DNA from: an uncultured delta proteobacterium
GTDB lineage: Bacteria; Desulfobacterota; Binatia; Bin18
Length of the DNA stretch: 64,000 bases
Assembly (NCBI GenBank): GCA_963733195.1
Contig: CAVTCR010000059.1
Coordinates: 196,848-260,847 of the forward strand
Direction of reading: 5' to 3'
Part shown: piece after piece, positions 1 through 64,000 of the stretch
Layout of the letters: each line of letters opens with the position of its first letter
How positions within the stretch are numbered: the stretch's first letter is position 1
Notes under the pieces: model-generated
Told to the model about the DNA's origin: nothing
The model's database searches: none
What the model saw: only the letters and a program-made list of their open reading frames with translations
Translations under genes and position numbers: made by a program

Positions 1-420
1 GCTTGTTGCCTCTGGATCAGGACGGAGGACCAACGTTGCGACTGATTTCGTTTTTCGGTGCGCAGTCGCAAGTGCATTGAGGTCAAGGTCGAGAATCGTG
101 TCGCAATTGAGCACGAGAAAAGTTTCGTCGTCGAGGAATGGCTGGGCTTTCTTGATTCCGCCACCGGATTCGAGGATCGGATCTTCCGGCGAGTACGTAA
201 TACGCAGCCCGTATGCACTTCCATCCCCAAGCGCTTCGCGAATCGTATTGCCGAGATGATGCAGGTTAATGACAACGTTCTCGATGCCGTACGCTTTGAG
301 TAACAACAAGTTGTACTCAATCAACGGACGACCAGCGACCGAGACCAACGCTTTCGGAACGGTATTCGTGAGTGGACGTAACCGGGTACCAAACCCAGCT
401 GCAAGAATCATCGCACGCAT
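1..420 (-). CDS. murU: Nucleotidyltransferase, MurU-like (N-acetylmuramate alpha-1-phosphate uridylyltransferase); 3' end runs off the window
   Basis: Manual translation from ATG 420: MRAMILAAGFGTRLRPLTNTVPKAL... (NTP-transferase GxGTRL...PK motif). Open to position 1. Lies directly downstream of the amgK-like kinase. Confidence 0.8.
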   Translation of the reverse strand, partial: MRAMILAAGFGTRLRPLTNTVPKALVSVAGRPLIEYNLLLLKAYGIENVVINLHHLGNTIREALGDGSAYGLRITYSPEDPILESGGGIKKAQPFLDDETFLVLNCDTILDLDLNALATAHRKTKSVATLVLRPDPEATS

Positions 421-424
421 CGGC

Positions 425-1495
425 TTACTCGGGGAAGTGCGAGGCAATAATTTCTTGCAGTCGTCGGTACTGTGGCAAACGCGCAACGACACGACGAACC
501 GTTGCCAGTGTCGGCGGAATGTATCGACTGTAGCCCAGTCTTCTTTTTTTCGAGCTCTAAGATAATAGAATCGTCCCACTACTTTACTCGCCTTCTGTAA
601 TAAGACACAGGTTGTACTCTTCCCACATTTGCTCTTGTGCGATCGATGATCCGCCACTGTCATGCCAGGCGATGTGATAGTAATTGACGAGTGTTTGCTC
701 GAGTGCTGGGGAAATCACCGTTGGAGTATCACGGTCGTTGAGCAACGTTTCCAGATCATACGTTGCTGGAGCAAGCAGAGCATCCTGGAAATCAATGACA
801 CGAATCTCGTCGTTTTGTACGAACAAGTTCCAACTGTGATAATCGCGATGATTGAGAAACCGTGGGGCTTGATCGAGACGCGTGGAAATCTCGTCAAACA
901 TGGCTGCGCAATTCTTTTCCTTCGGCAGCGGACAGCGGTTTCCCTTCCCGTTTTTCGAGACCCCACTCAATGAAATGCTCAAACTCCCACATGAACAGCC
1001 GGTGATCAAACGCTTGCTGAAAGGCGATGCACGACTCGTCTCCACGACGAGTACCTTCGACTTGCAGGCGCACGAGCTGATCGATCGCTTTCTTATACAA
1101 GTCGTCAATCTGTGAGGCTGGAAGTCCTTGCGCGGCTTCGCGGAGGGGAACATCGCCGATATCTTCCAAGAGTAGGAAGCCATCTTTACTGCCATCGTAG
1201 TATGTTTCTGGAACGGTTACTCCGAGTGTTCTGAGGAAGCGATAGACATTGAGATACGGCAGTTCTTTCAATGGTTCCTTGAACACGGCAAGTTCATCGG
1301 AAGAGAGTGGCAACGCGCTGCCTGCCAACATCATGACGACAATTGTTGCTGGACCACTACCGGTGAGATGAAGGCGAGCATAACTGCGGCTAGAGGCGTC
1401 ACCGGTCAGCGGAACGACCTTGCAATGACTGTTATCTGTTGCCCCCACGTTTTTGCCACTGCCGCGTCGATAGCATGGCGAAGTTTTGCTTCCAT
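425..1495 (-). CDS. amgK: Aminoglycoside-phosphotransferase-fold kinase, AmgK-like (anomeric MurNAc/GlcNAc kinase); frameshifted
   Basis: GDASSRSYARL, LLLEDIGD, HRDYHSWNL and IDFQDAL motifs are spread over ORFs 894..1448 and 584..1195. Reconstructed start 1495 (MEAKLRHA) and stop 425, 4 nt before murU. Confidence 0.75.
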
Positions 1496-1587
1496 AACGA
1501 TAGGGAGTAGCAATCCACTTCTACGCTGTCAAAGCCTCTCGGGAAGTTTGAGTTGCAAAACAACGAGGCATGTGATGAGAAGATCGC

Positions 1588-1839
1588 ATGCCAGTCGATT
1601 GCGATATTTCTGCCCTCAGCCATTCCGAGCTTGTCGCGCTGGTTCACCAACTACATCACCATGTTGCTCAACTAGAGCAGGAGATTGCCCAGTTGAAAGG
1701 CCAACTGCAAGGCGATGTGGCAACGTCAGTGACTGAAGATTTGCTCTCCACATTAGAGCAACCTATAAACGAAGATCCTCCACCGGGAAGCCACGAAGAT
1801 TTGCTGGTGCAGTTAGACAAGATGTATCCTGAGGAGTGA
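1588..1839 (+). CDS. Small coiled-coil hypothetical protein
   Basis: 83-aa ORF with heptad pattern LVALVHQLHHHVAQLEQEIAQLK, filling the gap between flanking genes. Confidence 0.5.
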   Translation: MPVDCDISALSHSELVALVHQLHHHVAQLEQEIAQLKGQLQGDVATSVTEDLLSTLEQPINEDPPPGSHEDLLVQLDKMYPEE

Positions 1840-1865
1840 TACCGTCCTTGTGGGAGTTTCTCCCT

Positions 1866-2375
1866 TTATAGCGGTCCGCCTTTGATCTTTTCGAACAACT
1901 TACGATTCTGCTCATCAAGCACGATGCTTTCCATGATCGCACCAATGGCGGCTTCGGTGTCGAAGTAGGCAAACTTAACACCTGGGTTATTACCGATCCG
2001 GCCACTTTGAATCACAGGAAAACCATTGGCGGTGAAATCGGCGATGACTTTGTCATGATCTGGGACGATAAACCCGAGGTGGTGCAATCCTTCCCCTCTT
2101 TTGTCGAGAAACTCTTTGTAAATGCTGCGACCGGAAAGATGTTGGATCAATTCGATTTGCGAATTGCCCGCATAACCAATGGCAATGTGTATGTGAAAAT
2201 CCCCAGGGCCACCACGATACGTTGCTTCGTGAACTTCCACATCGTTGAAACGAAAGAACTTGGGAACACCCAACTTTTCAGTGAAGAAGCGTTCCGCCGC
2301 AATGAGGTCTTTTACGACAAAAGCAGTCTGATGATGTCCCGCAGCAATGTACGTGTAGGGTGATGTTGCCGCCAT
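1866..2375 (-). CDS. VOC/glyoxalase superfamily protein (methylmalonyl-CoA epimerase-like)
   Basis: HHQTAFVV, QIELIQ and GEGLHHLGF motifs. GGAGG RBS precedes ATG 2375 (MAATSPY). Confidence 0.85.
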   Translation of the reverse strand: MAATSPYTYIAAGHHQTAFVVKDLIAAERFFTEKLGVPKFFRFNDVEVHEATYRGGPGDFHIHIAIGYAGNSQIELIQHLSGRSIYKEFLDKRGEGLHHLGFIVPDHDKVIADFTANGFPVIQSGRIGNNPGVKFAYFDTEAAIGAIMESIVLDEQNRKLFEKIKGGPL

Positions 2376-2424
2376 CGTCTTCCCTCCTCCTTTTTTTCTG
2401 TTGCCAATTCTTATGACGCCAAAG

Positions 2425-2450
2425 AGGGGCATATTGCAATCCGCCCCTAC
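2425..2450 (-). repeat. GTAG-type REP-like palindrome
   Basis: Minus strand reads GTAGGGGCGGATTGCAATATGCCCCT: GTAG tetramer plus GC hairpin. Similar units at 15240, 15276, 19066 and 60633. Confidence 0.55.
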
Positions 2451-2485
2451 CGCTGGCTAAGGTAGGGCCGCAACGAGGGAGCACT

Positions 2486-3670
2486 ATGGATTTTAACTTT
2501 TCCCCTGAAGAAGAAGCCTTTCGCCAAGAGGTACGTACCTGGCTGCAGGGAAACCTCCCAAAGGACTTCGATCCTGAAAAAATCGATGCGATCGACCTTG
2601 AAACCCGTTTCGATTTTCAACGAGCGTGGCAGAGAAAAGCGCATGAAGGCGGTTGGGTTGGGATTCACTGGCCGAAGGAGTACGGTGGGCGCGGTGCGAG
2701 TCTGATGGAGATGTTCATTTTCAATCAGGAACTGGCGAAAGTGCGTGCACCTCGTTATGCGAATACCCTGGGCCTCATCATGTCGGGTCCGACGCTTATT
2801 CACTGGGGAACTGAGGAGCAAAAGAAACGCTACTTGCCGAAAATTCTCTCGGGTGAGGAAATCTGGTGCGAAGGGCTGTCGGAGCCGAACGCAGGGTCAG
2901 ACCTTGCATCAATGCAAACGCGTGCGGTTGAAGATGGCGATTTCTTTGTCATCAATGGACAAAAGGTATGGACCAGTTATGCGCACCGTGCCAACTACAT
3001 CCAACTTTTTGTGCGTACTGACCCTGACTCGCCGAAGCACCGTGGCATTAGTTGTCTAATTGTCGATATGAAAACGCCGGGCATCACGGTGCGACCGCTC
3101 GTTCAAATCACCGGGGATGCTGAATTCAACGAAGTATTCTTTGAAGATGTGCGGGTACCAAAAATCAACCTGCTTGGGCCAAAAGATGAAGGGTGGAAAG
3201 TCTTGGTAACGACGTTGATGCACGAGCGGGCGGGCATCGGTTCGGATTTGCCCGTACATCGACATCTAACGGAGCTGATCCGACTCTGTCAGATTTTTGA
3301 AATCAATGGGAAGCCGGCGAGCAAAGATCCAATGGTACGACAGAAATTGGCGCAATTCGCGGCAGAGAGCCAGGCGATTACCTACAATATGTTTCGCAGT
3401 TTCAGCAAACGTCTCAAGGGAAATCCGCCAGGACCGGAAGGGTCGATAAACAAACTGTTTGGCTCTGATCTCAATATGCGTATTGCGCAATTTGCCACCG
3501 AACTGCTTGGGCCGTATGCGCAAGTCGTGCAAGGGTCCTCGTATGCGGTCGATCATGGTCGCTGGCCACGTGCAGCATTGTGGTACCGTCTGCTCACGAT
3601 TGGGGGTGGCACTTCTGAGATTCAACGTGGGATTCTGGGAGATCGGATGTTGGGGTTACCGAAAGGGTAG
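2486..3670 (+). CDS. Acyl-CoA dehydrogenase (FadE-type)
   Basis: WCEGLSEPNAGSDLA, GQKVWTS, EFNEVFFEDV and TIGGGTSEIQR motifs; 394 aa. Confidence 0.95.
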   Translation: MDFNFSPEEEAFRQEVRTWLQGNLPKDFDPEKIDAIDLETRFDFQRAWQRKAHEGGWVGIHWPKEYGGRGASLMEMFIFNQELAKVRAPRYANTLGLIMSGPTLIHWGTEEQKKRYLPKILSGEEIWCEGLSEPNAGSDLASMQTRAVEDGDFFVINGQKVWTSYAHRANYIQLFVRTDPDSPKHRGISCLIVDMKTPGITVRPLVQITGDAEFNEVFFEDVRVPKINLLGPKDEGWKVLVTTLMHERAGIGSDLPVHRHLTELIRLCQIFEINGKPASKDPMVRQKLAQFAAESQAITYNMFRSFSKRLKGNPPGPEGSINKLFGSDLNMRIAQFATELLGPYAQVVQGSSYAVDHGRWPRAALWYRLLTIGGGTSEIQRGILGDRMLGLPKG

Positions 3671-3762
3671 GCAGTGATCAGTTGTCAGTTACCAGTTGCC
3701 AATGAGGAAGGGGACAATTCTTCTCTGCCCTACTGACAACTGACCACTGAGAACTGACAACT
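3671..3762. repeat. Heptamer tandem repeats in inverted arrangement (CAGTTGT/CAGTTAC ... ACTGACA/ACTGACC)
   Basis: Directly visible 7-nt periodic runs that form an imperfect intergenic hairpin. Confidence 0.6.
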
Positions 3763-3787
3763 TTCTAAGAAAAAAGGAGGAATGACA

Positions 3788-4685
3788 ATGGGCAAGCTTG
3801 ATGGCAAAGTTGCAGCGATTACTGGTTCAGGGCGTGGGATTGGGCGTGGGATTGCGCTTGTTGATGGCAAAAGAAGGCGCCAAAGTTGTGGTGAACGACC
3901 TTGGTGGTAGTGTAGCTGGTGAAGGGACAGACAAAGGTCCGGCTTCACAAGTTGTTGATGAAATCAAGAAAGGTGGTGGGCAAGCGGTCGCGAACACTGA
4001 TAACATCGCCACTGTCAAAGGCGGCGAGAGTCTCATTCAGACGGCAATCGACTCGTTCGGCAAAATCGACATCCTGGTGAACTGCGCCGGAATTCTTCGC
4101 GACCGCATGATTTTCAATATGAGTGAGGAAGAGTGGGATGCGGTGATCGCCGTCCATCTCAAAGGGCATTATTGCACCATTCGCCCAGCATCCGCTGCGA
4201 TGCGTCAACAGAAGAGTGGGCGTATTATTAATTTTTCGTCTGGTTCAGCACTTGGTGCACCTGGACAGCCCAACTACGCAGCGGCCAAAGCTGGGATTCT
4301 CGGACTTACCTATAGCTGCGCAAATTCTCTTGCGAAGTATGGAATCACCTGCAACGCGATTATGCCAGGGGCAGCGACGCGCATGACCGATACGATTCCT
4401 GCGAACTTTGCGCAACAGATGGGTCTGTCCACAAGTAGTGAGCAAGCTCAAGCGAGTCCCATGGACCCAAACAATGTGGCGCCAATTGTCGTCTATCTTG
4501 CCAGCGATAAGGCTGCGCACGTGAACGGGCAAGTATTTGGTGCAAGTGGTTATCGCATTGCGCTCTACACCCACATTGTCCCCGAGAAGGTGATTTACAG
4601 CCAAGGACCGTGGGATCTCGATCATTTGTTTAAGGTGTTTGACAGTACGCTGGGTTCTCACCTGCAACCGCCGAGGATGCTGTAG
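3788..4685 (+). CDS. SDR family oxidoreductase (3-hydroxyacyl-CoA dehydrogenase-like); frameshift near 3860
   Basis: AAGGAGG RBS, MGKLDGKVAAITGSGRGIGRG (TGxxxGIG) from ATG 3788, continuing into VVVNDLGG, NCAGILRD and YAAAK. Confidence 0.9.
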
Positions 4686-4795
4686 TGATGAAGAAATCTT
4701 TTGATCCTCAAAGTGTTATGGTATGGTAGGCGTCGGTTAGCTAGGGTCTTCGAGGATAGTGTAGAGCGAAACGTCCGAGGAATAACACTTTACAT

Positions 4796-4837
4796 AAGGC
4801 ACGAGAATTGCGAATTTTCCGCCTCGTGCCTTTTTTT
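4796..4837 (+). terminator. Intrinsic terminator-like hairpin
   Basis: AAGGCACGAG (4796-4805) pairs with CTCGTGCCTT (4823-4832) and runs into a T7 tract. Confidence 0.65.
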
Positions 4838-4858
4838 ATTGGAAAGGAGCAAAGAGTA

Positions 4859-5451
4859 ATGATTGTAAAAAGAAGAGAGGAAGCGTCGCAGCGTTGTTAG
4901 TGGGCGCGAGCCTAGCATGGACATTTGCTACCTCAAGTTGGGCGGAGGACAAGAAGCCTGCTAGTGGCGTTATTGCGGATGGAAAACAGGTTTCGCTAGA
5001 GTTTACCCTCACCCTCGATGACAAAACCCAGGTACAGTCCAACGTTGGCAAAGAGCCCTTGGTATACACACATGGAGCGCACCAAATCGTCCCAGGGCTT
5101 GAGAAGAACCTAGGCGGGTTAAAGGTCGGAGAGACCAAACATGTTGAGGTCACTCCCGAAGATGGCTATGGCCCGGTTGATCCACAGCGAACCCAAGAGG
5201 TAGAGAAAGACAAGATTCCCGAGGGAGCACGAAAAGTCGGCTCAAAGCTCACCGGACGTGGACCAAATGGTCAGATGATGTTTGCCGAAGTAAAAGAAGT
5301 AAAAGACAAGACCGTGATTCTTGATACGAACCATCCGTTAGCAGGGAAGAAATTGATCTTCGATGTGAAAGTGTTGAAGGTTGAAGACGCGCCGAAGGTT
5401 GAAGTTCCTGTGACAGCGCCAGCGCCACAAGCGCAACCTGAGAAGAAATAG
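4859..5451 (+). CDS. FKBP-type peptidyl-prolyl isomerase (SlyD-like, N-terminal signal peptide, no His-rich tail)
   Basis: HQIVPGLEK, PEDGYG and DTNHPLAGKKLIFDVKV motifs. ATG 4859 follows an AAGGAG RBS and joins ORF 4894 if one base is restored in an A-run. Confidence 0.9.
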
Positions 5452-5482
5452 TTGACCACGGTTATTCGGGCAACAAAATAAC

Positions 5483-5507
5483 AGGGGTGACCAACTTGGT
5501 CGCCCCT
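5483..5507. terminator. Hairpin between convergent genes
   Basis: AGGGGTGACCAACTTGGTCGCCCCT palindrome. Confidence 0.55.
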
Positions 5508-5534
5508 TTGTTCTCTACTTATTCGTTCCTGTAT

Positions 5535-6026
5535 TTACCAACCATGATGGTAGTCATCGTGTTCGCGGTCGAGCTTGCGGTAGTCCTTATTTCGTAGGTC
5601 ATCAACTTTCTCACGTTTGTGGTCATATTTACGGTCGATTTTATCCAACGATTTCTGATAGCGCGGATCAGAGGGGTTCCCATCAAACCGCCGCGCTGCC
5701 TTTTCTCGCGCTTCTTGCTCTTGCCGGTCTAAGCGCCGCATCCCTTTGTCATACTTTCGCTCAGCCTTAGCCGCATCGTGCTCTAGGTCACGGTGGACTT
5801 CCCTGTGTGAGCGATTGTCGTAGGAGCCACGGTAATACGGCTCTCGGTTCCCATAATAGGGATCGTAGTACCCGCCGCCTCCACCATAATAAGAGTCATA
5901 GGCTCGATATGGCGAGCCATATCCATAACCGCGCCCGCCATGTGTCGATCCACACCCGGCGGTAAACAGTGCCGCGCCAAGGATAACTGAAAGGATGACT
6001 GACCGGAGTAAATATTTCAAAGCCAT
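5535..6026 (-). CDS. Putative lipoprotein with a Gly/Tyr-rich region followed by charged helices
   Basis: Hydrophobic signal and lipobox LFTAG-C; GGAG RBS. Confidence 0.7.
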   Translation of the reverse strand: MALKYLLRSVILSVILGAALFTAGCGSTHGGRGYGYGSPYRAYDSYYGGGGGYYDPYYGNREPYYRGSYDNRSHREVHRDLEHDAAKAERKYDKGMRRLDRQEQEAREKAARRFDGNPSDPRYQKSLDKIDRKYDHKREKVDDLRNKDYRKLDREHDDYHHGW

Positions 6027-6049
6027 GGTGTACTCCTTTTCTCCTTACT

Positions 6050-6736
6050 ATGGTAAAGAAACGTAACAGTAGCGAAAAGGACTCGATTGTGGCTGTTCCT
6101 GTTTCTGCCAGAAGAGCGTTTAACTTCGCCCACTTGCTGACCAGTCTGCGGTTAGTGCTTACCCCAGTGTTTCTCGTTATCATCGAAGCTGGACAACGCC
6201 AACCTACTCTCCTGAAAGCATTAGCCGTTGTCGTACTCTTTCTGCTGATTTGTGCAAGCGATTACTACGATGGTCCAGTAGCACGAGCCTTGGGACTCGA
6301 TTCTGACCTGGGCAAGGTTTTGGATAATCTGGCTGATATCACCTTCCTTTTGGTAACGTTGACCTATCTTGTTTTGGCAAATGTCGTGCCGTGGTGGATT
6401 CCGACGGCAATCGCGCTAGCGTTTGGTCAGTATACAGTGGATTCGTGGTTATTAGCGGGACGAAAAACCGACGTTGTCCTTGTCTCGAATCCTATCGGCC
6501 ACTGGGCGGGCATTCTCAACTACATCGGTACCGGTGTGATGGCGCTCCATGCTGCACTTCAACAGCAGTTGTTACCTCAAGTACTCTTTTACGGGCTTGT
6601 GACCGGCTGGCTCGCTTACCTTCTCCTGGCGATGACGATGCGATTGCGCTTCTTCCTCCGTGCCCGACGAGCACAGGGCAACGTCATAGCAGGTGAGGAG
6701 GAGCCGCAGAGTCGACGAAAAGCAGCATGGTTCTAA
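6050..6736 (+). CDS. CDP-alcohol phosphatidyltransferase family protein
   Basis: DYYDGPVAR...GKVLDNLAD signature with transmembrane segments. Confidence 0.9.
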   Translation: MVKKRNSSEKDSIVAVPVSARRAFNFAHLLTSLRLVLTPVFLVIIEAGQRQPTLLKALAVVVLFLLICASDYYDGPVARALGLDSDLGKVLDNLADITFLLVTLTYLVLANVVPWWIPTAIALAFGQYTVDSWLLAGRKTDVVLVSNPIGHWAGILNYIGTGVMALHAALQQQLLPQVLFYGLVTGWLAYLLLAMTMRLRFFLRARRAQGNVIAGEEEPQSRRKAAWF

Positions 6737-6741
6737 TCTGA

Positions 6742-7800
6742 CTATCCAGCCGCAGATCCTTGCAATACCTCCCCTTCACGAGCACGGCGAATTTCCGCGA
6801 GGCTCACTCCTGCAATCGGGAGTGCGAGTAACCCTTGAGCAACCAACGTGAGAAATTGCACGGCGTTTAGGACGAGGCCATAGGCAAGGGCATCAACCTC
6901 ACTGACCCCGAAGAGCCCCAGTGCAAGTTGACAGGCATACTGATAGGGGCCGATCATGCCAGGAAGATTTGGTAACGCAGTTCCAAAGCCGACAAAGATA
7001 AAGACGACTAATGCCGCACCAAACGGAACAGGAAAGTCAAAGGCTCGGATCATGATGTAACTTGAAAGAATAGGTAAGAACCACAGAGTGAGCGAAACCA
7101 GAAACACCGAAAGAAGTAACATCGGGTTAGGAATCACCCGCATGCCGTCTGTCATTGATGCTAGCACTTTCTTGAGTTTGCCGCCGAACCCTTCAGGTAA
7201 AAGGTGAAGCACCCAGCGATCAACAAACGCCTCACCTCGCCACCAGAAGAGCAAGACAAGGGTTACAAGAATTGTGGCCGCCCCTGCAGGGAACATCGCT
7301 CCACGACGAACCCACACCGGTAGATTCTCGACCGTTAACAGGCCGAGCAGAATGTAGAAGACGATAATCACTGAGTCCATCGTTTTTTCGAGAACGACAT
7401 TGCCAACCACACTGGAGAATGACACTCCTGACTTGCGCGACAACAGCCAAGGTCGAACGATTTCCCCAATCCGAACAGGTAGTAAATTTATTGCCATATA
7501 GGCGACAGAGATAATCACCCAGAGGCGGCCGAACGGTACATGTTCGAGCGGTCGTAATTCCAGTTGCCAGCGCCATGCGCGGAAGACCATGATGAGTAAG
7601 CTCACCACGATAGCAACAAGCAGCCAACTGATATTGATACGCTGGAGCGCTGCTCCTAATTCGTCCAGTTTGACATTGCGAAAGGCAAGGTACAGAAAAC
7701 CAGCACTCACGAGGAGTGCGATTACGAGATGAGGCAAGCGACGCGTGGCGACTGTGTCATTCGCGTGCGAAGCATTTGGATTGTCATCTGTCCCTGCCAT
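6742..7800 (-). CDS. Lysylphosphatidylglycerol synthase TM-domain / flippase-like protein (UPF0104)
   Basis: RAWRW, NLLPVRIGEIVR, EKTMD and PNLPGMIGPYQ motifs. GGAGG RBS before ATG 7800. Confidence 0.85.
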   Translation of the reverse strand: MAGTDDNPNASHANDTVATRRLPHLVIALLVSAGFLYLAFRNVKLDELGAALQRINISWLLVAIVVSLLIMVFRAWRWQLELRPLEHVPFGRLWVIISVAYMAINLLPVRIGEIVRPWLLSRKSGVSFSSVVGNVVLEKTMDSVIIVFYILLGLLTVENLPVWVRRGAMFPAGAATILVTLVLLFWWRGEAFVDRWVLHLLPEGFGGKLKKVLASMTDGMRVIPNPMLLLSVFLVSLTLWFLPILSSYIMIRAFDFPVPFGAALVVFIFVGFGTALPNLPGMIGPYQYACQLALGLFGVSEVDALAYGLVLNAVQFLTLVAQGLLALPIAGVSLAEIRRAREGEVLQGSAAG

Positions 7801-7924
7801 GAGACCTCCTGTCCTTATAAGGCGTGATGCTACTCTGACGGAACGATGGCTGCTCTGCAAGGAGACTATGCAGGGGAGGGCGGCTCTCGCTATAGTGTCT
7901 ATAGACTCGGTATAAGGAGCGTCT

Positions 7925-8527
7925 ATGCCCCACCTTTCAGGAACCGTAGAATCGAATGGCGTGGTAAGACTCAACGTACAACGAACTCGATTGACTCCGG
8001 AACAATTCACGCTTCTGTGTCAAGAAAACGATGATCTCCGTTTCGAGTTAACCGCGCAGCAGGAGTTAATTATTATGCCTCCGACTGGGTCAGAAACTGG
8101 GCAACGTAGTGGGAAACTTTTCCTTCGCGTCGGCAACTGGGCTGAAGCTGACGGAACGGGAGTCACTTTTGATTCTTCTACGGGTTTTACCCTACCAAAC
8201 GGAGCGATTCGTTCCCCTGACGTTTCTTGGATAAAACGAGAGAGATGGGATGCGCTTCCCAAAGAGCAGCGAGTTGGATTCGCGCCAATTTGTCCTGACT
8301 TTGTTGCTGAACTGCGTTCCCCTACGGATCGCTTGTCTGATCTACGAGAGAAAATGCAAGAGTATATTGATAACGGCGCGCAGCTTGGTTGGCTGATTGA
8401 TCCAAGTGATAAGCGTGTCTACGTCTACCGTCCTGGACAATCAATCGACATATTGGATGATCCCGCCACACTGAGTGAGGATGCGGTTTTGCCTGGCTTC
8501 ATACTGCGCATACCGGAGCTGTGGTAA
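7925..8527 (+). CDS. Uma2 family endonuclease-like protein (DUF820)
   Basis: FDSSTGFTLPNGAIRSPDVSW, CPDFVAELRSP and KMQEYIDNGAQLGWLIDP motifs. Confidence 0.92.
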   Translation: MPHLSGTVESNGVVRLNVQRTRLTPEQFTLLCQENDDLRFELTAQQELIIMPPTGSETGQRSGKLFLRVGNWAEADGTGVTFDSSTGFTLPNGAIRSPDVSWIKRERWDALPKEQRVGFAPICPDFVAELRSPTDRLSDLREKMQEYIDNGAQLGWLIDPSDKRVYVYRPGQSIDILDDPATLSEDAVLPGFILRIPELW

Positions 8528-8579
8528 GAACGGAGAGAGGCAGAGCGCAAGCGGCTGCGCCTTGACAACCCTTCGATGA

Positions 8580-9518
<939 letters not shown>

Positions 9519-9580
9519 TCCTTCTCACCCTCTTTCTCCTATGAAGAGGAGAGAGGACCTTGCGAAAAAGGTATACCTCT

Positions 9581-10408
9581 ATGCCGAAGGGCTCGATTCA
9601 ACAAGCCTATATTCTTCCTGGACTCCCACATCTGACCTCACAGATTACAGTAGAAAGCTGGGAAGGCGTGCGACGTGGCTTCCGTCTAGCAGGTGAACAC
9701 ATCCAGAAAGTGAAGCCGGATGTGCTGGTGATCTACAGCACGCAATGGATTTCTGTACTCGGGCATTCCTTCCAAACCAACCCGAACCCCAAAGGTGTGC
9801 ATGTTGATGACAACTGGTATGAGTTTGGTGACTTTCCGTTTGATTTCCGGGTAGACACCGAACTCGGAACACGCGCGGCGGCGGTCGCCTCGTCTCTTGC
9901 GCTGGCGACGAAGACGGTGAGTTACGATGGGTTTCCTATCGATACCGGGGTGTTAGTTGTCCAACGATTTGTGAACCCGCAAAACACAATTCCGGTTGCT
10001 ATCGTCTCATGTAACATCTATGCCGGGCAGGAAGACTCACTGACACTTGGACGAGCGGTGCGACAAGCGATTGAGGAAAGTGGAAAACGTGCCGTTGTCA
10101 TTGCCTGCACCGGATTGTCTGCACGATTTTTTACTGAGGCGATTGATCCACAGCAGGATCGTTTCTCTCGTGCCGAAGATGACATCTGGAACCGGCGTAT
10201 TCTGGATCTGATAGGGCAGGGAAAGAATGCGGAGGTTCTCACGCTCAGTGCAGAATATGCCAAAGCTGCTGTGCCTGATATGGGATTCAAAGCCTTTGCT
10301 TGGCTGATGGGAGTACTCGGGGCACCCGCCACTCCAGGAAAACTTTTAGGATATGGCCCAGTGTGGGGAACGGGGGCAGCGGTGGTGGAATACACGATAA
10401 ACACGTAG
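9581..10408 (+). CDS. amnA: 2-aminophenol 1,6-dioxygenase alpha subunit
   Basis: YSTQW, GVHVDDNWYEFGD, YDGFPIDTG, EDDIWNRRIL, DMGFK and GYGP.WGTGAAV motifs; tandem with amnB. Confidence 0.88.
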   Translation: MPKGSIQQAYILPGLPHLTSQITVESWEGVRRGFRLAGEHIQKVKPDVLVIYSTQWISVLGHSFQTNPNPKGVHVDDNWYEFGDFPFDFRVDTELGTRAAAVASSLALATKTVSYDGFPIDTGVLVVQRFVNPQNTIPVAIVSCNIYAGQEDSLTLGRAVRQAIEESGKRAVVIACTGLSARFFTEAIDPQQDRFSRAEDDIWNRRILDLIGQGKNAEVLTLSAEYAKAAVPDMGFKAFAWLMGVLGAPATPGKLLGYGPVWGTGAAVVEYTINT

Positions 10409-10457
10409 CACGTGATGCGTCATACGTGATGCGGAACGTAATGAAATCAGGACGTGT

Positions 10458-11459
10458 ATGATTCGTACAACCGTTATCGGTAGTTGGCCGTTGCCGGAAA
10501 TGTATCGCGAACGGTTATTACAATACCACCGTGGAACCTTGCCTGAGATGTTGGTGAAACCCACATTGGCAGGCGCTGCTGAGATTGCCATTCGCGAACA
10601 GAAGGCGACCGGAGTTACCCAGTTCATGGGTGGAGAGTTCTTTGCGGAAGTCTTCATTCAACATCTTCCGCGAAAACTGACTGGGGTAAAGTTGCACAAG
10701 CCGCAAGCCTCAGAGCTGAGAGCGTACACTGATGTTGCTGAATACGAGATCACCAGTGACATCGATGCACCTCATGGGCTTGGGTATGTAGAAGCGTTTC
10801 GACGAGAATCTCAACTTGCTCCAGATTTGCAGAAAGCCTCAATCCCGGGGCCTTTAGAATTGGTATCGCATTTGCGACCGCTACCAGCAGCAGAAGCGCA
10901 GCTTGCCAAGGCCATCGTCATTGTCAATCGTGAAATACGGAACATAGCGGCGACAGGTGCGCGAGAAATCCAGCTCGATATCCCATTTATTGCTATTCGC
11001 TCAGTTCTTGGACAGCTGACGCCTGAGTTTGCTGTGGACCTCATTGCGCAAAGCTTTGCTGGTGTTAGCGTTACCAAAACTATCCATTGCTGCTTGGGAG
11101 ATCTTGGGTCACGATCAGCGATTTCTGTCCATAATTTGCACGCATTGATGCCGTTCGTGAAACAATTAGCAGGCGTTGTTCATAAGGTGCACCTGGAATG
11201 CTCTCATCCTGGTCAATGGGCAGACCGTGCTTGCCTTCGTGATATTCCGAAAGAACTCGAAGTGATTGCCGGCGTTGTAGATGTCAAGACACCAGTCGAA
11301 ACGACCGACGAGATTGCCGAACACATCCGTGAAGTGCTGCGGTTCATTGAACCTGAACGATTATGGATTGCACCATCCTGTGGCTTTGGCCGACGACGAA
11401 CCACTGATATCGCGGTCGGTAAACTCTCTCGCATGGTTGAAGCCGCGAAGCGGTTCTAA
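10458..11459 (+). CDS. Cobalamin-independent methionine synthase II (MetE C-terminal, single-barrel) family protein
   Basis: TTVIGSWP, EIQLDIP, Zn ligands IHCC...E...APSCG and GVVDVK...VET; 333 aa. Confidence 0.85.
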   Translation: MIRTTVIGSWPLPEMYRERLLQYHRGTLPEMLVKPTLAGAAEIAIREQKATGVTQFMGGEFFAEVFIQHLPRKLTGVKLHKPQASELRAYTDVAEYEITSDIDAPHGLGYVEAFRRESQLAPDLQKASIPGPLELVSHLRPLPAAEAQLAKAIVIVNREIRNIAATGAREIQLDIPFIAIRSVLGQLTPEFAVDLIAQSFAGVSVTKTIHCCLGDLGSRSAISVHNLHALMPFVKQLAGVVHKVHLECSHPGQWADRACLRDIPKELEVIAGVVDVKTPVETTDEIAEHIREVLRFIEPERLWIAPSCGFGRRRTTDIAVGKLSRMVEAAKRF

Positions 11460-11540
11460 AACGCATAACGTAAAACACAAGGGGAGGGGTGATTACGCAT
11501 TACGTTTTACGTGTTACGTGGTGCGTGCTACGTGTTACAC
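11458..11540. repeat. Heptamer (TTACGTG-type) repeat hairpin; related runs at about 10404-10445 and 22885-22925
   Basis: Visible 7-nt periodicity (ttacgca ttacgtt ttacgtg ttacgtg). Confidence 0.55.
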
Positions 11541-11578
11541 ACTAAACCTTTAGTCCTTGTTGGAAAGGAATTCCACGC

Positions 11579-13252
11579 ATGAGCCGTGACCAAAATTTGG
11601 CCGTTGCACAGTCAACGGAGCTGAAACCGATCGAAGACATTGCTGCCCGTCTGTCTCTTCCTGCTGAATATCTCGAACCATATGGACGAGTAAAAGCCAA
11701 GATCGCGCTTGAGGCCTTTTCTACGGCATCTAACCGACCAACTGGAAAACTCATTCTTGTTTCCGCTATCAATCCGACTCCAGCAGGCGAAGGCAAAACG
11801 ACGACGACTATCGGTTTGGGCCAAGCCCTAGCGCAGTTGGGAAAAAAGGCGACGGTTGCCGTGCGTGAGCCGTCGATGGGGCCAGTGTTTGGTGTCAAAG
11901 GTGGGGGCTGTGGTGGTGGCCGCTCGCAAGTCCTACCGATGGAGGACATTAACCTTCACTTCACTGGTGATATGCATGCGGTGACCTCGGCGCATAATCT
12001 CCTTTCCGCCATGCTCGATAACGCACTGTTCCATGGCCAGGTTGATCTTGATGTGCGTCGGGTTCGTTGGCGGCGTGTGATGGATATGAACGACCGGGCC
12101 CTACGGCAGATCACTATTGGTTTGGGCGGAGCGCTCATGGGGGTGCCACGAGAAGACGGGTTCGACATTACCGCTGCTTCCGAAGTGATGGCGATTCTCT
12201 GTCTCACAAATGGGCCGGTAGACCTGATCGAGCGGCTCTCACGCATTGTGATTGGTTTTTCTAGTAAGGGGAATGCGGTCACTGCTCGCGATGTGCAAGC
12301 TGCTGACTCGATGGCGATTATTCTTAAAGACGCACTGAAGCCAAACCTGGTACAGACCGTTGAAGGTGTTCCCGCCTTTGTCCATGGCGGGCCTTTTGGG
12401 AACATTGCGCATGGCTGCAATAGCATTATCGCCACGCGTTTGGCCTTGAGTTATGCTGACTACGTTGTTACTGAAGCCGGTTTCGGGTTCGATCTTGGTG
12501 GGGAAAAATTCTTCGATATTAAGTGTCGTGCTGCGAACTTATGGCCATCAGCCGTCGTCCTTGTGGCGACAGTCAAAGCCCTCAAGATGCACGGCGGTAC
12601 CCCGGTCAGCGACGTGAACAAGCCTGATCTCAAGACACTAAAACTTGGCATGGGTAATCTCGCCAAACACGCGGAAAGCGTCCGCGAATTCGGTGTCCAG
12701 CCAATCGTCGCTATCAATCGCTTTGCCATAGATACGGAAGATGAACTGAAGCTTGTCGTTGAAGAATGTCGAGCGCTTGGTTTAGAAGCCCGCGTGATCG
12801 ATGTCTTCGGGCATGGTGGTGAAGGTGGCCTGCCGCTCGCCGAAGCAGTGGTAGAAGTCTGCAAAGGAGCGACACCAACTCCGAAGTTCCTTTATCCGCT
12901 CGAAGCCTCTATCGAAGATAAAATTCGTACAATTGCCCAGAAGATTTATGGCGCTGCAGATATTGCCCTCCTCCCACGTGCACGTACTGACCTCGACCGG
13001 ATTAACGCCCTGGGCTACAGCAAAGTACCGATCTGCATGGCCAAGACACAGATGTCACTTTCTGACGACCCCAAGCTGTATGGCCGTCCGCGTGATTTCA
13101 CTCTCACTGTCCGTGAAATTCGCCTCTCGGCTGGAGCCGGTTTCTGTGTCCCGCTGACGGGAGAAATGCTCACGATGCCCGGCCTTGCGGCAAAACCAGC
13201 AGCGTTCGGTATGCGGATGGATGCGGATGGAAAGATTTCTGGGATGTTTTGA
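11579..13252 (+). CDS. fhs: Formate--tetrahydrofolate ligase
   Basis: NPTPAGEGKTTT, PMEDINLHFTGD, VHGGPFGNIAHGCNS, TEAGFG and CMAKTQ motifs; 557 aa. Confidence 0.98.
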   Translation: MSRDQNLAVAQSTELKPIEDIAARLSLPAEYLEPYGRVKAKIALEAFSTASNRPTGKLILVSAINPTPAGEGKTTTTIGLGQALAQLGKKATVAVREPSMGPVFGVKGGGCGGGRSQVLPMEDINLHFTGDMHAVTSAHNLLSAMLDNALFHGQVDLDVRRVRWRRVMDMNDRALRQITIGLGGALMGVPREDGFDITAASEVMAILCLTNGPVDLIERLSRIVIGFSSKGNAVTARDVQAADSMAIILKDALKPNLVQTVEGVPAFVHGGPFGNIAHGCNSIIATRLALSYADYVVTEAGFGFDLGGEKFFDIKCRAANLWPSAVVLVATVKALKMHGGTPVSDVNKPDLKTLKLGMGNLAKHAESVREFGVQPIVAINRFAIDTEDELKLVVEECRALGLEARVIDVFGHGGEGGLPLAEAVVEVCKGATPTPKFLYPLEASIEDKIRTIAQKIYGAADIALLPRARTDLDRINALGYSKVPICMAKTQMSLSDDPKLYGRPRDFTLTVREIRLSAGAGFCVPLTGEMLTMPGLAAKPAAFGMRMDADGKISGMF

Positions 13253-13428
13253 CCTCAGCTAGTTTGCCGGAAACGCTTTGGTTTTCTCCCGGTCTGCCGT
13301 TTCCCCGAGGGAATCCTGGATTTTGTCATGCATCCGATATAAATACTGTGTTGACACTTACCTTTGCTTTGTGGCATGGTTGCCTAAATAACTTGAATGA
13401 ATGTTCAATTTTTTAAGGAGGGTCACAC

Positions 13429-15141
13429 ATGGCTGATTTTGATGTTCTCATTCGTGGTGGCACCGTCGTTGATGGTAGTCGTTCACCTCGTTATCTCGCT
13501 GATGTTGGCATTAAGAACGGGAAAGTTGCCAAGATTGGCAAACTCAACCCCAGCGATGCCAAGAAAACGCTCGATGCTAATGGGTTAATCGTCGCTCCTG
13601 GCTTTATCGATCTACATACCCATTATGATGCGCAGATCAACTGGGATCCCTATTGCACCCTGTCGGGCTGGCATGGCGTGACCTCGATTGTAGTAGGAAA
13701 CTGCGGGTTTGGTTTTGCTCCATGCAAACCGGAACTGCGCGATCGAGCCATGCTTACTATGTCGCGCGTGGAAGCGATTCCGTTTGATTCAATGAAAGCG
13801 GGCATGAAGTGGGATTGGGTCACTTTTCCTGACTGGATGAATTTCCTCGATCGCACGCCGAAGGGTCTGAATGTCCTCAGTTTTGTTCCACTTGCACCGA
13901 TCATGATTTGGACAATGGGACTCGAAGCGGCGAAGAGCCGTGGCGCGACCGACAAAGAAATGCAAGAGATGTGTCGCATTGTCGAAGAAGCGCTTAATGC
14001 AGGTGGCTGTGGCATCTCGGCGCAACGCTTAGGTAATGGTTTTGTCTCGGTGCAGCGTGATTATGACGGCACTCCCATGGTGACAGATACAATGTCGGAT
14101 GACGACATGCTGTCCTTCGCCAAAGTGCTTGCCAAACGTAATGAAGGCTTCATCCAACTCACCCAATCGAGTCCAGAATTCCAACAGGATATGGACTTCT
14201 ACGATAAGTTGGCTGACGTATCCGGCCGTCCGATTCTGTTCAACGCGACTGCCGTGCGTGACGATCGTCCATCGATCCATCGCCGCATCCTGCGCTGGAT
14301 AGAAAAGACCAACAAAGCTGGCCGCAAAATTTACAACCAGACCGCTGTCATGCGCCAGGGACTCTATTTCACCTTTGGTGATATGAACCTGTTCGATGGT
14401 AACGATGCGTGGCGTGAAGCGACGATGGGCACGCCGACCGAGCGACTGATGAAGCTCAAGAATCCTGCCATGCGGCAAGCGTTGGTCGCCGATTACGACA
14501 CCGGCCACACCCCAATCGTAACGGGTTCTTTCAAGGACTTTACCATTGAATCTGTCGGTGATCCGAAGTTGCAGAAGTATGTTGGCAAGACTGTTGAAGA
14601 GATCGCTAAAGCGGAGAACAAGCATCCAGTCGAAGCGATGCTCGATATTGCCATTGCCGACAATCTCCGGACCGAATTTGAAACACCTGCTCGCAACATG
14701 CGTGAAGATTATGCTGCTGAACTCATGTCCTCGGAACATAGCATCGCCGGGGTGTCGGATGGTGGTGCGCATACTAAGTTCATCACCATTGGTGCGTATC
14801 CGACTGACATGCTCTCCTGGATGGTGCGTGATGCGGGCTTCATGAGCCTGGAAGAAGCGCATTATCGCCTCAGTGGGATGCCGGCACAGTGCGCAGGCTT
14901 TCAGGATCGTGGCGTCCTCAAAGAAGGCGCGCCGGCAGACGTAGTCGTCTACGATCTACAGAACCTGAAACTCACGCCGAGCAAGCCAAAGGTCGTGCAT
15001 GACTTCCCGGCTGGCGAATGGCGGCGCGTACAATACGCTGAAGGCTATCGCTGGATCATGGTCAACGGCGACGTGACCTTCGAAGACGGCAAGTGCACCA
15101 ACGCCACGCCTGGCAAACTCCTCCGCCACGGGCGCGGGTAG
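13429..15141 (+). CDS. N-acyl-D-amino-acid deacylase-like amidohydrolase
   Basis: APGFIDLHTHYDAQ, GNCGFGFAP and SDGGAH motifs; AAGGAGG RBS. Confidence 0.9.
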   Translation: MADFDVLIRGGTVVDGSRSPRYLADVGIKNGKVAKIGKLNPSDAKKTLDANGLIVAPGFIDLHTHYDAQINWDPYCTLSGWHGVTSIVVGNCGFGFAPCKPELRDRAMLTMSRVEAIPFDSMKAGMKWDWVTFPDWMNFLDRTPKGLNVLSFVPLAPIMIWTMGLEAAKSRGATDKEMQEMCRIVEEALNAGGCGISAQRLGNGFVSVQRDYDGTPMVTDTMSDDDMLSFAKVLAKRNEGFIQLTQSSPEFQQDMDFYDKLADVSGRPILFNATAVRDDRPSIHRRILRWIEKTNKAGRKIYNQTAVMRQGLYFTFGDMNLFDGNDAWREATMGTPTERLMKLKNPAMRQALVADYDTGHTPIVTGSFKDFTIESVGDPKLQKYVGKTVEEIAKAENKHPVEAMLDIAIADNLRTEFETPARNMREDYAAELMSSEHSIAGVSDGGAHTKFITIGAYPTDMLSWMVRDAGFMSLEEAHYRLSGMPAQCAGFQDRGVLKEGAPADVVVYDLQNLKLTPSKPKVVHDFPAGEWRRVQYAEGYRWIMVNGDVTFEDGKCTNATPGKLLRHGRG

Positions 15142-15167
15142 CAATCACTTACCTCTCTACTTGGGTT

Positions 15168-15300
15168 CCCTCTCCCCTTGCGGGAGAGCTTGTCCTTCGC
15201 GTAGTCGGAGGAGGCCAGGGTGAGGGGGAGTTTGTTTTTGTAAGGGCAGCCCGATGTGGCTGCCCTTTTCATTTTGTTGGGGCACGGCACGCCGTGCCCT
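15168..15300. repeat. Cluster of REP-like palindromes
   Basis: CCCTCTCCCCTTGCGGGAGAG...GGGTGAGGGGG (15168-15228), GTAAGGGCAGCC..GGCTGCCCTT (15240) and GTTGGGGCACGGCACGCCGTGCCCT (15276). Confidence 0.6.
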
Positions 15301-15533
15301 TTTTTTCGCCATCAGCGCTGTCGTATACGCTGTGCGCATTCTTCTGTTTAGTGCGAGGTGTCAACAATCATTGACACCCACAGCGCTGTGTCCCTAAGAA
15401 AACCTACAAGAATATTGCTGGTATGTCGCTTGCTGTAACTGCGAGAAGAAGGAGCTTGCATTGTGATGTTCTTGCTGAACTAAAAGCGTTCGTTCGCGAA
15501 CGGTCAGACGATTTTTCACAAGGGGAATACACT

Positions 15534-17640
15534 ATGGAATTCGATATGGTTTTCGAAGGCGGTGGCGCGAAAGGAATGGCATTTGTTGGTGCTTTAAGAG
15601 CGTTAGAAGCGGGCGCGGCATACTCACCGACGCCTCATTGGGACTTCTGCGGGGGCAATTACTGCGACCCTACTAGCAGTCGGGTATAACGCCAAAAAAA
15701 TGGAACAGGAACTGGAGGTTGCATCGTGAGTTTTCCCAAGGGAAAGCGCGCGTTTGCCAACGGTCATGGACGACTCCTGACAGGCGGCATACACTATGAA
15801 CTCGACATGGTTTTCGAAGGCGTTGGCGCGAACAAGCATGGCACTATGTAGCTGCTTCACGGAGCGTTAGAAGCCGACGGGCACACTCACGACGCCTCAT
15901 TGGGACTTCTCGGGGGCAATTACTGCGACCCTACTAGCAGTCGGGCATAACGCCAAAAAAATCAGCAAAGGACTGGGGAAGACTAGGACTTAAAGGAAAA
16001 CCCGTGTTTCGTCCAAGTTCAAGGAGGCGGGTTCTATGGCCAGCGATGCGCTGGTCGGTGATATCTGCCACTTTAGCTTCAACACTGATCAGGCGGACAG
16101 CGATTTGGATGAAAGGGGCGATGCCTGTGACAACTGCCACACAGTCGCCAACCTTGATCAGGCGGACAGTGACGGGGATGGCCTGGGCGATGCCTGTGAC
16201 AACTGCCACACGGTCGCTAACACTGATCAAACAGACTCGGATGGGGACGGCATTGGGGACGTGTGTGAAGACGAGGATGGGGATGGGGTGATCGCTATTC
16301 TAGACAACTGCCCCACGGTCGCTAACCCCGACCAGGCGGATAACGATTTCGATGGCCTGGGCGATGTGTGTGACCACACCGCGGTCCACGACCTGGCCAT
16401 CGAGAGCCTCAAAGCCTCCAACGTCACTATTCAACGGAAGGTGGGCTCCGGCACCATTAACGCCAATGTGAGCGTTGATAACCTACAAAATCACCCCGAG
16501 CAGGCCTTCCTTAACGTTGCCCTCACCGGGTTGCCTAGTGGGTGCCAGGTGACCGCCTTCACTGCTGAGCTTCTAAACCAGCTAAGGAAGACATTTGAAG
16601 AGCAGCATCACTATGAAGCATCTTCAAGTGAGATGAACAGCTTGACTCATCAAGGAACGAGTCTCCTCGACACTGAGCATGGAAAGTGCGCTCGAGACAA
16701 AAAAATCATCAAAGCACTGGATGAAACTGCAAATGAGAGGCTTATCCGACGCTCTTATTCGAATTCCTTGAACGAGGCGGGTTATATGCCGGCAATGCGT
16801 TTCTCACCTGGCTCACAGAGAGTACTTCAACGAACAACAACCAGGCTTTGCTAGTCTGACGCTTCGAACAATTGCACAAAGAAACCGGTAAAGATCTCAG
16901 CCTTGTTGCTACTGATACCACTGCGCATGAGATGCTCATGCTCAATCATCGTACTGCGCCCAAATGCCCTGTAGTGTGGGCGGTGCGTATGTCAATGAGT
17001 ATTCCTTTTGCTTGGCAAGAAGTGCGGTGGCTGCCTGCATGGGGATCCTATCGCCTGCTGAATACCAATGGCACCACTATAGAGAAAGAGATTGATCTTA
17101 CCGGCCACGCCATTGTTGATGGCGGGGTATTATCAAATTTCTCCTATCAATTTGTTCACATCTTTTCAGCCCTCGATCATGGGGAGTACACTGGCCGAGC
17201 CGCAAAAAAAGTCCTTGGGTTGCTTATCGATGAGATCGCTCCTCGTCAATGGCGCACCCCTCCTCCGAAAGGATCGAGAGCCTGAAAGCCCCGACGTCAC
17301 GATAACGGAAGTGGCTACGGCACGATGAGGCCAAGTGAGACGTGAAGAATTACAGATCACGCAGCAGCCTTGCTTAACGCTGCTACGTGTTAAATACCAT
17401 GATGGACGCCTCACGAGAAGACGCGAGCCTCAAGCGGCTAAGAGCATCAAGTGTGGCAACGATCATTGCCGGCAAAGGACCTATGGAGTACGAACAGTGG
17501 ACACTATTTGATATGACTGATGCAGAAAAAAAGCGCTTGTGGATGCCGCACGAGCAAGCACAACAAAAGTCCATTTACAAGGGCGCAAGCCTGAGTATCA
17601 ATGCTCATTCCGTCGTGCCAATGCGCTTCATGCTTTGATA
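15534..17640 (+). pseudogene. Patatin-like phospholipase, fragmented, 5' part duplicated, interrupted by a TSP3 segment
   Basis: MEFDMVFEGGGAKG (oxyanion hole) and GTSAG (nucleophile) at about 15534-15700, repeated at about 15796-15960. AVRMSMSIP and DGG occur in ORF 16872..17285. Confidence 0.7.
16036..16560 (+). pseudogene. Thrombospondin type-3 (Ca-binding) repeat fragment
   Basis: Repeated [17 protein letters not shown] units. No signal peptide. Embedded within the patatin gene. Confidence 0.7.
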
Positions 17641-17731
17641 GAGCTCAGCACGAACGGAAAAGGTGCTGCGATTTCGCTACTCGCACCCGTTCAGGGCCCT
17701 GTAGCCTGTCGAAGGTGCCAATGCGCTTCAT
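17615..17731. repeat. Palindromic REP-like unit flanked by a 17-bp direct repeat
   Basis: GTGCCAATGCGCTTCAT at 17615 and 17715, enclosing CTCAGCACGAACGG...CCGTTC...GCCTGTCGAAG. Confidence 0.65.
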
Positions 17732-17753
17732 TTCAGAAAGGAACACTATAGGT

Positions 17754-19040
17754 TCACTCAAACCGTTTCTCTCCCGTTGCAAACAAATCCCAAACCACCG
17801 TACCTACCAACATCACGCCAATCGCTAGATAGAAAACCATATTCCAGTCACCGGTCCATTTGACGATAAATCCGGTGATGATCGGTGCGAGAATGCCGGG
17901 AACCGTGGCCGCGGTGTTGGTCATGCCGACTAATGCACCTGCGTACTTTGGTCCAATATCAAGGTGGTTAATCCCCATTCCTGGAGAGAAGCAGGCGAGA
18001 AACCCGAGTCCGAAAGTAATGCAGAGTACCGCGAGCATCGGTGAGACAACGTGGGTCAACAAGAATAAGCAGATCGCTGCGCCAACAAAGGCGACAGTTT
18101 GCCACAGTTTGCGAACGAAAGTGATACTGGTACCGCGCCGAATCATGCCGTCAGCTAGCCATGCTGAGCCGTTGCCGAAGAACAGCATGGCAATGTACGG
18201 GAACGTGGCGTAGAGGCCCATTTCACTCAGCGAGAACCCACGTGCTTGGACTAGATACACAGGGAGCCAGGTTAAGAACGTGTACCATGTCCAGTTGGTA
18301 CAAAAATGCGCGCAGAGCAGCGCCCAGAAGGCACGTTCGTGCAGAATCCGACTCCAGGGAATCACTTCTGCCTTAGGAGTCACATGCTGTCCTTCAAGAA
18401 TGTGCTCCAACTCTTGCTGTGAAATCCGCGGGTGATCCTCTGGATTACTTGTCACAAGAAGATACCACGCGGCACTCCAGACGAGTCCCAGCGCACCGAA
18501 CAGATAGAACACCCACGGCCAGCCAATATGCGTCATGATCCACACCGCCGTCGGAAAAGCGATGGCGAGACCGATATACATGCCACTAGCCAATACAGCT
18601 CCGACACGTGAGCGTTCGCTAGCAGGAACCCAGCGCGCCATGGTGGTGTAAAGACACGGTGGGCTCATACCTTCGCCTAAGCCCAGCGCGACGCGAACAG
18701 CAATCATCGTCGACGTGATAGTGGCAAATGGCGTGAGCATTGTGACTAATGACCACCACGCGACTGCGCCGCCGAGGATGCCCTTAGTGCCCCAGCGATC
18801 CGATAACCAACCGCCAGGGATTTGCGTGAGAAAGTAACCGACAAAGAAGGCCGAGAGTACCGTTCCCATCACCGCCGGGTCCCAGCCGAACTCCTGCATG
18901 AGCACCGGCGCGACAACCGAGATGTTGACACGGTCCATGTAGAGGATCACGACGCTCAGGCACAGAAGGGTGACCACCGTGAGCCGCTGTGGCCATCGCT
19001 GTACACGGATTGCCATCACCGCTTGAGATGACGTCGCCAT
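17754..19040 (-). CDS. MFS transporter, ACS (anion:cation symporter) family
   Basis: YMDRVNIS, QIPGGWLSDRWG, P.DHPRIS..EL and GMTNTAATVPG motifs. Confidence 0.92.
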   Translation of the reverse strand: MATSSQAVMAIRVQRWPQRLTVVTLLCLSVVILYMDRVNISVVAPVLMQEFGWDPAVMGTVLSAFFVGYFLTQIPGGWLSDRWGTKGILGGAVAWWSLVTMLTPFATITSTMIAVRVALGLGEGMSPPCLYTTMARWVPASERSRVGAVLASGMYIGLAIAFPTAVWIMTHIGWPWVFYLFGALGLVWSAAWYLLVTSNPEDHPRISQQELEHILEGQHVTPKAEVIPWSRILHERAFWALLCAHFCTNWTWYTFLTWLPVYLVQARGFSLSEMGLYATFPYIAMLFFGNGSAWLADGMIRRGTSITFVRKLWQTVAFVGAAICLFLLTHVVSPMLAVLCITFGLGFLACFSPGMGINHLDIGPKYAGALVGMTNTAATVPGILAPIITGFIVKWTGDWNMVFYLAIGVMLVGTVVWDLFATGEKRFE

Positions 19041-19095
19041 CGGGCCTCCTTTTTGTCAGTACGGAGTAGGGGGCGCAGACGTGCCCCCTAACGGC

Positions 19096-19425
19096 TTACC
19101 GATTATGGGTTGGTACGAAACGTGTCGCGTCGTAGCCGTCCGCTACACTTGGTTGTTTGAACAACTCCACAGCTGACGCGACCTCGGCTAAAGAGAACGT
19201 CAGATGCAACAACCGCTGTGCGTCCGCAGGCATGGCGTCGAACGAGAATTGGTCGAGATACGCGATGGCTGCATCCATGTGTGGAAGGATAACATCGTAG
19301 AACGCTTGGATTTCTGCCATCGAACTCGACAGGCGTTTACGCTGACGGTCTGACTCAGTCGCCAATGACCAGGCAATAAACGGCTCCAGATCGGCAAATG
19401 CTGTTGGTAACTGTCGCTCAGACAT
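19096..19425 (-). CDS. Small conserved hypothetical protein downstream of the Rieske oxygenase
   Basis: 109 aa, LPTAFADLEPF..W.L..E..R..KR..SSM.EIQAFYD; operonic spacing. Confidence 0.75.
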   Translation of the reverse strand: MSERQLPTAFADLEPFIAWSLATESDRQRKRLSSSMAEIQAFYDVILPHMDAAIAYLDQFSFDAMPADAQRLLHLTFSLAEVASAVELFKQPSVADGYDATRFVPTHNR

Positions 19426-19450
19426 ACGCTCTACCCTCTCTCCTCCGGTT

Positions 19451-20690
19451 CTATCTCTCGCGATAGAAACCAACGTGATCCTCGTGCACTTTGTGATCGT
19501 GGCGAATGAGAATTTCCTGATCTTGCAGGATGAAATGGGTTTTCGCTCCTGACGCCAGGACCTGCTGGGTGTTCTCCAGCGTATTAGCGTCTTCCATCAA
19601 CACGTCACGAAAGAAGGATTTACTGTATTCTTGACTGAAACGTTGCCCAACGTTCTGAGGCTGTGGAAGATAATAGCGCACTTCCCACAAGGTGCGATCA
19701 ACCGCCAGCGGCCACATGTTGTAGGTGAAATACGACCCTTCGGAGACATCGACGAAGAAGTTCGGGAAGACGACGTTCAAATCCAACGCCCAAGCGGGAT
19801 GTCGCGTGGGATTGACCCCTGGCGGCAACGAATCGGTCGAAAATTCTTCACGAATCAGTAAGGCGCCGAAGCGATAGGCTAACGCTTCAACCGGCGTCGG
19901 TCGATGTTCGGAGTTGCCAAACACTGACATGGTATGGTGACGGGGATAGAGTTTGTAATCGAGCCCGTGCGCGAACGGATTGCTCTTGCCGGTGAACGCA
20001 TCGGGAATAGACCGTTTATGGAGAAATGCCACATGATAGGCTTCTTGGAAGGCATCCTTGAGGATCTTCCAGTTGGCACGCAACTCCGTCTGCCACGAGT
20101 AGCAGACCGCCGAATGTTTCGTGAATGGATAGCCCTCTAAATTTTGCGCCCATTCACCGAGATACTCTTTCAGACTTTCCTGTGGTTGTGGGTCGAGGTT
20201 AATGAAGATGAACCCTTGCCAGGTATCGGTAGCCACAGGTGTCAGGCCATGGTTCGCTTTTCTTGAGTTCAAAGAAGTTCTCTTCATCTGGAACGAACGT
20301 CAGCTTTCCTTCCAGATTATACGTCCAGCCATGAAACTTGCAGGAAAAGTTCTGACACGAGCCACGCTGATCCCATGCGAGTTTATTGCTGCGATGGGAG
20401 CACACATTGTGAAAAGCACGAATGCGCCCGTCTTTGCCACGAACAACAAGCAGTGAGGTTTTTCCGACCGGGAGATCCTTGACGAGATAATCGCCTGGTT
20501 TAGGAAGCTCTTCCTCGCGTCCAACATTGAGCCACACTTTGCGGAAAATGCGCTCGCGTTCCAGATCAAAATACTCTTGGGAGATATAGGGCTCGATCGG
20601 TACTGGACCGGTGCCGAGCTCTGGATACAAGTCATGCCACTTCTTGCCGTTTGGTGCTGCAGCTATTTCAGCTTTCGTGACTGCTGCCAT
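19451..20690 (-). CDS. Rieske non-heme iron oxygenase alpha subunit; frameshift near 20260
   Basis: Rieske ligands CSHR and CKFHGW; mononuclear Fe site NWK...DAFQEAYHVAFLH...ED. Split over ORFs 20199..20843 and 19451..20287. Confidence 0.92.
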
Positions 20691-20921
20691 AGAAAGCCCT
20701 CCTTTACGAGTCTGTGCTCGGGCGATTTCTCGCCTTGGTTTCCCCATTCCTGCCCTTCCCCATACCTCAACTACTCCCAAGATCGGTTTTGTAAAAGGGG
20801 GGATGCCAGGTAACCTCTGGCATAAATTCGTTGACAGCGCCATCGTAACTGACGTACAGTGCCGACATATCTCTTCCCGGTTTTTCTGCTTCTCCCTCTC
20901 ACCTGAAAAAAGGAGGTCGAC

Positions 20922-21551
20922 ATGAGCGTGCCTACGCTACCGAAGGGGAAGGTAGCAATCCTGGTGATGGATTGCCAAAACGATATCGTCCACGAACAAG
21001 GGAAGTTCGGCGGCGCTCTCACTGGGGGTGCGATGCCGAGGACAATTAAAGAGAGAAACATTCTCGGCAATATCAAGAAGCTTATGATGGCTGGGAGAGC
21101 GGCCAAGGTTCCTGTCATCCATGTGCGCCATACCTATCGGCCTGATTATGCAGACTTGCCCGGCAATGTCGGTGTCTTTCAAGCGATCAAAAAGGCGCAG
21201 GCCCTTCAAGATGGTACCTGGGGAGCAGAGATCCATGCTGACCTGACGCCTGACCCGTCGGATTGGGTCATTACCAAAACGCGGGTGAGTTCCTTTTACG
21301 CCAGTCCGCTCGAAGGCATTCTCCAGGCGCAGGGTATTACGCATCTGGTACTGACTGGTATTGCGACAGATGGAGTCGTCGAAGGCACGGCTCGCGACGG
21401 TGCTGATCGCGGTTACTCCATTCTCATCCCTGACGATTGTTGCGCGGCGACTACGGAAGAAGCTCATCGAGTGATTCTCGGTGGGATTTTGTCGGCGCTG
21501 ACAACGGTGTGTAAGGCAGATGAAGTGATTCAGGCGCTCCCGCGCAATTAA
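20922..21551 (+). CDS. Isochorismatase/cysteine hydrolase family protein
   Basis: LVMDCQNDI, GTWGAEI, ITKTRVSSF and LTGIATDGVVEGTARD motifs. Confidence 0.9.
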   Translation: MSVPTLPKGKVAILVMDCQNDIVHEQGKFGGALTGGAMPRTIKERNILGNIKKLMMAGRAAKVPVIHVRHTYRPDYADLPGNVGVFQAIKKAQALQDGTWGAEIHADLTPDPSDWVITKTRVSSFYASPLEGILQAQGITHLVLTGIATDGVVEGTARDGADRGYSILIPDDCCAATTEEAHRVILGGILSALTTVCKADEVIQALPRN

Positions 21552-21639
21552 GAATGAAGAGTGTAGAATGAAGAATGAGGAAAGAAAGAGTTTTTCCACT
21601 CTTTACTCTTAATTCTTCATTTTCTGTAAGGAGCTGTGC

Positions 21640-22833
21640 ATGAGTGGTGCGTTAGCCGGTATCCGTGTCATCGACTTCACTAACAATCAGGCTGGCCCGT
21701 CTTGTGGGCAAATGTTGGCGTGGCTCGGCGCGGATGTGATTAAGCTCGAAGAGCCAGGGAAAGGTGACATCGCGCGGCAGAGTCTCAGCGACCGCCCCGA
21801 CGCCGACAGTCTGTTTTTCCTGACCTTTAATGGTAATAAACGTAGTCTCACTCTCAATCTCAAAAGTCAGCAAGGCAAAGAAGTCTTTCGCAAGCTGCTC
21901 AAGACGGCGGACGTCCTCTTGGAGAATTTCGGACCTGGTGTCCTCGAACGGTTAGGGTTTGGGTATCCAACGCTCAAACAACTTAATCCACGCCTTGTGT
22001 ATGCCAGCATTAAAGGCTTCGGCAGTTACGGACCGCACAGTCATTTCAAGAGTTACGAACCCATTGCCCAAGCGATGGGTGGAGCAATGAGCGTTACCGG
22101 GTTCGCTGACGGTCCGCCGACCTTTACCTGGGCGTGTATTGGCGATTCGGGGACCGGCATGCACTGTGTTATCGGTATCCTCGCGGCGCTCATGCAGCGA
22201 CACACAACTGGTGAGGGGCAACAAGTCGAAGTGGCTATGCAAGAAGCGGTAATGAATTTGGTGCGAGTCAGCCTGCGTGATCACCAACGGTTTGGAAAAT
22301 CGGTCGAGCGTACTGGCAACCAACTTGGTCCGGGAGTTCCGGGAACGATCTACCGCTGTCATCCCGGTGGCCCAAACGATTATGTATTTGTTTTTGCCCA
22401 GCAACAAATGTGGGAGCCGCTTCTCCGTGCGATCGGACGTGAGGATTTAATCGGCGATGCACGCTACAACAGCGCCAACGCGCGTCTCGAACGGGTGGCT
22501 GAAGTCAATGCGTTGATTGAAGCATGGACCTCGCAACGCTCAAAGTTTGAAGTGATGAAAATTCTGGCTGACGCCGGTGTGCCGTGTGGTGCGTGCCAGG
22601 ATACCGGCGAAGTGTTGAACGACCCGCATCTGCGGGCACGGAATATGATCGTTGAAGTCGAGCATCCGGTGCGAGGGAAGTACCTGTCGGCGGGGAACCC
22701 AGTACGACTCTCTGCTTCGGATGTACCGCAGACACCAGCTCCTTTGCTTGGTCAGCACAACTTGGAAGTTTTACGGGAATTGGGCTACCGCGACGCGGAG
22801 ATCTCCGCGCTCAAGGAGGAAGGAGTGATTTGA
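21640..22833 (+). CDS. Family III CoA-transferase (formyl-CoA transferase-like)
   Basis: QAGPSCGQMLAWLGADVIKLE, NGNKRS, ENFGPG and catalytic IGDSGTGMH motifs. Confidence 0.92.
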   Translation: MSGALAGIRVIDFTNNQAGPSCGQMLAWLGADVIKLEEPGKGDIARQSLSDRPDADSLFFLTFNGNKRSLTLNLKSQQGKEVFRKLLKTADVLLENFGPGVLERLGFGYPTLKQLNPRLVYASIKGFGSYGPHSHFKSYEPIAQAMGGAMSVTGFADGPPTFTWACIGDSGTGMHCVIGILAALMQRHTTGEGQQVEVAMQEAVMNLVRVSLRDHQRFGKSVERTGNQLGPGVPGTIYRCHPGGPNDYVFVFAQQQMWEPLLRAIGREDLIGDARYNSANARLERVAEVNALIEAWTSQRSKFEVMKILADAGVPCGACQDTGEVLNDPHLRARNMIVEVEHPVRGKYLSAGNPVRLSASDVPQTPAPLLGQHNLEVLRELGYRDAEISALKEEGVI

Positions 22834-22966
22834 GGAGTAGAGGAAAAGGTAAAATGGGGAAAAGGAGAAAGAGTCAGATACAGGACACGCAATACGTAAT
22901 ACGCGTGATACGTGAGTGCGTGTTCAAGAAACCGAGCAAAACTAACCCATAAAGGAGGGTACTGTT

Positions 22967-24079
22967 ATGGCAAGCTACGGTATCATTTCGGCGGATTCAC
23001 ACTTTGTTGAGCCACCAAAGATGTGGGGAGAACGGCTGGACAAGAAGTTCCGCGACCGTGCGCCTCACACCGTGCGCGGGCTCAATGGCAAGGATGGTGA
23101 GTTCTTCGTCTGTGAAAACATCAACCCCTTTCCTGTCGCCGCGTTCTTTGGTGCTGGGGTTCCGTCAGAGCAACTGCCGGAACACAACAAAAAAGGTATG
23201 GAGCAAGCTCCAGCTAGTGTCTGGGATCCGGCCGCCCGCGTCAAAGACCAGGACCGCGACGGTGTCATCGCCGAGGTGATCTACACCTCGATGGGTATGC
23301 CGTTATACATGCTCGATGACGTCGAGCTGCGGGCCGCTTGTTTCCGCGCGTACAACGACTGGGCGGTCGACTATTGCAGCCACAATCCCAAACGACTGCT
23401 GCCTTTGGGGTTGCTCACGCTGGAGGACATTCCGGCGGCTGTAGAAGAACTCAAACGTATTGCCAAGAAGGGCGTGCGCGGGGCGATGATTTGGGCGGAG
23501 GCCCCCGATGACAAGCCGTACAACCATCCGGACTACGATCCCTTCTGGACGGCTGCTCAGGAAGCCAACTTCCCGCTCTCTCTGCACGTCCTTACCGGCC
23601 GTAAAGGGACTGGAGTCGACTTCTTCAGCGGCAACCTGGCGCTCCAGGCCTCCACACTGCACCACGAAGTGGAGCGCTCGCTGGCTGTGTTTGTCCTGGG
23701 TGGAGTACTGGAACGGTTCCCCAAGCTGACGATCATCTCCGCTGAGAACGATGTAGCCTGGATGCCCTACCTCATGTGGCGGATGGACATGATCCACAGC
23801 CGTCTGGGGGCCCTCGCTGGCGTGAAGCTGGCCATGAAACCCAGCGATTATATCAAGCGGCAGGTGTACGCCACCTTCATTAACGAGCCGATATTCATCA
23901 AAACGCTTGACATCTACGGCCCAGGCAATGTGATGTGGTCGTCAGATTATCCGCACACTGCCGCCACCTGGCCACGGTCGCAGGACTTCATCAACAAAAC
24001 CTTCAACGATCTATCTGATAATGACCGCCGCTTGATCGTTCATGACACCGCCGCGAAGGTCTACAGAATCGAAGTGTAG
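22967..24079 (+). CDS. Amidohydrolase_2 family protein
   Basis: ISADSHFVEP, DQDRDGV, YNDW, LSLH and WSSDYPH motifs. Confidence 0.92.
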   Translation: MASYGIISADSHFVEPPKMWGERLDKKFRDRAPHTVRGLNGKDGEFFVCENINPFPVAAFFGAGVPSEQLPEHNKKGMEQAPASVWDPAARVKDQDRDGVIAEVIYTSMGMPLYMLDDVELRAACFRAYNDWAVDYCSHNPKRLLPLGLLTLEDIPAAVEELKRIAKKGVRGAMIWAEAPDDKPYNHPDYDPFWTAAQEANFPLSLHVLTGRKGTGVDFFSGNLALQASTLHHEVERSLAVFVLGGVLERFPKLTIISAENDVAWMPYLMWRMDMIHSRLGALAGVKLAMKPSDYIKRQVYATFINEPIFIKTLDIYGPGNVMWSSDYPHTAATWPRSQDFINKTFNDLSDNDRRLIVHDTAAKVYRIEV

Positions 24080-24408
24080 GTTTGATGACACCGAGGAGCG
24101 GAGAACTGGAGACTTGAAGATGACTGCTCTGGTTCTTCTCTTCTGTTCTCTGTTTCCTCGACAACGCATTGCCTATCTTAACCAGTGTCAATTGTTAGTG
24201 ATCGTCAAATTTACTTGACACTCTTGCTCCACGCCGGACTCTCCTGAACTTTCTTGCCGGCGTCGCCACCTCACGGTAACTACAGTTGACGACCGCGATT
24301 CCAGTCTATGCCCAAGATCTGCAAATTCCTTGTGAAAATAAGACGGCTAGGTGATGGCGTGATCATTGCGCTGGAACGCTACAGAACTTTACACAGGAGG
24401 GGAACCCT

Positions 24409-25354
24409 ATGGCTGTAAGAAGAAGCGGAACTGCGGGTGCTGGTGAGCAACCTACTATTGCGACGACAATGTGGGACGATGGAGGCACATAGTCGACTTT
24501 TAGAAGAAGACCCAAACTTTCGTCGAAACCAACGGGAGCTTGAGCATACCGTGGCTCGCCGGATGGCACTGGAAAGAGGAGCGCTGAGAACGGGAGGGCC
24601 ACTCACTATCTCGGTTGTCGTTCACGTTGTGTATAATACGCCGACTGAGAATATCACTTTGTCGCAGATCAGGAGCCAGATTCGCGTCTTGAATCGCGAT
24701 TTCCGCGCGAAAAATCCAGACAAGTCCAAAGCGCCGACAGTCTGGAAAGGATTAGTTGCTGATACTAACGTTCAGTTTGTGCTTGCTAAGAAAGATCCCA
24801 CAGGTAAACCGACTTCCGGCGTCACGCGGACAAAGACGAACCGAACGTCATTCAGAGCTGATGATGCGATGAAATCGACAACCAGCGGCGGAGTGAATCC
24901 GTGGCCCACGGATAGATACCTGAACATCTGGGTTTGTAACCTTGGAGGTGGGCTTCTTGGCTATGCTCAATTTCCAGGTGGTCCTGCGCAAACCGACGGC
25001 GTTGTCATTACCCATAGGGGATTCGGGACGACTGGGACCGCAGCTGCTCCATTTAAGTTGGGGCGAACCACAACCCATGAAATCGGGCACTACTTGAATC
25101 TGCGCCACATTTGGGCTGATACAGAGGATTGTAGCGCAAGCGATTTTGTTGCTGATACCCCGAATGCAGAGGGCCCGAACTTCGGCAAACCGACGTTTCC
25201 TCACGTCTCCTGTAGCAACGCTCCCAATGGCGATATGTTCATGAACTACATGGATTACGTGGATGATGATTCCATGTTTATGTTTTCAACCCAACAGGTA
25301 GCGCGGATGCATACAACGCTCGATGGTCCTCGGAAGAAGCTGGTCACTCCTTAA
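24409..25354 (+). CDS. Zinc metalloprotease, M43 (ulilysin/pappalysin family); frameshift near the 5' end
   Basis: Cys-switch RQCGT, LLGYAQFP, HEIGHYLNLRHIW and Met-turn MNYMDY. GGAGG RBS before ATG 24409. Confidence 0.92.
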
Positions 25355-25371
25355 AGTTACACGGGGGGGCG

Positions 25372-25706
25372 ATGGCAAAGAAAATCAAGCGAGAAATCCT
25401 CTGCCAGCATTGGATGCATGCATGGGAGGAAGACACGCAGACAGAGCGAGTTTTCCGGCCTGCGACCTACGAGTTCAAACTTTCCCGTCGCCCTCGAGAC
25501 TCCTTTGAACTGAAACCCGATGGCACTGTGGTTGAGGGAAGGCACGCCAGCAGCGACTGATCGCGTGCAAGAATCCCAAGGAACCTGGGAACTCATCAGA
25601 TGACAACCAGCTTGTTTTCTATACCGGGTCACAATCTGAACCTACGAAAAAGCTGCGGATTGCCTCAGCAAGTAAGGACCGGTTGGTCATCAAGCAGGGC
25701 AAGTAA
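25372..25706 (+). CDS. Small hypothetical protein following the M43 protease; frameshifted
   Basis: W.HAWEED...VFRP..Y.F...R.R.SFELKPDG, continuing after frameshifts to ...LRIASASKDRLVIKQGK*. Confidence 0.6.
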
Positions 25707-25834
25707 GCAGTCATTTCTTCCAAGCTGTAAGAAATGATGGACTGACAGGGACGAGTGTCCCAGTCAATCCCACACCAGGGCTCTCGGGTTTCTTGTGTAA
25801 TGCAGGACTTACGCTCAGTGGCCGTTAATTCCCA

Positions 25835-26190
25835 TATATGGTGGTTTGTCTCGTGTTTTAGCCCTACATGTGGGAGTCGAGCGGATACGGGTCTTTGTGC
25901 AGTTACAGACGTTGCTGAAGCCGTTTGGGCTGGTGCACTTTTACACTGATGCGGCCGGAGTCTATGCGCGTCATCTTCCGGCCTCTGCTCATACTGTCGG
26001 CAAACTCCATACGCAGCAGATCGAACGGAAACATCTGACGCTACGGACACGGATTAAACGACTAGCACGGAAAACAATTTGTTTTTCAAAATCGGTCTTC
26101 ATGCATGACACCGTGATTGGCCTCTTTGTGAATCGCTACGAATTTGGTACTTGATCTAAGCCACACCATCAACAAGTTGAGAACACGACC
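25835..26190 (+). mobile_element. IS1-family remnant (InsB 3' part plus right inverted repeat)
   Basis: FYTD...HTQQIERKHLTLRTRIKRLARKTICFSKS is InsB-like. 26168-26190 reverse-complemented reads GGTCGTGTTCTCAACTTGTTGAT, resembling the IS1 IR. No left end found. Confidence 0.85.
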
Positions 26191-26211
26191 CTCTAACTGA
26201 GAGAGGTGTCT

Positions 26212-29200
26212 ATGAAGCTCTCTTCTCTTCTACCCCCTGCTCTGGTTAAACACATTGGTGTATTGCTAACTGTCTTATTCCTGCCGCTTAGCTCGGCCTT
26301 GGCTCATCTCCCCCCGATCCTCATCAATGCAGGTGGACCGAAGTACACTGACACGGCCGGCGATCTTTGGGTTGCCGATACTCCCTTTGTAAAACCAAGT
26401 AATACCTTCAAGACAAGTGCGAGTATTTCCGGTACAAGCGATCCAGCACTCTACCAGTCAGAGCGATGGGGAGCGACGTTGTTGTACGGTATCCCCGTAG
26501 AGAATGGGCAATACGATGTTGTGGTTCATTTCGCTGAGATCTATTTGAATAAGGCAGGGGCTCGAATTATTGATGTTTTTGCCGAAGGGATCCTCAAAAT
26601 TAACGACCTTGATATTTGGTCTCTGGTTGGAAAGAACGCTGCCTACAGTGCCACTTTTCCGGTGACGGTATCTGACGGAGTTCTCAGTCTCCAATTTGTA
26701 GGGGTCGTGCAGAACGCCAAAGTCTCTGCTATCGAACTTCATGAGCTGGAAGGATCCGCAAACCTCGCCCCAGTCGTCAACGCCGGAGCCGATAAGAGTA
26801 TCACCCTTCCCACATCAACCGTCTCACTGACTGCCACGGCTACAGATGACGGAATCCCCAATCCGCCAGCCGCTTTAACCTACGCCTGGACAAAGGTGAA
26901 TGGTCCGGGAACCGTCACTTTTAATTCACCGTCTGCGCTGAGCACCAGCGTTTCTTTCACGCAAACCGGAGTTTACGTACTTCGCCTGACGGTATCAGAT
27001 TCAGCTCTCAGTAGCAGTGATGATGTTGTCGTCACCTTCAACGCGGTGTCCTCTGGTCCGACGGTGACAAGTTTTACGTTGATTAATGCTAACACCGAGC
27101 AACCTATTGCCGCATTTAATCCACTTCTACCGGGGGCAACTCTCAACCTGAGCACCCTGGGCACTACCAATCTCAATGTGCGGGCAAATACAAACCCCGT
27201 CACGGTCGGCAGCGTGGTGTTCGGGCTCGACGGCAATCCCAACTTCCGCACCGAGAATGTAGCCCCCTATGCGCTCGCGGGCGACAATGGGGGAAATTAT
27301 AACCCGTGGACTCCCTCCCTCGGCAGCCACACTCTTACTGGAAAAGCCTTCACCGGCAGTAATGGCACCGGGACGAGTGGCGCAGTGCTCACGGTTTCCT
27401 TTTCGGTTGTTAACAGCCCATTAGGAAATCAAGCTCCGGTCGTCAATGCGGGCCCAGATAAGCAGATTACTCCGCCAACCAATTCCATATCGCTCACCGC
27501 AACGGCATCGGATGACAACCTCCCCAATCCCCCTGGAAAGCTCAGCTACCAGTGGCTCTCACTTAACGGTCCGGGACCCGTCGTGTTTTCAGCTCTTACT
27601 GCCCTCAACACCTCGGCAACCTTCTCCACAAGCGGTGTATATACGCTGCGACTTACAGCAAGCGATGGAAACCTCTCAGCTTCCGACGAGGTGGCTGTCA
27701 CGGTACAGCCGCAAACGTCTGGACAAGGTGCCGTGCGAATTAATTGCGGTGGTGGACAGTTTGTCGATAGCCAGGGGCAATCATGGAGTGCGGACACTCA
27801 TTTTTCTGGCGGTTCGTCATTTACCACTGGCTCGGCAATAGCAAACACGAACGATGACACCCTCTATCAGAGTGAACGTTTTGGTGCGGCATTCTCGTAT
27901 GGCATCCCCGTACCGAATGGAGTCTATCAGGTTACCATCCATCTTGCGGAGATCTACTTTAACAATGCGGGCCAACGAGTATTTTCCATAAACGCTGAAG
28001 GTACGCCTTTGGCAAACAATCTCGACATTGTGGCACAGGCGGGAAGCAGCTTTTCAGCCATTCAACTCACGAGCGATGTCACCGTCGACGATGGCACTCT
28101 GAACCTGGACTTTGTTAAAAATACGAACAATGCAAAATGCTCAGCAATTGAAGTTCTGCCGAATGTCCACGAAGGCGATCCTTATCTTCATGTGGTAATT
28201 AACGGGCCAGATTATGCCGTCGACTACGACGGTAATGGGATAGAGTCATCACCCTTGACGGGTCATTCTCCCACACCCATGAATTTGGGCAGACTCTCGT
28301 GGACTTTATTTGGACAGAGGGTAGTTCACTTCTCGGCACTTCGACGAAGCTGACGCATTCCTATGGTTTGGGATCTCATCGACGTTACTCTTACCATTGG
28401 CGATTCGAATACTCCGCAGAGAACTTTGGCCGGCTCGCATCTGCTCAACATCTATCCACCAAATGCGGTTGGAGGAGTGTATATGCGCTACTATCCGGCA
28501 AATGGCAGTAGTCTCAGTAGCCTTATTGACAACCTCCCATCGACTCCACAGTTTTTGGAGGTTGCCCCCTCGCTTCACGTAGACAGCATTACCGGCAAGA
28601 TGGGGCATTCTCCCTTTACCTCTGACACAGTACTGGTTCTTGCTGGAAAATATACTGCGGCCTCAAGCGGAATCTATTCGTTTAGCCTTAGCGGAGGTTC
28701 GATAAAACGGCTATTCATTGACGGCATCCTGGTATCAGGACCAATGTCGCTCGCCTCGGGAACACATACTATCGAAGCACGTTTCGGCGTAGCGACACTC
28801 GCAGAGTTGCCAATTGATGTATCCCTGTCGGTGAATGGTAGCGTCCTTCAGCCAATTCCGACAAGCAATCTGAGACACGACGAATCATCTCTTCTGCCAT
28901 TCATAAACTCCCTTCCCGCGGGAGGAAAATCGAGTGGTGGAGAACTTATCACCATATCTGGCGTCGGGTTTTTCCCGGCCAATGGGGTAATGGTACACTG
29001 GGGTGCGACGACCATCCTTCCAAGCAATCTCACGGTGACTCCAAACACAATCTCCTTTATAAAGTCCTGCCGGCACTGGAACTAGAACCGTGACCGTCGA
29101 GACGCCAAATGGAGTCAGCAACTCCAAAGTCTTCACCTATGGGAGCAGTGGAGGGGCAGTAGCCTTCTTTAACCCTACCGTCATTGCTTCAGCCGGCACT

Positions 29201-31543
29201 CCAACGCGTGGCGTATGGGGTCCGGATGGACGTCTCTACGTCGCCTCAGTGACTGGGAATATTTATGCCTGCACCTTGAATGATGCTTATGTGGTTACTA
29301 ATACCCAGGTAATCCCAACCCTCTCGACCTCAGCAAAACCTGCCATCCTGGGTATTACGTTTAACCCCTTCGACCCACCGAGCCCGGTGAAGATTTACGT
29401 GGCTCATTCCGCTCTCTTTGCCGATGGAGGCAGCTGCGTGACGTCGGCTTCGACCTACAAGAGTCAGGTATCAGTACTCACTGGGCCGAATTTTAACATC
29501 ATCTCCCCACTTATCACGAACCTTCCGGCCTCAAATCACGACCATGCTGTTAACGGAATGCAGTTTGACAACTATGGAGATCTCTTGATCGCCGTTGGGG
29601 GAAACACCAACGCTGGCGTTAAACACTGTAATATTGGGGACCTTCCAGAATCGCCTCTTACCGCAGCTATTCTCATCGCCGAGACTTCGAACCCTAGTTT
29701 TAATGGCACTATCCAGTATCTTGAGACTGCAACCGGCCTAACGAATTCCGATCAACGGTTCGGAGGCGTGGTGGACGTGGCTCCAGGGGTAGATGTAAGA
29801 CCGTTTTCCGTTGGATTTAGAAATCCTTTCAGCGTGCTTCTTCACACAAATGGGTGGTTCTATGCGCTCGACAATGGCCCGAATACTAGCTTCGGTGCGG
29901 CTCTCTCTCGGCGACCACACAAGGACCGGACCCAGGTGCGCCTGATGAACTTCTTATTCTCGGTCGGGATCGCTACTACGGACATCCCAACAGAAATCGT
30001 GGAAGATATGACGACCGTCAGAATGTGTATCGTGGCCCGACGCACGCATCCCTTCTTGCTAATTACACTCCACCGCTAGGAATTTTTCAGCCATCGTCAA
30101 ACGGATTGTCCGAATACCGGGCAACTACGTTTAACAACGGCATGCGGGGACAGCTACTTGTTCAGCAGTGGAATGGTACTTTGCATCGGGTAAAGCTCAC
30201 CGACGACGGAAGGGCGATTAACTCTCAGGTGCTGATTCCAAACGCTCCAGGAGCGCTTGATGTACTCGCCGGTCCTGGTGGGGCCGTTATCGGAGTGAAC
30301 TATTCAGGCAATAACATCACCGTGATGAAGCCGAATGATACCTCGGTGACGGGCATGCAGGCGTTCGATATATTTCCCTGGAGAGCTCTCTGGCAACGGA
30401 CTCCACAGCTTCGTCATTGGTGGGGTAAACTTCGGAAGTCTTTCTAACACCTCAGTAAGCTTTGGAGGGATCCCGGCGACTTTGACTTCGGTGAGCTCAA
30501 CCCGAATTAAGGGAATTATTCCGGCAAGCGCGGCGCCGACGCCTAATTTCATCGATGTAGTAGTGAATAGCAATGGACAGGCTTCGACTCTTGATAAGGC
30601 GTTTCGTTATGTCTTTCGCCCCGAGGCGGGTAAAGGCAAGTGGGCCAACCTGGCAGAGCCTTCCTCTGGCTCTGGGAGAAGTTGCGAGCGGATTGATCAA
30701 CGGCGTTGTCTATGTGGTTGGTGAGGTGAATCCCAGTACGCTCGCTTATGACATCAACAACGGCACCTGGCAGTCAAACCTCGCCGCACGACCATTTCCG
30801 GGAAATCACCATGCTGCTGAAGTCATTGGGGGCAAACTGTACCTCTTTGGGGGACTTGGTGCGAATGCACAAGGCAAGGTACAGATTTATAACCCGGCTA
30901 CCAATACCTGGAGCTTAGGGGCTCCCATCCCGTTTGCCACTGGGTCAGCCTCCACGGCCTTGATAAATGGGCTGGTATATTATGCCGGAGGAATTGACCT
31001 CACGGGTAACACGGTTGTAAGTGCTGCTGTCTACAACCCGGTCACCAATTCTTGGAGTGGGGTTGCGCCGATGCCCGTAGGGCGCAATCACACTGCAAGC
31101 GGAACTGATGGAGAAAAGTTCTACATCTTCGGAGGACGAGGACCTGGAAGCGGAAATGGCAACACCGTCGCGATTGGTTTTACGGATGTATTTATCTACA
31201 ATCCTGCTACCAATACCTGGGCCTCGAGTATGACCCCGGGGTCACAATTCCGCCACTGCCCCAGGCACGTGGTGGGATGGGAAAGGCTGCCTATTTCCGA
31301 GGGGAATTTTATGTGATGGGTGGAGAAACTACCGCTCAGGGTACTGGGCAGGTTAATGGAAACGTCTATAATCGCGTCGACGTATATAACCCCATCAGCC
31401 AAACCTGGCGACTTGAAAGTCCACTTCTAAACGCCCGTCATGGACATTTCCCCTTGACGGATGGACAACATATTTATGTCCTCGGAGGTGGTCTCAGCGC
31501 GGGATTTGGGCAGTCGACAAGCGCTGAGCGTTTCCAGCAGTAA
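26212..31543 (+). CDS. Large secreted multidomain protein (malectin x2, PKD/Ig-like, PA14-like, IPT/TIG, glucose/sorbosone-dehydrogenase-like propeller, Kelch repeats); about 7 frameshifts
   Basis: Signal peptide, INAGG...LYQSERW...HFAEIY (malectin), APVVNAG.D (PKD-like), GFRNPF...DNGPN (propeller) and YNPATNTWS (Kelch) across consecutive co-oriented ORFs. Confidence 0.8.
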
Positions 31544-31608
31544 CTCAACAGTCGAGACAACCTTCGAGGCCTCTGCTTTTGGAAATGCTGGCATTGAGGT
31601 GGCTCCAA

Positions 31609-32060
31609 GTGTGGAATGGTCATTGGACCTATTCCGATTGGGAATAGAAGTTAGTGCGTGGCAATCGCGACTTCTTCTTGAACCGCCAGCCGTTAAGTGC
31701 ACATTTAGCGTATACAAAAAATGCTGGGTTCGATGTCCTGGCGGTAGAACAAGAGCGCACCAGGACACACGAAGATGCCAGCGAGCACCACAGTCAACTC
31801 GGCTGTGTAGCCGCAGTGAAAAGAGGGACAGCGTGGATCTCGGTTACTTGCTCCGTTCTGGTTTAGGCATCCCAGATTACTGGCATCCATATTTGGAGCT
31901 GCAGCCGGATTTTCTATCGGGCAAGATCGCCCGTTATCCCTTCTCAATGGAAGTCAAAGCCGATTACCCAGGGCCACTAAATGACGAGGGCGTACCGATC
32001 GTTTTTTGGGGTGAGGGGAAGAAAGCAAGTCCATCGCCCGCGAACATTATATTGTGTAAC
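31609..32060 (+). pseudogene. Relic fragments: C-terminus of a putative methyltransferase and N-terminus of a putative D-glucuronyl C5-epimerase-like protein
   Basis: WNGHWTYSDWE*KLVRGNRDFFLNRQPLSAH, then from GTG 31833 DYWHP...KADYPGPLNDEGVP. Family resemblance is from memory only. Confidence 0.35.
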
Positions 32061-32072
32061 GTGGAGGATAAG

Positions 32073-33317
32073 ATGAGACTGGCAACCTATCGTGCCCCAT
32101 CGGGTGCGAGGAGAAAGCGGCAAGAGTCTTTTGCTGCCGTAGGTCTTGCTACTGCGCAGTTTGGCGATGAGATATTGCTCTACGGAAATAAAAAGCAATG
32201 GGACACCCTGAAAACCTCCGTCAGGCGCGGAGAGCTGCGGCTGATAGAGCGCGCGGCAAATGTGAAGCGAGAGCATCTGTACGTCGTGGTGCAGAATGGT
32301 CGCCTCTTTCAGCACCAACACCCTGAGATTCCGGTCCTTCTCGATCGCGGCCGCTTTTTGCTGGTCGAAATCGAACCTCGTCGCGTACGTCGTTTAACCG
32401 ATAAACATGGGACGTGTTATGCATTGTTGCCGCTTGAGAACGATATGGTTGTTTTCGCTCGGCCTGATGCTACCAGGGCGCGAGTGGAGCGCGTTGCGTC
32501 AATACAGAGCCTGGTAGACCGAGTGTCGCGTCAGCGCTTTGAGGCCGACCTCATTCATCTCGCCTCTTTTCCGACGCGAAATTCGGTCACTCCCCATTAT
32601 GCGCGAGCTTCACTCTGGGCACGAAACCAACTGAAACCGTTGGGCTACGTCACACGGAGGCAGAAGGTTTCTGTCAGTGGCCGCTCGAGCTGGAATATCA
32701 TGGCAGAAAAGCGCGGCAACGCAGTCAGCTCTCGAAAGGTCGTCGTCGTCACTGCACATTTAGACTCTATAAACCAGGCCGGTGGAGTGACCTCTACTGC
32801 GCCTGGGGCTGACGACAATGGCAGTGGTAGCGCTGGACTGCTGGAGATGGCGCGCGTCTTTCACGATCATAATGGCCAACATGACTTACGTTTCCTTCTT
32901 TTTGGTGGAGAGGAGCAGGGACTCTTTGGCAGCAAACAATATGTTGCCAGTTTATCGGTCGCAGAACAGAGAAAGATACAAGCCGTTGTCAACATGGACA
33001 TGATCGGAGCGCTCAATACCACGTTGCGTACTGTCCTCCTTGAAGGAGCGGCCTTATCGCAGTCGGTTATTGACGGGCTGCACGAAGCGGCAACGACCTA
33101 CACGCAGTTGCGGGTCGAAACTTCGTTACATCCCTTTAATAGCGACCATGTTCCTTTTATTAGCGCAAATATTCCTGCCGTGCTCACTATCGAAGGAGCC
33201 GACAGCACCAACACACATGTGCACTCGATGCACGATACCCTTCAGCATATTCACGTTGATCTCGCCGTCGAAATCTTGCGGATGAACGTCGCGTTTGTCG
33301 CGCGTGAAATCGGCTAA
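32073..33317 (+). CDS. M28 family zinc aminopeptidase
   Basis: AHLDS, PGADDNGSG, GEEQGLFGS, NMDMIG, SDHVPF and HSMHD motifs. GGAGG RBS before ATG 32073. Confidence 0.9.
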   Translation: MRLATYRAPSGARRKRQESFAAVGLATAQFGDEILLYGNKKQWDTLKTSVRRGELRLIERAANVKREHLYVVVQNGRLFQHQHPEIPVLLDRGRFLLVEIEPRRVRRLTDKHGTCYALLPLENDMVVFARPDATRARVERVASIQSLVDRVSRQRFEADLIHLASFPTRNSVTPHYARASLWARNQLKPLGYVTRRQKVSVSGRSSWNIMAEKRGNAVSSRKVVVVTAHLDSINQAGGVTSTAPGADDNGSGSAGLLEMARVFHDHNGQHDLRFLLFGGEEQGLFGSKQYVASLSVAEQRKIQAVVNMDMIGALNTTLRTVLLEGAALSQSVIDGLHEAATTYTQLRVETSLHPFNSDHVPFISANIPAVLTIEGADSTNTHVHSMHDTLQHIHVDLAVEILRMNVAFVAREIG

Positions 33318-33503
33318 GGCACTATTGTTCCAGAGCTGGTGTGATGTCAAGGAAAATCGTCGGCAAAGGGAGAAGACGGAAAGTCTTGTAACTCTGGCGG
33401 GACGGAGTATGCTCCCAGTAGAAGAACTGGGCTCTGGGGGTTCTTCTACTCGTTGCGGGAGTAGATGGGTGATCACCCTCAGTCCAGAAAAAAAGGAGGC
33501 GAT

Positions 33504-34871
33504 ATGGCGCAGACAACAGTCTTCAAGAATGCACGACTCATTGATGGAGTATGCTGACCAACCTCGTCCGAATGTATCGATTGTGGTGAACGGTGACCGC
33601 ATCAGCGCGATCGAGAGTGGTCCCATTCCGACACCAGCCGGCGCACAGGAAATCGATCTCAAAGGAAAAACCGTGGTGCCTGGACTGATCGATACGCATG
33701 TCCACGCCACGTTTGTGGACCGTGAAAGTTTACCGTTGTTTCTTGCAGCGGGGGTTACGACGGTTCGCGATGTAGGAGCAAAGCTCGAAAAGGCCCAGCA
33801 ACTGAGACAAGATCTCAACAGTGGCGCGACCCTTGGACCGCGAATGCTCATCTACGGGCCGCTGCTGGACGGCCCAACCTCGAGTTTTGAACCTACGGAC
33901 CACTTGGTGAGATGCTCGACTCCATTCCGTCGCCTGAGGCGGTCCCACAGAAGATTGGTTCCTTACTCGATGCCGGTGTTGATGGAATTAAGCTCTATTT
34001 TACATTGCCACCGGAGACTTCGACCGAGGTTATCCGTTTCGTCGACAAGCGCGTACCTGTCACTGGGCATCTCGGGTACACGCATTCCCTTGATGTTATT
34101 AAAGCGGGCATCGACGGCCTCGAACATGTGTGGATCTCGCCGTACAACGATTTCTGCGCCTTGGAGATGCAATTCGGGGTTGGTGCCTCGATGATGAATC
34201 CGTCATTCTGGCAACAGCTCAACAAAGGCTGGGAAGAGACGGACTTGAAGGGAAAACGAGCGCAGACCTGGTTCGATGCCATGATCAAACATCAAGTGAA
34301 TATGGGTACGACACTCGACTTACTGTGGATTGCGCGTTGTGGACGTGAAGCAGCAATGCAAGACCCTGACCGTCGCTATATTCCACCAATGGCACTGACC
34401 CGCCAGAAGGCGATGGCTTCACACATAGGAGAACGACCAGACTGGGATATCCATCCTGGAATTTTTGAGCCTATGGCTGCAACCAAAGTGTTGGAGAAAC
34501 ATCAAGAAGTGACGCGTATGCTCCATGATGCTGGTGGGCTCATTGTTGGTGGTACCGATTGTGGCGGGCTCGCGTATCCACCGCCGGGGTTCGCACTGCT
34601 ACGTGAAGTTGAACTTCTGAGTGAGTCGATTGGCGCGATGGCCGCACTGAAAGCAGTCACCTCTGTGGCTGCGCGTTACATCCGCCGAGCAGATGACATC
34701 GGTAGTATTGCGACTGGTCGGTATGCGGATTTTCTCGTTGTCGATGGTGATCCACTGCGTGATGTACGAGAGCTGCGCAAGCTAACGACGGTCTATCGTG
34801 GTGGCGTCGCCCATAACCCGCAGACGCTGCTGGCGCGGGTACCGCAGGTGAATCATGCGATAGCGTCGTGA
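33504..34871 (+). CDS. Amidohydrolase family protein (imidazolonepropionase-like fold); frameshifted
   Basis: MAQTTVFKNARLIDG, PGLIDTHVH, GVTTVRD, GLEH, GGTD and GRYADFLVVDGDP motifs. Confidence 0.88.
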
Positions 34872-34966
34872 GGTGTTCACGTCACTACCCCCTTCCTATC
34901 CTTCCCCCTATCGAGGGGGAAGGAACTCATAAGCGCGGCTCGCATCTTGATGTGTTGCCCTATGGT

Positions 34967-37419
34967 TCAGTACAGCACTCGTTCCTCCTTCAATTGTGCA
35001 ATCTGTTGCTCGGAGTAATTGAGTAGTTCGCGCATGACGTGGTCGGTATGTTGGCCTAACAATGGTGCGGGCGATCGCACTCCGTTGGAGGCATTGTACA
35101 GACGCCAGGGAATCCCGGTGTGGGTCTGCACGCCGATCTCTGGATGTGCCAGACGCGCAAAGAACTCACGCTCATTAAGATGTGCATCTTCAGCAAGATC
35201 TTTACAATTCATCGTTGGGAATGCCGCAACCCCCACGGCCTGGAGGGTTCGTGTTACTTCCCACTTGTTCTGCGTTTCAGTCCAAGCGGTAAGCAGTTGG
35301 TCCAAAGCGTCTTCGTTGACCTTACGATCACGCATAGTGAGAAAACGTTTATCGTTCACAAGTTGTGGCTGTCCGATGGTTTGACACAACGCCTGCCACT
35401 CCGCTTCCGTACCGCAAGCAATCGTGACCCACTCCTCTTCTCCTGCACAGCGAAAACAGTTGTGTGGCGCCATCACCGGATCACGGTTCCCGTGTCGCGG
35501 CGGTTGGGTCCCGTTCATGGCATAGTCCATCCAACCTTCAGGCACTAAGGCAGCGACAGCTTCCCATAACGACACATCAATGTACTGACCTTGGCCAGTA
35601 CGTTGCCGTGCTGCAAGAGCTGCACAGATAGCAACCGCAGCATTGATGCCTGCATTTGGGTCACCATAGGAAAGCCCTACTTCCTGTGGAGGACCACCGG
35701 CATAGCCCGTCAACGACGAAAGGCCGGTGAGTGGAGCAATGGCAGGACCATAAGCCATATAATTTTTCTGTGGACCAGTATGACCATAGCCAGAGATGGA
35801 GGCCATGATGATATCCGACTTAATCTTCTTGAGTTCTTCATAGCCGAGCCCCAATCGCTCCATCACGCCAGTTGCGAAATTATCGACAACGACATCACTT
35901 TTAGCGATCAGCTCTTTGGCGATGGCAATCCCTTCGGCTTTCGTCAGATTCACACTGACGCTTTTCTTTCCCAAACTCCACTGATTGAACAAGCCATTCC
36001 GGTCTATCCCGGTTTCACCCCCTTGGGGAACAGCGGTAGACGACGCGTGAGATCGAGGTGACTGCGTGATTCGATCTTGATGACCTCTGCTCCAAGATGT
36101 GCAAGGTGCAATGTACAAAATGGTCCTGCCCACACCCAACTAAAATCGGCTACCCGCACGCCGGCAAGCGGAAGACGAGATCTCGAAGTCCCAAGTGCAG
36201 AGTTCGGAGTTCGATGCCCTTCTTTGACTTGTTTTGAACTTGTTTCGACTTGTGTTGACCTCGCCTCGACTTGCTTGAGACTTGTCTTGACTTCCTCAGT
36301 GTGTTCGCTGAGCAGTGGCGCGGGCCGACGAATCTGCCACCAGGGTTCACGTAGTTGATACGGCGGTCCGAGATGAGAAAGGGTTCCTGCACGCGGATGG
36401 GTGACTTCAACGAAAAAGTGTCGCGAGCGTAGTTGTTCCTGGGTGGCCATTTGCGACATGGTTAGCACCGGGGCAAAACACAGACGCTGTTCCTGTCCAG
36501 CATGAAAGAGGTCCATCACGCGCCACTGCTGCATCCATTCTTTTAAGTGTGGCTTTAACAGGTGTTGGTTTTTTGTTCGCAGCATGAAGTCGCCAAACAA
36601 CTCTGCAGTTGCCCACGACGGATTACCCATCAACGCTAGCAACCGTTGCCATTGGTCTTCTTCTGCGACGGCAACGAAGATGTCGCCATCCTGACAAGCA
36701 AAAATTCCCCACGGGTCTTGCAGGCGTCTTCCTAATCGCGAATTAACCCGGCCAAGAAAGGAATAGGTAACGAAATGGTGCTCTAAAAACGACGCCACAT
36801 AAGCCTGAACAGAGAAGTCGATATGTTCTCCTTGGCCGGTCTGCAAGGCGCGGAAATAGGCGGCAAGCGCTGCAGTCGCCGCAGCTAAACCTCCTTGAAA
36901 ATTGGCTTGATGACCAGCAGCTTTGAGTGGCGGCAAATCTGCCCGGTCCGATCCCCCAGGACTTAACCATGCCCAGCCCCCACCGTGTGCCATTGTCAAT
37001 TCATAGGCTTTGTAATCCTTGTGAGGGCCAGTCAACCCAAACGGCGTAATCGAACACATGACCAAGCGTGGGTTAATCTCACAAAAAGTCGGATACTCAA
37101 TTCCCAGCTCCGCCATTTGTGTAGGAGCATAATTATGGACGAGGAGATCAGCCCAAGCGACTAGGCGAAGGAGCGCCTCTCGTTCCTTGTGTAGGTCTAA
37201 GGTGATCCCGCGTTTATTCGTATTCAGCGCAAGAAACAGCCCGCTCTGTTCCTGATCAACCCTGCCACCAGGAAACGGACCACACTGACGAGCACGGTCG
37301 CCCTCAGGCTCTTCCACTTTGATCACATCTGCACCGAGGTCAGCCATGAGCTTGGTCGCATACGCTGCTGACACCATATTGCCAAGTTCCAAGACCTTTA
37401 CGCCTTCGAGTCCTTGCAT
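34967..37419 (-). CDS. Tandem double-domain family III CoA-transferase (CaiB/BaiF); frameshift near 36010
   Basis: Two LxG.KV/RV...LGA.VIK.E domains in ORF 36004..37419 continuing into 34967..36139. Confidence 0.88.
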
Positions 37420-37551
37420 GCACCTACCCTCCTTTTAAGTTGTAGCGTAGCCTATTGTGCCTGTTTGAGAACTCATGGTGAGGGACGCAATGTTTCTTGC
37501 TACACGACCGTTCCATCGACTTTGTGAATTTCTACAGTAAGGTTACCAGTT

Positions 37552-37760
37552 TCATCTGCCAAGACCTCCACTCCAGGCGAAGCGAAACCCTTTCGCCTGT
37601 GTCACAGCAGAAGCAGTCCGGAAACATCCTTCCGCTGTTGGTCCACCAGAAATGGATGCAGTGTAGCGGTACGGGGTGTCAGGGGTAAGGTCATCGACAG
37701 TTATTTTGCCAGTGAAATCGTGCGTAGCGGTCACTGCTATTTCGCGACGGATTCCTGGAC
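37552..37760 (-). pseudogene. Alkaline phosphatase D (PhoD)-like N-terminal fragment
   Basis: HDFTGKITVDDLTPDTPYRY...G.FRTA...FRFAWSG, then a stop codon. Confidence 0.55.
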
Positions 37761-37990
37761 CATGTGACGTTCCCTCTCGTTATACGGTGGCACGTATGTG
37801 ACGCGCCGTTGAGGATATGTGAGATATAGGTCGGCCTCGCTTCATAGCCGTTGTTCATCACTCTCTCTTTGTTTTTCGATGGTTGGAGAAGGACTTTTAT
37901 CGGGAGGGCGAGGTCGAAGGTTCCCAGAGACGGTACCGGGTGAACCTTCGACTGTACGGTAAGGACTGCACTCCCACGAGCAGAGGTTTT

Positions 37991-38539
37991 CTACAATGCA
38001 GCGGCCCGTGCTTCGTTGCCAATGAGCTTGGCCACAATCGAGTCAATGATCGCATCGGCACGTGACCACACTTCTTCCTTGGTCAGCGGTACGATCGGAT
38101 GGGGAACAGTGATGACTTCGTACGACGGAATGCCGAGATTCTTACACTGCAAGCGGGCAGCAGCAACAAACTCGGTCGTGGAGATATTGGCGGTCGGAAT
38201 ACCATTTTCTTCAAAGTAGGCGACATCGTGCGAACTGCACGATATGCACGACCCTCACGAGCTGACCGCTTCGACGACTCCGTGGCAACGAGAGAGAATA
38301 TCTTTCCTCACTTCTGGTTTGGCCATGCGGGTCGGCGACGGTTTTGCATGGCGCACAACTTCAGCCACACCAAAGCGGTCTTTGAGTAGTGCTTCTACTC
38401 GATCAAGGAAAATGTTGCTGTTGGGAAAGCCGATATCCACCAAAGCGATAGTTTTTCCATTCAGACCGGATAGGCGTGGGGCAAGGGCTTTCTCTGCCTT
38501 CCCACCGTAGCCAATTGGATTGAGCATCTCGTCTGCCAT
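37991..38539 (-). CDS. UGSC-motif selenoprotein (UGA at 38255-38257 read as Sec)
   Basis: ORF 38255..38545 stops at TGA. The frame continues U-G-S-C-I-S-C-S-S-H-D...GIPT...TEF...VPHPI to TAG at 37991. A SECIS-like hairpin follows the UGA. Confidence 0.88.
38223..38245 (-). promoter_or_regulatory. Bacterial SECIS-like hairpin
   Basis: ATATCGTGC-AGTTC-GCACGATGT. The apical loop starts 18 nt after the UGA, with G at loop position 2 followed by U. Confidence 0.8.
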
Positions 38540-38567
38540 AGACATATCTCCTTTCAGTTCCTAGATA

Positions 38568-39650
38568 TCAGTCAACTTGGATACGCTTGCTTACAGGTGT
38601 GCTACCTAAATCATCTGCCACCCATCCCGGAATCGCAGCTGAGAAACGTCCTGCGGTTCCGCCTGCAACCACGACAAAAATCGAATCTGGCGAACGGAAC
38701 TTACGTACACGATCTCCCACCACGAAGCCTTTATCGCCTCCCGCCTTTAACAGCGCAGTGCCAAACCCCTCGCCACCTTCTTTGCCGGGTTTGAGATCAT
38801 CGAGCGAGAGAGTCACATTGTCGTAAAGAAACTGGCGTACATCTTTTTGTGACAATCCATCCGCAGCGATCGTCTGCGCGTGCTCAGGGCTCAATACAAG
38901 AATTGTGTCTCCGAAGAGTGGATAGTTCTTATAGTTCCATAACCCACCACCCATGGTCCGACCGATAGACCACAACAACTGTTCGGCACTACGACTTTGA
39001 AAATCGCTGATCTGTTGCGGGGAACCACCAGCAAAGAGAGTGATCGCGGAGTCATCGGCGCTGAAGCCACGCTCGGTATGAAACGGCTCCCACGGAGACT
39101 CTTCTTCATTCTCAGCGATGACCGCCGTGTATTGACCGGGGTGGCCCATTGTTGCTTTGGTCAGCTCGTGCGGACGTGCCCCACCGATATTCATGATCAC
39201 CAGACGCAGGGCGCGACCGATGGTAGCATTGGCACGAAACCCATGGCCAAGAGCATTGTGGCCGCCGTTGAGACCAATCTGGAATCGGACCGGACCGTTA
39301 ATGATCGCCCACGGCGCAGCCGAGAACAGCGTGACATTCAGGCCGTGCGCACACAATCGTTCGTCACATAAGCCTTCCACTCCGGCGAGCACAACAGGTA
39401 GATACTCTGGCTTGCATCCAGCCATAACCGCGTTAATGGCGATCTTTTCAACTGTAGCTTCACCGTACTGCGGGCCAATAGTGCCAAGTAACTCACCGCG
39501 TGCGCGACCAGGAGCACCTGCAAGCATGCGTTCGACACGGTCTCGGGTCGGTGGCACGACTGGAAGCCCGTCCGTCACTCCTTGTTCATAAAGTTGCTCG
39601 ATCAGATCTTCGGCAGGAATGGAATGCACTGTTGCAGTAGCGGTGGCCAT
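38568..39650 (-). CDS. Conserved uncharacterised protein, partner of the UGSC protein
   Basis: TDGLPVVPPT, TVEKIAINAVMAGC.PEYLPV, RANATIGRAL and AENEEESPW motifs; ends 28 nt upstream of the UGSC start. Confidence 0.85.
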   Translation of the reverse strand: MATATATVHSIPAEDLIEQLYEQGVTDGLPVVPPTRDRVERMLAGAPGRARGELLGTIGPQYGEATVEKIAINAVMAGCKPEYLPVVLAGVEGLCDERLCAHGLNVTLFSAAPWAIINGPVRFQIGLNGGHNALGHGFRANATIGRALRLVIMNIGGARPHELTKATMGHPGQYTAVIAENEEESPWEPFHTERGFSADDSAITLFAGGSPQQISDFQSRSAEQLLWSIGRTMGGGLWNYKNYPLFGDTILVLSPEHAQTIAADGLSQKDVRQFLYDNVTLSLDDLKPGKEGGEGFGTALLKAGGDKGFVVGDRVRKFRSPDSIFVVVAGGTAGRFSAAIPGWVADDLGSTPVSKRIQVD

Positions 39651-39725
39651 AGGTGTCCCCTCCGTCATCGGTCACTCTAGGATGCTGAGGCGCTAATTGC
39701 AAGGATTGCCGGGACCTGTTCCTCA

Positions 39726-39793
39726 ATGATCTACATCAACATACTCTCAACCGGGGAGACCAAAGAGTACACAACCCGGCGGACCGGCTGTAA
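39726..39793 (+). pseudogene. intI: Integron integrase (IntI) extreme C-terminal remnant
   Basis: ATG ATC TAC (MIY), then after a small indel HTLNRGDQRVHNPADRL*, matching the IntI-type terminus MIYTHVLNRGGxGVxSPxD. Confidence 0.65.
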
Positions 39794-40003
39794 GTGCTGT
39801 GTTCCGAAAGGTGATGAGCAAACTAACACAAGCCTCCACAGCCGTATTAGTTTGCAGATTGTGCAAACTAATACGAAGTACTCACTGCGAGTAGAAACGA
39901 GCTAAGTCTTGCCAAACAAAAAAGAATGGCACATGATCCGGGGAATTTTACTACTGGTTTATTTTGCAGAAACGGCAAGGTTTACCGACTTGCTTTGGGC
40001 CAA

Positions 40004-40019
40004 CTAACACGCGTTAGGC
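40004..40019 (+). other. attI-like recombination site
   Basis: CTAACACGCGTTAGGC: GTTRRRY core (40013-40019) with inverted CTAAC, 22 nt before the first cassette ORF. Confidence 0.6.
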
Positions 40020-40041
40020 AAAACAAGGGCAACTAAAAGGG

Positions 40042-40584
40042 ATGAGACTTCGGGAACGATATCGCCGGCTGACACTTTGGAACAAAATCGCTTTCTGGGG
40101 ATCAGTCTCCTCGATCATAGCATTGCTACTCGCAATTGTTCCATCGTTTCAAGAGACTCATCAGGGGGCTAGTCTCTCGCGAATCCTGAGACTTACACCA
40201 GAACAGAAGGTCAAGTTCGTGGAAGTTTTACAGGCTGCACCCAAGCCACGGGAAGGCGTACAACTTGGCTGTGCCGGTGCGGACGAACAAGCCTGCGTTC
40301 TGGCGGGTACTTTTCTCGACCTTTTTCAGAAGGCAGGGTGGACCGTAAGAAGTGATGGAGTTGAGAGAGTCCGACTTTCTAAGCCTAAAGGCGGAGTGGT
40401 TCTCATGAAGCGAGGGGCTACAACAACCCCTCCACCACCTGGGTCGGGCGTGTGGGTGCTTCAGACACCGTCGCTGTTGGTGTTAGAACGCGCCTTTAAG
40501 TCGATTGGCTTCCATACGGAGAAGGCCGCTGATGCCACCATGCCGGAAGGTGTGATCGGAGTGTTTATTGGCCCGAGTGTGTAA
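40042..40584 (+). CDS. Hypothetical membrane-anchored protein (integron cassette gene)
   Basis: 180 aa with one N-terminal TM segment, directly after GTTAGGC. Confidence 0.7.
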   Translation: MRLRERYRRLTLWNKIAFWGSVSSIIALLLAIVPSFQETHQGASLSRILRLTPEQKVKFVEVLQAAPKPREGVQLGCAGADEQACVLAGTFLDLFQKAGWTVRSDGVERVRLSKPKGGVVLMKRGATTTPPPPGSGVWVLQTPSLLVLERAFKSIGFHTEKAADATMPEGVIGVFIGPSV

Positions 40585-40634
40585 CGAAACACCAGGCGTG
40601 GAAAACCAGACGAGAATGCGCCAGAATAGCGCGA

Positions 40635-40961
40635 GTGGATATTGAAACCATTCGTGAACGTGTTCGCCAGGGCCACTACCTCATCAAGAGTCATGCGGTA
40701 CGGCATGCCTTGAAGGAGGGGTTCGAGCGAAGCCATATGGTCGAAGCAATTTTAGAGGGAACTATCATCGAGGAATATCCGGACGATCAGCGCGTGCTCA
40801 TTTGTGGCAAAACCAGCTTGGCGAAGAAAACGGATATTTACTTGCACGTTGTCTGTGAATACGCTGATCCTGTCTATGCCGAGTTTGTTACGGCCTACAT
40901 CCCAGATGAACAAGAGTGGGCACAGCCACCGTTTCGACGACGCAAGCAAAAGAGGCGCTAA
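40635..40961 (+). CDS. DUF4258-type putative toxin
   Basis: SHA...EAILEGTIIEEYPDD.R.LI.G...LHVVC...VTAYIPD..EW pattern. Confidence 0.8.
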   Translation: MDIETIRERVRQGHYLIKSHAVRHALKEGFERSHMVEAILEGTIIEEYPDDQRVLICGKTSLAKKTDIYLHVVCEYADPVYAEFVTAYIPDEQEWAQPPFRRRKQKRR

Positions 40962-40964
40962 CCT

Positions 40965-41273
40965 ATGACAACCAAACCGATTCCCATGTGCAGGGAGCAT
41001 CACACAGAGAAAGAGTGGCGGCTCACGACTTTTGAATATCAAGAAGAAGGGATCACCGTTCGCGTACCGCATCTCTACGCGTGGGTGTGTCCAGTTGATG
41101 GCGAGGCTTCGTTTACTCCTGAAACGGTCGACGAGTTGCTCCTGACGATCCGAGAACTCATCGCGACGGCCAAGCGCGCCCAGGAACGCCGTTCAGAGCT
41201 TACCCAATATATCGTCTCAGTCGAGGGACCGCAGCGAGAGAACGTCACTCCCAGTGTTTCCAGAGAAGAATAG
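40965..41273 (+). CDS. YgiT-type zinc-finger putative antitoxin
   Basis: C-x2-H ... ITVRVPHLYAWVCPVDGEASF.PET; starts 3 nt after the DUF4258 gene. Confidence 0.75.
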   Translation: MTTKPIPMCREHHTEKEWRLTTFEYQEEGITVRVPHLYAWVCPVDGEASFTPETVDELLLTIRELIATAKRAQERRSELTQYIVSVEGPQRENVTPSVSREE

Positions 41274-41278
41274 GCAGC

Positions 41279-41479
41279 GCCTAACCATCGCCTTCAGGCC
41301 GACTGCGGCCCACGAGCGGTTCTGAGCGAATGCGAAAGGATACAGTTGGGCCGCGGAGGCTGAGGCGCGGCGTTGAGGCTGTAGGAAAACTCCAAATTTT
41401 GGATTTTCGCGTCGAGAAAGTCCTTGGTTTTCAAGAGTCGAATTTTTCAAAAGAGACTTTTTCTACAACCTCGTTAGGC
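41279..41479 (+). other. attC site (100 bp when the MITE is removed)
   Basis: GCCTAAC (41279) ... GTTAGGC (41473). Arms CGCCTTCAGGCC..TGCGGCCCA and TGGGCCGCGG..GGCTGAGGCG pair with extrahelical bases. Begins 5 nt after the antitoxin stop codon. Confidence 0.85.
41375..41472. mobile_element. 98-bp MITE with about 18-bp imperfect terminal IRs and a GTT target duplication
   Basis: Left end GAGGCTGTAGGAAAACTC versus reverse complement of right end GAGGTTGTAGAAAAAGTC. GTT flanks both sides. Confidence 0.8.
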
Positions 41480-41652
41480 GTGGTTGGCCGTAACTGGGTT
41501 GCAAGCTCCCAAGACTCGCTATCATAACCGCCGAAGCATTGCGCCAGCGAGTAAAGGGTTCTGCAACCGTCGGCGGAATCTCCTACGTGTAAAGAAGCCG
41601 ACGGGAAAAGTCCTGGCGATCAACTCTGCCACACAATTACCGCACACGATAC

Positions 41653-42798
<1,146 letters not shown>

Positions 42799-42863
42799 TC
42801 AGGTACTCACTCTCAAGGTAGTATTCCGATTGGAACGTTAGTGGTCTACCTCCCCACCCATAG

Positions 42864-44039
42864 TCAATTGCGTAACGGTCGGAAAAACGCGCGCATGTCA
42901 TCAACCAAGCGTTGCGGTTCTTCCATGGCAGCAAAGTGTCCACCGGCGGGCATGACGGTCCAGCGCTTGAGGTTGTAGTACCGTTCTGCCCACGTGCGCG
43001 GCAAGAGGATAATGTCTTTCGGGAACACGGCGACGCCAGTTGGTGCTTCGATGACTGGAGTGCGATTGTGCGATGGCTGCCACAAATTGTGTGCTGCCTC
43101 ATAATAGTACCTTGCAGATGCACCAAAACTCTGCGTGACCCAGTAAAGAGTCATGACTGTCAATAATTCATCTTTGGTGAACGCTTTCTCGACATCACCA
43201 TCACAGCCACTCCAGGTGCGACGTTTCTCCAAAATCCACGCGCAGAGTCCTGTCGGTGAGTCGTTCAGTCCGTAGGCGAGTGTCTGTGGCTTCGTGGTTT
43301 GCAGCGCCACGTAGCCGGCTTCAGCCGTGAAGAAGTGCATACTACGGTCATACCAGCCTTTTTCATCCGGGCCGTAGTGTGACGGATCAAGCATGGTGGT
43401 GAGTGGCGCAGCGAAGGCATTGAGCGGGAACATCATGTGCGTATGAATACCAATGACGCGATCGGCATACTTGTGCCCAAGCTGTGCGACGATGGCCGCC
43501 CCCCAATCACCACCCTGGGCAGCAAACTTCTTGTAACCCAGGACATCTTGCATCAGTGTCACCCAGAGGTCCGCTGTGCGCCAGTAATTGATTCCTGGTG
43601 TGTTGAGCGGCGACGAGAAGCCATAACCAGGCAATGATGGAACAACGACATCGAACGCATCGGCAGGGTCACCACCAAACGCAGCTGGATCAGCAAGCGG
43701 GCGAATGACCTTATGGAGATCCCAAAACGTCCACGGCCAGCCGTGATTCAGAATAATCGGCATTGGTTTTGGACCTTTGCCCGGCTGGTGAATAAAGTGG
43801 ATAGGCATCCCTTCGATCGTCGTCTTGTAGTGGGAGAAGGTGTTCATCTCCCGTTCATATTTGCGCCAATCGTATGTGTGCAGCCAGTAGTCAACTAACT
43901 CTTTGAGATAAGCGCTGTTGGTGCCGTACTGCCACTGATCGTTAGCAAAGTCACGCGGCCAGCGCGTTCTGGCTAAACGTTCGCGTAGATCGGTTAATGT
44001 TTCTTCTGGGATAGCAATCGTAAAAGGTTCTTTGGTCAT
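42864..44039 (-). CDS. Epoxide hydrolase (EHN N-terminal, microsomal EH-like)
   Basis: HGWP, PSLPGYGFS, QGGDWG and GGHFAAMEEP motifs. Confidence 0.95.
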   Translation of the reverse strand: MTKEPFTIAIPEETLTDLRERLARTRWPRDFANDQWQYGTNSAYLKELVDYWLHTYDWRKYEREMNTFSHYKTTIEGMPIHFIHQPGKGPKPMPIILNHGWPWTFWDLHKVIRPLADPAAFGGDPADAFDVVVPSLPGYGFSSPLNTPGINYWRTADLWVTLMQDVLGYKKFAAQGGDWGAAIVAQLGHKYADRVIGIHTHMMFPLNAFAAPLTTMLDPSHYGPDEKGWYDRSMHFFTAEAGYVALQTTKPQTLAYGLNDSPTGLCAWILEKRRTWSGCDGDVEKAFTKDELLTVMTLYWVTQSFGASARYYYEAAHNLWQPSHNRTPVIEAPTGVAVFPKDIILLPRTWAERYYNLKRWTVMPAGGHFAAMEEPQRLVDDMRAFFRPLRN

Positions 44040-44121
44040 GAGGTCACTCCTCGCCAGCAATGATTGCGGAGCGATAGCAGAGTGACAAGACGCAGGCAAG
44101 CGACGATACTGACTGCGGTGC

Positions 44122-44652
44122 CTACTCTCGCATACGTTCTATCGCCCGTACAAACGCCGTGATCGCTAAGCGTACGGCGTTGGCGAATTCTGGATTCGCA
44201 GCGATCCCATGTTCATCAAGATGCTTATCGAGCAATGGCAATGTAATTGATGCGTCAGTCACGATTCGCCCTGACATCACAGTGATGACCTCTGTTAAGG
44301 AAGCCTGAGCATAGGTCGACCGCGGTGAAGCATTGAAAATAGCAACAGGCTTACCAATGAATTCATGGCCACCCACTAGCCAATCGAAGGCATTTTTCAA
44401 CACTCCAGGAATACCGTGGGCGTACTCAGGGCTTGAAATCAGTAGTCCAGCTGAGGCGCGAATCTGTGCACGAAAGTCGCTTACTACAGGTGGTTCATTG
44501 TCTTCGAGATCAGGGTTGAAGTGTGGGAGCTCTCCAAGGTTTCTATAGAGAACAACATGGACTCCAGATGGGGTTAATAAGGTTGTGGCACGGAGGAGGG
44601 CAGTGTTGAGTGATGAACGTCGTAGACTTCCCGAGATTGCCAGGATTTGCAT
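44122..44652 (-). CDS. NADPH-dependent FMN reductase
   Basis: ISGSLRRSSLN and SPEYAHGIPGVLKNAFDW motifs. Confidence 0.93.
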   Translation of the reverse strand: MQILAISGSLRRSSLNTALLRATTLLTPSGVHVVLYRNLGELPHFNPDLEDNEPPVVSDFRAQIRASAGLLISSPEYAHGIPGVLKNAFDWLVGGHEFIGKPVAIFNASPRSTYAQASLTEVITVMSGRIVTDASITLPLLDKHLDEHGIAANPEFANAVRLAITAFVRAIERMRE

Positions 44653-44692
44653 CGCTCGCCTCTCTGCGAAGAGGCTTCTACTTGTCAGTACA

Positions 44693-47339
44693 CTACACCG
44701 GTGGACCAAACAGTACCCGCAGTGCGATGTCGCCGAGGAGTAAGAATAGCGCAGCGATCATGAGTGGGTTCTCTAAGGAATGAATCAACGTCTTATGGCC
44801 TTCGCGCTTCTGCGACACGAGTGTGTTGATGTCTGGATCGATACTCCCGCCGGTTCCCTCAGCCAATTCACGTAAGAGGCTACGGTTCGGCTCTTGTTGG
44901 CGGTATTCGTCGAGCGATTCCTCCGATGCTTGACCTGATCATGACCGTCTCGTTTTTTTGATTGACAACCTTGCCGTTTTTGCGCTTCAGTAGTGTCACT
45001 TGCAAATTGCCCTGGCGTTTACCGGGGAGTACCGCTTCGTACACGCGTGGTGCGACCGGAAGCAAGGAGACCTCGTCAGACTGGGCTCCGCGTGGCAAAC
45101 GCGCCTGGAGGAAGCCATCTTCCTCGGTGTCATACGATTCCGCCTGGAGGATCGTCCGCTCTCCACGTCGGCGTGCACTAATACGGTAATCCCAGGGGGT
45201 TTCGTCACGAATCGCCCAACGCACTGCCTGTGACCAAAATTTTCCGAATCCTTCCCAGCGAATCCAATCAGCAGAGCCGCTTCCGCTCGGGTCGAAGGTG
45301 ACGGCCACGACTTTGCCAAGCCCATACTGCCACGTTGTCAGTAAAGGATCGTGTTCAGTATGAATGTCGGTATATAGTTGTACGTCGGCCCCGTCCTTGG
45401 GCTTGGTCAACATATATTCGTCGAGTGAAGGAAAGTCCGCTAATCCTTGCAAGACTTGGCCGCGCTCACCAATACGTGGAACGATCTCCTTCGGCCCATC
45501 GTCGGTATCGTCTTTTTCTCGCATCGCTTGGCGGGTGTCTTTAATGAGTAACTGTGGCAGCATTTCGACATCGGCGACATGGTAGAACCGTCCACCCGTT
45601 TTCTCCGACATAAGAGACAAGAGCTGGAGATTGACTGTATCGTCACCAATACGAATGGTGGTGACTGTGATCTGCCGTTGGGCGACAGTAGCGATGAGTG
45701 GGTAGTGGTCTGCCGCCGCACGATTGGAATCTCCATCGGTAAGGAGGAGGATGTGACGAATGGCGCCACGCATCTGGCCGAGTTGATCGGCGGCAGTCTC
45801 GAGAGCGCCATAGAAGTCCGTACCTCCGCCATACTGTAATCGGCTAATCTTGCTGGTCAGATCGGCGCGGTTCTCTGACAGGCGTGCCAGGGGCGAGAGC
45901 AGGTACGGTTCAGAATCGAAGGCGATACCTCCTGCGTAGTCAGTATCCTGGAGCTGACCAAGGAGTTCGACCGCGGCTTTCTGGGCATAGTGCATTTTTT
46001 GTCCGTCATGCAAACCACGCACTTTGCTGTTGTAGCCCATACTGTTCGAACGATCGATGACCACAAAAAGCGCTATAGGCGTTCGTTTCTTCTTTTTCGG
46101 GCGTTGCTCACGAAATGTGATTGGGAGGATGCGTTCGATAGTCGTGTTCTGGTAATTGAGATCACCGAACGCGCGCATGCCGCCAGCCATCAAAAACCCG
46201 CCACCAAAGTCACGGACGTAGTTTTCGATCACCGTCATTTGCTGGGCAGTGATGCCGCCACGACCAACGTCGTCGAACACGAGGCAATTGTAGTCGAGCA
46301 GATCGGAGAGCTGCGTCGGGATTCCTTCTGGGCGACGAAACTCGACCTCGACCTCTTTTAATTTTAACGCGCGGGCGAGGTGGGTTTTGGGATTGTCAGT
46401 AATCACCAATGCCCGCACTTTCCCGGTAACCGCGAGGGTTGCTTGTTGGTGATTGTTGCCTGTGATGGTGTCCGGCCTGGCGTTGATCTCGGCACCTAAC
46501 AGATAGTTTCCCTTTTGTGAGATCTGCGCGGGGATCTCCAGGACAGAAAGTCCCGGAGAGATCGTCAGTTCTTGACGGGTGAGCGATTGCTCGTTGGCCA
46601 GTACCTCGATACTACCTCGCACAGCTCTCTCGTTGCCGTTCCGAACCACTAGACGCAGACTAAAGGCGCTACCCTCGCGGACGAGAGGGGGAGCGATGAA
46701 CTTCTCGAGCGACACTTCCGGATGTTGACCGGATGGCGGAATAACCGGAAAGATTTTGATGCCCATCTGCTTGGCGAGGGCGATATTGCGTTTGCTGGCG
46801 GTACTGGTTTCGTTGCCATCGGTAAGTAACACGAGCCGTTTTTCCCCACCTTCTGGATAGAGCGCAAATGCACGTTCGAGCGCCCTGGCGAGGTTAGTTC
46901 CTCCTCCCTGTCCAGCGGGCGCAGGTGCGACACTCTGTGGTGGCAAATGGACCGCACTCGCCGGCCCGGGTGGAATGAGGAGATTGGTATCGGTAGCAAA
47001 TGAAAGCGCAGAAAACTCATCGTCCGGTCCCAGCGCAGGGATCAGACGGTCCAGATACTCTTTCATCCAGGTGCGTCCTTCGGCAGCGATGCTATCGGAC
47101 ACATCAATGGCGGCCACAAGCGAGAGTTTATGCTCGGGAAGCGTGGTTTGCGTACTGAGACCGGCGAGTGCAGCGGCAACCAGCACCGCGGCAAGAGTGC
47201 GCAGGACGAGAGCGCTGAACAGCATACCACGTCGTCGCTGCCACCACAGCGGAAGCCACAACAACGGTAGCAGCCAGAGTAGCTGTAACCACTCGGGTTG
47301 AAGTATCGTGTACGTCGTGCCGAACAATTCGTAGGTCAT
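44693..47339 (-). CDS. Membrane VWA-domain protein (two VWA plus a glutamine-amidotransferase-like domain); frameshift near the 3' end
   Basis: MIDAS motifs DVSDS and DRSNSM, LLTDG twice, WQYGLGK. The C-terminal TM continues in another frame to stop 44693. Confidence 0.88.
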
Positions 47340-49220
47340 GCTCTACTCGTACGATAATAACGCCACATTGCATACAGCCATTCGAGTAGGATCAAGCTGG
47401 CTGCGCCATAGTACAATGTCCGCCCAAATTCCACCGGGACTGCCTTGGTCAGTTCCTGGGGCATTATTCGTCCCCACATTTGAAGCAGTGACGGGCTGGC
47501 TGGTCTCATCGCGCCGACCAATATCCGACTCCTGTTCATCAAACAAGTTGGCATACAAGGTCGCGTGATACCGACTTCCAGTGAGACGATACTCGCCAAC
47601 GTGATCCACTTCGATAATATCAGTGTCAACTTTTTGTTCCTCTCCCTGGGGAGGAAGGAGGCGGAGAGAATCCGGCCCCGTGCCAGCGGGCAAGAAAAAC
47701 GCCTCCCCAGTCGGTACGAGTGTCGGAGTCGTGGGGTCAGCAGGAAAAAGCCAACGCATGGTGTTGAGGAACAGCAACAAGAGCGTCATGTTATCTGAGT
47801 TGGTGAGATTGCCTTTCCCCAAATCGAATGCAAGGCAGGCCACTCGATGTCCGTCTTTCTCCCCGGTGAACGCTAGCGGGACTTCGCTATTTTTCGTGCG
47901 AGAAGAAATGAGTACTTGTGCCCACGACGGAAGCGCAAGCACACGTGCTTTCTTGAGCGGGAGGGCGTCAACATAGTGGAGATTCCGTAGAATTTCGTGC
48001 TCCTCGCGCCAGTCGAGAATGCTCACATCCTCTGCTTCGGCAACTGCGGGAAAAAGCGGATTCTGCGGTTGTGGGAATACATACAAGCTGTTTGCTGGTA
48101 CAGTTGCGCCAGGGACAAACTGATGAAAGAGCACGACATCCTGCGGTCTGATCTCTGCCGGGGAAAAGGTGTCGGGTGTGAGTGTGGTGAGCGTTAAGCC
48201 AGGAATAGCTTGACTGACGCGCGTAATCTCGTCCTGTAAGCCTTTGACCGCAGAGACCAAGACGAGACGACGGTCGTGCAGTTCCGCAAGCCAAGCTAAA
48301 GCTTGATTGTCGACACTCAACGCATCATTCGTTTCTATTTTCGCTATCAACTTGCCTGGACCTTCAAAGCCTTTGACAGAGAAAGATGTGGCCTCACGTG
48401 CCGGTAGAGTGAACTCACGACGAAGGAGTTGCTTCTCATTCAGACGGACGGTTAAGGTCCCGCTCTTAGGGCGAGCGGCATAATTGCGGACAATCACATA
48501 CGCCTGCGCCTGAGAGTAACTTTGGAACGGGTTCTGGTGCAAGTGAAGGGCGGCAAGACCAAGGTTGTCGTCTGTCTTGCCCACGCGATAGTAGGCGAGC
48601 TCTTTAAGTTTGTCGGCTGAGAGATTCAACACACTCTTCGGTTGGTCAGTGAACACATAGATCTGTCCTTGTCGTCCCTCCCGATCGCGTTGGGCGAGAG
48701 CTAACTCGATACCTAAGTCGAGATTCGTACCAGTATCCACAGGTTTGAGCGTCTCCAGCAAATGGAGGATCAGCAGGCGGTCTTTGGTGAGGCCGCTGAC
48801 GACCATCGGACGTGTACTCACACTGATAAGCATCATCTCATCAAGCATATTAAACGATTGCACGACCTTCTTCGCTTGATCACGTGCGAGATCAAAACGT
48901 TGCGCTCGTCCCTCACGCGCCTGCATACTGGCCGAGGTATCGATAACCAAGATGTGGCGATTCCCTCGCGTTTCAGTCACGGTCTGTGACTGGAACGGAT
49001 GGAGAACCCCACCAATGAGCAGGGCGAGTAAGAGCGCCTGTAACAGGAATAAGAGACTGGGAGTGAATCGCCGTATGCGTGCTTTGTCCTCTTTGACGAC
49101 ATTCCAGAACAAGAGACTTGGCACTTCGATACGCGTACGCCAGCGTTCGCGCAGATAGATGAGGATGAGAATCCCTAATAAGGCAAGTAATGGCAGCGCC
49201 GCTGGATTGAGGATTCCCAT
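47336..49220 (-). CDS. BatA-N-terminal / VWA-domain protein; frameshift near the 3' end
   Basis: ILIY...VPSLLFW...LLFLLQ, DTSASM and FTD motifs; C-terminal LLEW TM lies in ORF 47336..47629. Confidence 0.88.
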
Positions 49221-49228
49221 AGTGTGAT

Positions 49229-50137
49229 CTAGCGAAACGCGAGCAGTCCTACACGGGTAAATTCTTCGCTGACGACTGTCGCCAGATTGGTATCGGTTGA
49301 AACTTGAGCATAGAGCATTTGATGTTGATGACAGAACTGTTGCAATGCCGCCAGATGGGCCTGCAGTGCCTCTTGATACTGTTGGAGATGTGCCTTCGAT
49401 AGTGAAACCCAGCGTTCGCGACCGTCTTCAACATCGTACAGTTTGCCACGGCGAAAGAGTTTTTCAGGGGACAATTCAGCCGCGCCAAGAACGCGAATCA
49501 CCTTGACCTCATACCCGCGCGCCTTCATCAGTAACAGTGCTTCTTCGTATACTGGCGCTTCAAGCAAAAAATCAGAGACAACGAATGCGACGCCAGGCTC
49601 GCGCGATTGTTCGGCATAGGAGCGAAGTGCCTCACGCAGATAGGTCTTTCCCTGCGGTGCAAGGGTGGCCAGAAACGCTGGAAGGCGAGAGAACTGACTA
49701 CGATGACGAAGCACTGGCGCGACACGAAAAGGTGGTTGCCCATTATCTGGTGCCGTCAGTGCGACCAGACGTAACGGATCATTATTGTTGACAATGACGT
49801 AGCCTAAGGCGGTGGCAAGATCAGAGGCAAAGGTGAATTTCTGGTCGATAGCCGGTGCTCCCATCGAGGCACTCGTATCAAAGAAGAGATAATAAGGAAT
49901 TTCCCGTTCAGCAGTAAACGTCCGCACGACTAAGTGATTGAGACGACCGACCGCGTTCCAATCGACATAGCGAAAATCATCGCCAGGCGAGTAGTCTTTA
50001 TACGACTCAAACTCGATGCCCCACGCTTGGGTGCTGCGAGGAATCTGCGTTTCCCCCGGGCGGAGCCCGCGGGCGGTACGCACCCGCACACGCAGGCGAT
50101 CAAGCTGACGAAGGAAAGTGGAGTCGATGACACCCAT
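49229..50137 (-). CDS. DUF58 domain protein
   Basis: EF..Y..YSPGDDFRYVDWN, DTSASM and VSDF motifs. Confidence 0.93.
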   Translation of the reverse strand: MGVIDSTFLRQLDRLRVRVRTARGLRPGETQIPRSTQAWGIEFESYKDYSPGDDFRYVDWNAVGRLNHLVVRTFTAEREIPYYLFFDTSASMGAPAIDQKFTFASDLATALGYVIVNNNDPLRLVALTAPDNGQPPFRVAPVLRHRSQFSRLPAFLATLAPQGKTYLREALRSYAEQSREPGVAFVVSDFLLEAPVYEEALLLMKARGYEVKVIRVLGAAELSPEKLFRRGKLYDVEDGRERWVSLSKAHLQQYQEALQAHLAALQQFCHQHQMLYAQVSTDTNLATVVSEEFTRVGLLAFR

Positions 50138-50149
50138 AAGTACGTGTGT

Positions 50150-51199
50150 TTACCGTCGGAGTTTGCGTGCAGACTGGATAATCCGTGCGATAATATCGCG
50201 AGGATCAATGTTCTCCGCTTCAGCAGCGAAGTTGAGCACTAAACGATGATTGAGGGTGGGGACGGCGATACGATCGACATCGTCGTAGCTGACATTGGCG
50301 CGACCATCAAGCAGCGCCAGCACTTTTGCGCCGAGCATGAGAGTTTGGCCACCGCGAGGGCTCGAACCAAAACTGACATAGCGATTGACAAAGTCGTCTT
50401 TTGCGAGCGTCGTCTTAGCGGTATCGCCCGTACTGAGGTATTTTGCCGCGGCCGGAATGGTGGCATGGATCAAGGCCGCGATATACTCCTCGATGTGCGG
50501 AGCAACTAAAACATCACGCACGAGTTGTCGTAAGACGAGGATTTTTTCCGCAGCCTCGCCACGATCAAATACCGGACGCAAGTCCGCGACGGTGTTCGTG
50601 GTAGTCGAGCCGATAATTCGCTGGATTTCTTGGTGCGTTGGATAGGTCAGGCGAACCTTAAAGAAAAAGCGGTCAAGTTGTGCTTCTGGCAGCGGATAGG
50701 TTCCTTCCATTTCGATCGGATTCAATGTCGCGAGGACAAAGAACGGCGGATGCAAGCGATAGGTTGTCCCTGCGACCGTCACTTGTTGTTCTGCCATAGC
50801 TTCGAGCAAGGCGGCTTGGGTTTTGGGTGTGGACCGGTTGATTTCATCGGCCAAGAGCACGTGGGCAAAGATTGGTCCTTCGACAAAGACGAAATCACGT
50901 CGTCCATCATCCCGATCCATGACCATACGCGTTCCGGTGATATCGGCGGGCATAAGGTCTACCGTAAACTGAATGCGGTTAAAGCTGAGGTTCAACACGT
51001 CCGCAAGGGAGCGCACGATGAGCGTCTTACCAGTGCCAGGGACACCTTCAATGAGCACGTGTCCACCGGCAAAGAACGCAGTGAGGATGTCACGAATCAG
51101 ATCGCCGTGGCCGACAACTGCTTTGGCAAGCTCAGCTTCGATACGGCGAAAGGTTTGCTGAAATTCAGTAATCAGTTGGGTAGCGGGGGATTCACTCAC
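50150..51199 (-). CDS. MoxR family AAA+ ATPase
   Basis: GVPGTGKT, RIQFTVDLMPADITG, ADEINR and EGTYPLPEAQLDRF motifs. Confidence 0.96.
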   Translation of the reverse strand: MSESPATQLITEFQQTFRRIEAELAKAVVGHGDLIRDILTAFFAGGHVLIEGVPGTGKTLIVRSLADVLNLSFNRIQFTVDLMPADITGTRMVMDRDDGRRDFVFVEGPIFAHVLLADEINRSTPKTQAALLEAMAEQQVTVAGTTYRLHPPFFVLATLNPIEMEGTYPLPEAQLDRFFFKVRLTYPTHQEIQRIIGSTTTNTVADLRPVFDRGEAAEKILVLRQLVRDVLVAPHIEEYIAALIHATIPAAAKYLSTGDTAKTTLAKDDFVNRYVSFGSSPRGGQTLMLGAKVLALLDGRANVSYDDVDRIAVPTLNHRLVLNFAAEAENIDPRDIIARIIQSARKLRR

Positions 51200-52650
51200 C
51201 GTGATTCTCCTCGAGTAAAGACTCGTTTGACAATTTCTTCATACTCGGCAGGGACGCGTGATTTGCGGATGGTGTCATCGAGCGATTGTTGTTGACTCAG
51301 ACCGCGGGTCGACTTTTCGATAATTCCACCCAGGTCTTTATCGTCCGTGCCTGGTTCTCCCTTGTTGCTCTTCTCATGCGTTGTTTCAAGGGAGAGCTGA
51401 AAACTTTTTGAGCCGTCATTCAGCACCGACTGTTCGCCATAGAGGCGTGGATCGGTGCCACTCCCGGCCCCAGGGCCTCCCTCTCCCGCATTACCACCGC
51501 TGCTCGGCATCTGAGGGTTGTCGGGACTGGGCTGGAATGCCCCACGTGCATTTTTGCGATCTAATTGCGCGCGTTCAAGCTGTTGAATACCACTGCCCTG
51601 TGCTGGAGTTTGCGAGGCCCCACTGCTACCAGCCGGATTGCCGTCTTTCTTCTCATTTCCTCGTCCGCGCCTGTTACTCTGGATTTGCTGCTCGGTCGCA
51701 CCAGGGGGAAGGTTCTTCGCTTCGATTGCCGCATCTGGTTTCTTGGTCTTATCTGATGGTTGGAGGGCAAGGCGGCGGTCTTCTTTGCGTTTGGCTATAT
51801 CTTGTTGCTCTTTTGTATTCGGTCCTTTGTCTGGCAACCCTTGTAATGCTTGGCGGATCTTTTGTTGCAAGGCTTCGGGAAGTGAGGCGAGGGAACGCGC
51901 ATCTTGAGGGCGGTTTTCCCCTTGTTGCGCCTCTTCCATTCTCATTGCGCCCTGAGCCTGCTGTGGATCTTGATTGTAGAGACTGCTTTTCCCCCACTGA
52001 TCAGACGGCTCTGGTAGGAGTGACATCTGCCTCTCGATGGCTTGGCTTGCCCGTTCCGGCAGTTCTTCCAATATCTGTTGCAGATTGTCTGGTGAGAACG
52101 GCGAGGTCTCGGATCGCGATGACATCAACGGCACAGCAACAATAAAAAGTGCGAGGAGAGAAGCGAGGAGAAAAGGCAATACGTGCCAGGGGATGCGTCG
52201 TGGGGCGACTTGCTTGATCGTCCAGCTTCCTAACAAAGCGGTATTTTCTTGCAACAGATGGGGCCAGAGTTGCGATGGTTGTGGTTTGCCGATCACGCCG
52301 CTTGTGAGCTGCGCAACTAACGTGGAGAAGCGCTCCTTCAACTCCAGCTTCGTATCGACACGGCGCGCGGCGAGATCGAGATCAAGCCACTCGGTTACTG
52401 CCCGTCGGAGAAAAAACAATAATGCGAACGCTAACGCGAGCAGAACCGGCCAGGAGAGGACGGTAAACCACAACGGTGAGAGGGTAAACGCACAGAGAAT
52501 CACCAGTGCGACACCCAAAGCGATTAGGGTACCCACAGTATACAGATTGCGTTGAAAGCCGTACCAGTTGATCCGCGAGCGTACTCGTCGCAGCCGATCC
52601 TCAATCTCTGCCAAGGCAACCCTTTCTTCTGTCCCTGGGATACCGACCAT
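51196..52650 (-). CDS. Membrane protein with a long Gln/Gly-rich tail, first gene of the MoxR operon
   Basis: Three TM segments, A.RVD..L.LKERFST and terminal VPAEYEEIVKRVF; overlaps the moxR start by 4 nt. Confidence 0.8.
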   Translation of the reverse strand: MVGIPGTEERVALAEIEDRLRRVRSRINWYGFQRNLYTVGTLIALGVALVILCAFTLSPLWFTVLSWPVLLALAFALLFFLRRAVTEWLDLDLAARRVDTKLELKERFSTLVAQLTSGVIGKPQPSQLWPHLLQENTALLGSWTIKQVAPRRIPWHVLPFLLASLLALFIVAVPLMSSRSETSPFSPDNLQQILEELPERASQAIERQMSLLPEPSDQWGKSSLYNQDPQQAQGAMRMEEAQQGENRPQDARSLASLPEALQQKIRQALQGLPDKGPNTKEQQDIAKRKEDRRLALQPSDKTKKPDAAIEAKNLPPGATEQQIQSNRRGRGNEKKDGNPAGSSGASQTPAQGSGIQQLERAQLDRKNARGAFQPSPDNPQMPSSGGNAGEGGPGAGSGTDPRLYGEQSVLNDGSKSFQLSLETTHEKSNKGEPGTDDKDLGGIIEKSTRGLSQQQSLDDTIRKSRVPAEYEEIVKRVFTRGESR

Positions 52651-52750
52651 GGCTAGGTACTCCTCTCGTGTGGTCCGGCGAACATAGTAAAGTGCTCCGA
52701 TCTGGTCAACTCAGGCGGAGTTTGATCCAACAAGTAGTATCTGGTCAGAC

Positions 52751-54058
52751 TCAATTTTCCAGCAGATCTTCCTGCCACGTTTCTGCCGCGAGATAGACAG
52801 AGACGAGCGTTATTAACGCCATCGCGATCATATATATGGCGATAGGCCAGGGTTTGCCATGACTCCACTGTAAAAGTGAGGTGGCGACGAGCGGAGAGAG
52901 GCCACCGGCGAAGACCGAGGCCAATTGATATCCAAGCGACGCGCCGCTGTAGCGGACGCGTGCACCAAACAACTCAGAGAAAAAACTCGCCTGTGGTCCG
53001 TACATCGCCCCGTGGCCGATCGCGAGCCCAAGCACGATGGCAAGCCACACTAGAGTTGAATGTTGCGTATCAATGAGCCAGAAGAAGGGAAACGCAAACA
53101 GCGCGGAGAACGCGGCTCCACCCATATAAACGGGACGACGACCGATACGGTCGGAGAGTGCACCAAACGCGGGAATGCTGATCAACTCTCCGGCAGTGGC
53201 AAGCAGTACGCCATTAAGTGCCATGCTACGCGGCAGCTTCAGTTGCTCTGTCACATAGACCAACACAAACACGCTATAAATGTAAAAGACGCCGTTCTCT
53301 GCTAACCGAGCGCCCATTGCCAACAAGATGTTTCTTGGATGAGAACGCAACGCATCAAAGAGTGGAACGCGGACGACGCTGCCGGTTTCCTGCACTCGAT
53401 TAAAAGCGGGTGTTTCTGCAATCCGTAAACGAATAAACACGCCGACACCGACCAACAGCAGGCTTAATAGGAATGGTACCCGCCAACCCCAACTAAGCAG
53501 TTGCTCCTCTGGGAGCATAGACACAACCGAGAACGCACTGGTGGAGAGTAGCAATCCAGCTGGGACGCCTACTTGCGGCCAACTTCCATAGAATCCACGC
53601 CTTCCGGCTGGAGCGTGTTCAACCGCCATCAACACCGCGCCTCCCCATTCACCACCGACGCCGAATCCTTGCAGTATGCGAAGAAAGATGAGGAGCACTG
53701 GTGCCCATGGGCCAATCGTCGCATAGGTTGGAAGCAGCCCAATACAGAACGTTGCAACCCCCATGAGCAATAATGTCAGGCTTAGCATAGCTTTACGGCC
53801 AACCTTGTCGCCGTAATGACCGAAAACTATGCCTCCAAGTGGGCGCGCCACGAAACCGACCGCATACGTGCCAAAGGCAGCGAGGGTACCAGACAGCGGA
53901 TCAAAGGTGGGAAAGAACAGTTTGTTAAAGATCAGCGCCGCCGCAGTGCCGTAAAGAAAGAAGTCATACCACTCAATCGCCGTGCCAATAAAACTCGCAA
54001 TAGCGACCTGAGTGATCGACGTTTGCGAACGACTCCCCTGTAAGGTGCTGTGTTCCAT
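52751..54058 (-). CDS. MFS transporter, MHS family (ShiA-like)
   Basis: GTAIEWYDFFLYG, GHYGDKVGRK, GGEWGGA and WGWRVPFL motifs. Confidence 0.94.
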   Translation of the reverse strand: MEHSTLQGSRSQTSITQVAIASFIGTAIEWYDFFLYGTAAALIFNKLFFPTFDPLSGTLAAFGTYAVGFVARPLGGIVFGHYGDKVGRKAMLSLTLLLMGVATFCIGLLPTYATIGPWAPVLLIFLRILQGFGVGGEWGGAVLMAVEHAPAGRRGFYGSWPQVGVPAGLLLSTSAFSVVSMLPEEQLLSWGWRVPFLLSLLLVGVGVFIRLRIAETPAFNRVQETGSVVRVPLFDALRSHPRNILLAMGARLAENGVFYIYSVFVLVYVTEQLKLPRSMALNGVLLATAGELISIPAFGALSDRIGRRPVYMGGAAFSALFAFPFFWLIDTQHSTLVWLAIVLGLAIGHGAMYGPQASFFSELFGARVRYSGASLGYQLASVFAGGLSPLVATSLLQWSHGKPWPIAIYMIAMALITLVSVYLAAETWQEDLLEN

Positions 54059-54189
54059 GTTTACAGTTCTATGTGTAACGGTAGAGAGTCTGGGACTTGA
54101 AGCCTGAAACGAAGCACTTGTCAAGGAAATGTTGCCCTTGCAACTTGAAACAAGAAACCTGAAACTACGTCCCAAAAGGAGGGTCTGTC

Positions 54190-55353
54190 ATGGCAGGATG
54201 CTTAGACGGCATTAAGGTGCTCGACTTGGGGCGTTATCAGGCTGGTCCGCGTTGCGCGATGATCCTGGCTGATTTAGGGGCTGAAGTGATTAAGGTGGAA
54301 GAGCCAGGTGGCGATGAATCCCGTGGCCTCGGGCGCGTGTACTGGTCAGCATACAATCGAGGGAAGAAGAGTATCACGCTCAATCTGCGCAGCGAACAAG
54401 GGAAAGCCCTCCTGCGAGTACTGATTCCGAAAGTAGACATGTTGTTACAGAACTTTCGGCCTGGGGTCATGGACGCAATGGGCTTCGGCTACGAGACACT
54501 CAAACAACTCAATCCGGGTATCATTCTCATTAACGTATCAGGCTTTGGCCAAGAAGGACCGTACAAACATCGTCCAGCCTACGACCCGATTGGCCAGGCG
54601 ATGTCGGGACTGATGAGTTTTACTGGCTTTCCCGATGGTCCGCCGGTGATGACGAATGCGTCGATCATCGATCGCACTACCGCCTTGCACGCAACTATTG
54701 GTGCGTTGGCAGCGCTGCATAGACGAGACATGACGGGCGAAGGACAATCCCTCGATGTGTGTCTGCTTGATTCTGCCTACACGCTCATGGAGATTCCTAT
54801 TGCCCAATACTTGCTGAGCAACAAAGAGCCTCAGCGCAATGGCAACCGTGCCGGGGGTATCGCACCGGCGAATACCTACCGGACCAAAGACGGCTGGGTG
54901 TATCTCCTCGCGATTCCGCAAGACATGTTTGGGAAATTTTGCCGTGCTATCGGACGTGAAGACTTACTCGCTGACGCACGTTTTGCCAGTATCGCCGCTC
55001 GTGGCGCGCATTCGCGCGACCTCGATACGCTGGTTGCAGACTGGGTTCGCGAGAAGACGGTGACTGAGGTTGTAGCGACACTAGAGCGAGCTGAAGTGCC
55101 GGTGGCTCCTGTCCACTCGATTCCCCAAGCCGCCCATGACCCGCACCTGTGGGAGCGAAAGATGTTGGTGGAAGCCGAAGATCCCGAATCTGGCCGAACG
55201 TTTGTGCCAGGGCTCACTGTGAAATTTGCTGACACACCGGGTGCGGTTGGTTCGATCCCTCGGCCTGGCCAGCATAACAACGAGATTTATTGTGATCTGC
55301 TTGGTTGTACTCCCGATGAACTCAAACGCTGGCGTGAGGAAAGAGTCATTTAG
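54190..55353 (+). CDS. Family III CoA-transferase
   Basis: QAGP..AMILADLGAEVIKVE, NRGKKS, NFRPG and catalytic SIIDRT motifs. Confidence 0.93.
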   Translation: MAGCLDGIKVLDLGRYQAGPRCAMILADLGAEVIKVEEPGGDESRGLGRVYWSAYNRGKKSITLNLRSEQGKALLRVLIPKVDMLLQNFRPGVMDAMGFGYETLKQLNPGIILINVSGFGQEGPYKHRPAYDPIGQAMSGLMSFTGFPDGPPVMTNASIIDRTTALHATIGALAALHRRDMTGEGQSLDVCLLDSAYTLMEIPIAQYLLSNKEPQRNGNRAGGIAPANTYRTKDGWVYLLAIPQDMFGKFCRAIGREDLLADARFASIAARGAHSRDLDTLVADWVREKTVTEVVATLERAEVPVAPVHSIPQAAHDPHLWERKMLVEAEDPESGRTFVPGLTVKFADTPGAVGSIPRPGQHNNEIYCDLLGCTPDELKRWREERVI

Positions 55354-55679
55354 AAGTCCATAGTGTACGCTAAACCTGCGAAGAATCTGGAGAGCTGGCT
55401 GCCCCCGCTATAAGAAGGCTGGCTCTTCGTTTTTACCATTCATTCAGTAAGTGTATTAACGTAACGCTGGTTGACGTCGGACCAGCATAATAACAAAATG
55501 GACAATCTTATTCCTCATCTTCATCGACTAAAAATCTGACCTCCTCTTCCGATTTTCTTCCTGATATTTTTCCGCACAAAGGTTTTGGTAATACGCAAGA
55601 AGTTTCCTATCTTGTTGTTGATAGGTCTGTATCCTGAGCAACAGAGCAAATCGCGTGCTATTGTGACCCCTTGGCCAAT

Positions 55680-57281
55680 ATGAAGAATCCAATCGATTGG
55701 CAGGCACTGGCTCAGCAACTTGCAGCACTCCATCCTTCTAGTGAGAATGGAGGTGATGAACCTGCACGTCGCGCCCTGGACTTGATCATTGGCGAGGAGC
55801 AACTCCGAGCAGCAATAGATCACTACATTGCACATCGTCCAGGCAGCGAACTGATCCGGAGTGTGTTGCGTATTCTGCATTCGTGGGTAGCGACCCAATA
55901 CTGCTATGAAGTGTATCGTTCCGATGCGAGTCTTGAGGTGCGGCGGACCGCGGTCGAACTATTACGCTCTATTGCTGATAGCCGGGCCCTGCCGTGGGTT
56001 GAAGAATTCTTGGCGAATGAAGATGAGGAAATTCAGGATTGGGGGCTCACGCTTGTCGATCAGCTTCTTTTCTCAGGCCGAGCTTTTCCTGAGGAATGCG
56101 TCACCTTACTCGACATAGCGGAACAGCATGCAAATCTCCACATTCGCACACGCGCAGCTGAAATCAGACGGTCTCTGCAGTTTACCAGAGACCGAAAAAA
56201 CGAAAATCTACCTCAGCCGAGAACAACGGATGAGAAGGGCGAAACCGGGATCCGCCATCTTTTGGGTAACGGTACAAATGTCAACCTCCATAATGAGTTT
56301 GAACAGACAGTATTGCCACCGACGACTGATGCGGAGAGTACGGCCATCGTGCGAACCGTACATTCTCCTGCTCCCGATGCGGCTGTGGATTTGCAAACAC
56401 ACCAAAGACGCACGACTCTGCTCGATGCCGTTGAGCAGGGAGATAGGGAAACCGTGGCCTTGCTCCTTACTAACGGTGCTTCGGTGAATGAGCAAAATAA
56501 ACTTGGTCACACGCCTTTAGGGAGGGCGGCAGAAGCGGGAAATACGGCTATGGTTCGAGCTCTCCTTGAGCACGGTGTTACGATAGATGTACCGGACCTA
56601 CGTGGGTATACGCCGTTACTTGCTGCTGCCGATGCAGGGTGTAGCGATATTGTCCGGCTCCTCCTGGAGGAGAAGGCCACAGTCAATGCGAAAAGTTCAA
56701 ATGGTGATACTGCTTTGATGTTAGCTGCAGTCGGAGGACACAAAGAGGCGGTTGATGCGCTTCTAGAAAAAGGGGCAGTGGTGAGTGCGCGTAACCGCTT
56801 CGGGCGTACGGCATTGATGATGGCAGCGTGCAGTGGAAAACCGGCAATTGTCGAGGCGCTTTTAACGAGAGGCGCATCCATCAACACCCAGGATTGGCGA
56901 GGTCACTGTGCATTGATCGATGCCTTGAGTTTTGGACATGGCGAGATTGCGGTGCTCTTGCTAGCGCACGGTGCAGTAGCTAACGCCCAAGATTCCTTTA
57001 AGCGCACCCCGCTCTTGCTGGCAGCTAAAAAGGGCTACATTCCCATTGTTCAGGCACTTCTCGAAAAGGGGGCAGGAGTCAATGTGCAAGACGAGGACGG
57101 TCGCACGCCGTTGTTTATTGCTGTAGGGAACGATCATCCGGGCGTTGTGAAACTCCTCCTCGATGCCGGTGCGATACCCGATATCCCAGATCTTCAGGGT
57201 CGAACCGCAGTGACTGTGGCAAAGGAGTTAGGTAACGACGCCATCCTTCAGTTGCTCAAGAAAGTGGGAGTGGGGGCCTAA
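55680..57281 (+). CDS. Ankyrin-repeat protein with an N-terminal HEAT-like domain
   Basis: About 9 GxTPL/TAL...LL..GA.VN repeats; helical N-terminal domain RRTAVELLR.IAD.RALPWVEEFL. Confidence 0.88.
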   Translation: MKNPIDWQALAQQLAALHPSSENGGDEPARRALDLIIGEEQLRAAIDHYIAHRPGSELIRSVLRILHSWVATQYCYEVYRSDASLEVRRTAVELLRSIADSRALPWVEEFLANEDEEIQDWGLTLVDQLLFSGRAFPEECVTLLDIAEQHANLHIRTRAAEIRRSLQFTRDRKNENLPQPRTTDEKGETGIRHLLGNGTNVNLHNEFEQTVLPPTTDAESTAIVRTVHSPAPDAAVDLQTHQRRTTLLDAVEQGDRETVALLLTNGASVNEQNKLGHTPLGRAAEAGNTAMVRALLEHGVTIDVPDLRGYTPLLAAADAGCSDIVRLLLEEKATVNAKSSNGDTALMLAAVGGHKEAVDALLEKGAVVSARNRFGRTALMMAACSGKPAIVEALLTRGASINTQDWRGHCALIDALSFGHGEIAVLLLAHGAVANAQDSFKRTPLLLAAKKGYIPIVQALLEKGAGVNVQDEDGRTPLFIAVGNDHPGVVKLLLDAGAIPDIPDLQGRTAVTVAKELGNDAILQLLKKVGVGA

Positions 57282-57550
57282 GTTGAACCACAGGAGATTT
57301 GTACACTCCAGAACTTCGTGTTTCCTCTCCTTGTCCGGCGATCAATCGCCGGGCTTACAGTACGAAGCCTGGTAAACCGGGCTCCCAGGGGGCGAAGGCC
57401 CTCTTTGTATGTTGAGCCCGGAGCTTTAGATCTGGGCGGGACTGTGCCAATCTCATGTGGCCTGATTTAGCGTGCCGATCTCTTGTTGTCCGGTTTAGCT
57501 CCCAGGCACGAGGCAAGATTATGCACTGGGAACGACTTCGTTGACAATGC

Positions 57551-57738
57551 CTAATTACTCAAACTTTACAGGATAACCGGTCGTGAGTCTTTGTAGAGGC
57601 CATTTTTCGCGGTCTAGCCAAGAAACACGGAAGCAAAAAGGGGCGTCTTCGTTTTTAGGTTCTCCGACTCGTAAATATTTGAAAATACACGTGAATATAC
57701 TCAGCAATCCTTCAAACCTGTAAAGTTTGAGTAATTAC
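57551..57738. mobile_element. About 188-bp MITE-like element with 21-bp perfect inverted repeats
   Basis: TAATTACTCAAACTTTACAGG (57552-57572) is the exact reverse complement of 57717-57737. No ORF inside. Confidence 0.7.
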
Positions 57739-57911
57739 AAGGCTCCTTGAGCGGAGAGTTTCTAACCGGTCAAGAAAAAGCATCTTCCTCCTTTGTTCCG
57801 GTGATCTATACGGAAAGTCGGGTTTTATGGTACGGAAAAGATGAATGAGGCAAGAGATCATCTGGCTACCCTTTTCCCCATTTATCTTTAACTTCTGTAC
57901 GGAGGTAATTC

Positions 57912-59150
57912 GTGCTCAGCCCATATCGTGTATTAGATCTCACAACTGAACGTGGTCTGCTGTGCGGGCAGATTTTGGGCGACCTTGGGGCTGATGTAAT
58001 CAAGATCGAACCTCCGGGAGGATCGTCCGCGCGCCGACTGCCGCCATTTTATAAAGACATCCCTGATCCCAACAGCTCACTCTATTGGTGGGCCTATAAC
58101 CGCAATAAACGCGGCATTACACTTAATGTGACTAAGAGTGAAGGCAGAGCGCTGTTACAACGCCTTGTGAAAGACGCTCACTTCCTCATTGAGTCCGATA
58201 ACCCAGGAACGATGGCGAAGTTCGGATTGCGCTATCAAGATTTAGCGGCGATCAATCCGGCGCTGATCTACGTATCGATTTCTGCCTTTGGGCAGGATGG
58301 GCCCAAGGCGAGTTACGAGGATAGTGATTTAGTCATTCTCGCGGCGGGTGGACCGCTGATACTGACTGGTGATGACGATCGTCCTCCAGTACGGATTAGT
58401 GTACCGCAGGCGTACCTCCATGCGTGTGTAGAAGGGGTGATGGGAGCGTTATTAGCTAACCATGAACGTCAACGTTCTGGTCGTGGCCAATATATTGACG
58501 TGTCAGCCCAGCAGGCGGTGACGCAGGCGACGCAGGCAATGATCTTGGCCGCGCCGTTAGGAGAAGCTGAGATTCAGCGCATGGGTGGTGGGGTGAAGAT
58601 TGGTCCGATGAAGATTCGTCTCATCTGGCCAGCAAAAGACGGGCATGTGGCGATCACTTTTTTGTTCGGGACTGCATTTGCGCATTTTACAAAACGGTTG
58701 ATGGATTGGATCTATGAGGAAGGGCTCTGCGACGAAGCAACTCGTAATTCCGATTGGGTCGGATTTGGTGGAGTCCTTTTCAGTGGTCAAGGATTCGAAG
58801 AATACGAACGCCTGAAGCTCATTGTTGAAGAGTTCACCAAAACGAAAACTAAAGCTGAACTCCTTCAGGGCGCGCTCGACCGTGGCCTTGTCATGGCACC
58901 AATTACTCGGATCGACGAGGTCGTGAGCAGTCCGCAACTCGCTTCGCGTCAGTATTGGACTGAATTGCACCATCCTGAACTTGGTCAATCCTTCCGTTAT
59001 CCCGGACCGTTTGTGAAGTTTAGTGAGACGCCGATTACCTACCGCCGTCGGCCACCGTTGATTGGGGAGCATAATCGAGAAGTTTATATTGATGAATTAG
59101 GGGTGACCGAGAAGGAGTTGGCTGAATTGCAGAGTAAGGGTGTGGTTTGA
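57912..59150 (+). CDS. Family III CoA-transferase, subunit lacking the catalytic Asp
   Basis: DLGADVIKIEPP and NRNKRG motifs; PQAYLHA at the Asp position. Confidence 0.9.
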   Translation: MLSPYRVLDLTTERGLLCGQILGDLGADVIKIEPPGGSSARRLPPFYKDIPDPNSSLYWWAYNRNKRGITLNVTKSEGRALLQRLVKDAHFLIESDNPGTMAKFGLRYQDLAAINPALIYVSISAFGQDGPKASYEDSDLVILAAGGPLILTGDDDRPPVRISVPQAYLHACVEGVMGALLANHERQRSGRGQYIDVSAQQAVTQATQAMILAAPLGEAEIQRMGGGVKIGPMKIRLIWPAKDGHVAITFLFGTAFAHFTKRLMDWIYEEGLCDEATRNSDWVGFGGVLFSGQGFEEYERLKLIVEEFTKTKTKAELLQGALDRGLVMAPITRIDEVVSSPQLASRQYWTELHHPELGQSFRYPGPFVKFSETPITYRRRPPLIGEHNREVYIDELGVTEKELAELQSKGVV

Positions 59151-59176
59151 CAGGCTGCCTGAAAAGTGGTGAGAGC

Positions 59177-59273
59177 TGTCATGGCGATGGGTTGCAAGTG
59201 ACGAAGCAATCTCCAAAAAAAAGGATTGCTTCGCGGAGTTTATCCTGAGCTTGTCGAAGGACTCGCAATGACA
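59177..59273. repeat. Composite REP-like palindrome
   Basis: TGTCATGGCGA...CGAAGCAATC...GATTGCTTCG...CCTGAGCTTGTCGAAGG...TCGCAATGACA nested inverted repeats. Confidence 0.65.
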
Positions 59274-59349
59274 CTGTTGTTCATCTTAATGCCACTGCTC
59301 ACGAGAGAAGCAGGACCTGTAGCAAAAAAATGAAACAAGGAGCGATTAC

Positions 59350-60567
59350 ATGACGAACAATCTGCCATTGGAAGGTGTGAAGATTCTCGATCTCATGTGG
59401 GTAATGGCTGGCCCTGCCGGAACACGTGTCCTGGCCGATTATGGCGCAACCATCATCCGCGTCGAATCGGCGCAGAAGATCGATACCGCCCGGATGCTGC
59501 AACCATTCCATGGGCGCAAACCTGGCCCGGATAGCTCGGCCTTGTTTCAGAATCTCAATGCTGGGAAGCTTGGCCTCGCGTTGGATTTGAACAATGAAAC
59601 AGCCCGTGAGGTTGTTCGTGACCTTGTTCGTTGGGCTGATGTGGTCACCGAGTCTTTCTCTCCCAAGGCGATGAAGGGGTGGGGATTGGATTACGAATCG
59701 CTGAAGAAGATTAAGCCAGACATCATCATGATCAGCTCATGCTTGATGGGTCAAACTGGACCAATGGCGAAGTTCGCTGGCTTTGGTAATCTCGCTGCCG
59801 CACTCACAGGCTTCTTCAATCTCACCGGCTGGCCGGATCGTATACCCGCCGGGCCGTTTAGTGCATATACGGATTACGTTGCTCCACGCTTTACTGCAAT
59901 TGCGATTCTCGCGGCATTAGACCATCGTCAGCGTACTGGGCAAGGGCAGTATATCGACCAATCGCAAGCCGAAGCGACGCTGCATTTTCTTAGCCCTGCC
60001 GTGCTCGATTATACGGCGAATGGTCGGGTGCAAGAGGCAATGGGTAATCGTGATCTCTATTTTGCCCCACATGGGGTGTACCCAGCAATCGGCACAGACC
60101 GTTGGGTGACGATTACCGTCAAAACCGAAGAACAATGGCAAACTCTCTGTGAGGTCATGCAACGAGCAGATCTCGTACGCGATACACGCTTTACCACGCG
60201 TGAAGCGCGACTCACTCATCAAGACGAACTCGACGCGCTCATTAGCGAGTGGACGAAACAACACGACCCCTACCGTGTCGAAGCAATGTTACAAGCGCGT
60301 GGCGTTTCGGCAGGTGCGGTGAGCACGATGCATGAAGCGTATAAAGATCCGCAACTGGCTCATCGTAACCACTTTGTTCAACTCGACCATCCGACGTACG
60401 GAACAACGACTGTCGAAGGCTCACGTATCCGTCTGTCACGTACTCCGGCGCAGGTACAACGCTGTGCGCCGACGATCGGACGTGACAATCAGCAGGTGCT
60501 AGAGCAAATCCTTGGCTACAGCGAGGAGAAGATCACTGAGTTGGTAGCGGCAGGGGCGTTGGAGTAG
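59350..60567 (+). CDS. Family III CoA-transferase, catalytic subunit
   Basis: WVMAGP, YGATIIRVES, NAGK and AYTDYVAP motifs. Confidence 0.92.
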   Translation: MTNNLPLEGVKILDLMWVMAGPAGTRVLADYGATIIRVESAQKIDTARMLQPFHGRKPGPDSSALFQNLNAGKLGLALDLNNETAREVVRDLVRWADVVTESFSPKAMKGWGLDYESLKKIKPDIIMISSCLMGQTGPMAKFAGFGNLAAALTGFFNLTGWPDRIPAGPFSAYTDYVAPRFTAIAILAALDHRQRTGQGQYIDQSQAEATLHFLSPAVLDYTANGRVQEAMGNRDLYFAPHGVYPAIGTDRWVTITVKTEEQWQTLCEVMQRADLVRDTRFTTREARLTHQDELDALISEWTKQHDPYRVEAMLQARGVSAGAVSTMHEAYKDPQLAHRNHFVQLDHPTYGTTTVEGSRIRLSRTPAQVQRCAPTIGRDNQQVLEQILGYSEEKITELVAAGALE

Positions 60568-61078
60568 AGCAAAAGAGGCAAGGGCGAAAAGGGGAAATGG
60601 CAAAAAGGCCTGCTCACTCTGTTCGCTCTGATGTAGGGCGGGCAGAGCGCCATATGCGCCAAGATATCGTTTTCCGTGAGTGAGAGACAAACAGTTAGGC
60701 AGCCGCACGCAAGGGAGCAAGGGGGGTAGACTGGAGCCACGTCGCGACTGCTGGCGGCAGCACTTGGAGCTTGCGGGGCCGGGGGCGTTCGGCCAGCGCG
60801 CGCAAGACGGCCTGCCAATCCCACGCCTGCCAGCGAACTGTATCCAAGACGGTGTCTTGGATTTCCTTGGCGAGCAGTTTCCAGATCCGCCACCACGTCG
60901 CCACCCGGGTCGTGAGCATCTGGGGCCACTCATTGCCGAGCCGGGCGACCGCACGGCGCTCGACCAACACAGCAAAGAGGAGTTTGCCGGTCCGATACCC
61001 CATCGCCAGCGGGGCGCCGCGCTTGGCCCGTACGTGGGCGGCGGCAAGCAAGCTCTTGTAGCGTTTCAGCACGAGTTC

Positions 61079-62982
61079 GATGTGGCAGTCGCAACCCATA
61101 AAACGATTGACCTGGTAGTCCAAACACAGGTGAAGAAGTTGCAGCGGAATACGCGAGGATAATCCGGTTTCGCCGTTCTTGGGCTCTTCCAGCAAAATAA
61201 TGCGATGGAGGAGCTCGATGAAACAGCTGCACATTCGGCACCAAACCTCGGTCGCGGATCCGCTTCGGCAGGAACGGCTGCGGCGCGCACTCGCGATCGT
61301 AATGGAGTATCAGGAGGATCCTCATGCAAGTGGCACTCTACGCCCGAGTCTCAACCCCCAATCAACAACAGGAAGGAACGATTGCCAGTCAGATTCACTC
61401 GCTCCATCTGTACATTCGCCAACAGGGATGGAGTCTGTTACCCACGCATGAGTATATAGATGAAGGGGTCAGTGGAGCGCGGTTGGATCGCCCGGCCTTG
61501 GATCGCCTTCGCGACTGTGCCCAACGCGGAGAGTTTGATGCAGTGGTGGTGTTATCGCCGGATCGCTTAGCCCGCAACTATGCCCATCAGTGGTTACTGA
61601 TCGAAGAGTTTGAGAAACTCCAAGTGCAGTGGATTTTTTTGCAGAATCCCTTTGGCGATACGCCGCAAGGAAAATTGTTGACGCAAATGCAAGGGATGAT
61701 GGCGGAATACGAACGCGCGCAGATTCATGAACGTACACGACGGGGACGACTGGAGAAAGCACGCCGTGGGGAGTTCATCCCGTGGGCGTTTAGTTGTTAT
61801 GGGTATCGGTATTTACCCAAGCGTCATGGGTGCGCTCCGCAAGTCACGATTAAGCTGGAAGAAGCAGAAGTCGTCCGACAGCTCTATCGGGATCTGGTGG
61901 AGGAACAATTGAGCTGTCGGCAACTGACCAAACGGCTCAATGAGGCCCGGACTCCTACCCCGTCAGGAAAAAACCCGGTGTGGCATCCCGCAACGGTGAG
62001 AAACATTCTCACCAACCGCGTCTATACGGGCCAGGCCCGCTACAATTATCGGCAACCCGTGTTGCCGAAATATCGCAAGACCGCAGAGACGCAACTCTCC
62101 TATCTCAAAACTGGCCGCAGCTACCGTCCTCCCCAGGAGTGGGTGTGGAGTGAGGCACCGGCCATTATTCCTGTGGAGCTGTTCGAGAAAGCCCAACTGC
62201 AATTGCATCGTAATGCGGAAGTCGCTCGTAAGATGTATCAACCGTCTTCCCGGCGCTACTTGTTGCGCACGTTGGTCAAATGTGGGGAGTGTGGGTTAGG
62301 GATGGCGGCGGCTCATCAACGGAGTGTCTGTAAGAAGTATGACTATCTCTATTATGAGTGTAAGGGACACGCGCCGCTGACCTGCGGACGTGAGACCAAA
62401 TGTCGCTCCCGCCGCGTACGCGCGGATCGTTTGGATGCGATCGTATGGAGATCACTCTGTGAGTTACTTACAACGCCAACGCTTCTGCCGCAGCTCCACC
62501 AGAGCTGGGCACAGACCAAACACCACGATCTGACCACGCTCACCGCCCAACACGAACAACTCCTGCAGCGCAAGCGCCGCGTCGAGCGGCAAAGTGAACG
62601 CTTGCTGGATGCGTATCAAACAGAAACCATCACGCTTAGTGAATTGCAACTCCGCCGCCAGAAACTGACCACCGAACTCCAACACCTGGATCGCGAACTC
62701 CAACAGCTTACTCACACGCAGCAACAAACCCTCCATTGGCACGACGTCATCACCCACGTCGACCACTTTCGTCACCTCTTAGGCGAGAACCTCGATCGCC
62801 TCGCCTTTGCCGATCGGCAAATCGTTGCCCAATGTCTGATCAAAAAAATCGTCGTTACGGGCGAACAAGTCGATATCTCTTATATCCTCCCTTTTGACCA
62901 AGCCCCTCAGGTATATAATAGTAGCGATCAACAACCTGAGGGGACGCCAGGCTATTTTTACCGGTTGCGACTGGCAGACCTC
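61079..62982 (+). mobile_element. Minimal large-serine-recombinase integrative element (1904 bp)
   Basis: 25-bp inverted arms at 61079-61103 and 62956-62980, a TC core at both junctions, and removal restores the IS4 reading frame. Confidence 0.9.
61218..61451 (+). CDS. Small ORF overlapping the recombinase start
   Basis: GGAGGAG RBS, then MKQLHIRHQTSVADPLRQERLRRALAIVMEY (77 aa); the only other ORF in the element. Confidence 0.55.
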   Translation: MKQLHIRHQTSVADPLRQERLRRALAIVMEYQEDPHASGTLRPSLNPQSTTGRNDCQSDSLAPSVHSPTGMESVTHA

Positions 62983-63264
62983 CACTTGCCATCGGATCCG
63001 ATACAACTCCAGAATGGTGGCGGCACTGAGCTCAGTCGGGGGCACGGTGGTCAACACCAACCCCCACTCGCTCAAGAAAAGCCTTTGTGCCCGCAGCCTG
63101 CGTCCGCGGCGGCTGGCTTGACGTTTGGCTCGGCGCCGGGTCCGATTGCACTGCTGCTCGTTCAGATGCAGCGCCTGAATCCACACCGGCAGCGCCTGCC
63201 CCTTCTTCTCCTCTCGCACCTGCAGAGCAAAGCTCACGCGCGACTGTTTCCCTGCGACCTGTAA
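61324..63264 (+). CDS. Large serine recombinase (resolvase + recombinase + zinc-ribbon/coiled-coil)
   Basis: YARVST catalytic Ser, DEGVSGA..RPAL, DRLAR, CGECG...YYEC...C and a coiled coil. The last 93 aa derive from the antisense strand of IS4. Confidence 0.95.
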   Translation: MQVALYARVSTPNQQQEGTIASQIHSLHLYIRQQGWSLLPTHEYIDEGVSGARLDRPALDRLRDCAQRGEFDAVVVLSPDRLARNYAHQWLLIEEFEKLQVQWIFLQNPFGDTPQGKLLTQMQGMMAEYERAQIHERTRRGRLEKARRGEFIPWAFSCYGYRYLPKRHGCAPQVTIKLEEAEVVRQLYRDLVEEQLSCRQLTKRLNEARTPTPSGKNPVWHPATVRNILTNRVYTGQARYNYRQPVLPKYRKTAETQLSYLKTGRSYRPPQEWVWSEAPAIIPVELFEKAQLQLHRNAEVARKMYQPSSRRYLLRTLVKCGECGLGMAAAHQRSVCKKYDYLYYECKGHAPLTCGRETKCRSRRVRADRLDAIVWRSLCELLTTPTLLPQLHQSWAQTKHHDLTTLTAQHEQLLQRKRRVERQSERLLDAYQTETITLSELQLRRQKLTTELQHLDRELQQLTHTQQQTLHWHDVITHVDHFRHLLGENLDRLAFADRQIVAQCLIKKIVVTGEQVDISYILPFDQAPQVYNSSDQQPEGTPGYFYRLRLADLHLPSDPIQLQNGGGTELSRGHGGQHQPPLAQEKPLCPQPASAAAGLTFGSAPGPIALLLVQMQRLNPHRQRLPLLLLSHLQSKAHARLFPCDL

Positions 63265-64000
63265 AGCCGCGACCAGATCAAACGACTCCCCCGTCCCGGT
63301 CCACAGGCGCAAGTATGGGGAGTCATCCGTACGACCACGTGCGCCCCGCTGGCACGCGTGGCGAGCAGGGCCGGGGCTTTGGCAAAATTGCGATCCCCTC
63401 ACACCCCCATGCCGGGGCCCCACGTAAAGCGCGTCAAACTCTCACCCGTATGCACGTCACTCACGTGGAGTTCGTGTACCCGCTGGGCTACCGGATCGTC
63501 CGCCACGTGCCAGCGCTAATCCGTGCCCTGCGCGCCGGGCCCACTGATCTGCGAGCCGTCACAAATCACGAGCTGCCACGGCGCGTCCGTCCGTTCCGGC
63601 AGGGCCCGCACGGGCAACAACTTGCCCAGCAGCCGCTCCAGCCACGGCGGACAGGCCGCCAACCGCTGCCGCACCGCTTCATCGGTCAGCGGTTTCCCAC
63701 TGCCCGTACACACGCCGGCAATCTCCCGCAGGGATAAGTCCCCGAGGCTGTAGAGGAAGACCAGATACAAGAGGTCGTCGGGCGACTCCAGGACTCGCGC
63801 CCGCGTGAAGGCCTGACCTTCGCGCGCCAGCTGCGCGCTCTCGGGGGGTAACTCTTGTCGGAGGGCTTCATACTTGCTAGCAACATCGTGAAGTGGCATC
63901 CGGTTCTCCTTTCGAGTGGGGTGCTCGGTGAGCGCCGTTTTGCCACTTCTTTCACTATGTTACACCTACCTTGGCGCATATGGGGCTCTGCCCACCCTTT

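Follow-up and report, generated by a model that had tools for sequence, protein, structure and literature searches.

A probable UGSC-family selenoprotein and the co-diverging neighbour with which it may form a two-subunit enzyme

In bacteria, selenocysteine (Sec) insertion at a UGA codon depends on the SECIS, which brings SelB, loaded with Sec-tRNA(Sec), to a ribosome that has paused at the UGA. The consensus model of the bacterial SECIS was derived from the formate dehydrogenase genes of Escherichia coli and from other bacterial selenoprotein genes. Sec-bearing proteins include PrdB and GrdB/F/H, which are subunits of the multi-subunit D-proline and glycine/sarcosine/betaine reductases. Another family, called "UGSC-containing protein" by Zhang and Gladyshev in the passages of their work that concern it, has been catalogued since 2007-2008. 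A 2007 paper, where it mentions UGSC, terms it "a selenoprotein of unknown function". In its passages on the family, a 2008 paper on the GOS data (PMC2398784) counts 255 Sec forms against 21 Cys forms, ranks UGSC with the commonest of the selenoproteins predicted from aquatic metagenomes and guesses at a thioredoxin-like fold. Reviews of 2022 and 2026 still list the family in the relevant sections, the latter remarking that the functions of such prokaryotic selenoproteins "remain largely uncharacterized", and the corresponding parts of PMC2398784, PMC9312934 and PMC13188914 give no tested function for it. Experimental evidence of selenium in any UGSC protein was found nowhere in those parts of the literature that deal with the family.

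The gene considered here lies on the minus strand of a 64,000-nucleotide stretch of contig CAVTCR010000059.1 (hereafter the window), from the genome of an uncultured Binatia bacterium. In translation table 11 its open reading frame, 38545..38255 (96 aa), ends at TGA 38257-38255. The preliminary description had noted that the frame does not close there, and indeed, with TGA read as U, it stays open for 87 further sense codons (UGSCISCSSHDVAYFEENGIPT...), up to TAG 37993-37991. Read-through from the ATG at 38545 yields 184 aa with Sec as U97, in the motif U97-G-S-C-I-S-C; from a second ATG, at 38539, it yields 182 aa with Sec as U95. A Shine-Dalgarno-like AAGGAG, read directly in the sequence, occupies 38548..38553 of the same strand. 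Its GGAG core ends 8 nt short of ATG 38539 but only 2 nt short of ATG 38545, so that the former is the more likely start and the 182-aa form the likely product, as far as the nucleotide sequence can tell. The database protein P0121, which is 96% identical, begins MADEML, corresponding to the second ATG. Residue numbers below refer to the 184-aa form.

The extent of the gene (37991..38545, minus strand; 38539..37991 from the second ATG) is drawn from the read-through translation, from its scores against two family models and from an AF2 model that will be discussed below. The read-through protein scores 132.9 bits against the NCBIfam model NF041046, "UGSC family (seleno)protein" (cut-off 125; profile positions 2-146 of 147), and 145 bits against Pfam PF24696 (cut-off 25; positions 1-170 of 172). 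U97-G98-S99-C100 falls at the conserved position of the U-G-S-C motif, whose U, G and C do not vary among 45 sequences. We are thus highly confident that the gene encodes a UGSC-family selenoprotein; by its sequence it is a genuine member of an already catalogued family, from which it differs in no essential respect. That UGSC is a known selenoprotein family with uncharacterised function had been stated beforehand, correctly in the light of NF041046, PF24696 and the 2007-2026 literature. A search for homologues of near-equal length returned only 2 near-full-length relatives, because gene callers stop at the TGA, and many database entries of UGSC relatives are half-ORFs or translations with TGA as W. 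The splitting of UGSC genes in two by standard ORF callers is thus visible in the sequence databases.

Comparison among homologues indicates that the UGA at 38255..38257 (minus strand), which specifies the first residue of the U-G-S-C motif, is almost certainly decoded as selenocysteine, as judged from the homologue column and from its Cys and W replacements. The genome (6.95 Mb in 87 contigs) has five UGSC genes with one in-frame TGA apiece, all at the same column within U-G-[SGA]-C. When 60 relatives are included, UGSC is present in 56 of 61 genomes, with up to 12 matches per genome; 150 of the 245 matches were listed, and exactly one TGA occurs in each of these 150. In an alignment of the five paralogues with 40 genes fetched from relatives, TGA occupies the same codon in 45 of 45. 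The prior expectation that homologues would have either UGA or Cys at this position is borne out by these genes, by the 150 listed matches and by natural full-length fusion proteins, which carry Cys in the motifs C-G-S-C (P0157 and P0186) and C-G-A-S (P0146). P0121 has W at the position, consistent with a gene call that read TGA as W. Past the Sec codon, C100, D107, F126, G138, H149 and P150 are invariant in the 45 sequences. TGA is not read as a sense codon in general, since 17 of the 43 UGSC genes that could be followed to their end, one of them in this genome, also terminate with it. The possibility that reads would show TGC or TGT had also been raised. A single independent DNA contig bridges the codon: 461 nt long and from another data set, it spans 38166-38620 with no gaps and 17 differences, and none of the 13 differences listed falls at 38255-38257. 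The 11 of these that lie in the gene are all at third codon positions, four of them past the TGA. Contigs from RNA libraries cover parts of the UGSC gene and of its upstream neighbour and end short of the TGA; they may represent DNA carry-over.

Shortly after the UGA, and within the coding sequence, lies a hairpin (38223..38245, minus strand) that by its geometry, fold, covariation and agreement with the consensus rules is a bacterial SECIS. Its 5' arm AUAUCGUGC (38245-38237), loop AGUUC (38236-38232) and 3' arm GCACGAUGU (38231-38223) make a stem of 9 pairs, one of them U-G, with a conserved core in which UCGUGC (38242-37) pairs with GCACGA (38231-26). The hairpin begins 9 nt past the UGA and its loop starts 18 nt after the A of the UGA, as had been read previously. 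The accompanying claim that it fits the bacterial SECIS model held as well: the hairpin agrees with all four published rules as laid out in the relevant part of PMC13188914, having a 5-nt loop with G second and then U, a 9-bp stem, an 18-nt spacing and a minimum free energy of -19.4 kcal/mol. Folded alone, the 63-nt stretch giving this energy has z = -2.13 and is matched by 6 of 200 shuffles, which is suggestive and just modestly better than chance. The homologues are more informative. The core stem (columns 23-27 with 33-37 of an ungapped 60-column alignment) is paired in all 45 genes, and three of its pairs change on both sides: U-A to A-U, G-U or G-C in 12 sequences, G-C to C-G in one and C-G to G-C in 10. 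The covariation score of 0.266 compares with 0.082 in shuffles, none of 500 of which reaches it, and scores are lower in six of six slid controls; G29-U30 of the loop is invariant. Part of the conservation reflects coding constraint, because the hairpin overlaps the conserved peptide motif S-C-x-x-H-D. The stem changes are accompanied by amino-acid changes (S-C..H-D to S-W..H-D, S-S..L-D or A-A..A-D), so pairing is kept at the expense of the peptide. The hairpins of selD and of two PrdB-like genes of this genome have 8-bp stems and the triloops GGC, GUC and GUG, 17-18 nt past the UGA; the UGSC hairpin can close A28-U32 and then presents a G-U-N triloop as they do. An Rfam scan of 37900-38650 (E up to 10) returned no match, there being no curated family for the UGSC SECIS.

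A look at the Sec machinery, the first check that the preliminary description had called for, was favourable for three of the four genes. Apparently intact are selB (397.8 bits; cut-off 242) and selD (375.1 bits, over its cut-off), the latter with an in-frame TGA of its own (A-A-G-U-A-G-K). The tRNA-Sec (70.7 bits, over its cut-off; anticodon TCA according to ARAGORN) likewise appears intact and adjoins selA. The exception is selA, which is present and over its cut-off at 360.9 bits; this assembly splits it among three frames, and by comparison with the congener G002 it carries three insertions, of 1, 1 and 2 nt. If these breaks were real, no Sec could be made. Among 12 relatives searched, selA forms one open frame across the whole profile in seven, including the congeners G001 and G002; in the other five, it is cut by contig ends in three, has a match short of the profile end in one and is a weak hit in one. 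Frame breaks also affect other genes of the assembly, namely the C62 PrdB-like gene, the C77 partner (see below) and the second CoA-transferase of the window. Because genes unrelated to selA are broken in this way, errors of the assembly consensus are the likelier cause of its interruptions.

Directly upstream of the UGSC gene is a conserved gene that the preliminary description had missed. This ORF of 366 aa (38568..39668, minus strand) ends 22-28 nt before the UGSC start, depending on the ATG considered; we regard it as the probable partner gene on account of adjacency, fusions, its AF2 model and a model of the complex. A promoter and terminator scan of 37300-40100 gave fewer sites than shuffled sequences did, and none between the two genes. 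The protein has no Pfam or NCBIfam match, and a Pfam scan of 68 family members at E up to 1 produced scattered single matches, with no consistent family (0 of 68). The family is very large: at least 8000 matches were obtained in a word-indexed search, and 5182 representative clusters at E up to 0.001 in an exhaustive one. Every source name among the 120 matches listed is "hypothetical protein", the nearest named relatives being Candidatus Binatia MAGs. Clusters retrieved from the ESM Atlas are without names, except for one auto-named "Thioredoxin family protein"; in the cluster at rank 30, PF24696 is found on 16% of the members.

The association of the two families is close to obligate. In this genome all five UGSC genes have a partner paralogue next to them, and a partner gene lies within ±1.7 kb of 39 of the 40 UGSC genes from relatives (30 upstream and 9 downstream, 39 of 39 on the same strand). 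The one exception is a UGSC gene whose contig breaks off on the flank that bears the partner in its sub-family. Adjacency amounts to 44 of 45 overall. Across the 61 genomes, numbers of UGSC and partner matches (matches rather than exact copy numbers) are equal in 45 and within one of each other in 57, with a Spearman coefficient of 0.955; both families are absent from four genomes, the partner occurs by itself in one and UGSC by itself in none. Pairwise identities of UGSC proteins follow those of the adjacent partners with r = 0.947 over 41 pairs, a value to which shared ancestry contributes and which none of 2000 permutations reaches. The correlation implies that UGSC-partner modules duplicate and diverge as units.

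Gene fusions point the same way. We surveyed 25 partner representatives picked by length from the 150 listed. Four are UGSC-partner fusions, and seven carry the C-terminal half of UGSC before the partner, being ORFs that start past the Sec codon of a fusion; in one, the partner comes first and is followed by UGSC, ending just short of the Sec position. Another four have AhpC/Redoxin domains, the two that were read carrying C-P-T-C and C-A-T-C, and one has FeThRed_B, the catalytic β chain of ferredoxin-thioredoxin reductase. The remaining eight have no Pfam domain, three of these consisting of tandem partner domains. A "UGSC/Unknown_1" fusion is mentioned in the pertinent passage of the 2008 paper (PMC2398784), and Unknown_1 is probably the partner family, to judge from that mention; beyond it, the literature consulted on the family contained nothing on the pairing. 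Within the partner family, D33, P36, A83, G84, N147, G151, R152, E186 and G336 are invariant, and C85 and the motif G-L-P-V-V-P-P-T nearly so. The neighbourhoods of the five modules share no third gene; in the window itself, two genes for family-III CoA-transferases follow downstream. They include CoA-transferases III, an aminotransferase, luciferase-like monooxygenases, a 2-hydroxyacid dehydrogenase, a P450, an aldo-keto reductase and BKACE, and the occurrence of five paralogous pairs in such differing metabolic surroundings suggests that they act on different substrates.

The AF2 model of the UGSC protein (pLDDT 92.3, pTM 0.86) is a single domain that spans the TGA position. It consists of five parallel beta-alpha units and places U97 at the N-terminal end of helix 98-113. 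Foldseek and VIA searches retrieved generic flavodoxin-, CheY- and Rossmann-like chains (best VIA Z 10.9; 257 chains with Z >= 8), and the protein is accordingly predicted to be a Rossmann/flavodoxin-like domain. Neither the listed Foldseek matches nor the 50 listed VIA rows contain a thioredoxin-fold chain, and no PrdB or GrdB chain is among the matches listed from these searches. When the PDB was searched with a sequence profile from the UGSC alignment, nothing beyond chance matches came up (best E 0.69). The partner is also modelled with confidence (pLDDT 89.3, pTM 0.90), and its fold searches revealed no clear solved relative, none of 48,161 chains attaining a VIA Z of 8. Two candidates were considered and set aside: the best Foldseek match, class I fumarate hydratase 7xky_A, has E 1.1e-4 but TM scores of 0.27/0.32 and an rmsd of 16.5, and the best VIA match, 1fnk_A, has a Z of just 5.7 (rmsd 3.0, 90 residues aligned).

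A complex was modelled from the window's partner protein, with alignment A4, and P0121 (W at the Sec position), without alignment, as the UGSC chain. Its ipSAE of 0.72 contrasts with 0.03 for the best of three controls; it thereby attains a mark that 116 of 157 solved complexes clear, as do 2 of 215 mismatched pairs, counts that apply only roughly because the alignment was our own. Contact agreement between runs is at least 87% and the pLDDT of the partner at least 87. The modelled interface comprises the Sec position, P0121 residues 4-12 and the invariant N-terminal Pro of UGSC on one side, and partner residues 39-42, 65-82 and 156-163 on the other, C85 not being among the named contacts. The model supports binding of UGSC to the partner.

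How else could these observations be read? One alternative is that translation truly stops at the TGA, or that this codon is a sequencing error or the lesion of a pseudogene, the 87 codons downstream being untranslated in frame. Frame breaks do occur elsewhere in the assembly, and the z-score of the hairpin fold, taken alone, is just -2.13. Yet 45 of 45 homologues have TGA at this very codon, and all 150 listed matches have a lone TGA; the family HMMs and one confident fold extend across the codon, invariant residues lie past it, the independent contig differs past it at third positions only, and the hairpin covaries. We hold a true stop or error to be highly improbable. Scarcer still are the grounds for supposing that every TGA is read as an amino acid (code 4 or 25) without Sec being involved. 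W does appear at the codon in the database entries P0121, P0276 and P0300, but the natural replacement at the site is Cys, not Trp or Gly, 17 of 43 UGSC genes, among them one from this genome, close with TGA, and a tRNA-Sec with anticodon TCA, selB and selD are all present; we give this idea almost no credence. Another proposal is that the gene once encoded a selenoprotein and that, selA having been inactivated, it yields today a truncated peptide of 95/96 residues only. The three frames of selA and its three small insertions relative to G002 are what such a history would leave behind. Against it, the SECIS hairpin has been kept in at least eight selenoprotein genes (five UGSC genes, selD and the two PrdB-like genes), the frame is open past the UGA in all of them but the C62 PrdB-like gene, selA is intact in both congeners, and similar frame breaks in unrelated genes point to indel errors of the consensus. 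Recent loss of Sec synthesis is therefore an unlikely explanation, and decoding of the UGA as Sec is retained.

Granting that Sec is inserted, one may still ask whether the neighbouring gene matters. UGSC could be a free-standing, thioredoxin-like thiol/selenol oxidoreductase with general substrates, to which the adjacent gene is functionally unrelated. The placement of UxxC at the N-terminus of a helix, as in thioredoxins, lends this some appeal, and a thioredoxin-like protein is what the relevant passage of the 2008 ocean-metagenome paper guessed. But the protein is predicted to consist of five parallel beta-alpha units, with no thioredoxin fold among the Foldseek and VIA matches listed, and a solitary role sits poorly with adjacency in 44 of 45 cases, fusions in both orders, co-divergence and a complex model that passes. 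It has, in our estimation, a small chance of being right. The reading that we favor is that UGSC is the small Sec/Cys subunit of a two-subunit enzyme whose large subunit is the 366-aa partner; we think this likely.

One could envision the following course of events. During translation, the SECIS of the UGSC mRNA would bring SelB and Sec-tRNA(Sec) to the ribosome at UGA 38257-38255, and Sec would be inserted at U97. In the folded small subunit, U97-G-S-C100, at the N-terminus of a helix in the Rossmann/flavodoxin-like domain, would constitute the redox site. The Sec loop, together with the invariant N-terminal Pro motif, would dock on the most conserved surface of the partner, formed by G-L-P-V-V-P-P-T, the helix carrying A83-G84-C85, and N160. 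There, near C85, the small redox module may deliver or accept reducing equivalents. Such a role is suggested by the modules fused to the same partner domain in other proteins, CxxC thioredoxin-fold domains and the FTR β chain. It is conceivable, though we would not count on it, that the chemistry resembles that of selenoprotein B of the D-proline and glycine reductases. By that analogy, the selenol would attack or reduce the substrate while the latter is bound to the other subunit; the resulting Se-S bond would be resolved by the neighbouring Cys (C100) and re-reduced later.

Taken together, these properties raise the prospect that UGSC and its partner constitute an undescribed and very widespread class of two-subunit selenoenzymes. 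A small Sec domain distantly related to PrdB/GrdB would be mounted on a catalytic subunit without a solved fold relative; in this soil lineage, multiplication of the pair would have produced 5-12 co-evolving cognate pairs serving different substrates, and elsewhere the same catalytic subunit would take its electrons from fused thioredoxin-fold or FTR-type modules instead. For this full proposal we see the chances as evenly divided. Whatever its fate, the recognition of a near-obligate, co-diverging and often fused partner belonging to a very large family that lacks a Pfam model makes the function of UGSC directly testable, by co-expression, structure determination and substrate screening.

The likeness to PrdB and GrdB, though weak, deserves closer scrutiny. 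NCBIfam models of the GrdB family touch UGSC residues 71-159 at E 0.002-0.01, with overall scores of 15-17 bits against cut-offs of 65-800 (TIGR01917, 17.2 bits for a cut-off of 602; TIGR01918, 16.2 bits for a cut-off of 65.45); PF07355 does not match UGSC at an E of 0.01 or below. This genome's two PrdB-like genes, both short and assigned to PF07355, have an in-frame TGA in the motifs U-G-L-C and U-P-V-C. Alignment of the UGSC profile by hhalign with one of these selenoproteins gives E 2.3e-4 (probability 44%), and alignment with an 8-sequence profile gives E 5.8e-4 (probability 29%). In both alignments U is set against U and G-I-P-T against G-I-P-T; H-P is set against G-H-P in the profile-profile one alone. 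UGSC seems to share with PrdB/GrdB a UxxC where a helix starts, then E-x-x-G-I-P-T and, further on, H-P. The Sec-bearing region of UGSC is probably a distant homologue of PrdB/GrdB, rather than a member of that family, judging by these alignments. PrdB-like proteins differ in having an N-terminal part of about 150 residues that UGSC lacks. They also differ in their company: PrdB/GrdB pairs with a pyruvoyl proprotein of the PrdA/GrdE type, and since no search matched the UGSC partner to that family, the analogy is not supported on the side of the large subunit.

With thioredoxin-fold selenoproteins (Prx-like, Trx-like and SelW-like), UGSC shares a redox motif, UxxC or CxxU, at the N-terminus of a helix, and in other organisms CxxC thioredoxin-fold domains stand in for UGSC in fusions with the partner domain. 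The folds themselves would differ, thioredoxin having a mixed sheet and UGSC a predicted all-parallel, five-stranded alpha/beta/alpha sandwich. As to the SECIS, what sets the UGSC hairpin apart from the general bacterial consensus is a family-specific sequence that doubles as codons for S-C-S-S-H-D. Finally, the gene shows the common traits of its own family: a protein of about 180 aa that bears U-G-S-C, the alternation of Sec and Cys, and a SECIS directly after the UGA. Of local note are the copy number, with five paralogues here and as many as 12 matches in a relative, and the sub-families that have W, S, G or A instead of the second Cys and whose hairpins have changed to compensate. As a selenoprotein gene alone, it is ordinary; its wider value lies in the gene context.

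The gene for selA, with tRNA-Sec directly adjoining, lies at positions 21654-22992 of contig C11 (locus L074) in G000, the genome that holds the window. Here the selA sequence is spread over three reading frames, with 1, 1 and 2 nucleotides inserted relative to the congener G002. Among the 12 relatives searched, selA matches the entire profile in a single open frame in both congeners and in five more genomes. The selD gene maps directly downstream of selB (C81:171240-172166, locus L012) and is a selenoprotein gene in its own right, with the motif A-A-G-U-A-G-K. Two further selenoprotein genes of G000 encode short PrdB-like (PF07355) proteins, at C73:107334-108040 (L076) and C62:33100-33980 (L075). 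Both contain an in-frame TGA accompanied by a SECIS hairpin, the motifs being U-G-L-C and U-P-V-C, and the C62 gene also suffers a frame break 3' of its G-I-P-T motif. Their relatives in the database are mostly 171-residue ORFs that end at the Sec codon.

A frame break also affects one of the modules in which a UGSC gene is paired with a gene of the partner family. In the C77 module, tblastn recovered the partner paralogue (C77:20056-21007) in two pieces, and this split is one more frame break. Many short ORFs surround the modules on C77 and C41, a pattern that fits assembly indel errors. Within the window, two family-III CoA-transferase domains are encoded at 34967-37419 on the minus strand, downstream of the UGSC gene and on the same strand. 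The first CoA-transferase ORF ends with the N-terminus of the second, the two ORFs overlapping by 136 nt. Either a tandem pair has suffered a frame break here, or a fusion has been disrupted.

The UGSC family is strongly expanded in the class. There are 2-9 matches, which are not exact copy numbers, in each of the 36 relatives belonging to the same family, and 12 in one genome from another family within the class. At least four motif sub-families can be distinguished in relatives (G039 among them); in these sub-families W, S, G or A takes the place of the second cysteine, C103 in S-C-S-S-H-D.

The partner domain is duplicated in tandem in P0123, P0130 and P0140, proteins of about 715 residues without a Pfam domain, and is fused to a thioredoxin-fold domain in P0131 and P0135. 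The latter two share the motif G-C-[AG]-S-R-x-H in the linker between the CxxC and partner domains. The motif may be a remnant of a Sec loop, or may have arisen by chance; it is reminiscent of the U-G-S-C...H-D of UGSC itself.

Follow-up and report, generated by a model that had tools for sequence, protein, structure and literature searches.

Minimal serine-recombinase elements at catalytic-motif codons of transposase genes: candidate parasites of transposons

The transposase gene of an IS4-type insertion sequence (IS) from an uncultured delta proteobacterium is split at its catalytic glutamate codon by a 1904-bp mobile element, which occupies positions 61079-62982 of the 64,000-nucleotide stretch of DNA analysed here (the window). 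The element belongs to a widespread family of elements of about 1.9 kb, whose only components are a large serine recombinase (LSR), a small open reading frame (ORF) upstream of it, and two arms that form an imperfect inverted repeat. Taken as a whole, the evidence points to a mobile, two-armed LSR element that enters the catalytic-motif DNA of transposase genes, a reading to which we assign a probability of roughly 0.85. Comparison of related sequences supports its description as a parasite of transposons, and as a broader one than first proposed. The features of the locus are as follows.

60635-60666: terminal inverted repeat of the IS, at the stop-codon end of the transposase; 32-nt arms, 91% complementary to 63967-63998
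60695-61078, minus strand: C-terminal fragment of the IS4 transposase, starting at the Glu codon (61076-61078) and holding the YREK Lys
61077-61078: left-junction crossover dinucleotide, TC (read as GA on the transposase strand); the same at 62981-62982
61079-61103: left 25-nt arm, one attP half; 0-5 mismatches in 74 of 85 loci
61218-61451, plus strand: conserved small ORF of 77 codons, with a ribosome-binding site (GGAGGAG) at 61207-61213; overlaps the recombinase start out of frame
61324-62982, plus strand: LSR, 553 codons inside the element
62904-62943, plus strand: hairpin or inverted repeat, conserved, lying within the recombinase ORF at its 3′ end; stems of 9-10 bp, variable 21-nt loop
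62956-62980: right 25-nt arm, the other attP half, within the recombinase coding sequence
62981-62982: crossover dinucleotide TC at the right junction, read directly
62983-63899, minus strand: N-terminal section of the IS4 transposase, which reads ...LYRIRWQV up to the junction
63967-63998: other terminal inverted repeat of the IS, 32 nt; the contig ends 2 nt further

Removal of 61079-62982 by script brings the two minus-strand fragments into one frame, reading ...ILELYRIRWQV, the Glu codon, and LVLKRYKSLL, and thereby restores Y-x2-R-x3-E-x6-K, just as an earlier note on this DNA had claimed when it placed the element in the catalytic Glu codon of an IS4 transposase. Both junctions were read directly on the plus strand (a slash marks the junction): ...GAGTTC/GATGTGG... 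at 61078/61079 on the left and ...GCAGACCTC/CACTTGCC... at 62982/62983 on the right, with TC and nothing else common to the two. The arms 61079-61103 and 62956-62980 form an inverted repeat matching at 20 of 25 positions—the five substitutions in 25 nt agree with the symmetry given in that note—and a second search recovered 21 nt at 86%. Each arm of the window element is matched by relatives with 0 mismatches. Within the hairpin at 62904-62943, each of nine inner pairs is unchanged in 50-57 of 57 sequences, and the synonymous sites of its stems are invariant. A promoter and terminator scan of 60900-63200 gave two promoter-like and two terminator-like sites, which did not stand above shuffled sequence.

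The split gene encodes an IS4-type DDE transposase (Pfam DDE_Tnp_1; NCBIfam IS4_1), matching IS4_1 over positions 227-290, with a score kept under the cut-off by the fragmentary query. A DDE transposase with YREK and flanking terminal inverted repeats, as found here, defines the IS4 family. The C-terminal fragment (60695-61078) reads ELVLKRYKSLL... and, searched alone, has no Pfam match. The upstream junction still encodes the Glu codon (GA+G), and so the insertion parts Glu from Lys and the C terminus, and Glu itself is not deleted. Alignment to the transposase at the related locus L089 reveals two in-frame stops in the host gene (the first at 63516-63518) and a frameshift at around 63183-63279; judged from its sequence, the gene is a pseudogene, and the IS is dead from lesions other than the insertion. 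The IS had been proposed to be multicopy, and this does not hold in the assembly, where it is single-copy. The proposal that the element inactivates its host IS stands as far as the transposase is indeed split; given the two stops and frameshift besides, the IS has decayed independently, and inactivation by the element therefore cannot be demonstrated at this locus.

The recombinase has the Pfam domains Resolvase, Recombinase, and Zn_ribbon_recom, corresponding to an N-terminal catalytic domain (PF00239, E 5.7e-37, residues 3-150), a recombinase domain (DBD1; PF07508, E 6.4e-20, residues 179-296), and a zinc ribbon (DBD2; PF13408, E 1.9e-8, residues 313-378). A catalytic domain with its serine, DBD1 followed by DBD2, and the same 2-bp core at both junctions place the enzyme among the LSRs. 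The nucleophilic Ser10 is invariant in 54 aligned sequences, and the window recombinase has a full-length frame with all invariant residues of that alignment. Residues 309-523 match C-terminal chains of the A118 integrase, and heptad-like Q/L/R/E repeats are, by eye, abundant from about residue 400 to 470. In 62 of 72 elements, the recombinase frame stays open over 540 aa or more. The ORF has no stop codon within the element, its frame continuing to 63264 in the window; in a circular form, it would read through for 25-27 or 85-86 further codons. Since the leader frame is without purifying selection (pN/pS 1.72, with stops), a functional role for a long C-terminal tail encoded solely by the circle was rejected, a judgement that covers the codons after the first 25 or so, those first codons overlapping the arm.

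The element had also been described as cargo-free, which is correct, and as forming a set with one enzyme, which is probably not: the second, small ORF is conserved, and the set is likely to comprise two proteins. This ORF is present in 59 of 63 distinct elements (in 37 of these at 77 aa) and is intact in the window. Its frame shows a pN/pS of 0.39, compared with 1.2-1.7 for the other frames, and is free of stops in 54 sequences. Four members gave no Pfam match at E <= 5, and atlas matches (0.83-0.84, below the meaningful level) led to unnamed clusters. A model of the small ORF product in complex with the LSR, built from our own alignments with rows from the same loci, scored 0.69, 0.70, and 0.69, with 0.00 for the best of three controls; 58 of 80 solved complexes attain the mark for such scores, as do 2 of 110 mismatched pairs. 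Confidence in the modelled partner is low (pLDDT 51-52), and the contacts of the separate runs coincide to at least 60%. These contacts join residues 2-33 of the small-ORF product to residues 365-398 and 475-526 of the LSR, which we read as the predicted junction between the zinc domain and the coiled coil. Directionality factors bind LSRs at this junction, according to the portion of PMC12286644 available to us. We put the small ORF forward as the likeliest candidate for an excision (directionality) cofactor, or as a candidate regulatory cofactor.

How far the family extends is apparent from 85 related loci with recombinases 68%-95% identical, drawn from a metagenome scan (the best 80 of 224 relatives) and a genome-collection scan (7 loci). 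A complete element with both ends, 1901-1919 bp long, is held by 72 of the 85, and the loci represent 66 flank contexts, 65 of them with flank sequence. Elements at L021 and L023 are 100% identical and lie in two unrelated transposases; L018 and L019 elements are 99.7% identical, and those of L060 and L061 98.5%. Identical or near-identical elements in unrelated transposases indicate that the family has moved recently. Orientation and core dinucleotide track the recombinase in a quick tree.

A preference for the motif at the junctions of homologues, a test set beforehand, is borne out: 58 of 65 contexts lie at two catalytic codons. Most (52) occupy the same Glu codon, that of YREK, in IS4, IS701, and IS1380 transposases, where 41 contexts agree with the motif wherever it could be tested (27 of them at 4 of 4 positions) and 11 miss a single position; a further six occupy the first catalytic Asp codon of IS6 transposases (W-x-x/D-E). 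One context lies in an ISL3 transposase and one in a TnpB gene, both with changed cores (TG, AG), and five are unexplained (L028, L073, L082, L084, and L096, the last resembling a degenerate YREK site). Chance placement is excluded because so many independent contexts share the same catalytic codons. Profile matches break at a fixed point: at column 163 of 200 in DDE_Tnp_1 (ends in 11 of 11), position 290 of 332 in NCBIfam IS4_1 (ends in 11 of 11), position 73 of 202 in NCBIfam IS6 (starts in 4 of 4), and column 7 in DDE_Tnp_IS240 (starts in 6 of 6). Upstream matches to IS701_2 end at 249 and one downstream match starts at 250, while for IS701_3 the upstream matches end at 318-319 and the downstream start is at 320.

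Every locus with both flanks has the same dinucleotide at its two junctions, and this is TC in the 54 contexts that share the orientation of the window element. A logo of attB from 38 contexts holds information only at -21/-20 (TA), -12/-11 (CG), -9 to -7 (TGG), -2 (T), the core, and +21/+22 (AA), in which bases that the enzyme may read cannot be separated from those fixed by the protein motif. At -9 to -5, the attP arms carry TGGCA and TGCCA, and attB carries TGG followed by C and A. Of 15 sites of the same kinds examined in the genome from which the window comes, 10 are empty and read straight through.

More distantly, a Methylobacterium aquaticum plasmid has a Tn5-like IS4 transposase interrupted at the same Glu codon by a 34%-identical LSR, and other relatives with recombinases 33%-41% identical may target group II intron reverse transcriptases at their PQGG..SPLL motif. 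The ORFs scanned around L007, L013, L014, and L015 (32%-37%) gave no transposase or reverse-transcriptase flank, and a crude motif scan gave no target at 7 of 11 plasmid loci (H1, H2, H3, H4, H7, H12, and H25); the targeting habit is thus not established for the whole of the wider clade.

In the mechanism that we propose, an excised circle would carry an attP of about 52 bp, formed by the two arms around a TC/GA core, and the LSR would recombine it with an attB consisting of the DNA that encodes Y-x2-R-x3-E-x6-K of DDE transposases. Strand exchange would occur on GA, the first two bases of the catalytic Glu codon, with orientation set by the non-palindromic core; in one clade the core is inverted with respect to the recombinase gene, and its elements occupy the same codon in the opposite orientation. 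The conserved attB positions are exactly those that the motif fixes—TA (Tyr), CG (Arg), TGG (Trp), T (Val/Ile), GA, and AA (Lys)—and thus one enzyme lineage could enter IS4, IS701, and IS1380. Entry into IS6 would take place where TGG-N4-T-N-GA recurs at the first catalytic Asp, and the two elements with mutated cores (TG, AG) lie in other mobile-element genes (ISL3 transposase, TnpB). Insertion splits the transposase, and excision, with the small ORF product as candidate cofactor, would restore it exactly because serine recombination is conservative. In a search of sequencing runs, none matched more than 26% of the sampled words, and no RNA run contained the locus. Contigs of four runs showed no joint, circle, or empty site and are uninformative on excision; their loose ends at 61076 and 62980 lead into other flanks.

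The family may be mobile while the window copy is a stranded relic that no longer moves, its IS having decayed before or after entry. Both element and IS are single-copy, the host transposase has its two extra stops and frameshift, and 10 YREK sites elsewhere in this genome stand empty; a single-copy element beside at least 10 suitable empty sites suggests that this copy may be inactive, or else that integration is rare. Set against this are a full-length recombinase frame that keeps every invariant residue of the 54-sequence alignment, an intact small ORF, and two arms with 0 mismatches against relatives, and we consider the relic reading a serious possibility though the less probable one.

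The targeting itself might reflect a mere preference for the short word TGG-N4-T-N-GA, with transposases struck as abundant, repeated, and tolerated genes and no adaptation to the catalytic motif. Sites at the IS6 Asp codon do have only that word in common with YREK sites, and near-identical elements occur at non-canonical sites (L028 compared with L026, 99.3%; L082 compared with L080, 98.6%). The word would be expected by chance in many genes, yet the 58 of 65 contexts fall at two catalytic motifs; moreover, the conserved positions span -21 to +22, the full attB length, and the junction lies at one profile column in every family. This explanation is accordingly improbable. Still more improbable is a switch controlled by the host or the IS, in which regulated excision turns the transposase on, as for the intervening elements of heterocyst formation and sporulation. 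A serine recombinase would, on excising the element, leave the gene exactly restored, XisF is among the nearest named NCBIfam families, and two transposase genes with xis elements are listed in the part of PMC4874684 available to us. A single lineage that occurs across numerous unrelated IS families, passing from one to another, fits a selfish element better, however, and the XisF score (112.9 bits) is far under its cut-off of 375; the host IS, moreover, is dead.

Among known systems, the LSR integrases (Bxb1, phiC31, A118/LI, and SPbeta SprA) have a three-domain enzyme like the one described here, which matches chains of the TP901-1, SPbeta YokA/SprA, and A118 integrases. They are also alike in their 2-bp crossover and in an attP of some 50 bp whose dyad symmetry is imperfect, and the small-partner site predicted by the model lies at the zinc-domain/coiled-coil junction, as in known directionality factors. 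In contrast, there is no phage or island here, the whole element being 1.9 kb; attB is a protein-motif-coding sequence in many transposase families and not one locus; and the recombinase ORF ends outside the element. TnpX (Tn4451), TndX (Tn5397), and the 'multi-targeting' LSR clade similarly use an LSR as transposase, with many sites and an excised circle like the one proposed here, and Tn4451 and Tn5397 have a GA crossover dinucleotide. Unlike the window element, TnpX and TndX transposons have cargo and relaxed AT-rich target motifs. The multi-targeting clade is marked by DUF4368, present in 63%, and transposase genes are not named as targets in the accessible portion of the text (Durrant et al. 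2022, PMC10083194). The window recombinase has no Pfam match to DUF4368 at E <= 0.01.

Cyanobacterial interruption elements of the XisF type likewise bear a recombinase, reach down to about 1 kb, and lie inside coding genes, with transposases making up 2 of 22 interrupted gene groups (Hilton et al. 2016, PMC4874684). In the part of that paper available to us, they differ from the window element in being described as developmental excision elements of host genes, and no common target codon or targeting of catalytic motifs across IS families is reported. Against the XisF model NF041201, the recombinase scores 112.9 bits. IS607-family elements are also minimal insertion sequences moved by a serine recombinase, their TnpA being described in the accessible portions of PMC4058570 and PMC6188088 as a small enzyme with an N-terminal DNA-binding domain and minimal target specificity. 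Against NF033518 (IS607), the score is 38.6 bits, below the cut-off of 110 and over the catalytic domain only. Tn5053/Tn402 are res-site hunters, and inteins and homing introns sit in conserved catalytic motifs. All of these likewise use safe, widespread landing sites in mobile elements or the most conserved codons, although their enzymes and chemistry differ from those of the window element. To our knowledge, there is no case of a serine recombinase directed at the DDE motif itself, and a literature search of main texts, mostly in non-subscription journals, found nothing on serine-recombinase elements aimed at YREK/DDE codons.

On balance, these elements probably form an undescribed class: minimal, two-gene serine-recombinase hyperparasites that home to DNA encoding catalytic or most-conserved motifs in the enzymes of other mobile elements. 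Their targets may comprise the YREK Glu of IS4, IS701, and IS1380, the first Asp of IS6, and sites in an ISL3 transposase and TnpB. Since protein function would keep attB constant, a single lineage could spread through many IS families and phyla. The element may benefit by riding on an IS that it disables, with a scarless exit helped by its own small directionality factor. In annotation, such loci now appear as a 'recombinase family protein' next to two transposase or reverse-transcriptase fragments. The family offers a natural case of an integrase with an attachment site set by a protein motif, with dozens of naturally validated attB variants readable from sequence; this may serve studies of how LSRs read DNA, and genome engineering with compact integrases of known tolerated site variation. 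If the account is true, it would add a new IS-sized, LSR-moved kind of element to the catalogue of bacterial mobile DNA, and with it a layer of parasitism directed at the catalytic codons of transposases.

Within the window, an insert of 1904 bp (61079-62982) interrupts a minus-strand gene that profile matches identify as an IS4-type DDE transposase. The insert and the host insertion sequence (IS) have the following features:

61078/61079, + strand, left junction, reading ...GAGTTC/GATGTGGCAGTCGCAACCCATAAAA...
62982/62983, + strand, right junction, reading ...TTTTACCGGTTGCGACTGGCAGACCTC/CACTTGCC...
61324-62982, inside the insert, recombinase ORF with Resolvase, Recombinase and Zn_ribbon_recom domains
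62904-62943, in the recombinase ORF, inverted repeat CCCCTCAGG / CCTGAGGGG with 9-10 bp stems and a variable 21-nt loop
60635-60666 and 63967-63998, 32-nt terminal inverted repeats of the host IS

Direct reading finds only TC common to both junctions. On the minus strand, the transposase reads ...ILELYRIRWQV up to 62983 and resumes with ELVLKRYKSLL... at the codon 61076-61078; in-silico removal of 61079-62982 places both flanks in one frame and restores Y-x2-R-x3-E-x6-K, the YREK motif of IS4-type transposases. The earlier note had placed the element in the Glu codon of this motif and described its 25-nt arms as inverted repeats: the scripted removal bears out the former, and alignment of the ends the latter, with 20/25 positions matching. 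At the upstream junction, GA together with a G from the element keeps the Glu codon, and the insertion separates this residue from the YREK Lys and from the C-terminal 127 residues of the transposase.

Without the insert the host IS measures 1460 bp, and the contig ends 2 nt beyond it. Element and IS are each present once in the 6.9-Mb assembly, so the earlier note's description of the IS as multicopy does not apply to this genome. Upstream of the insertion, comparison with the 40%-identical transposase at L089 (L numbers denote loci of recombinase relatives) reveals a frameshift and two in-frame stops in the window transposase, so this IS is dead regardless of the element. Just upstream of the IS lie two long, similar + strand ORFs (57912-59150 and 59350-60567), which resemble ordinary host genes.

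The IS4_1 profile has 19 matches in the window's genome. At 15 places examined, the YREK motif is uninterrupted in ten and one is the window's own split gene; pattern matching did not find the motif at 4/15. The intact transposase genes confirm that the reading frame runs straight across the junction position, and they include kinds of site occupied elsewhere (...ERWQVECYHKSLKQNV, ...ARFQIEFLFRDSKQFT and ...RQQIEETFRLLKQEF). With ten uninterrupted sites available, the resident element has therefore not spread in its own genome.

Recombinase matches at E <= 1e-30 occur in 4/60 related genomes, three of them at 84%-95% identity, and the whole collection, taken as one genome per species, holds seven recombinase loci. 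Metagenome contigs supplied 224 relatives, and the 80 best (68%-91% identity) were used. Fuzzy matching of the window arms in 85 loci located both arms in 72, delimiting elements of 1901-1919 bp. DNA similarity between L004 and the window begins and ends at the element's ends. The element is therefore a self-contained unit, found again and again in new surroundings. Pooling of flanks less than 15% different gave 66 contexts, with flank sequence available for 65.

Target contexts of the elements (contexts; class)
41; fitting Y(-7), R(-4), E(0), K(+7) wherever testable, with all four positions in 27
11; off at one YREK position, mostly decayed copies or K-to-R
6; IS6 transposases, W-x-x/D-E-[VT]-[FY]..., including L095, counted here though the class-counting pattern missed its short flank
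1; ISL3-type transposase, core TG, ...CERLPGL/VAPYAHKT..., co-oriented (L070/L081)
1; TnpB gene, core AG (L068)
5; outside all these classes (L028, L073, L082, L084 and L096)

In line with the earlier note's proposal that the element uses this transposase motif as its attB, 41 + 11 of the 65 contexts are of YREK type. Family by family, each junction falls at the same profile column. In a Pfam scan of 38 upstream flanks, any match was obtained in 19; DDE_Tnp_1 matches stop at 163/200 in 11/11. DDE_Tnp_IS240 matches begin at column 7 in 6/6. NCBIfam matches stop at 290/332 for IS4_1 (11/11) and at 281 for IS4_3 (2/2), and those to IS6 begin at 73/202 (4/4). Upstream matches to IS701_2 stop at 249 and one downstream flank begins at 250; for IS701_3 the equivalent positions are 318-319 and 320. 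IS1380 is one further target in the NCBIfam search. Many target genes were otherwise intact, because twelve contexts (eleven transposases and the L068 TnpB gene) retain at least 300 open codons up to the junction. Next to the ISL3 transposase with the TG-core element at L081, the minus strand of 1-576 carries an IS6-type transposase gene that is intact (...SWRVDETYIKVKGQWRYLY...), a free site such as the IS6-targeting clade enters.

A logo of the target site (attB), drawn from 38 YREK-type contexts for which both flanks were available, confines information to the positions listed here, counted from the crossover dinucleotide (core).

Informative attB positions (position; bases; contexts of 38; codon)
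-21/-20; TA; 35, 31; Tyr
-12/-11; CG; 32, 35; Arg
-9 to -7; TGG; 32, 27, 30; Trp
-2; T; 37; Val/Ile
0/+1; GA (core); 38, 38; Glu
+21/+22; AA; 36, 36; Lys

They correspond to first and second codon positions of the YREK motif and cover roughly 44 bp, the extent expected of an attB. Since the right and left arms carry TGGCA and TGCCA at -9 to -5, where attB has TGG, C (20/38) and A (16/38), there is a hint that the Trp codon may be read directly by the enzyme. Only TGG-N4-T-N-GA is common to IS6 and YREK sites, and the lineage could therefore shift between motifs.

Over 1904 bp, the elements of L021 and L023 show 100% identity, yet they sit in separate transposases (...TYHERWQV/ and ...AYRYRWTV/), and different transposases also hold the pairs L018/L019 (99.7%) and L060/L061 (98.5%). 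Conversely, elements just 76%-88% identical can share one site in one IS type, and L028 and L082 occupy non-canonical sites yet are near-identical to canonically placed neighbours. The recombinase frame is open for at least 540 codons in 62/72 elements. It runs antisense to the transposase in 54 contexts and co-oriented in eight, with another or no core in four; in co-oriented elements, which form a single group on a quick tree, GA replaces TC on the recombinase strand. This pattern agrees with the rule by which the 2-bp core sets polarity and must match between sites. On the same tree, six IS6-targeting elements cluster together, with L053 separate and next to a YREK-targeting neighbour, and the changed-core elements L068 and L070 are sisters (quick tree only).

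In 72/72 elements the recombinase frame is open through the last base, and its stop must therefore come from the flank or, were a circle formed, from the left end. The window frame extends to 63264, 93 codons into transposase antisense (62983-63264), so the integrated copy would yield a protein whose tail is foreign and variable. The stems of the inverted repeat at 62904-62943, including their synonymous sites, are frozen across 57 sequences; the repeat is not of canonical terminator form.

The 245-nt leader contains a small ORF that has GGAGG as its ribosome-binding site and overlaps the recombinase start in another frame. An ATGAAA pattern located it in 59/63 distinct elements, with 77 codons in 37/59. 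Across 54 sequences its frame is free of stops and has a pN/pS of 0.39; the other frames contain stops and give 1.2-1.7, and the value for the recombinase control is 0.16. The first 33 residues are conserved. Profile and cluster searches matched it to no family. Models of its complex with the recombinase scored 0.69, 0.70 and 0.69 (best control 0.00), by a mark that 58/80 solved complexes and 2/110 mismatched pairs pass; partner pLDDT is 51-52, and at least 60% of contacts agree between runs. Modelled contacts join small-ORF residues 2-33 to recombinase 365-398 and 475-526, read by sequence position as the putative zinc-domain/coiled-coil junction, where known directionality factors are described as binding (PMC12286644). 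The model supports the small ORF as a candidate directionality or regulatory cofactor. At L017 (~2395-4159), a frame change joins small ORF and recombinase into a single 588-codon frame.

The window enzyme matches the solved large serine recombinases TP901-1, SPbeta YokA/SprA and A118, and belongs to this family by every feature examined. Membership of the DUF4368 (TndX/TnpX) clade is ruled out, that domain giving no Pfam match, as are the IS607 family and the XisF equivalog by NCBIfam profile search. Durrant and colleagues (2022; PMC10083194) describe site-specific and multi-targeting recombinases, in passages that do not name transposase targets. The nearest precedent is cyanobacterial: Hilton and colleagues (2016; PMC4874684) report 22 interrupted gene groups, two of them transposase genes, with elements as small as about 1 kb, which differ, as described there, in having no common codon or motif. 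Searches of the openly available full-text literature found no closer precedent.

More distant recombinases also split IS4 transposases and group II intron reverse transcriptases. The window's own genome carries a second, frameshifted serine-recombinase mini-element, 41% identical (L009; G000:C1:68024-71478, ~720-2715), with its own 20-nt inverted ends, which interrupts the reverse transcriptase of a group II intron (...TPQGGVL/GPLLLN...); a 53%-identical relative of its recombinase (L110) adjoins a reverse-transcriptase fragment that begins ...VLSPLLSNIVLDD. Among 40 plasmid recombinase records, every one below 42% identity, 11 loci were examined and a target assigned in four. The recombinase of Methylobacterium aquaticum pMaqPC1 lies within a Tn5-like IS4 transposase (...DWYARRWKI/E/VFHHILKTG...), and that of a Roseomonas mucosa plasmid at ...LYHQRWHIE/. 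In plasmids of Bradyrhizobium elkanii and Mesorhizobium (L117, L119), a group II intron reverse transcriptase is split near PQGG/SPLL by inserts comprising a CopG-like small gene and a recombinase. Flanks of four other distant relatives had no transposase or reverse transcriptase in the ORFs scanned. At L008 (G024:C107, minus strand, 2-1396 and 1456-2499), an uninterrupted IS4_1 transposase follows immediately downstream of a truncated, 37%-identical recombinase with a TAG stop inside it; this arrangement may reflect insertion of an IS into a recombinase element.

Together, these results confirm the earlier note's observation, and support and extend its interpretation of the element. Because distant recombinases share the habit, entry into mobile-element genes is older and wider than the 68%-95% family, though not universal in the clade. 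We rate the element itself as an IS-sized serine-recombinase integrative element whose targets are catalytic codons in other mobile elements.

Follow-up and report, generated by a model that had tools for sequence, protein, structure and literature searches.

In the transposons Tn4451/Tn4453 and Tn5397, a lone large serine recombinase (LSR), TnpX or TndX, carries out both steps of transposition: the element is released in circular form and then integrates where the target has a central GA, without target duplication and with element ends that resemble the targets. These transposons are 6-21 kb long, carry cargo, and have a recombinase gene that ends inside the element; the circle junction of Tn4451 makes a promoter and is not known to complete an ORF. 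SpoIVCA and XisF are also LSRs, and their excision reaction makes a disrupted gene whole again with precision. The elements concerned, skin and fdxN, are large, occupy a single fixed locus of the host, and are not known to move among targets. IS607 is likewise small and IS-like, and its mobility depends on a serine recombinase, TnpA, which is itself small, has an N-terminal MerR-like DNA-binding domain, and is usually found with TnpB. The archaeal SSV1 integrase is a tyrosine recombinase with attP inside its gene, int; integration splits this gene, and the enzyme is inactivated by the split. The transposases of IS870, ISMt1, IS1547, IS1110, and IS1239 are of other kinds than LSRs.

According to the part of PMC13630536 that was accessible to us, the transposase ORF of these insertion sequences (ISs) lacks an internal stop, and its C-terminus is set by the insertion site. 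The attP core of phage Mx8 lies within int, and integration gives the gene a new 3′ end and the IntP integrase a changed C-terminus; the re-tailed integrase stays active with altered properties (accessible sections of PMC6070905, citing Tojo 1996 and Magrini 1999). A clade of multi-targeting LSRs commonly carries DUF4368, as reported in the available text of bioRxiv 10.1101/2021.11.05.467528. A search of the literature outside subscription journals for LSR elements that target transposase genes, or that have attP inside their own gene, returned nothing relevant, and one on TnpX gave no result either.

Here, we describe an element for which we are highly confident of the architecture: attP inside the recombinase ORF, a C-terminus that depends on the physical state of the element at the DNA level, and a target in a Glu codon. 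The conjunction of this architecture with a tail that is translated and under selection is held with less assurance, although we lean toward it.

Results

The window, i.e., the whole 64,000-nt stretch of DNA that was analyzed, ends with an IS4-like insertion sequence on the minus strand (60635..63998), which is the insertion target; window and contig both stop 2 bp past it. This host IS is bounded by terminal inverted repeats at 60635-60666 and 63967-63998 (32-nt arms, 91% complementary), would measure ~1460 bp without its insert, and encodes a DDE_Tnp_1 transposase (PF01609; ORF 62779..63423 of the minus strand, E 7.1e-06 in Pfam). The transposase gene is found in two pieces on the minus strand, both recognized by ORF and motif. 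The upstream piece (62983..63423) ends in ...ELYRIRWQV before a split Glu codon, and the downstream piece (60695..61078) begins with E-LVLKRYKSLL... and has the stop codon. It was also observed that the transposase of this IS copy looks frame-broken upstream. A search of its own genome for further copies of the host IS turned up none, and a transposase match was obtained in 1 of 100 related genomes.

Between the two pieces lies a mobile insert of 1904 bp (61079..62982, plus strand; one copy of the crossover is included in this length), antisense within the transposase gene and present as a single copy in its own genome. It contains the P′ arm of the attachment site together with tail codons; besides these, there are a spacer and a small upstream ORF, as well as codons 1-553 of the recombinase gene. 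Phage genes, TnpB, and cargo are all absent from it, which makes it a mobile element of minimal, IS-like design with a large serine recombinase as its only enzyme. Homology to relatives starts and stops at its limits: in 8 aligned loci, which include one duplicate record, the DNA homology with related elements ends at 61079 and 62978-82 (element positions 1-1900), and the element length was 1901-1909 bp in 13 loci. The insert ends placed at 61079 and 62982 in the initial annotation hold, given these limits, the TC found at both flanks, and the transposase that is rebuilt upon removal of the insert (see below).

The recombinase ORF (61324..63264, plus strand) encodes a 646-aa LSR in a frame that is otherwise stop-free. 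Only three Pfam families were matched at E up to 0.01: Resolvase (PF00239; residues 3-150, E 7.8e-37), Recombinase (PF07508; 179-296, E 9.1e-20), and Zn_ribbon_recom (PF13408; 313-378, E 2.4e-08); DUF4368 had no match. R8, V9, and S10, along with the other columns of the catalytic domain, are invariant in 53 aligned sequences, in keeping with an LSR catalytic domain and its nucleophilic serine. In the AlphaFold2 model, long helices (403-432 and 438-492), which agree with the coiled coil inserted in the zinc ribbon of LSRs, are followed by strands (506-521), and residues 522-552, which lie beyond the canonical fold, have a pLDDT below 50 except for a short strand at 545-550. As these residues are outside the confident fold, an exchange of the C-terminus at residue 553 is predicted to touch an appendage and not a core domain.

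The part encoded by the element itself comprises codons 1-553 (61324..62982, plus strand), supported by Pfam, the invariant catalytic columns, and AlphaFold2, and contains no stop codon. It had been claimed from the sequence that the frame exits the element at GAC CTC (62977-62982) and gains 93 antisense codons, for a total of 646 aa, and the ORF listing agrees. This tail of the integrated form (62983..63264, plus strand), with its 93 codons and stop, is antisense of the transposase gene, and its content is target-dependent. An open run of 93 codons in GC-rich antisense DNA is unremarkable alone, whereas the family-wide missing stop exceeds chance. The anchor ...FYRLRLA, followed by divergence, was found in 114 of the best 120 homologs, which are 527-927 aa long. 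Tails begin with x[L/F] in 92 of these 114 homologs, and 64 of the 114 match [LF]xxP, which is what W..[IV]E gives when read in antisense. Integrated tails span 2 to about 375 aa, often 4-5 aa, and there was no sign that length matters. The homologs are mostly found on 2-3 kb metagenome contigs, as is the case with repeats; a recombinase match (E up to 1e-50) was present in 5 of 101 genomes, the element's own genome included.

The left crossover is a TC at 61077..61078 (plus strand), which on the minus strand is the GA of codon GAA (61078-61076), encoding the catalytic Glu of the transposase. The right crossover TC (62981-82) adjoins the P arm of attP; this stretch (62956..62982, plus strand) forms part of an inverted repeat and also codes for ...FYRLRLADL. 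Joining 62982 to 61079 creates a symmetric attP, GGTTGCGACTG-N7-TC-N7-CAGTCGCAACC, whose arms are the inverted repeat 61083-61103/62956-62976 (86% complementary). The earlier proposal that attP lies inside the recombinase ORF is borne out by this site, and integration thus swaps all sequence after residue 553.

Deleting the 1904 bp restores ...ELYRIRWQV[E]LVLKRYK in the transposase. The rebuilt motif, ELYRIRWQVELVLKRYK, fits Y(2)R(3)E(6)K, the signature of IS4-like transposases, and its spacing equals that of a natural uninterrupted relative, which reads ...WYRIRWQVELVFKRFK. In all 13 elements for which both ends were obtained (window included), the two junctions carry an identical dinucleotide: TC in 10, GA in 1, AC in 1, and GT in 1. 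The sole GA element (L035) lies in the opposite orientation, as predicted for a serine recombinase, where the central dinucleotide sets the orientation. The flanking genes vary among relatives, yet a short site is common to 11/13 elements, in which the rebuilt target is Y..R...E with the crossover on the Glu codon; the two others (L040 and L042) occupy non-transposase sites.

The junction sequences show no target duplication at the insert, with the 2-bp crossover reading alike on both sides. The lack of a duplication is expected of a serine recombinase with a 2-bp staggered cut. A target-site duplication of ~5 bp was rejected, as the flanking pentamers in the window differ (TTCGA vs CTCCA). 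A crossover at GA (61079-80/62977-78), which would define a 1898-bp unit, was also considered; this model adds two codons (E-V-E) to every rebuilt transposase, spoils the motif spacing, and gives attP arms of unequal length (14 and 16 nt). The TC crossover was therefore preferred, based on its equal arms and its agreement with the natural transposase gene.

When 62982 joins 61079, and only then, the recombinase ORF is in phase with a tail, DVAVATHKTIDLVVQTQVKKLQRNTRG, of 27 codons plus TAA (61079..61162, plus strand; stop at 61160-62). Reading from 61079 confirms the circle form of 553 + 27 = 580 aa that had been predicted. The initial annotation had suggested asking whether this tail is conserved at the protein level among relatives, and it is: the frame is stop-free in 22/22 related left ends, with protein-level conservation over ~25 codons and a pN/pS of 0.46. 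The other two plus-strand frames have a pN/pS of 0.87 and 1.36, and they hit stops in 22 and 21 of the 22 loci. Nucleotide diversity of the tail by codon position is 4.73/3.81/7.38. Upon shuffling of alignment columns, a pN/pS of 0.46 was reached in 6 of 1000 cases and, of all 1000, none was also stop-free in every sequence; these counts are not probabilities, since the left-end sequences are related. As controls, pN/pS was 0.83-1.07 in the adjacent spacer, 0.51 in the recombinase C-terminal linker, and 0.33 in its last 16 codons.

It should be noted that a pN/pS of 0.46 is a weak constraint, and that the first ~25 nt of the tail double as the P′ arm of attP, its first 8 codons thereby also serving as a DNA-binding arm. 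Codons 9-25 alone, past the expected P′ arm, have a pN/pS of 0.44, and 8 of 1000 shuffles were as low. These sequence patterns indicate that the tail is probably translated and under selection.

A small upstream ORF of 77 aa (61207..61451, plus strand; RBS GGAGG at 61207-61211, ATG at 61218) overlaps the recombinase start in a different frame. It is conserved in 22/22 loci, where it encodes 65-80 aa and is always 106 nt ahead of the recombinase ATG; it is also stop-free in all 22, with a pN/pS of 0.42. No Pfam family was matched by this ORF or by the flank-tail ORF. Its product may serve as a regulator, a translational coupler, or a directionality factor. Between 60600 and 63400, promoter-like sites (2 vs 1.2 expected from shuffles) and terminator-like sites (3 vs 2.8 expected) were about as frequent as chance predicts. 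Of the promoter-like sites, one (62894-62922) is directed across the right end.

A distant LSR clade (~35% identity) inserts in genes for group II intron reverse transcriptases (RT): RVT_1 was detected in 7/7 flanks tested, together with GIIM or RVT_N in 5 of them. The recombinase ORF likewise runs off the right end in this clade, and an in-phase left-end frame is open for 68-79 codons in 8/10 loci, with 13 invariant columns. The distant clade thereby repeats the layout of the present element independently. The pN/pS of the whole tail is only 0.66, however, and the conserved residues at its end (GGxxHV) probably reflect the RBS and start codon of the next gene and not a peptide motif.

Contigs from 4 soil and mine-drainage runs, searched over 60600-63400, contained no circle junction, tandem copy, or insert-free site, rare circles being poorly detected by contigs. 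They covered this region in short pieces only, with loose ends at 61076 and 62980-85 that correspond to other insertion contexts. The circle-junction pattern had 0 matches in viral contigs and in 0/401 genomes of the phylum, assemblies being poor detectors of rare circles.

Discussion

We propose that the element is mobilized through an excised circle, which re-integrates into DDE transposase genes at the conserved site that codes for Y(2)R(3)E(6)K. The complete 580-aa enzyme would be encoded by the circle only, and its last ~25 residues would be under selection, while each integrated copy would yield residues 1-553 plus a target-dependent extension, here of 93 aa. The conserved tail may mark the circle-state enzyme and favor the attP x attB reaction or stabilize the protein. 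Excision could in turn be handled or limited by the truncated enzyme of the integrated state, perhaps together with the product of the conserved upstream ORF. That the C-terminal tail acts as a functional switch is a tentative suggestion. We also offer, as speculation, a broader reading: a large undescribed superfamily of cargo-free LSR mini-elements would parasitize mobile elements, its clades homing to codons within conserved motifs of DDE transposase genes (the catalytic Glu codon) or group II intron RT genes. Their recombinase gene would be circularly split, the full-length enzyme with its selected tail being confined to the circle and re-tailed upon integration, and the physical state of the element would set the isoform, and hence the direction, without a classical directionality factor.

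The alternative that survives best is that the layout reflects compaction only. The attP would overlap the 3′ end of the gene in a squeezed 1.9 kb, and the conservation of the left end would answer to DNA-level needs (the P′ arm and the signals of the upstream ORF and recombinase); the isoforms would be equivalent, with the tail just giving the circle a stop. Such needs do not readily account for variation in the tail that gathers at third codon positions and is synonymous, for a frame with no stops in 22/22 loci, or for codons 9-25, which lie past a normal ~25-bp arm and have a pN/pS of 0.44 vs ~1 in the adjacent spacer. In addition, a protein-level left-end frame recurs in a clade with differing end sequences. 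The low model confidence of residues 522-552, beyond the canonical fold, would nonetheless suit equivalent isoforms, as would the integrated tails, highly variable in length and content. A circle-like tail was seen in 0/114 homolog tails, and the tail peptide in none of the proteins over 280 aa of a 5.8-billion-protein set, so the circle-form product is absent from both. Precedents for the use of a chance stop exist: IS870, ISMt1, IS1547, IS1110, and IS1239 borrow flanking stop codons, with no proven switch in the portion of PMC13630536 available to us. We regard compaction alone as possible, although not as the probable explanation.

It is improbable that the insert is a domesticated intervening element, excised on cue by its recombinase to restore the transposase exactly and so act as a switch for the host IS, like SpoIVCA or XisF on sigK or fdxN. 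Excision would indeed exactly restore both the reading frame and the codon for the catalytic Glu, and the insertion falls on a codon that is indispensable to the transposase (11/13). Close relatives, however, occupy several transposase families, as seen from their differing flank proteins, which already points to spread among unrelated IS families, and 2/13 are in non-transposase sites (L040 and L042). The sister clade resides in intron RT genes, most homologs are on repeat-like 2-3 kb metagenome contigs, and the transposase to be restored here appears frame-broken upstream in any case. Such a distribution looks more like that of a parasite living on mobile elements than that of an element regulating one of them.

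Use of the left-end frame in the integrated state, as a minus-strand reading or a fusion begun in the left flank, is very improbable: in the window, none of the three minus-strand frames meets a stop across the left end, but the one that shares wobble positions with the tail (pN/pS 0.55) has stops in 3/22 loci, the one that continues in phase into the transposase C-terminal piece (60695..61234) has a pN/pS of 0.81, no flank-started fusion can be conserved since the left flanks differ among loci, and the tail frame has no conserved start codon, codon 2 changing from GTG to GTT in the TGTTATA subfamily.

If the state-dependent C-terminus does act as proposed, an enzyme whose own reaction rewrites its C-terminus would be a natural, self-contained state sensor, and how LSRs choose whether to integrate or excise is of central importance to their application in genome engineering. 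The target logic also differs from that of a single locus, as these recombinases seek out a conserved motif in coding sequence, either Y(2)R(3)E(6)K or an RT motif. Landing sites of this kind are numerous, safe, and themselves mobile, and insertion there disables the enzyme of the host element. The family also bears on the competition among mobile elements in soil bacteria. As for annotation, hundreds of database recombinases of 553-927 aa have meaningless C-terminal extensions.

Like the TnpX/TndX transposons, the element described here relies on one enzyme and uses many sites with a shared short motif. Its recombinase differs from those of the multi-targeting LSR clade in lacking DUF4368 (Pfam). 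Unlike in IS607, the domain order is catalytic, Recombinase, and zinc ribbon, and besides the recombinase only the upstream ORF of 77 aa is conserved; unlike the SSV1 integrase, which is inactivated, the recombinase is re-tailed. The closest precedents are Mx8 and the IS870-type stop-borrowing elements. In our element, the opposite end codes for a conserved tail, and a conserved circle-only tail is not reported for IS870-type ISs in the part of PMC13630536 that we could access. The analogy drawn in the initial annotation to phages with attP inside a gene is a real one, as Mx8 has attP inside int, but the known case is a tyrosine integrase. As in Mx8, the crossover is within the recombinase ORF and the C-terminus is changed by integration; whereas Mx8 is a 50-kb phage that uses a tyrosine recombinase and a host attB, the enzyme here is an LSR, the element is 1.9 kb long and cargo-free, and its target is the gene of another mobile element.

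Recombinase gene without its own stop codon

The plus-strand ORF at 61324-63264 (646 aa) was assigned to the large serine recombinases (LSRs) because its product carries the Pfam domains Resolvase (residues 3-150), Recombinase (179-296), and Zn_ribbon_recom (313-378). Its mobile insert is hosted by a minus-strand, IS4-like insertion sequence (60635-63998) with 32-nt terminal inverted repeats at 60635-60666 and 63967-63998, in which DDE_Tnp_1 (Pfam) was matched on 62779..63423. The genome assembly comprises 6.9 Mb in 87 contigs, and the insert is present in a single copy. The window lies at the end of contig C59, which stops 2 bp beyond the host insertion sequence. The host transposase gene (62983-63899, minus strand) is seemingly broken even apart from the insertion: the ORF for its N-terminal part (63516..63899) and the DDE-bearing one (62779..63423) do not share a frame. 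A contig of run X1 contains an extra C after 63315. A second, distant LSR homologue is encoded in the same genome (G000:C1:69524-70372, locus L025), with 41% identity over residues 2-281, and by DNA it falls outside the family of the window element.

The initial annotation held that the recombinase ORF lacks its own stop codon and crosses the right junction. This is correct and proved to be the rule throughout a large family. When 5.8 billion proteins were searched and 8000 candidates scored, 4381 matched at E up to 0.001. The best 120 of these are 69-95% identical to the window protein over its first 552 residues, are 527-927 aa long, and mostly come from contigs of 2-3 kb, as for repeats. 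An anchor, FYRLRLA, is found in 114/120, and divergence begins immediately after it; the other six lack this anchor at their end, and some look truncated or frame-shifted. Among the 114 anchored tails, 92 start with x[L/F] because the TC crossover (see below) dictates it, and 64 conform to [LF]xxP, which is W..[IV]E read in antisense; the most frequent total length is 557 aa (12/114).

In an AlphaFold2 model built from 53 sequences (mean pLDDT 69.5), the expected catalytic, recombinase, and zinc-ribbon/coiled-coil parts were recovered, with the last strands at residues 506-521. Because residues 522-552 beyond them have pLDDT < 50, save for a short strand at 545-550 (FYRLRL), a swap at this point is predicted to affect a C-terminal appendage.

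Boundaries, crossover, and attP

Homology between the insert and related loci starts at 61079 and stops at 62978 in blastn. Eight loci, one of them a duplicate record, align across element positions 1-1900, and whole-element DNA identity to the window copy is 67-90%. In all 13 elements with both ends known, counting the window copy, the dinucleotide immediately outside the left end is identical to the one found four positions beyond the conserved right-end CTGGCA. This dinucleotide is TC in ten elements and GA, AC, and GT in one each. In the window, its copies sit at 61077-78 and 62981-82, which makes the unit 1904 bp long (61079-62982), and the comparison of junctions bears out the unit originally delimited. 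Joined ends centred on TC give a symmetric attP, GGTTGCGACTG-N7-TC-N7-CAGTCGCAACC. A centre at GA (61079-80 / 62977-78) was ruled out, as it adds two codons to each rebuilt target and leaves the arms unequal.

Target sites in transposase genes

Removing the unit in silico rebuilt the minus-strand peptide ELYRIRWQV[E]LVLKRYK, with the crossover at the GA of the Glu codon. An uninterrupted natural relative from another genome, WYRIRWQVELVFKRFK, has identical motif spacing. Y..R...E with the Glu codon at the crossover was found in 11/13 rebuilt targets, and the flanking transposases are clearly unlike each other (e.g., WYALRWRI[E]TFHKILK, AYALRWQV[E]LFFRWLK, and LYGARFQI[E]FLFRDSK). We take the motif to be Y(2)R(3)E(6)K, the hallmark of DDE transposases of the IS4 type, and its Glu to be the third catalytic residue. 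All ten TC elements lie in antisense orientation relative to the transposase; the GA element L035, and probably also L041, occupies the same motif in the opposite (sense) orientation. This is the expectation for a serine recombinase, since an asymmetric central dinucleotide sets the orientation. The motif is absent at the sites of the AC and GT elements (L040 and L042). Judged from these sequences, the elements appear to be cargo-free recombinase elements homing to codons of catalytic motifs in other mobile elements, and this target logic is the larger point, beyond the original observation.

Conservation of the circle-form tail

If 62982 joins 61079, the recombinase ORF continues into 27 codons at 61079-61162, giving a 580-aa protein. 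We aligned 22 left ends of related elements; in 22/22, the frame continuing the ORF over the joined ends runs for 27 codons or more before a stop. Its length is 27 codons in 10 loci and 31-85 codons in the remaining 12. The tail consensus is D-V-[AI]-[VI]-[AT]-T-H-K-x-I-D-L-V-[VF]-x-T-Q-V-x-K-L-x-R. In this frame, pN/pS is 0.46 with stops in 0/22; the other two plus-strand frames give 0.87 and 1.36 (stops in 22/22 and 21/22), and the three minus-strand frames give 0.81, 0.55, and 1.50 (3/22, 3/22, and 12/22). Nucleotide diversity per codon position is 4.73, 3.81, and 7.38. As controls, pN/pS is 0.83-1.07 in all frames of the spacer downstream of the tail, 0.23 at the recombinase N-terminus, 0.33 over its last 16 codons, and 0.51 in its linker (codons -46 to -17). 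When alignment columns were shuffled, a pN/pS of 0.46 was reached in 6/1000 trials, stop-free sequences throughout in 21/1000, and both in 0/1000; these shuffle and pN/pS figures come from mutually related sequences and a short region. The first eight tail codons also serve as a DNA arm, and one of the minus-strand frames has its wobble positions in common with the tail; codons 9-25, beyond a normal att arm, give 0.44 (8/1000 shuffles).

On the pN/pS, stop, and shuffle results, the tail seems to behave like weakly constrained coding sequence, resembling the enzyme's own C-terminal linker. Its conservation at the protein level, the check proposed in the initial annotation, was thus observed, and the claim of different isoforms for the circular and integrated states is sound at the DNA level. 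The tail is probably translated and under selection; that the C-terminal swap acts as a functional switch for directionality or stability is judged less likely than not. No tail like the circle form was found among the 114 anchored homologues. Circle junctions, tandem copies, and empty sites were likewise absent from contigs of four runs, database proteins, viral contigs, and 401 genomes, all sources that rarely capture circles. At the left end of the window element, all three minus-strand frames are open across; a minus-strand ORF (60695-61234) starts inside this end and extends, in phase, into the transposase's C-terminal piece.

Small upstream ORF and promoter-like site

A small plus-strand ORF (61207-61451; RBS GGAGG; CDS 61218-61451 from ATG 61218; 77 aa) overlaps the recombinase start in a different frame. 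It is kept in 22/22 left ends, always with GGAGG and with its ATG exactly 106 nt upstream of that of the recombinase, and is 65-80 aa long across loci, with a pN/pS of 0.42 and stops in 0/22. It matched no Pfam family. The small ORF could be a translational coupler or throttle, a regulator, or a directionality factor; a role in translation or in directionality matters for the extent to which the tail could be a switch by itself. A promoter-like site on the plus strand (62894-62922; TTGACC, 17 nt, AATAGT) lies within the 3' end of the recombinase gene, oriented toward and beyond the right end; in the circular form, transcripts from it would cover the tail, the small ORF, and the recombinase gene. 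Such sites in this region do not exceed the number expected by chance.

A distant clade in group II intron genes

LSRs about 35% identical (loci L016-L018 and L052-L105; e.g., L063:2110-2808 and L058:2703-3475) belong to similar elements of about 2 kb. Their conserved part ends abruptly at LQHC-G/R-R-R (coded by TTGCAACATTGT plus the arm), followed by divergence; the two element ends again form a palindrome, and the ORF runs off the end. The flanks are group II intron reverse-transcriptase (RT) genes (RVT_1 in 7/7 tested, GIIM in 4, and RVT_N in one). The insertion site is fixed, splitting RVT_1 at profile position ~122-127 in the PQGG..SP region; insertions in either orientation are seen. The in-phase left-end frame is open for 68-79 codons in 8/10 loci with a recognisable left end; this tail has 13 invariant columns (e.g., N-V-A-K ... 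I-x-R ... Y-G-x-x-F-x-G) and an overall pN/pS of 0.66, at nucleotide identities down to 42%. We read its conserved end, GGxxHV plus stop, as a likely RBS and start codon for the gene that follows, rather than as a peptide motif. In L058, L068, L073, L099, and L100, the stop of the left-end frame overlaps the apparent RBS and ATG of a small gene that follows; in circular form, elements of this clade would then carry a closed ring of translationally coupled genes. As far as sequence comparison can tell, the distant clade appears to be an independent repeat of the layout of the window element.

Comparison with known systems

Comparison systems include IS607, SSV1, SpoIVCA, and XisF, as well as TnpX and TndX, which use a GA crossover and form a circle. 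Our literature search found no paper on LSR mini-elements targeting transposase or RT genes, nor on an LSR gene spanning attP. A preprint surveying LSRs describes a multi-targeting clade rich in DUF4368, and its available portion mentions neither transposase-gene targets nor an attP inside a gene (10.1101/2021.11.05.467528). Stop codons supplied by flanking DNA are described for IS870, ISMt1, IS1547, IS1110, and IS1239 (PMC13630536). In phage Mx8, attP lies within the integrase gene, and integration creates a new 3' end and changes the properties of the enzyme, according to a review (PMC6070905); however, Mx8 Int is a tyrosine recombinase, whereas the enzyme of the window element is an LSR.
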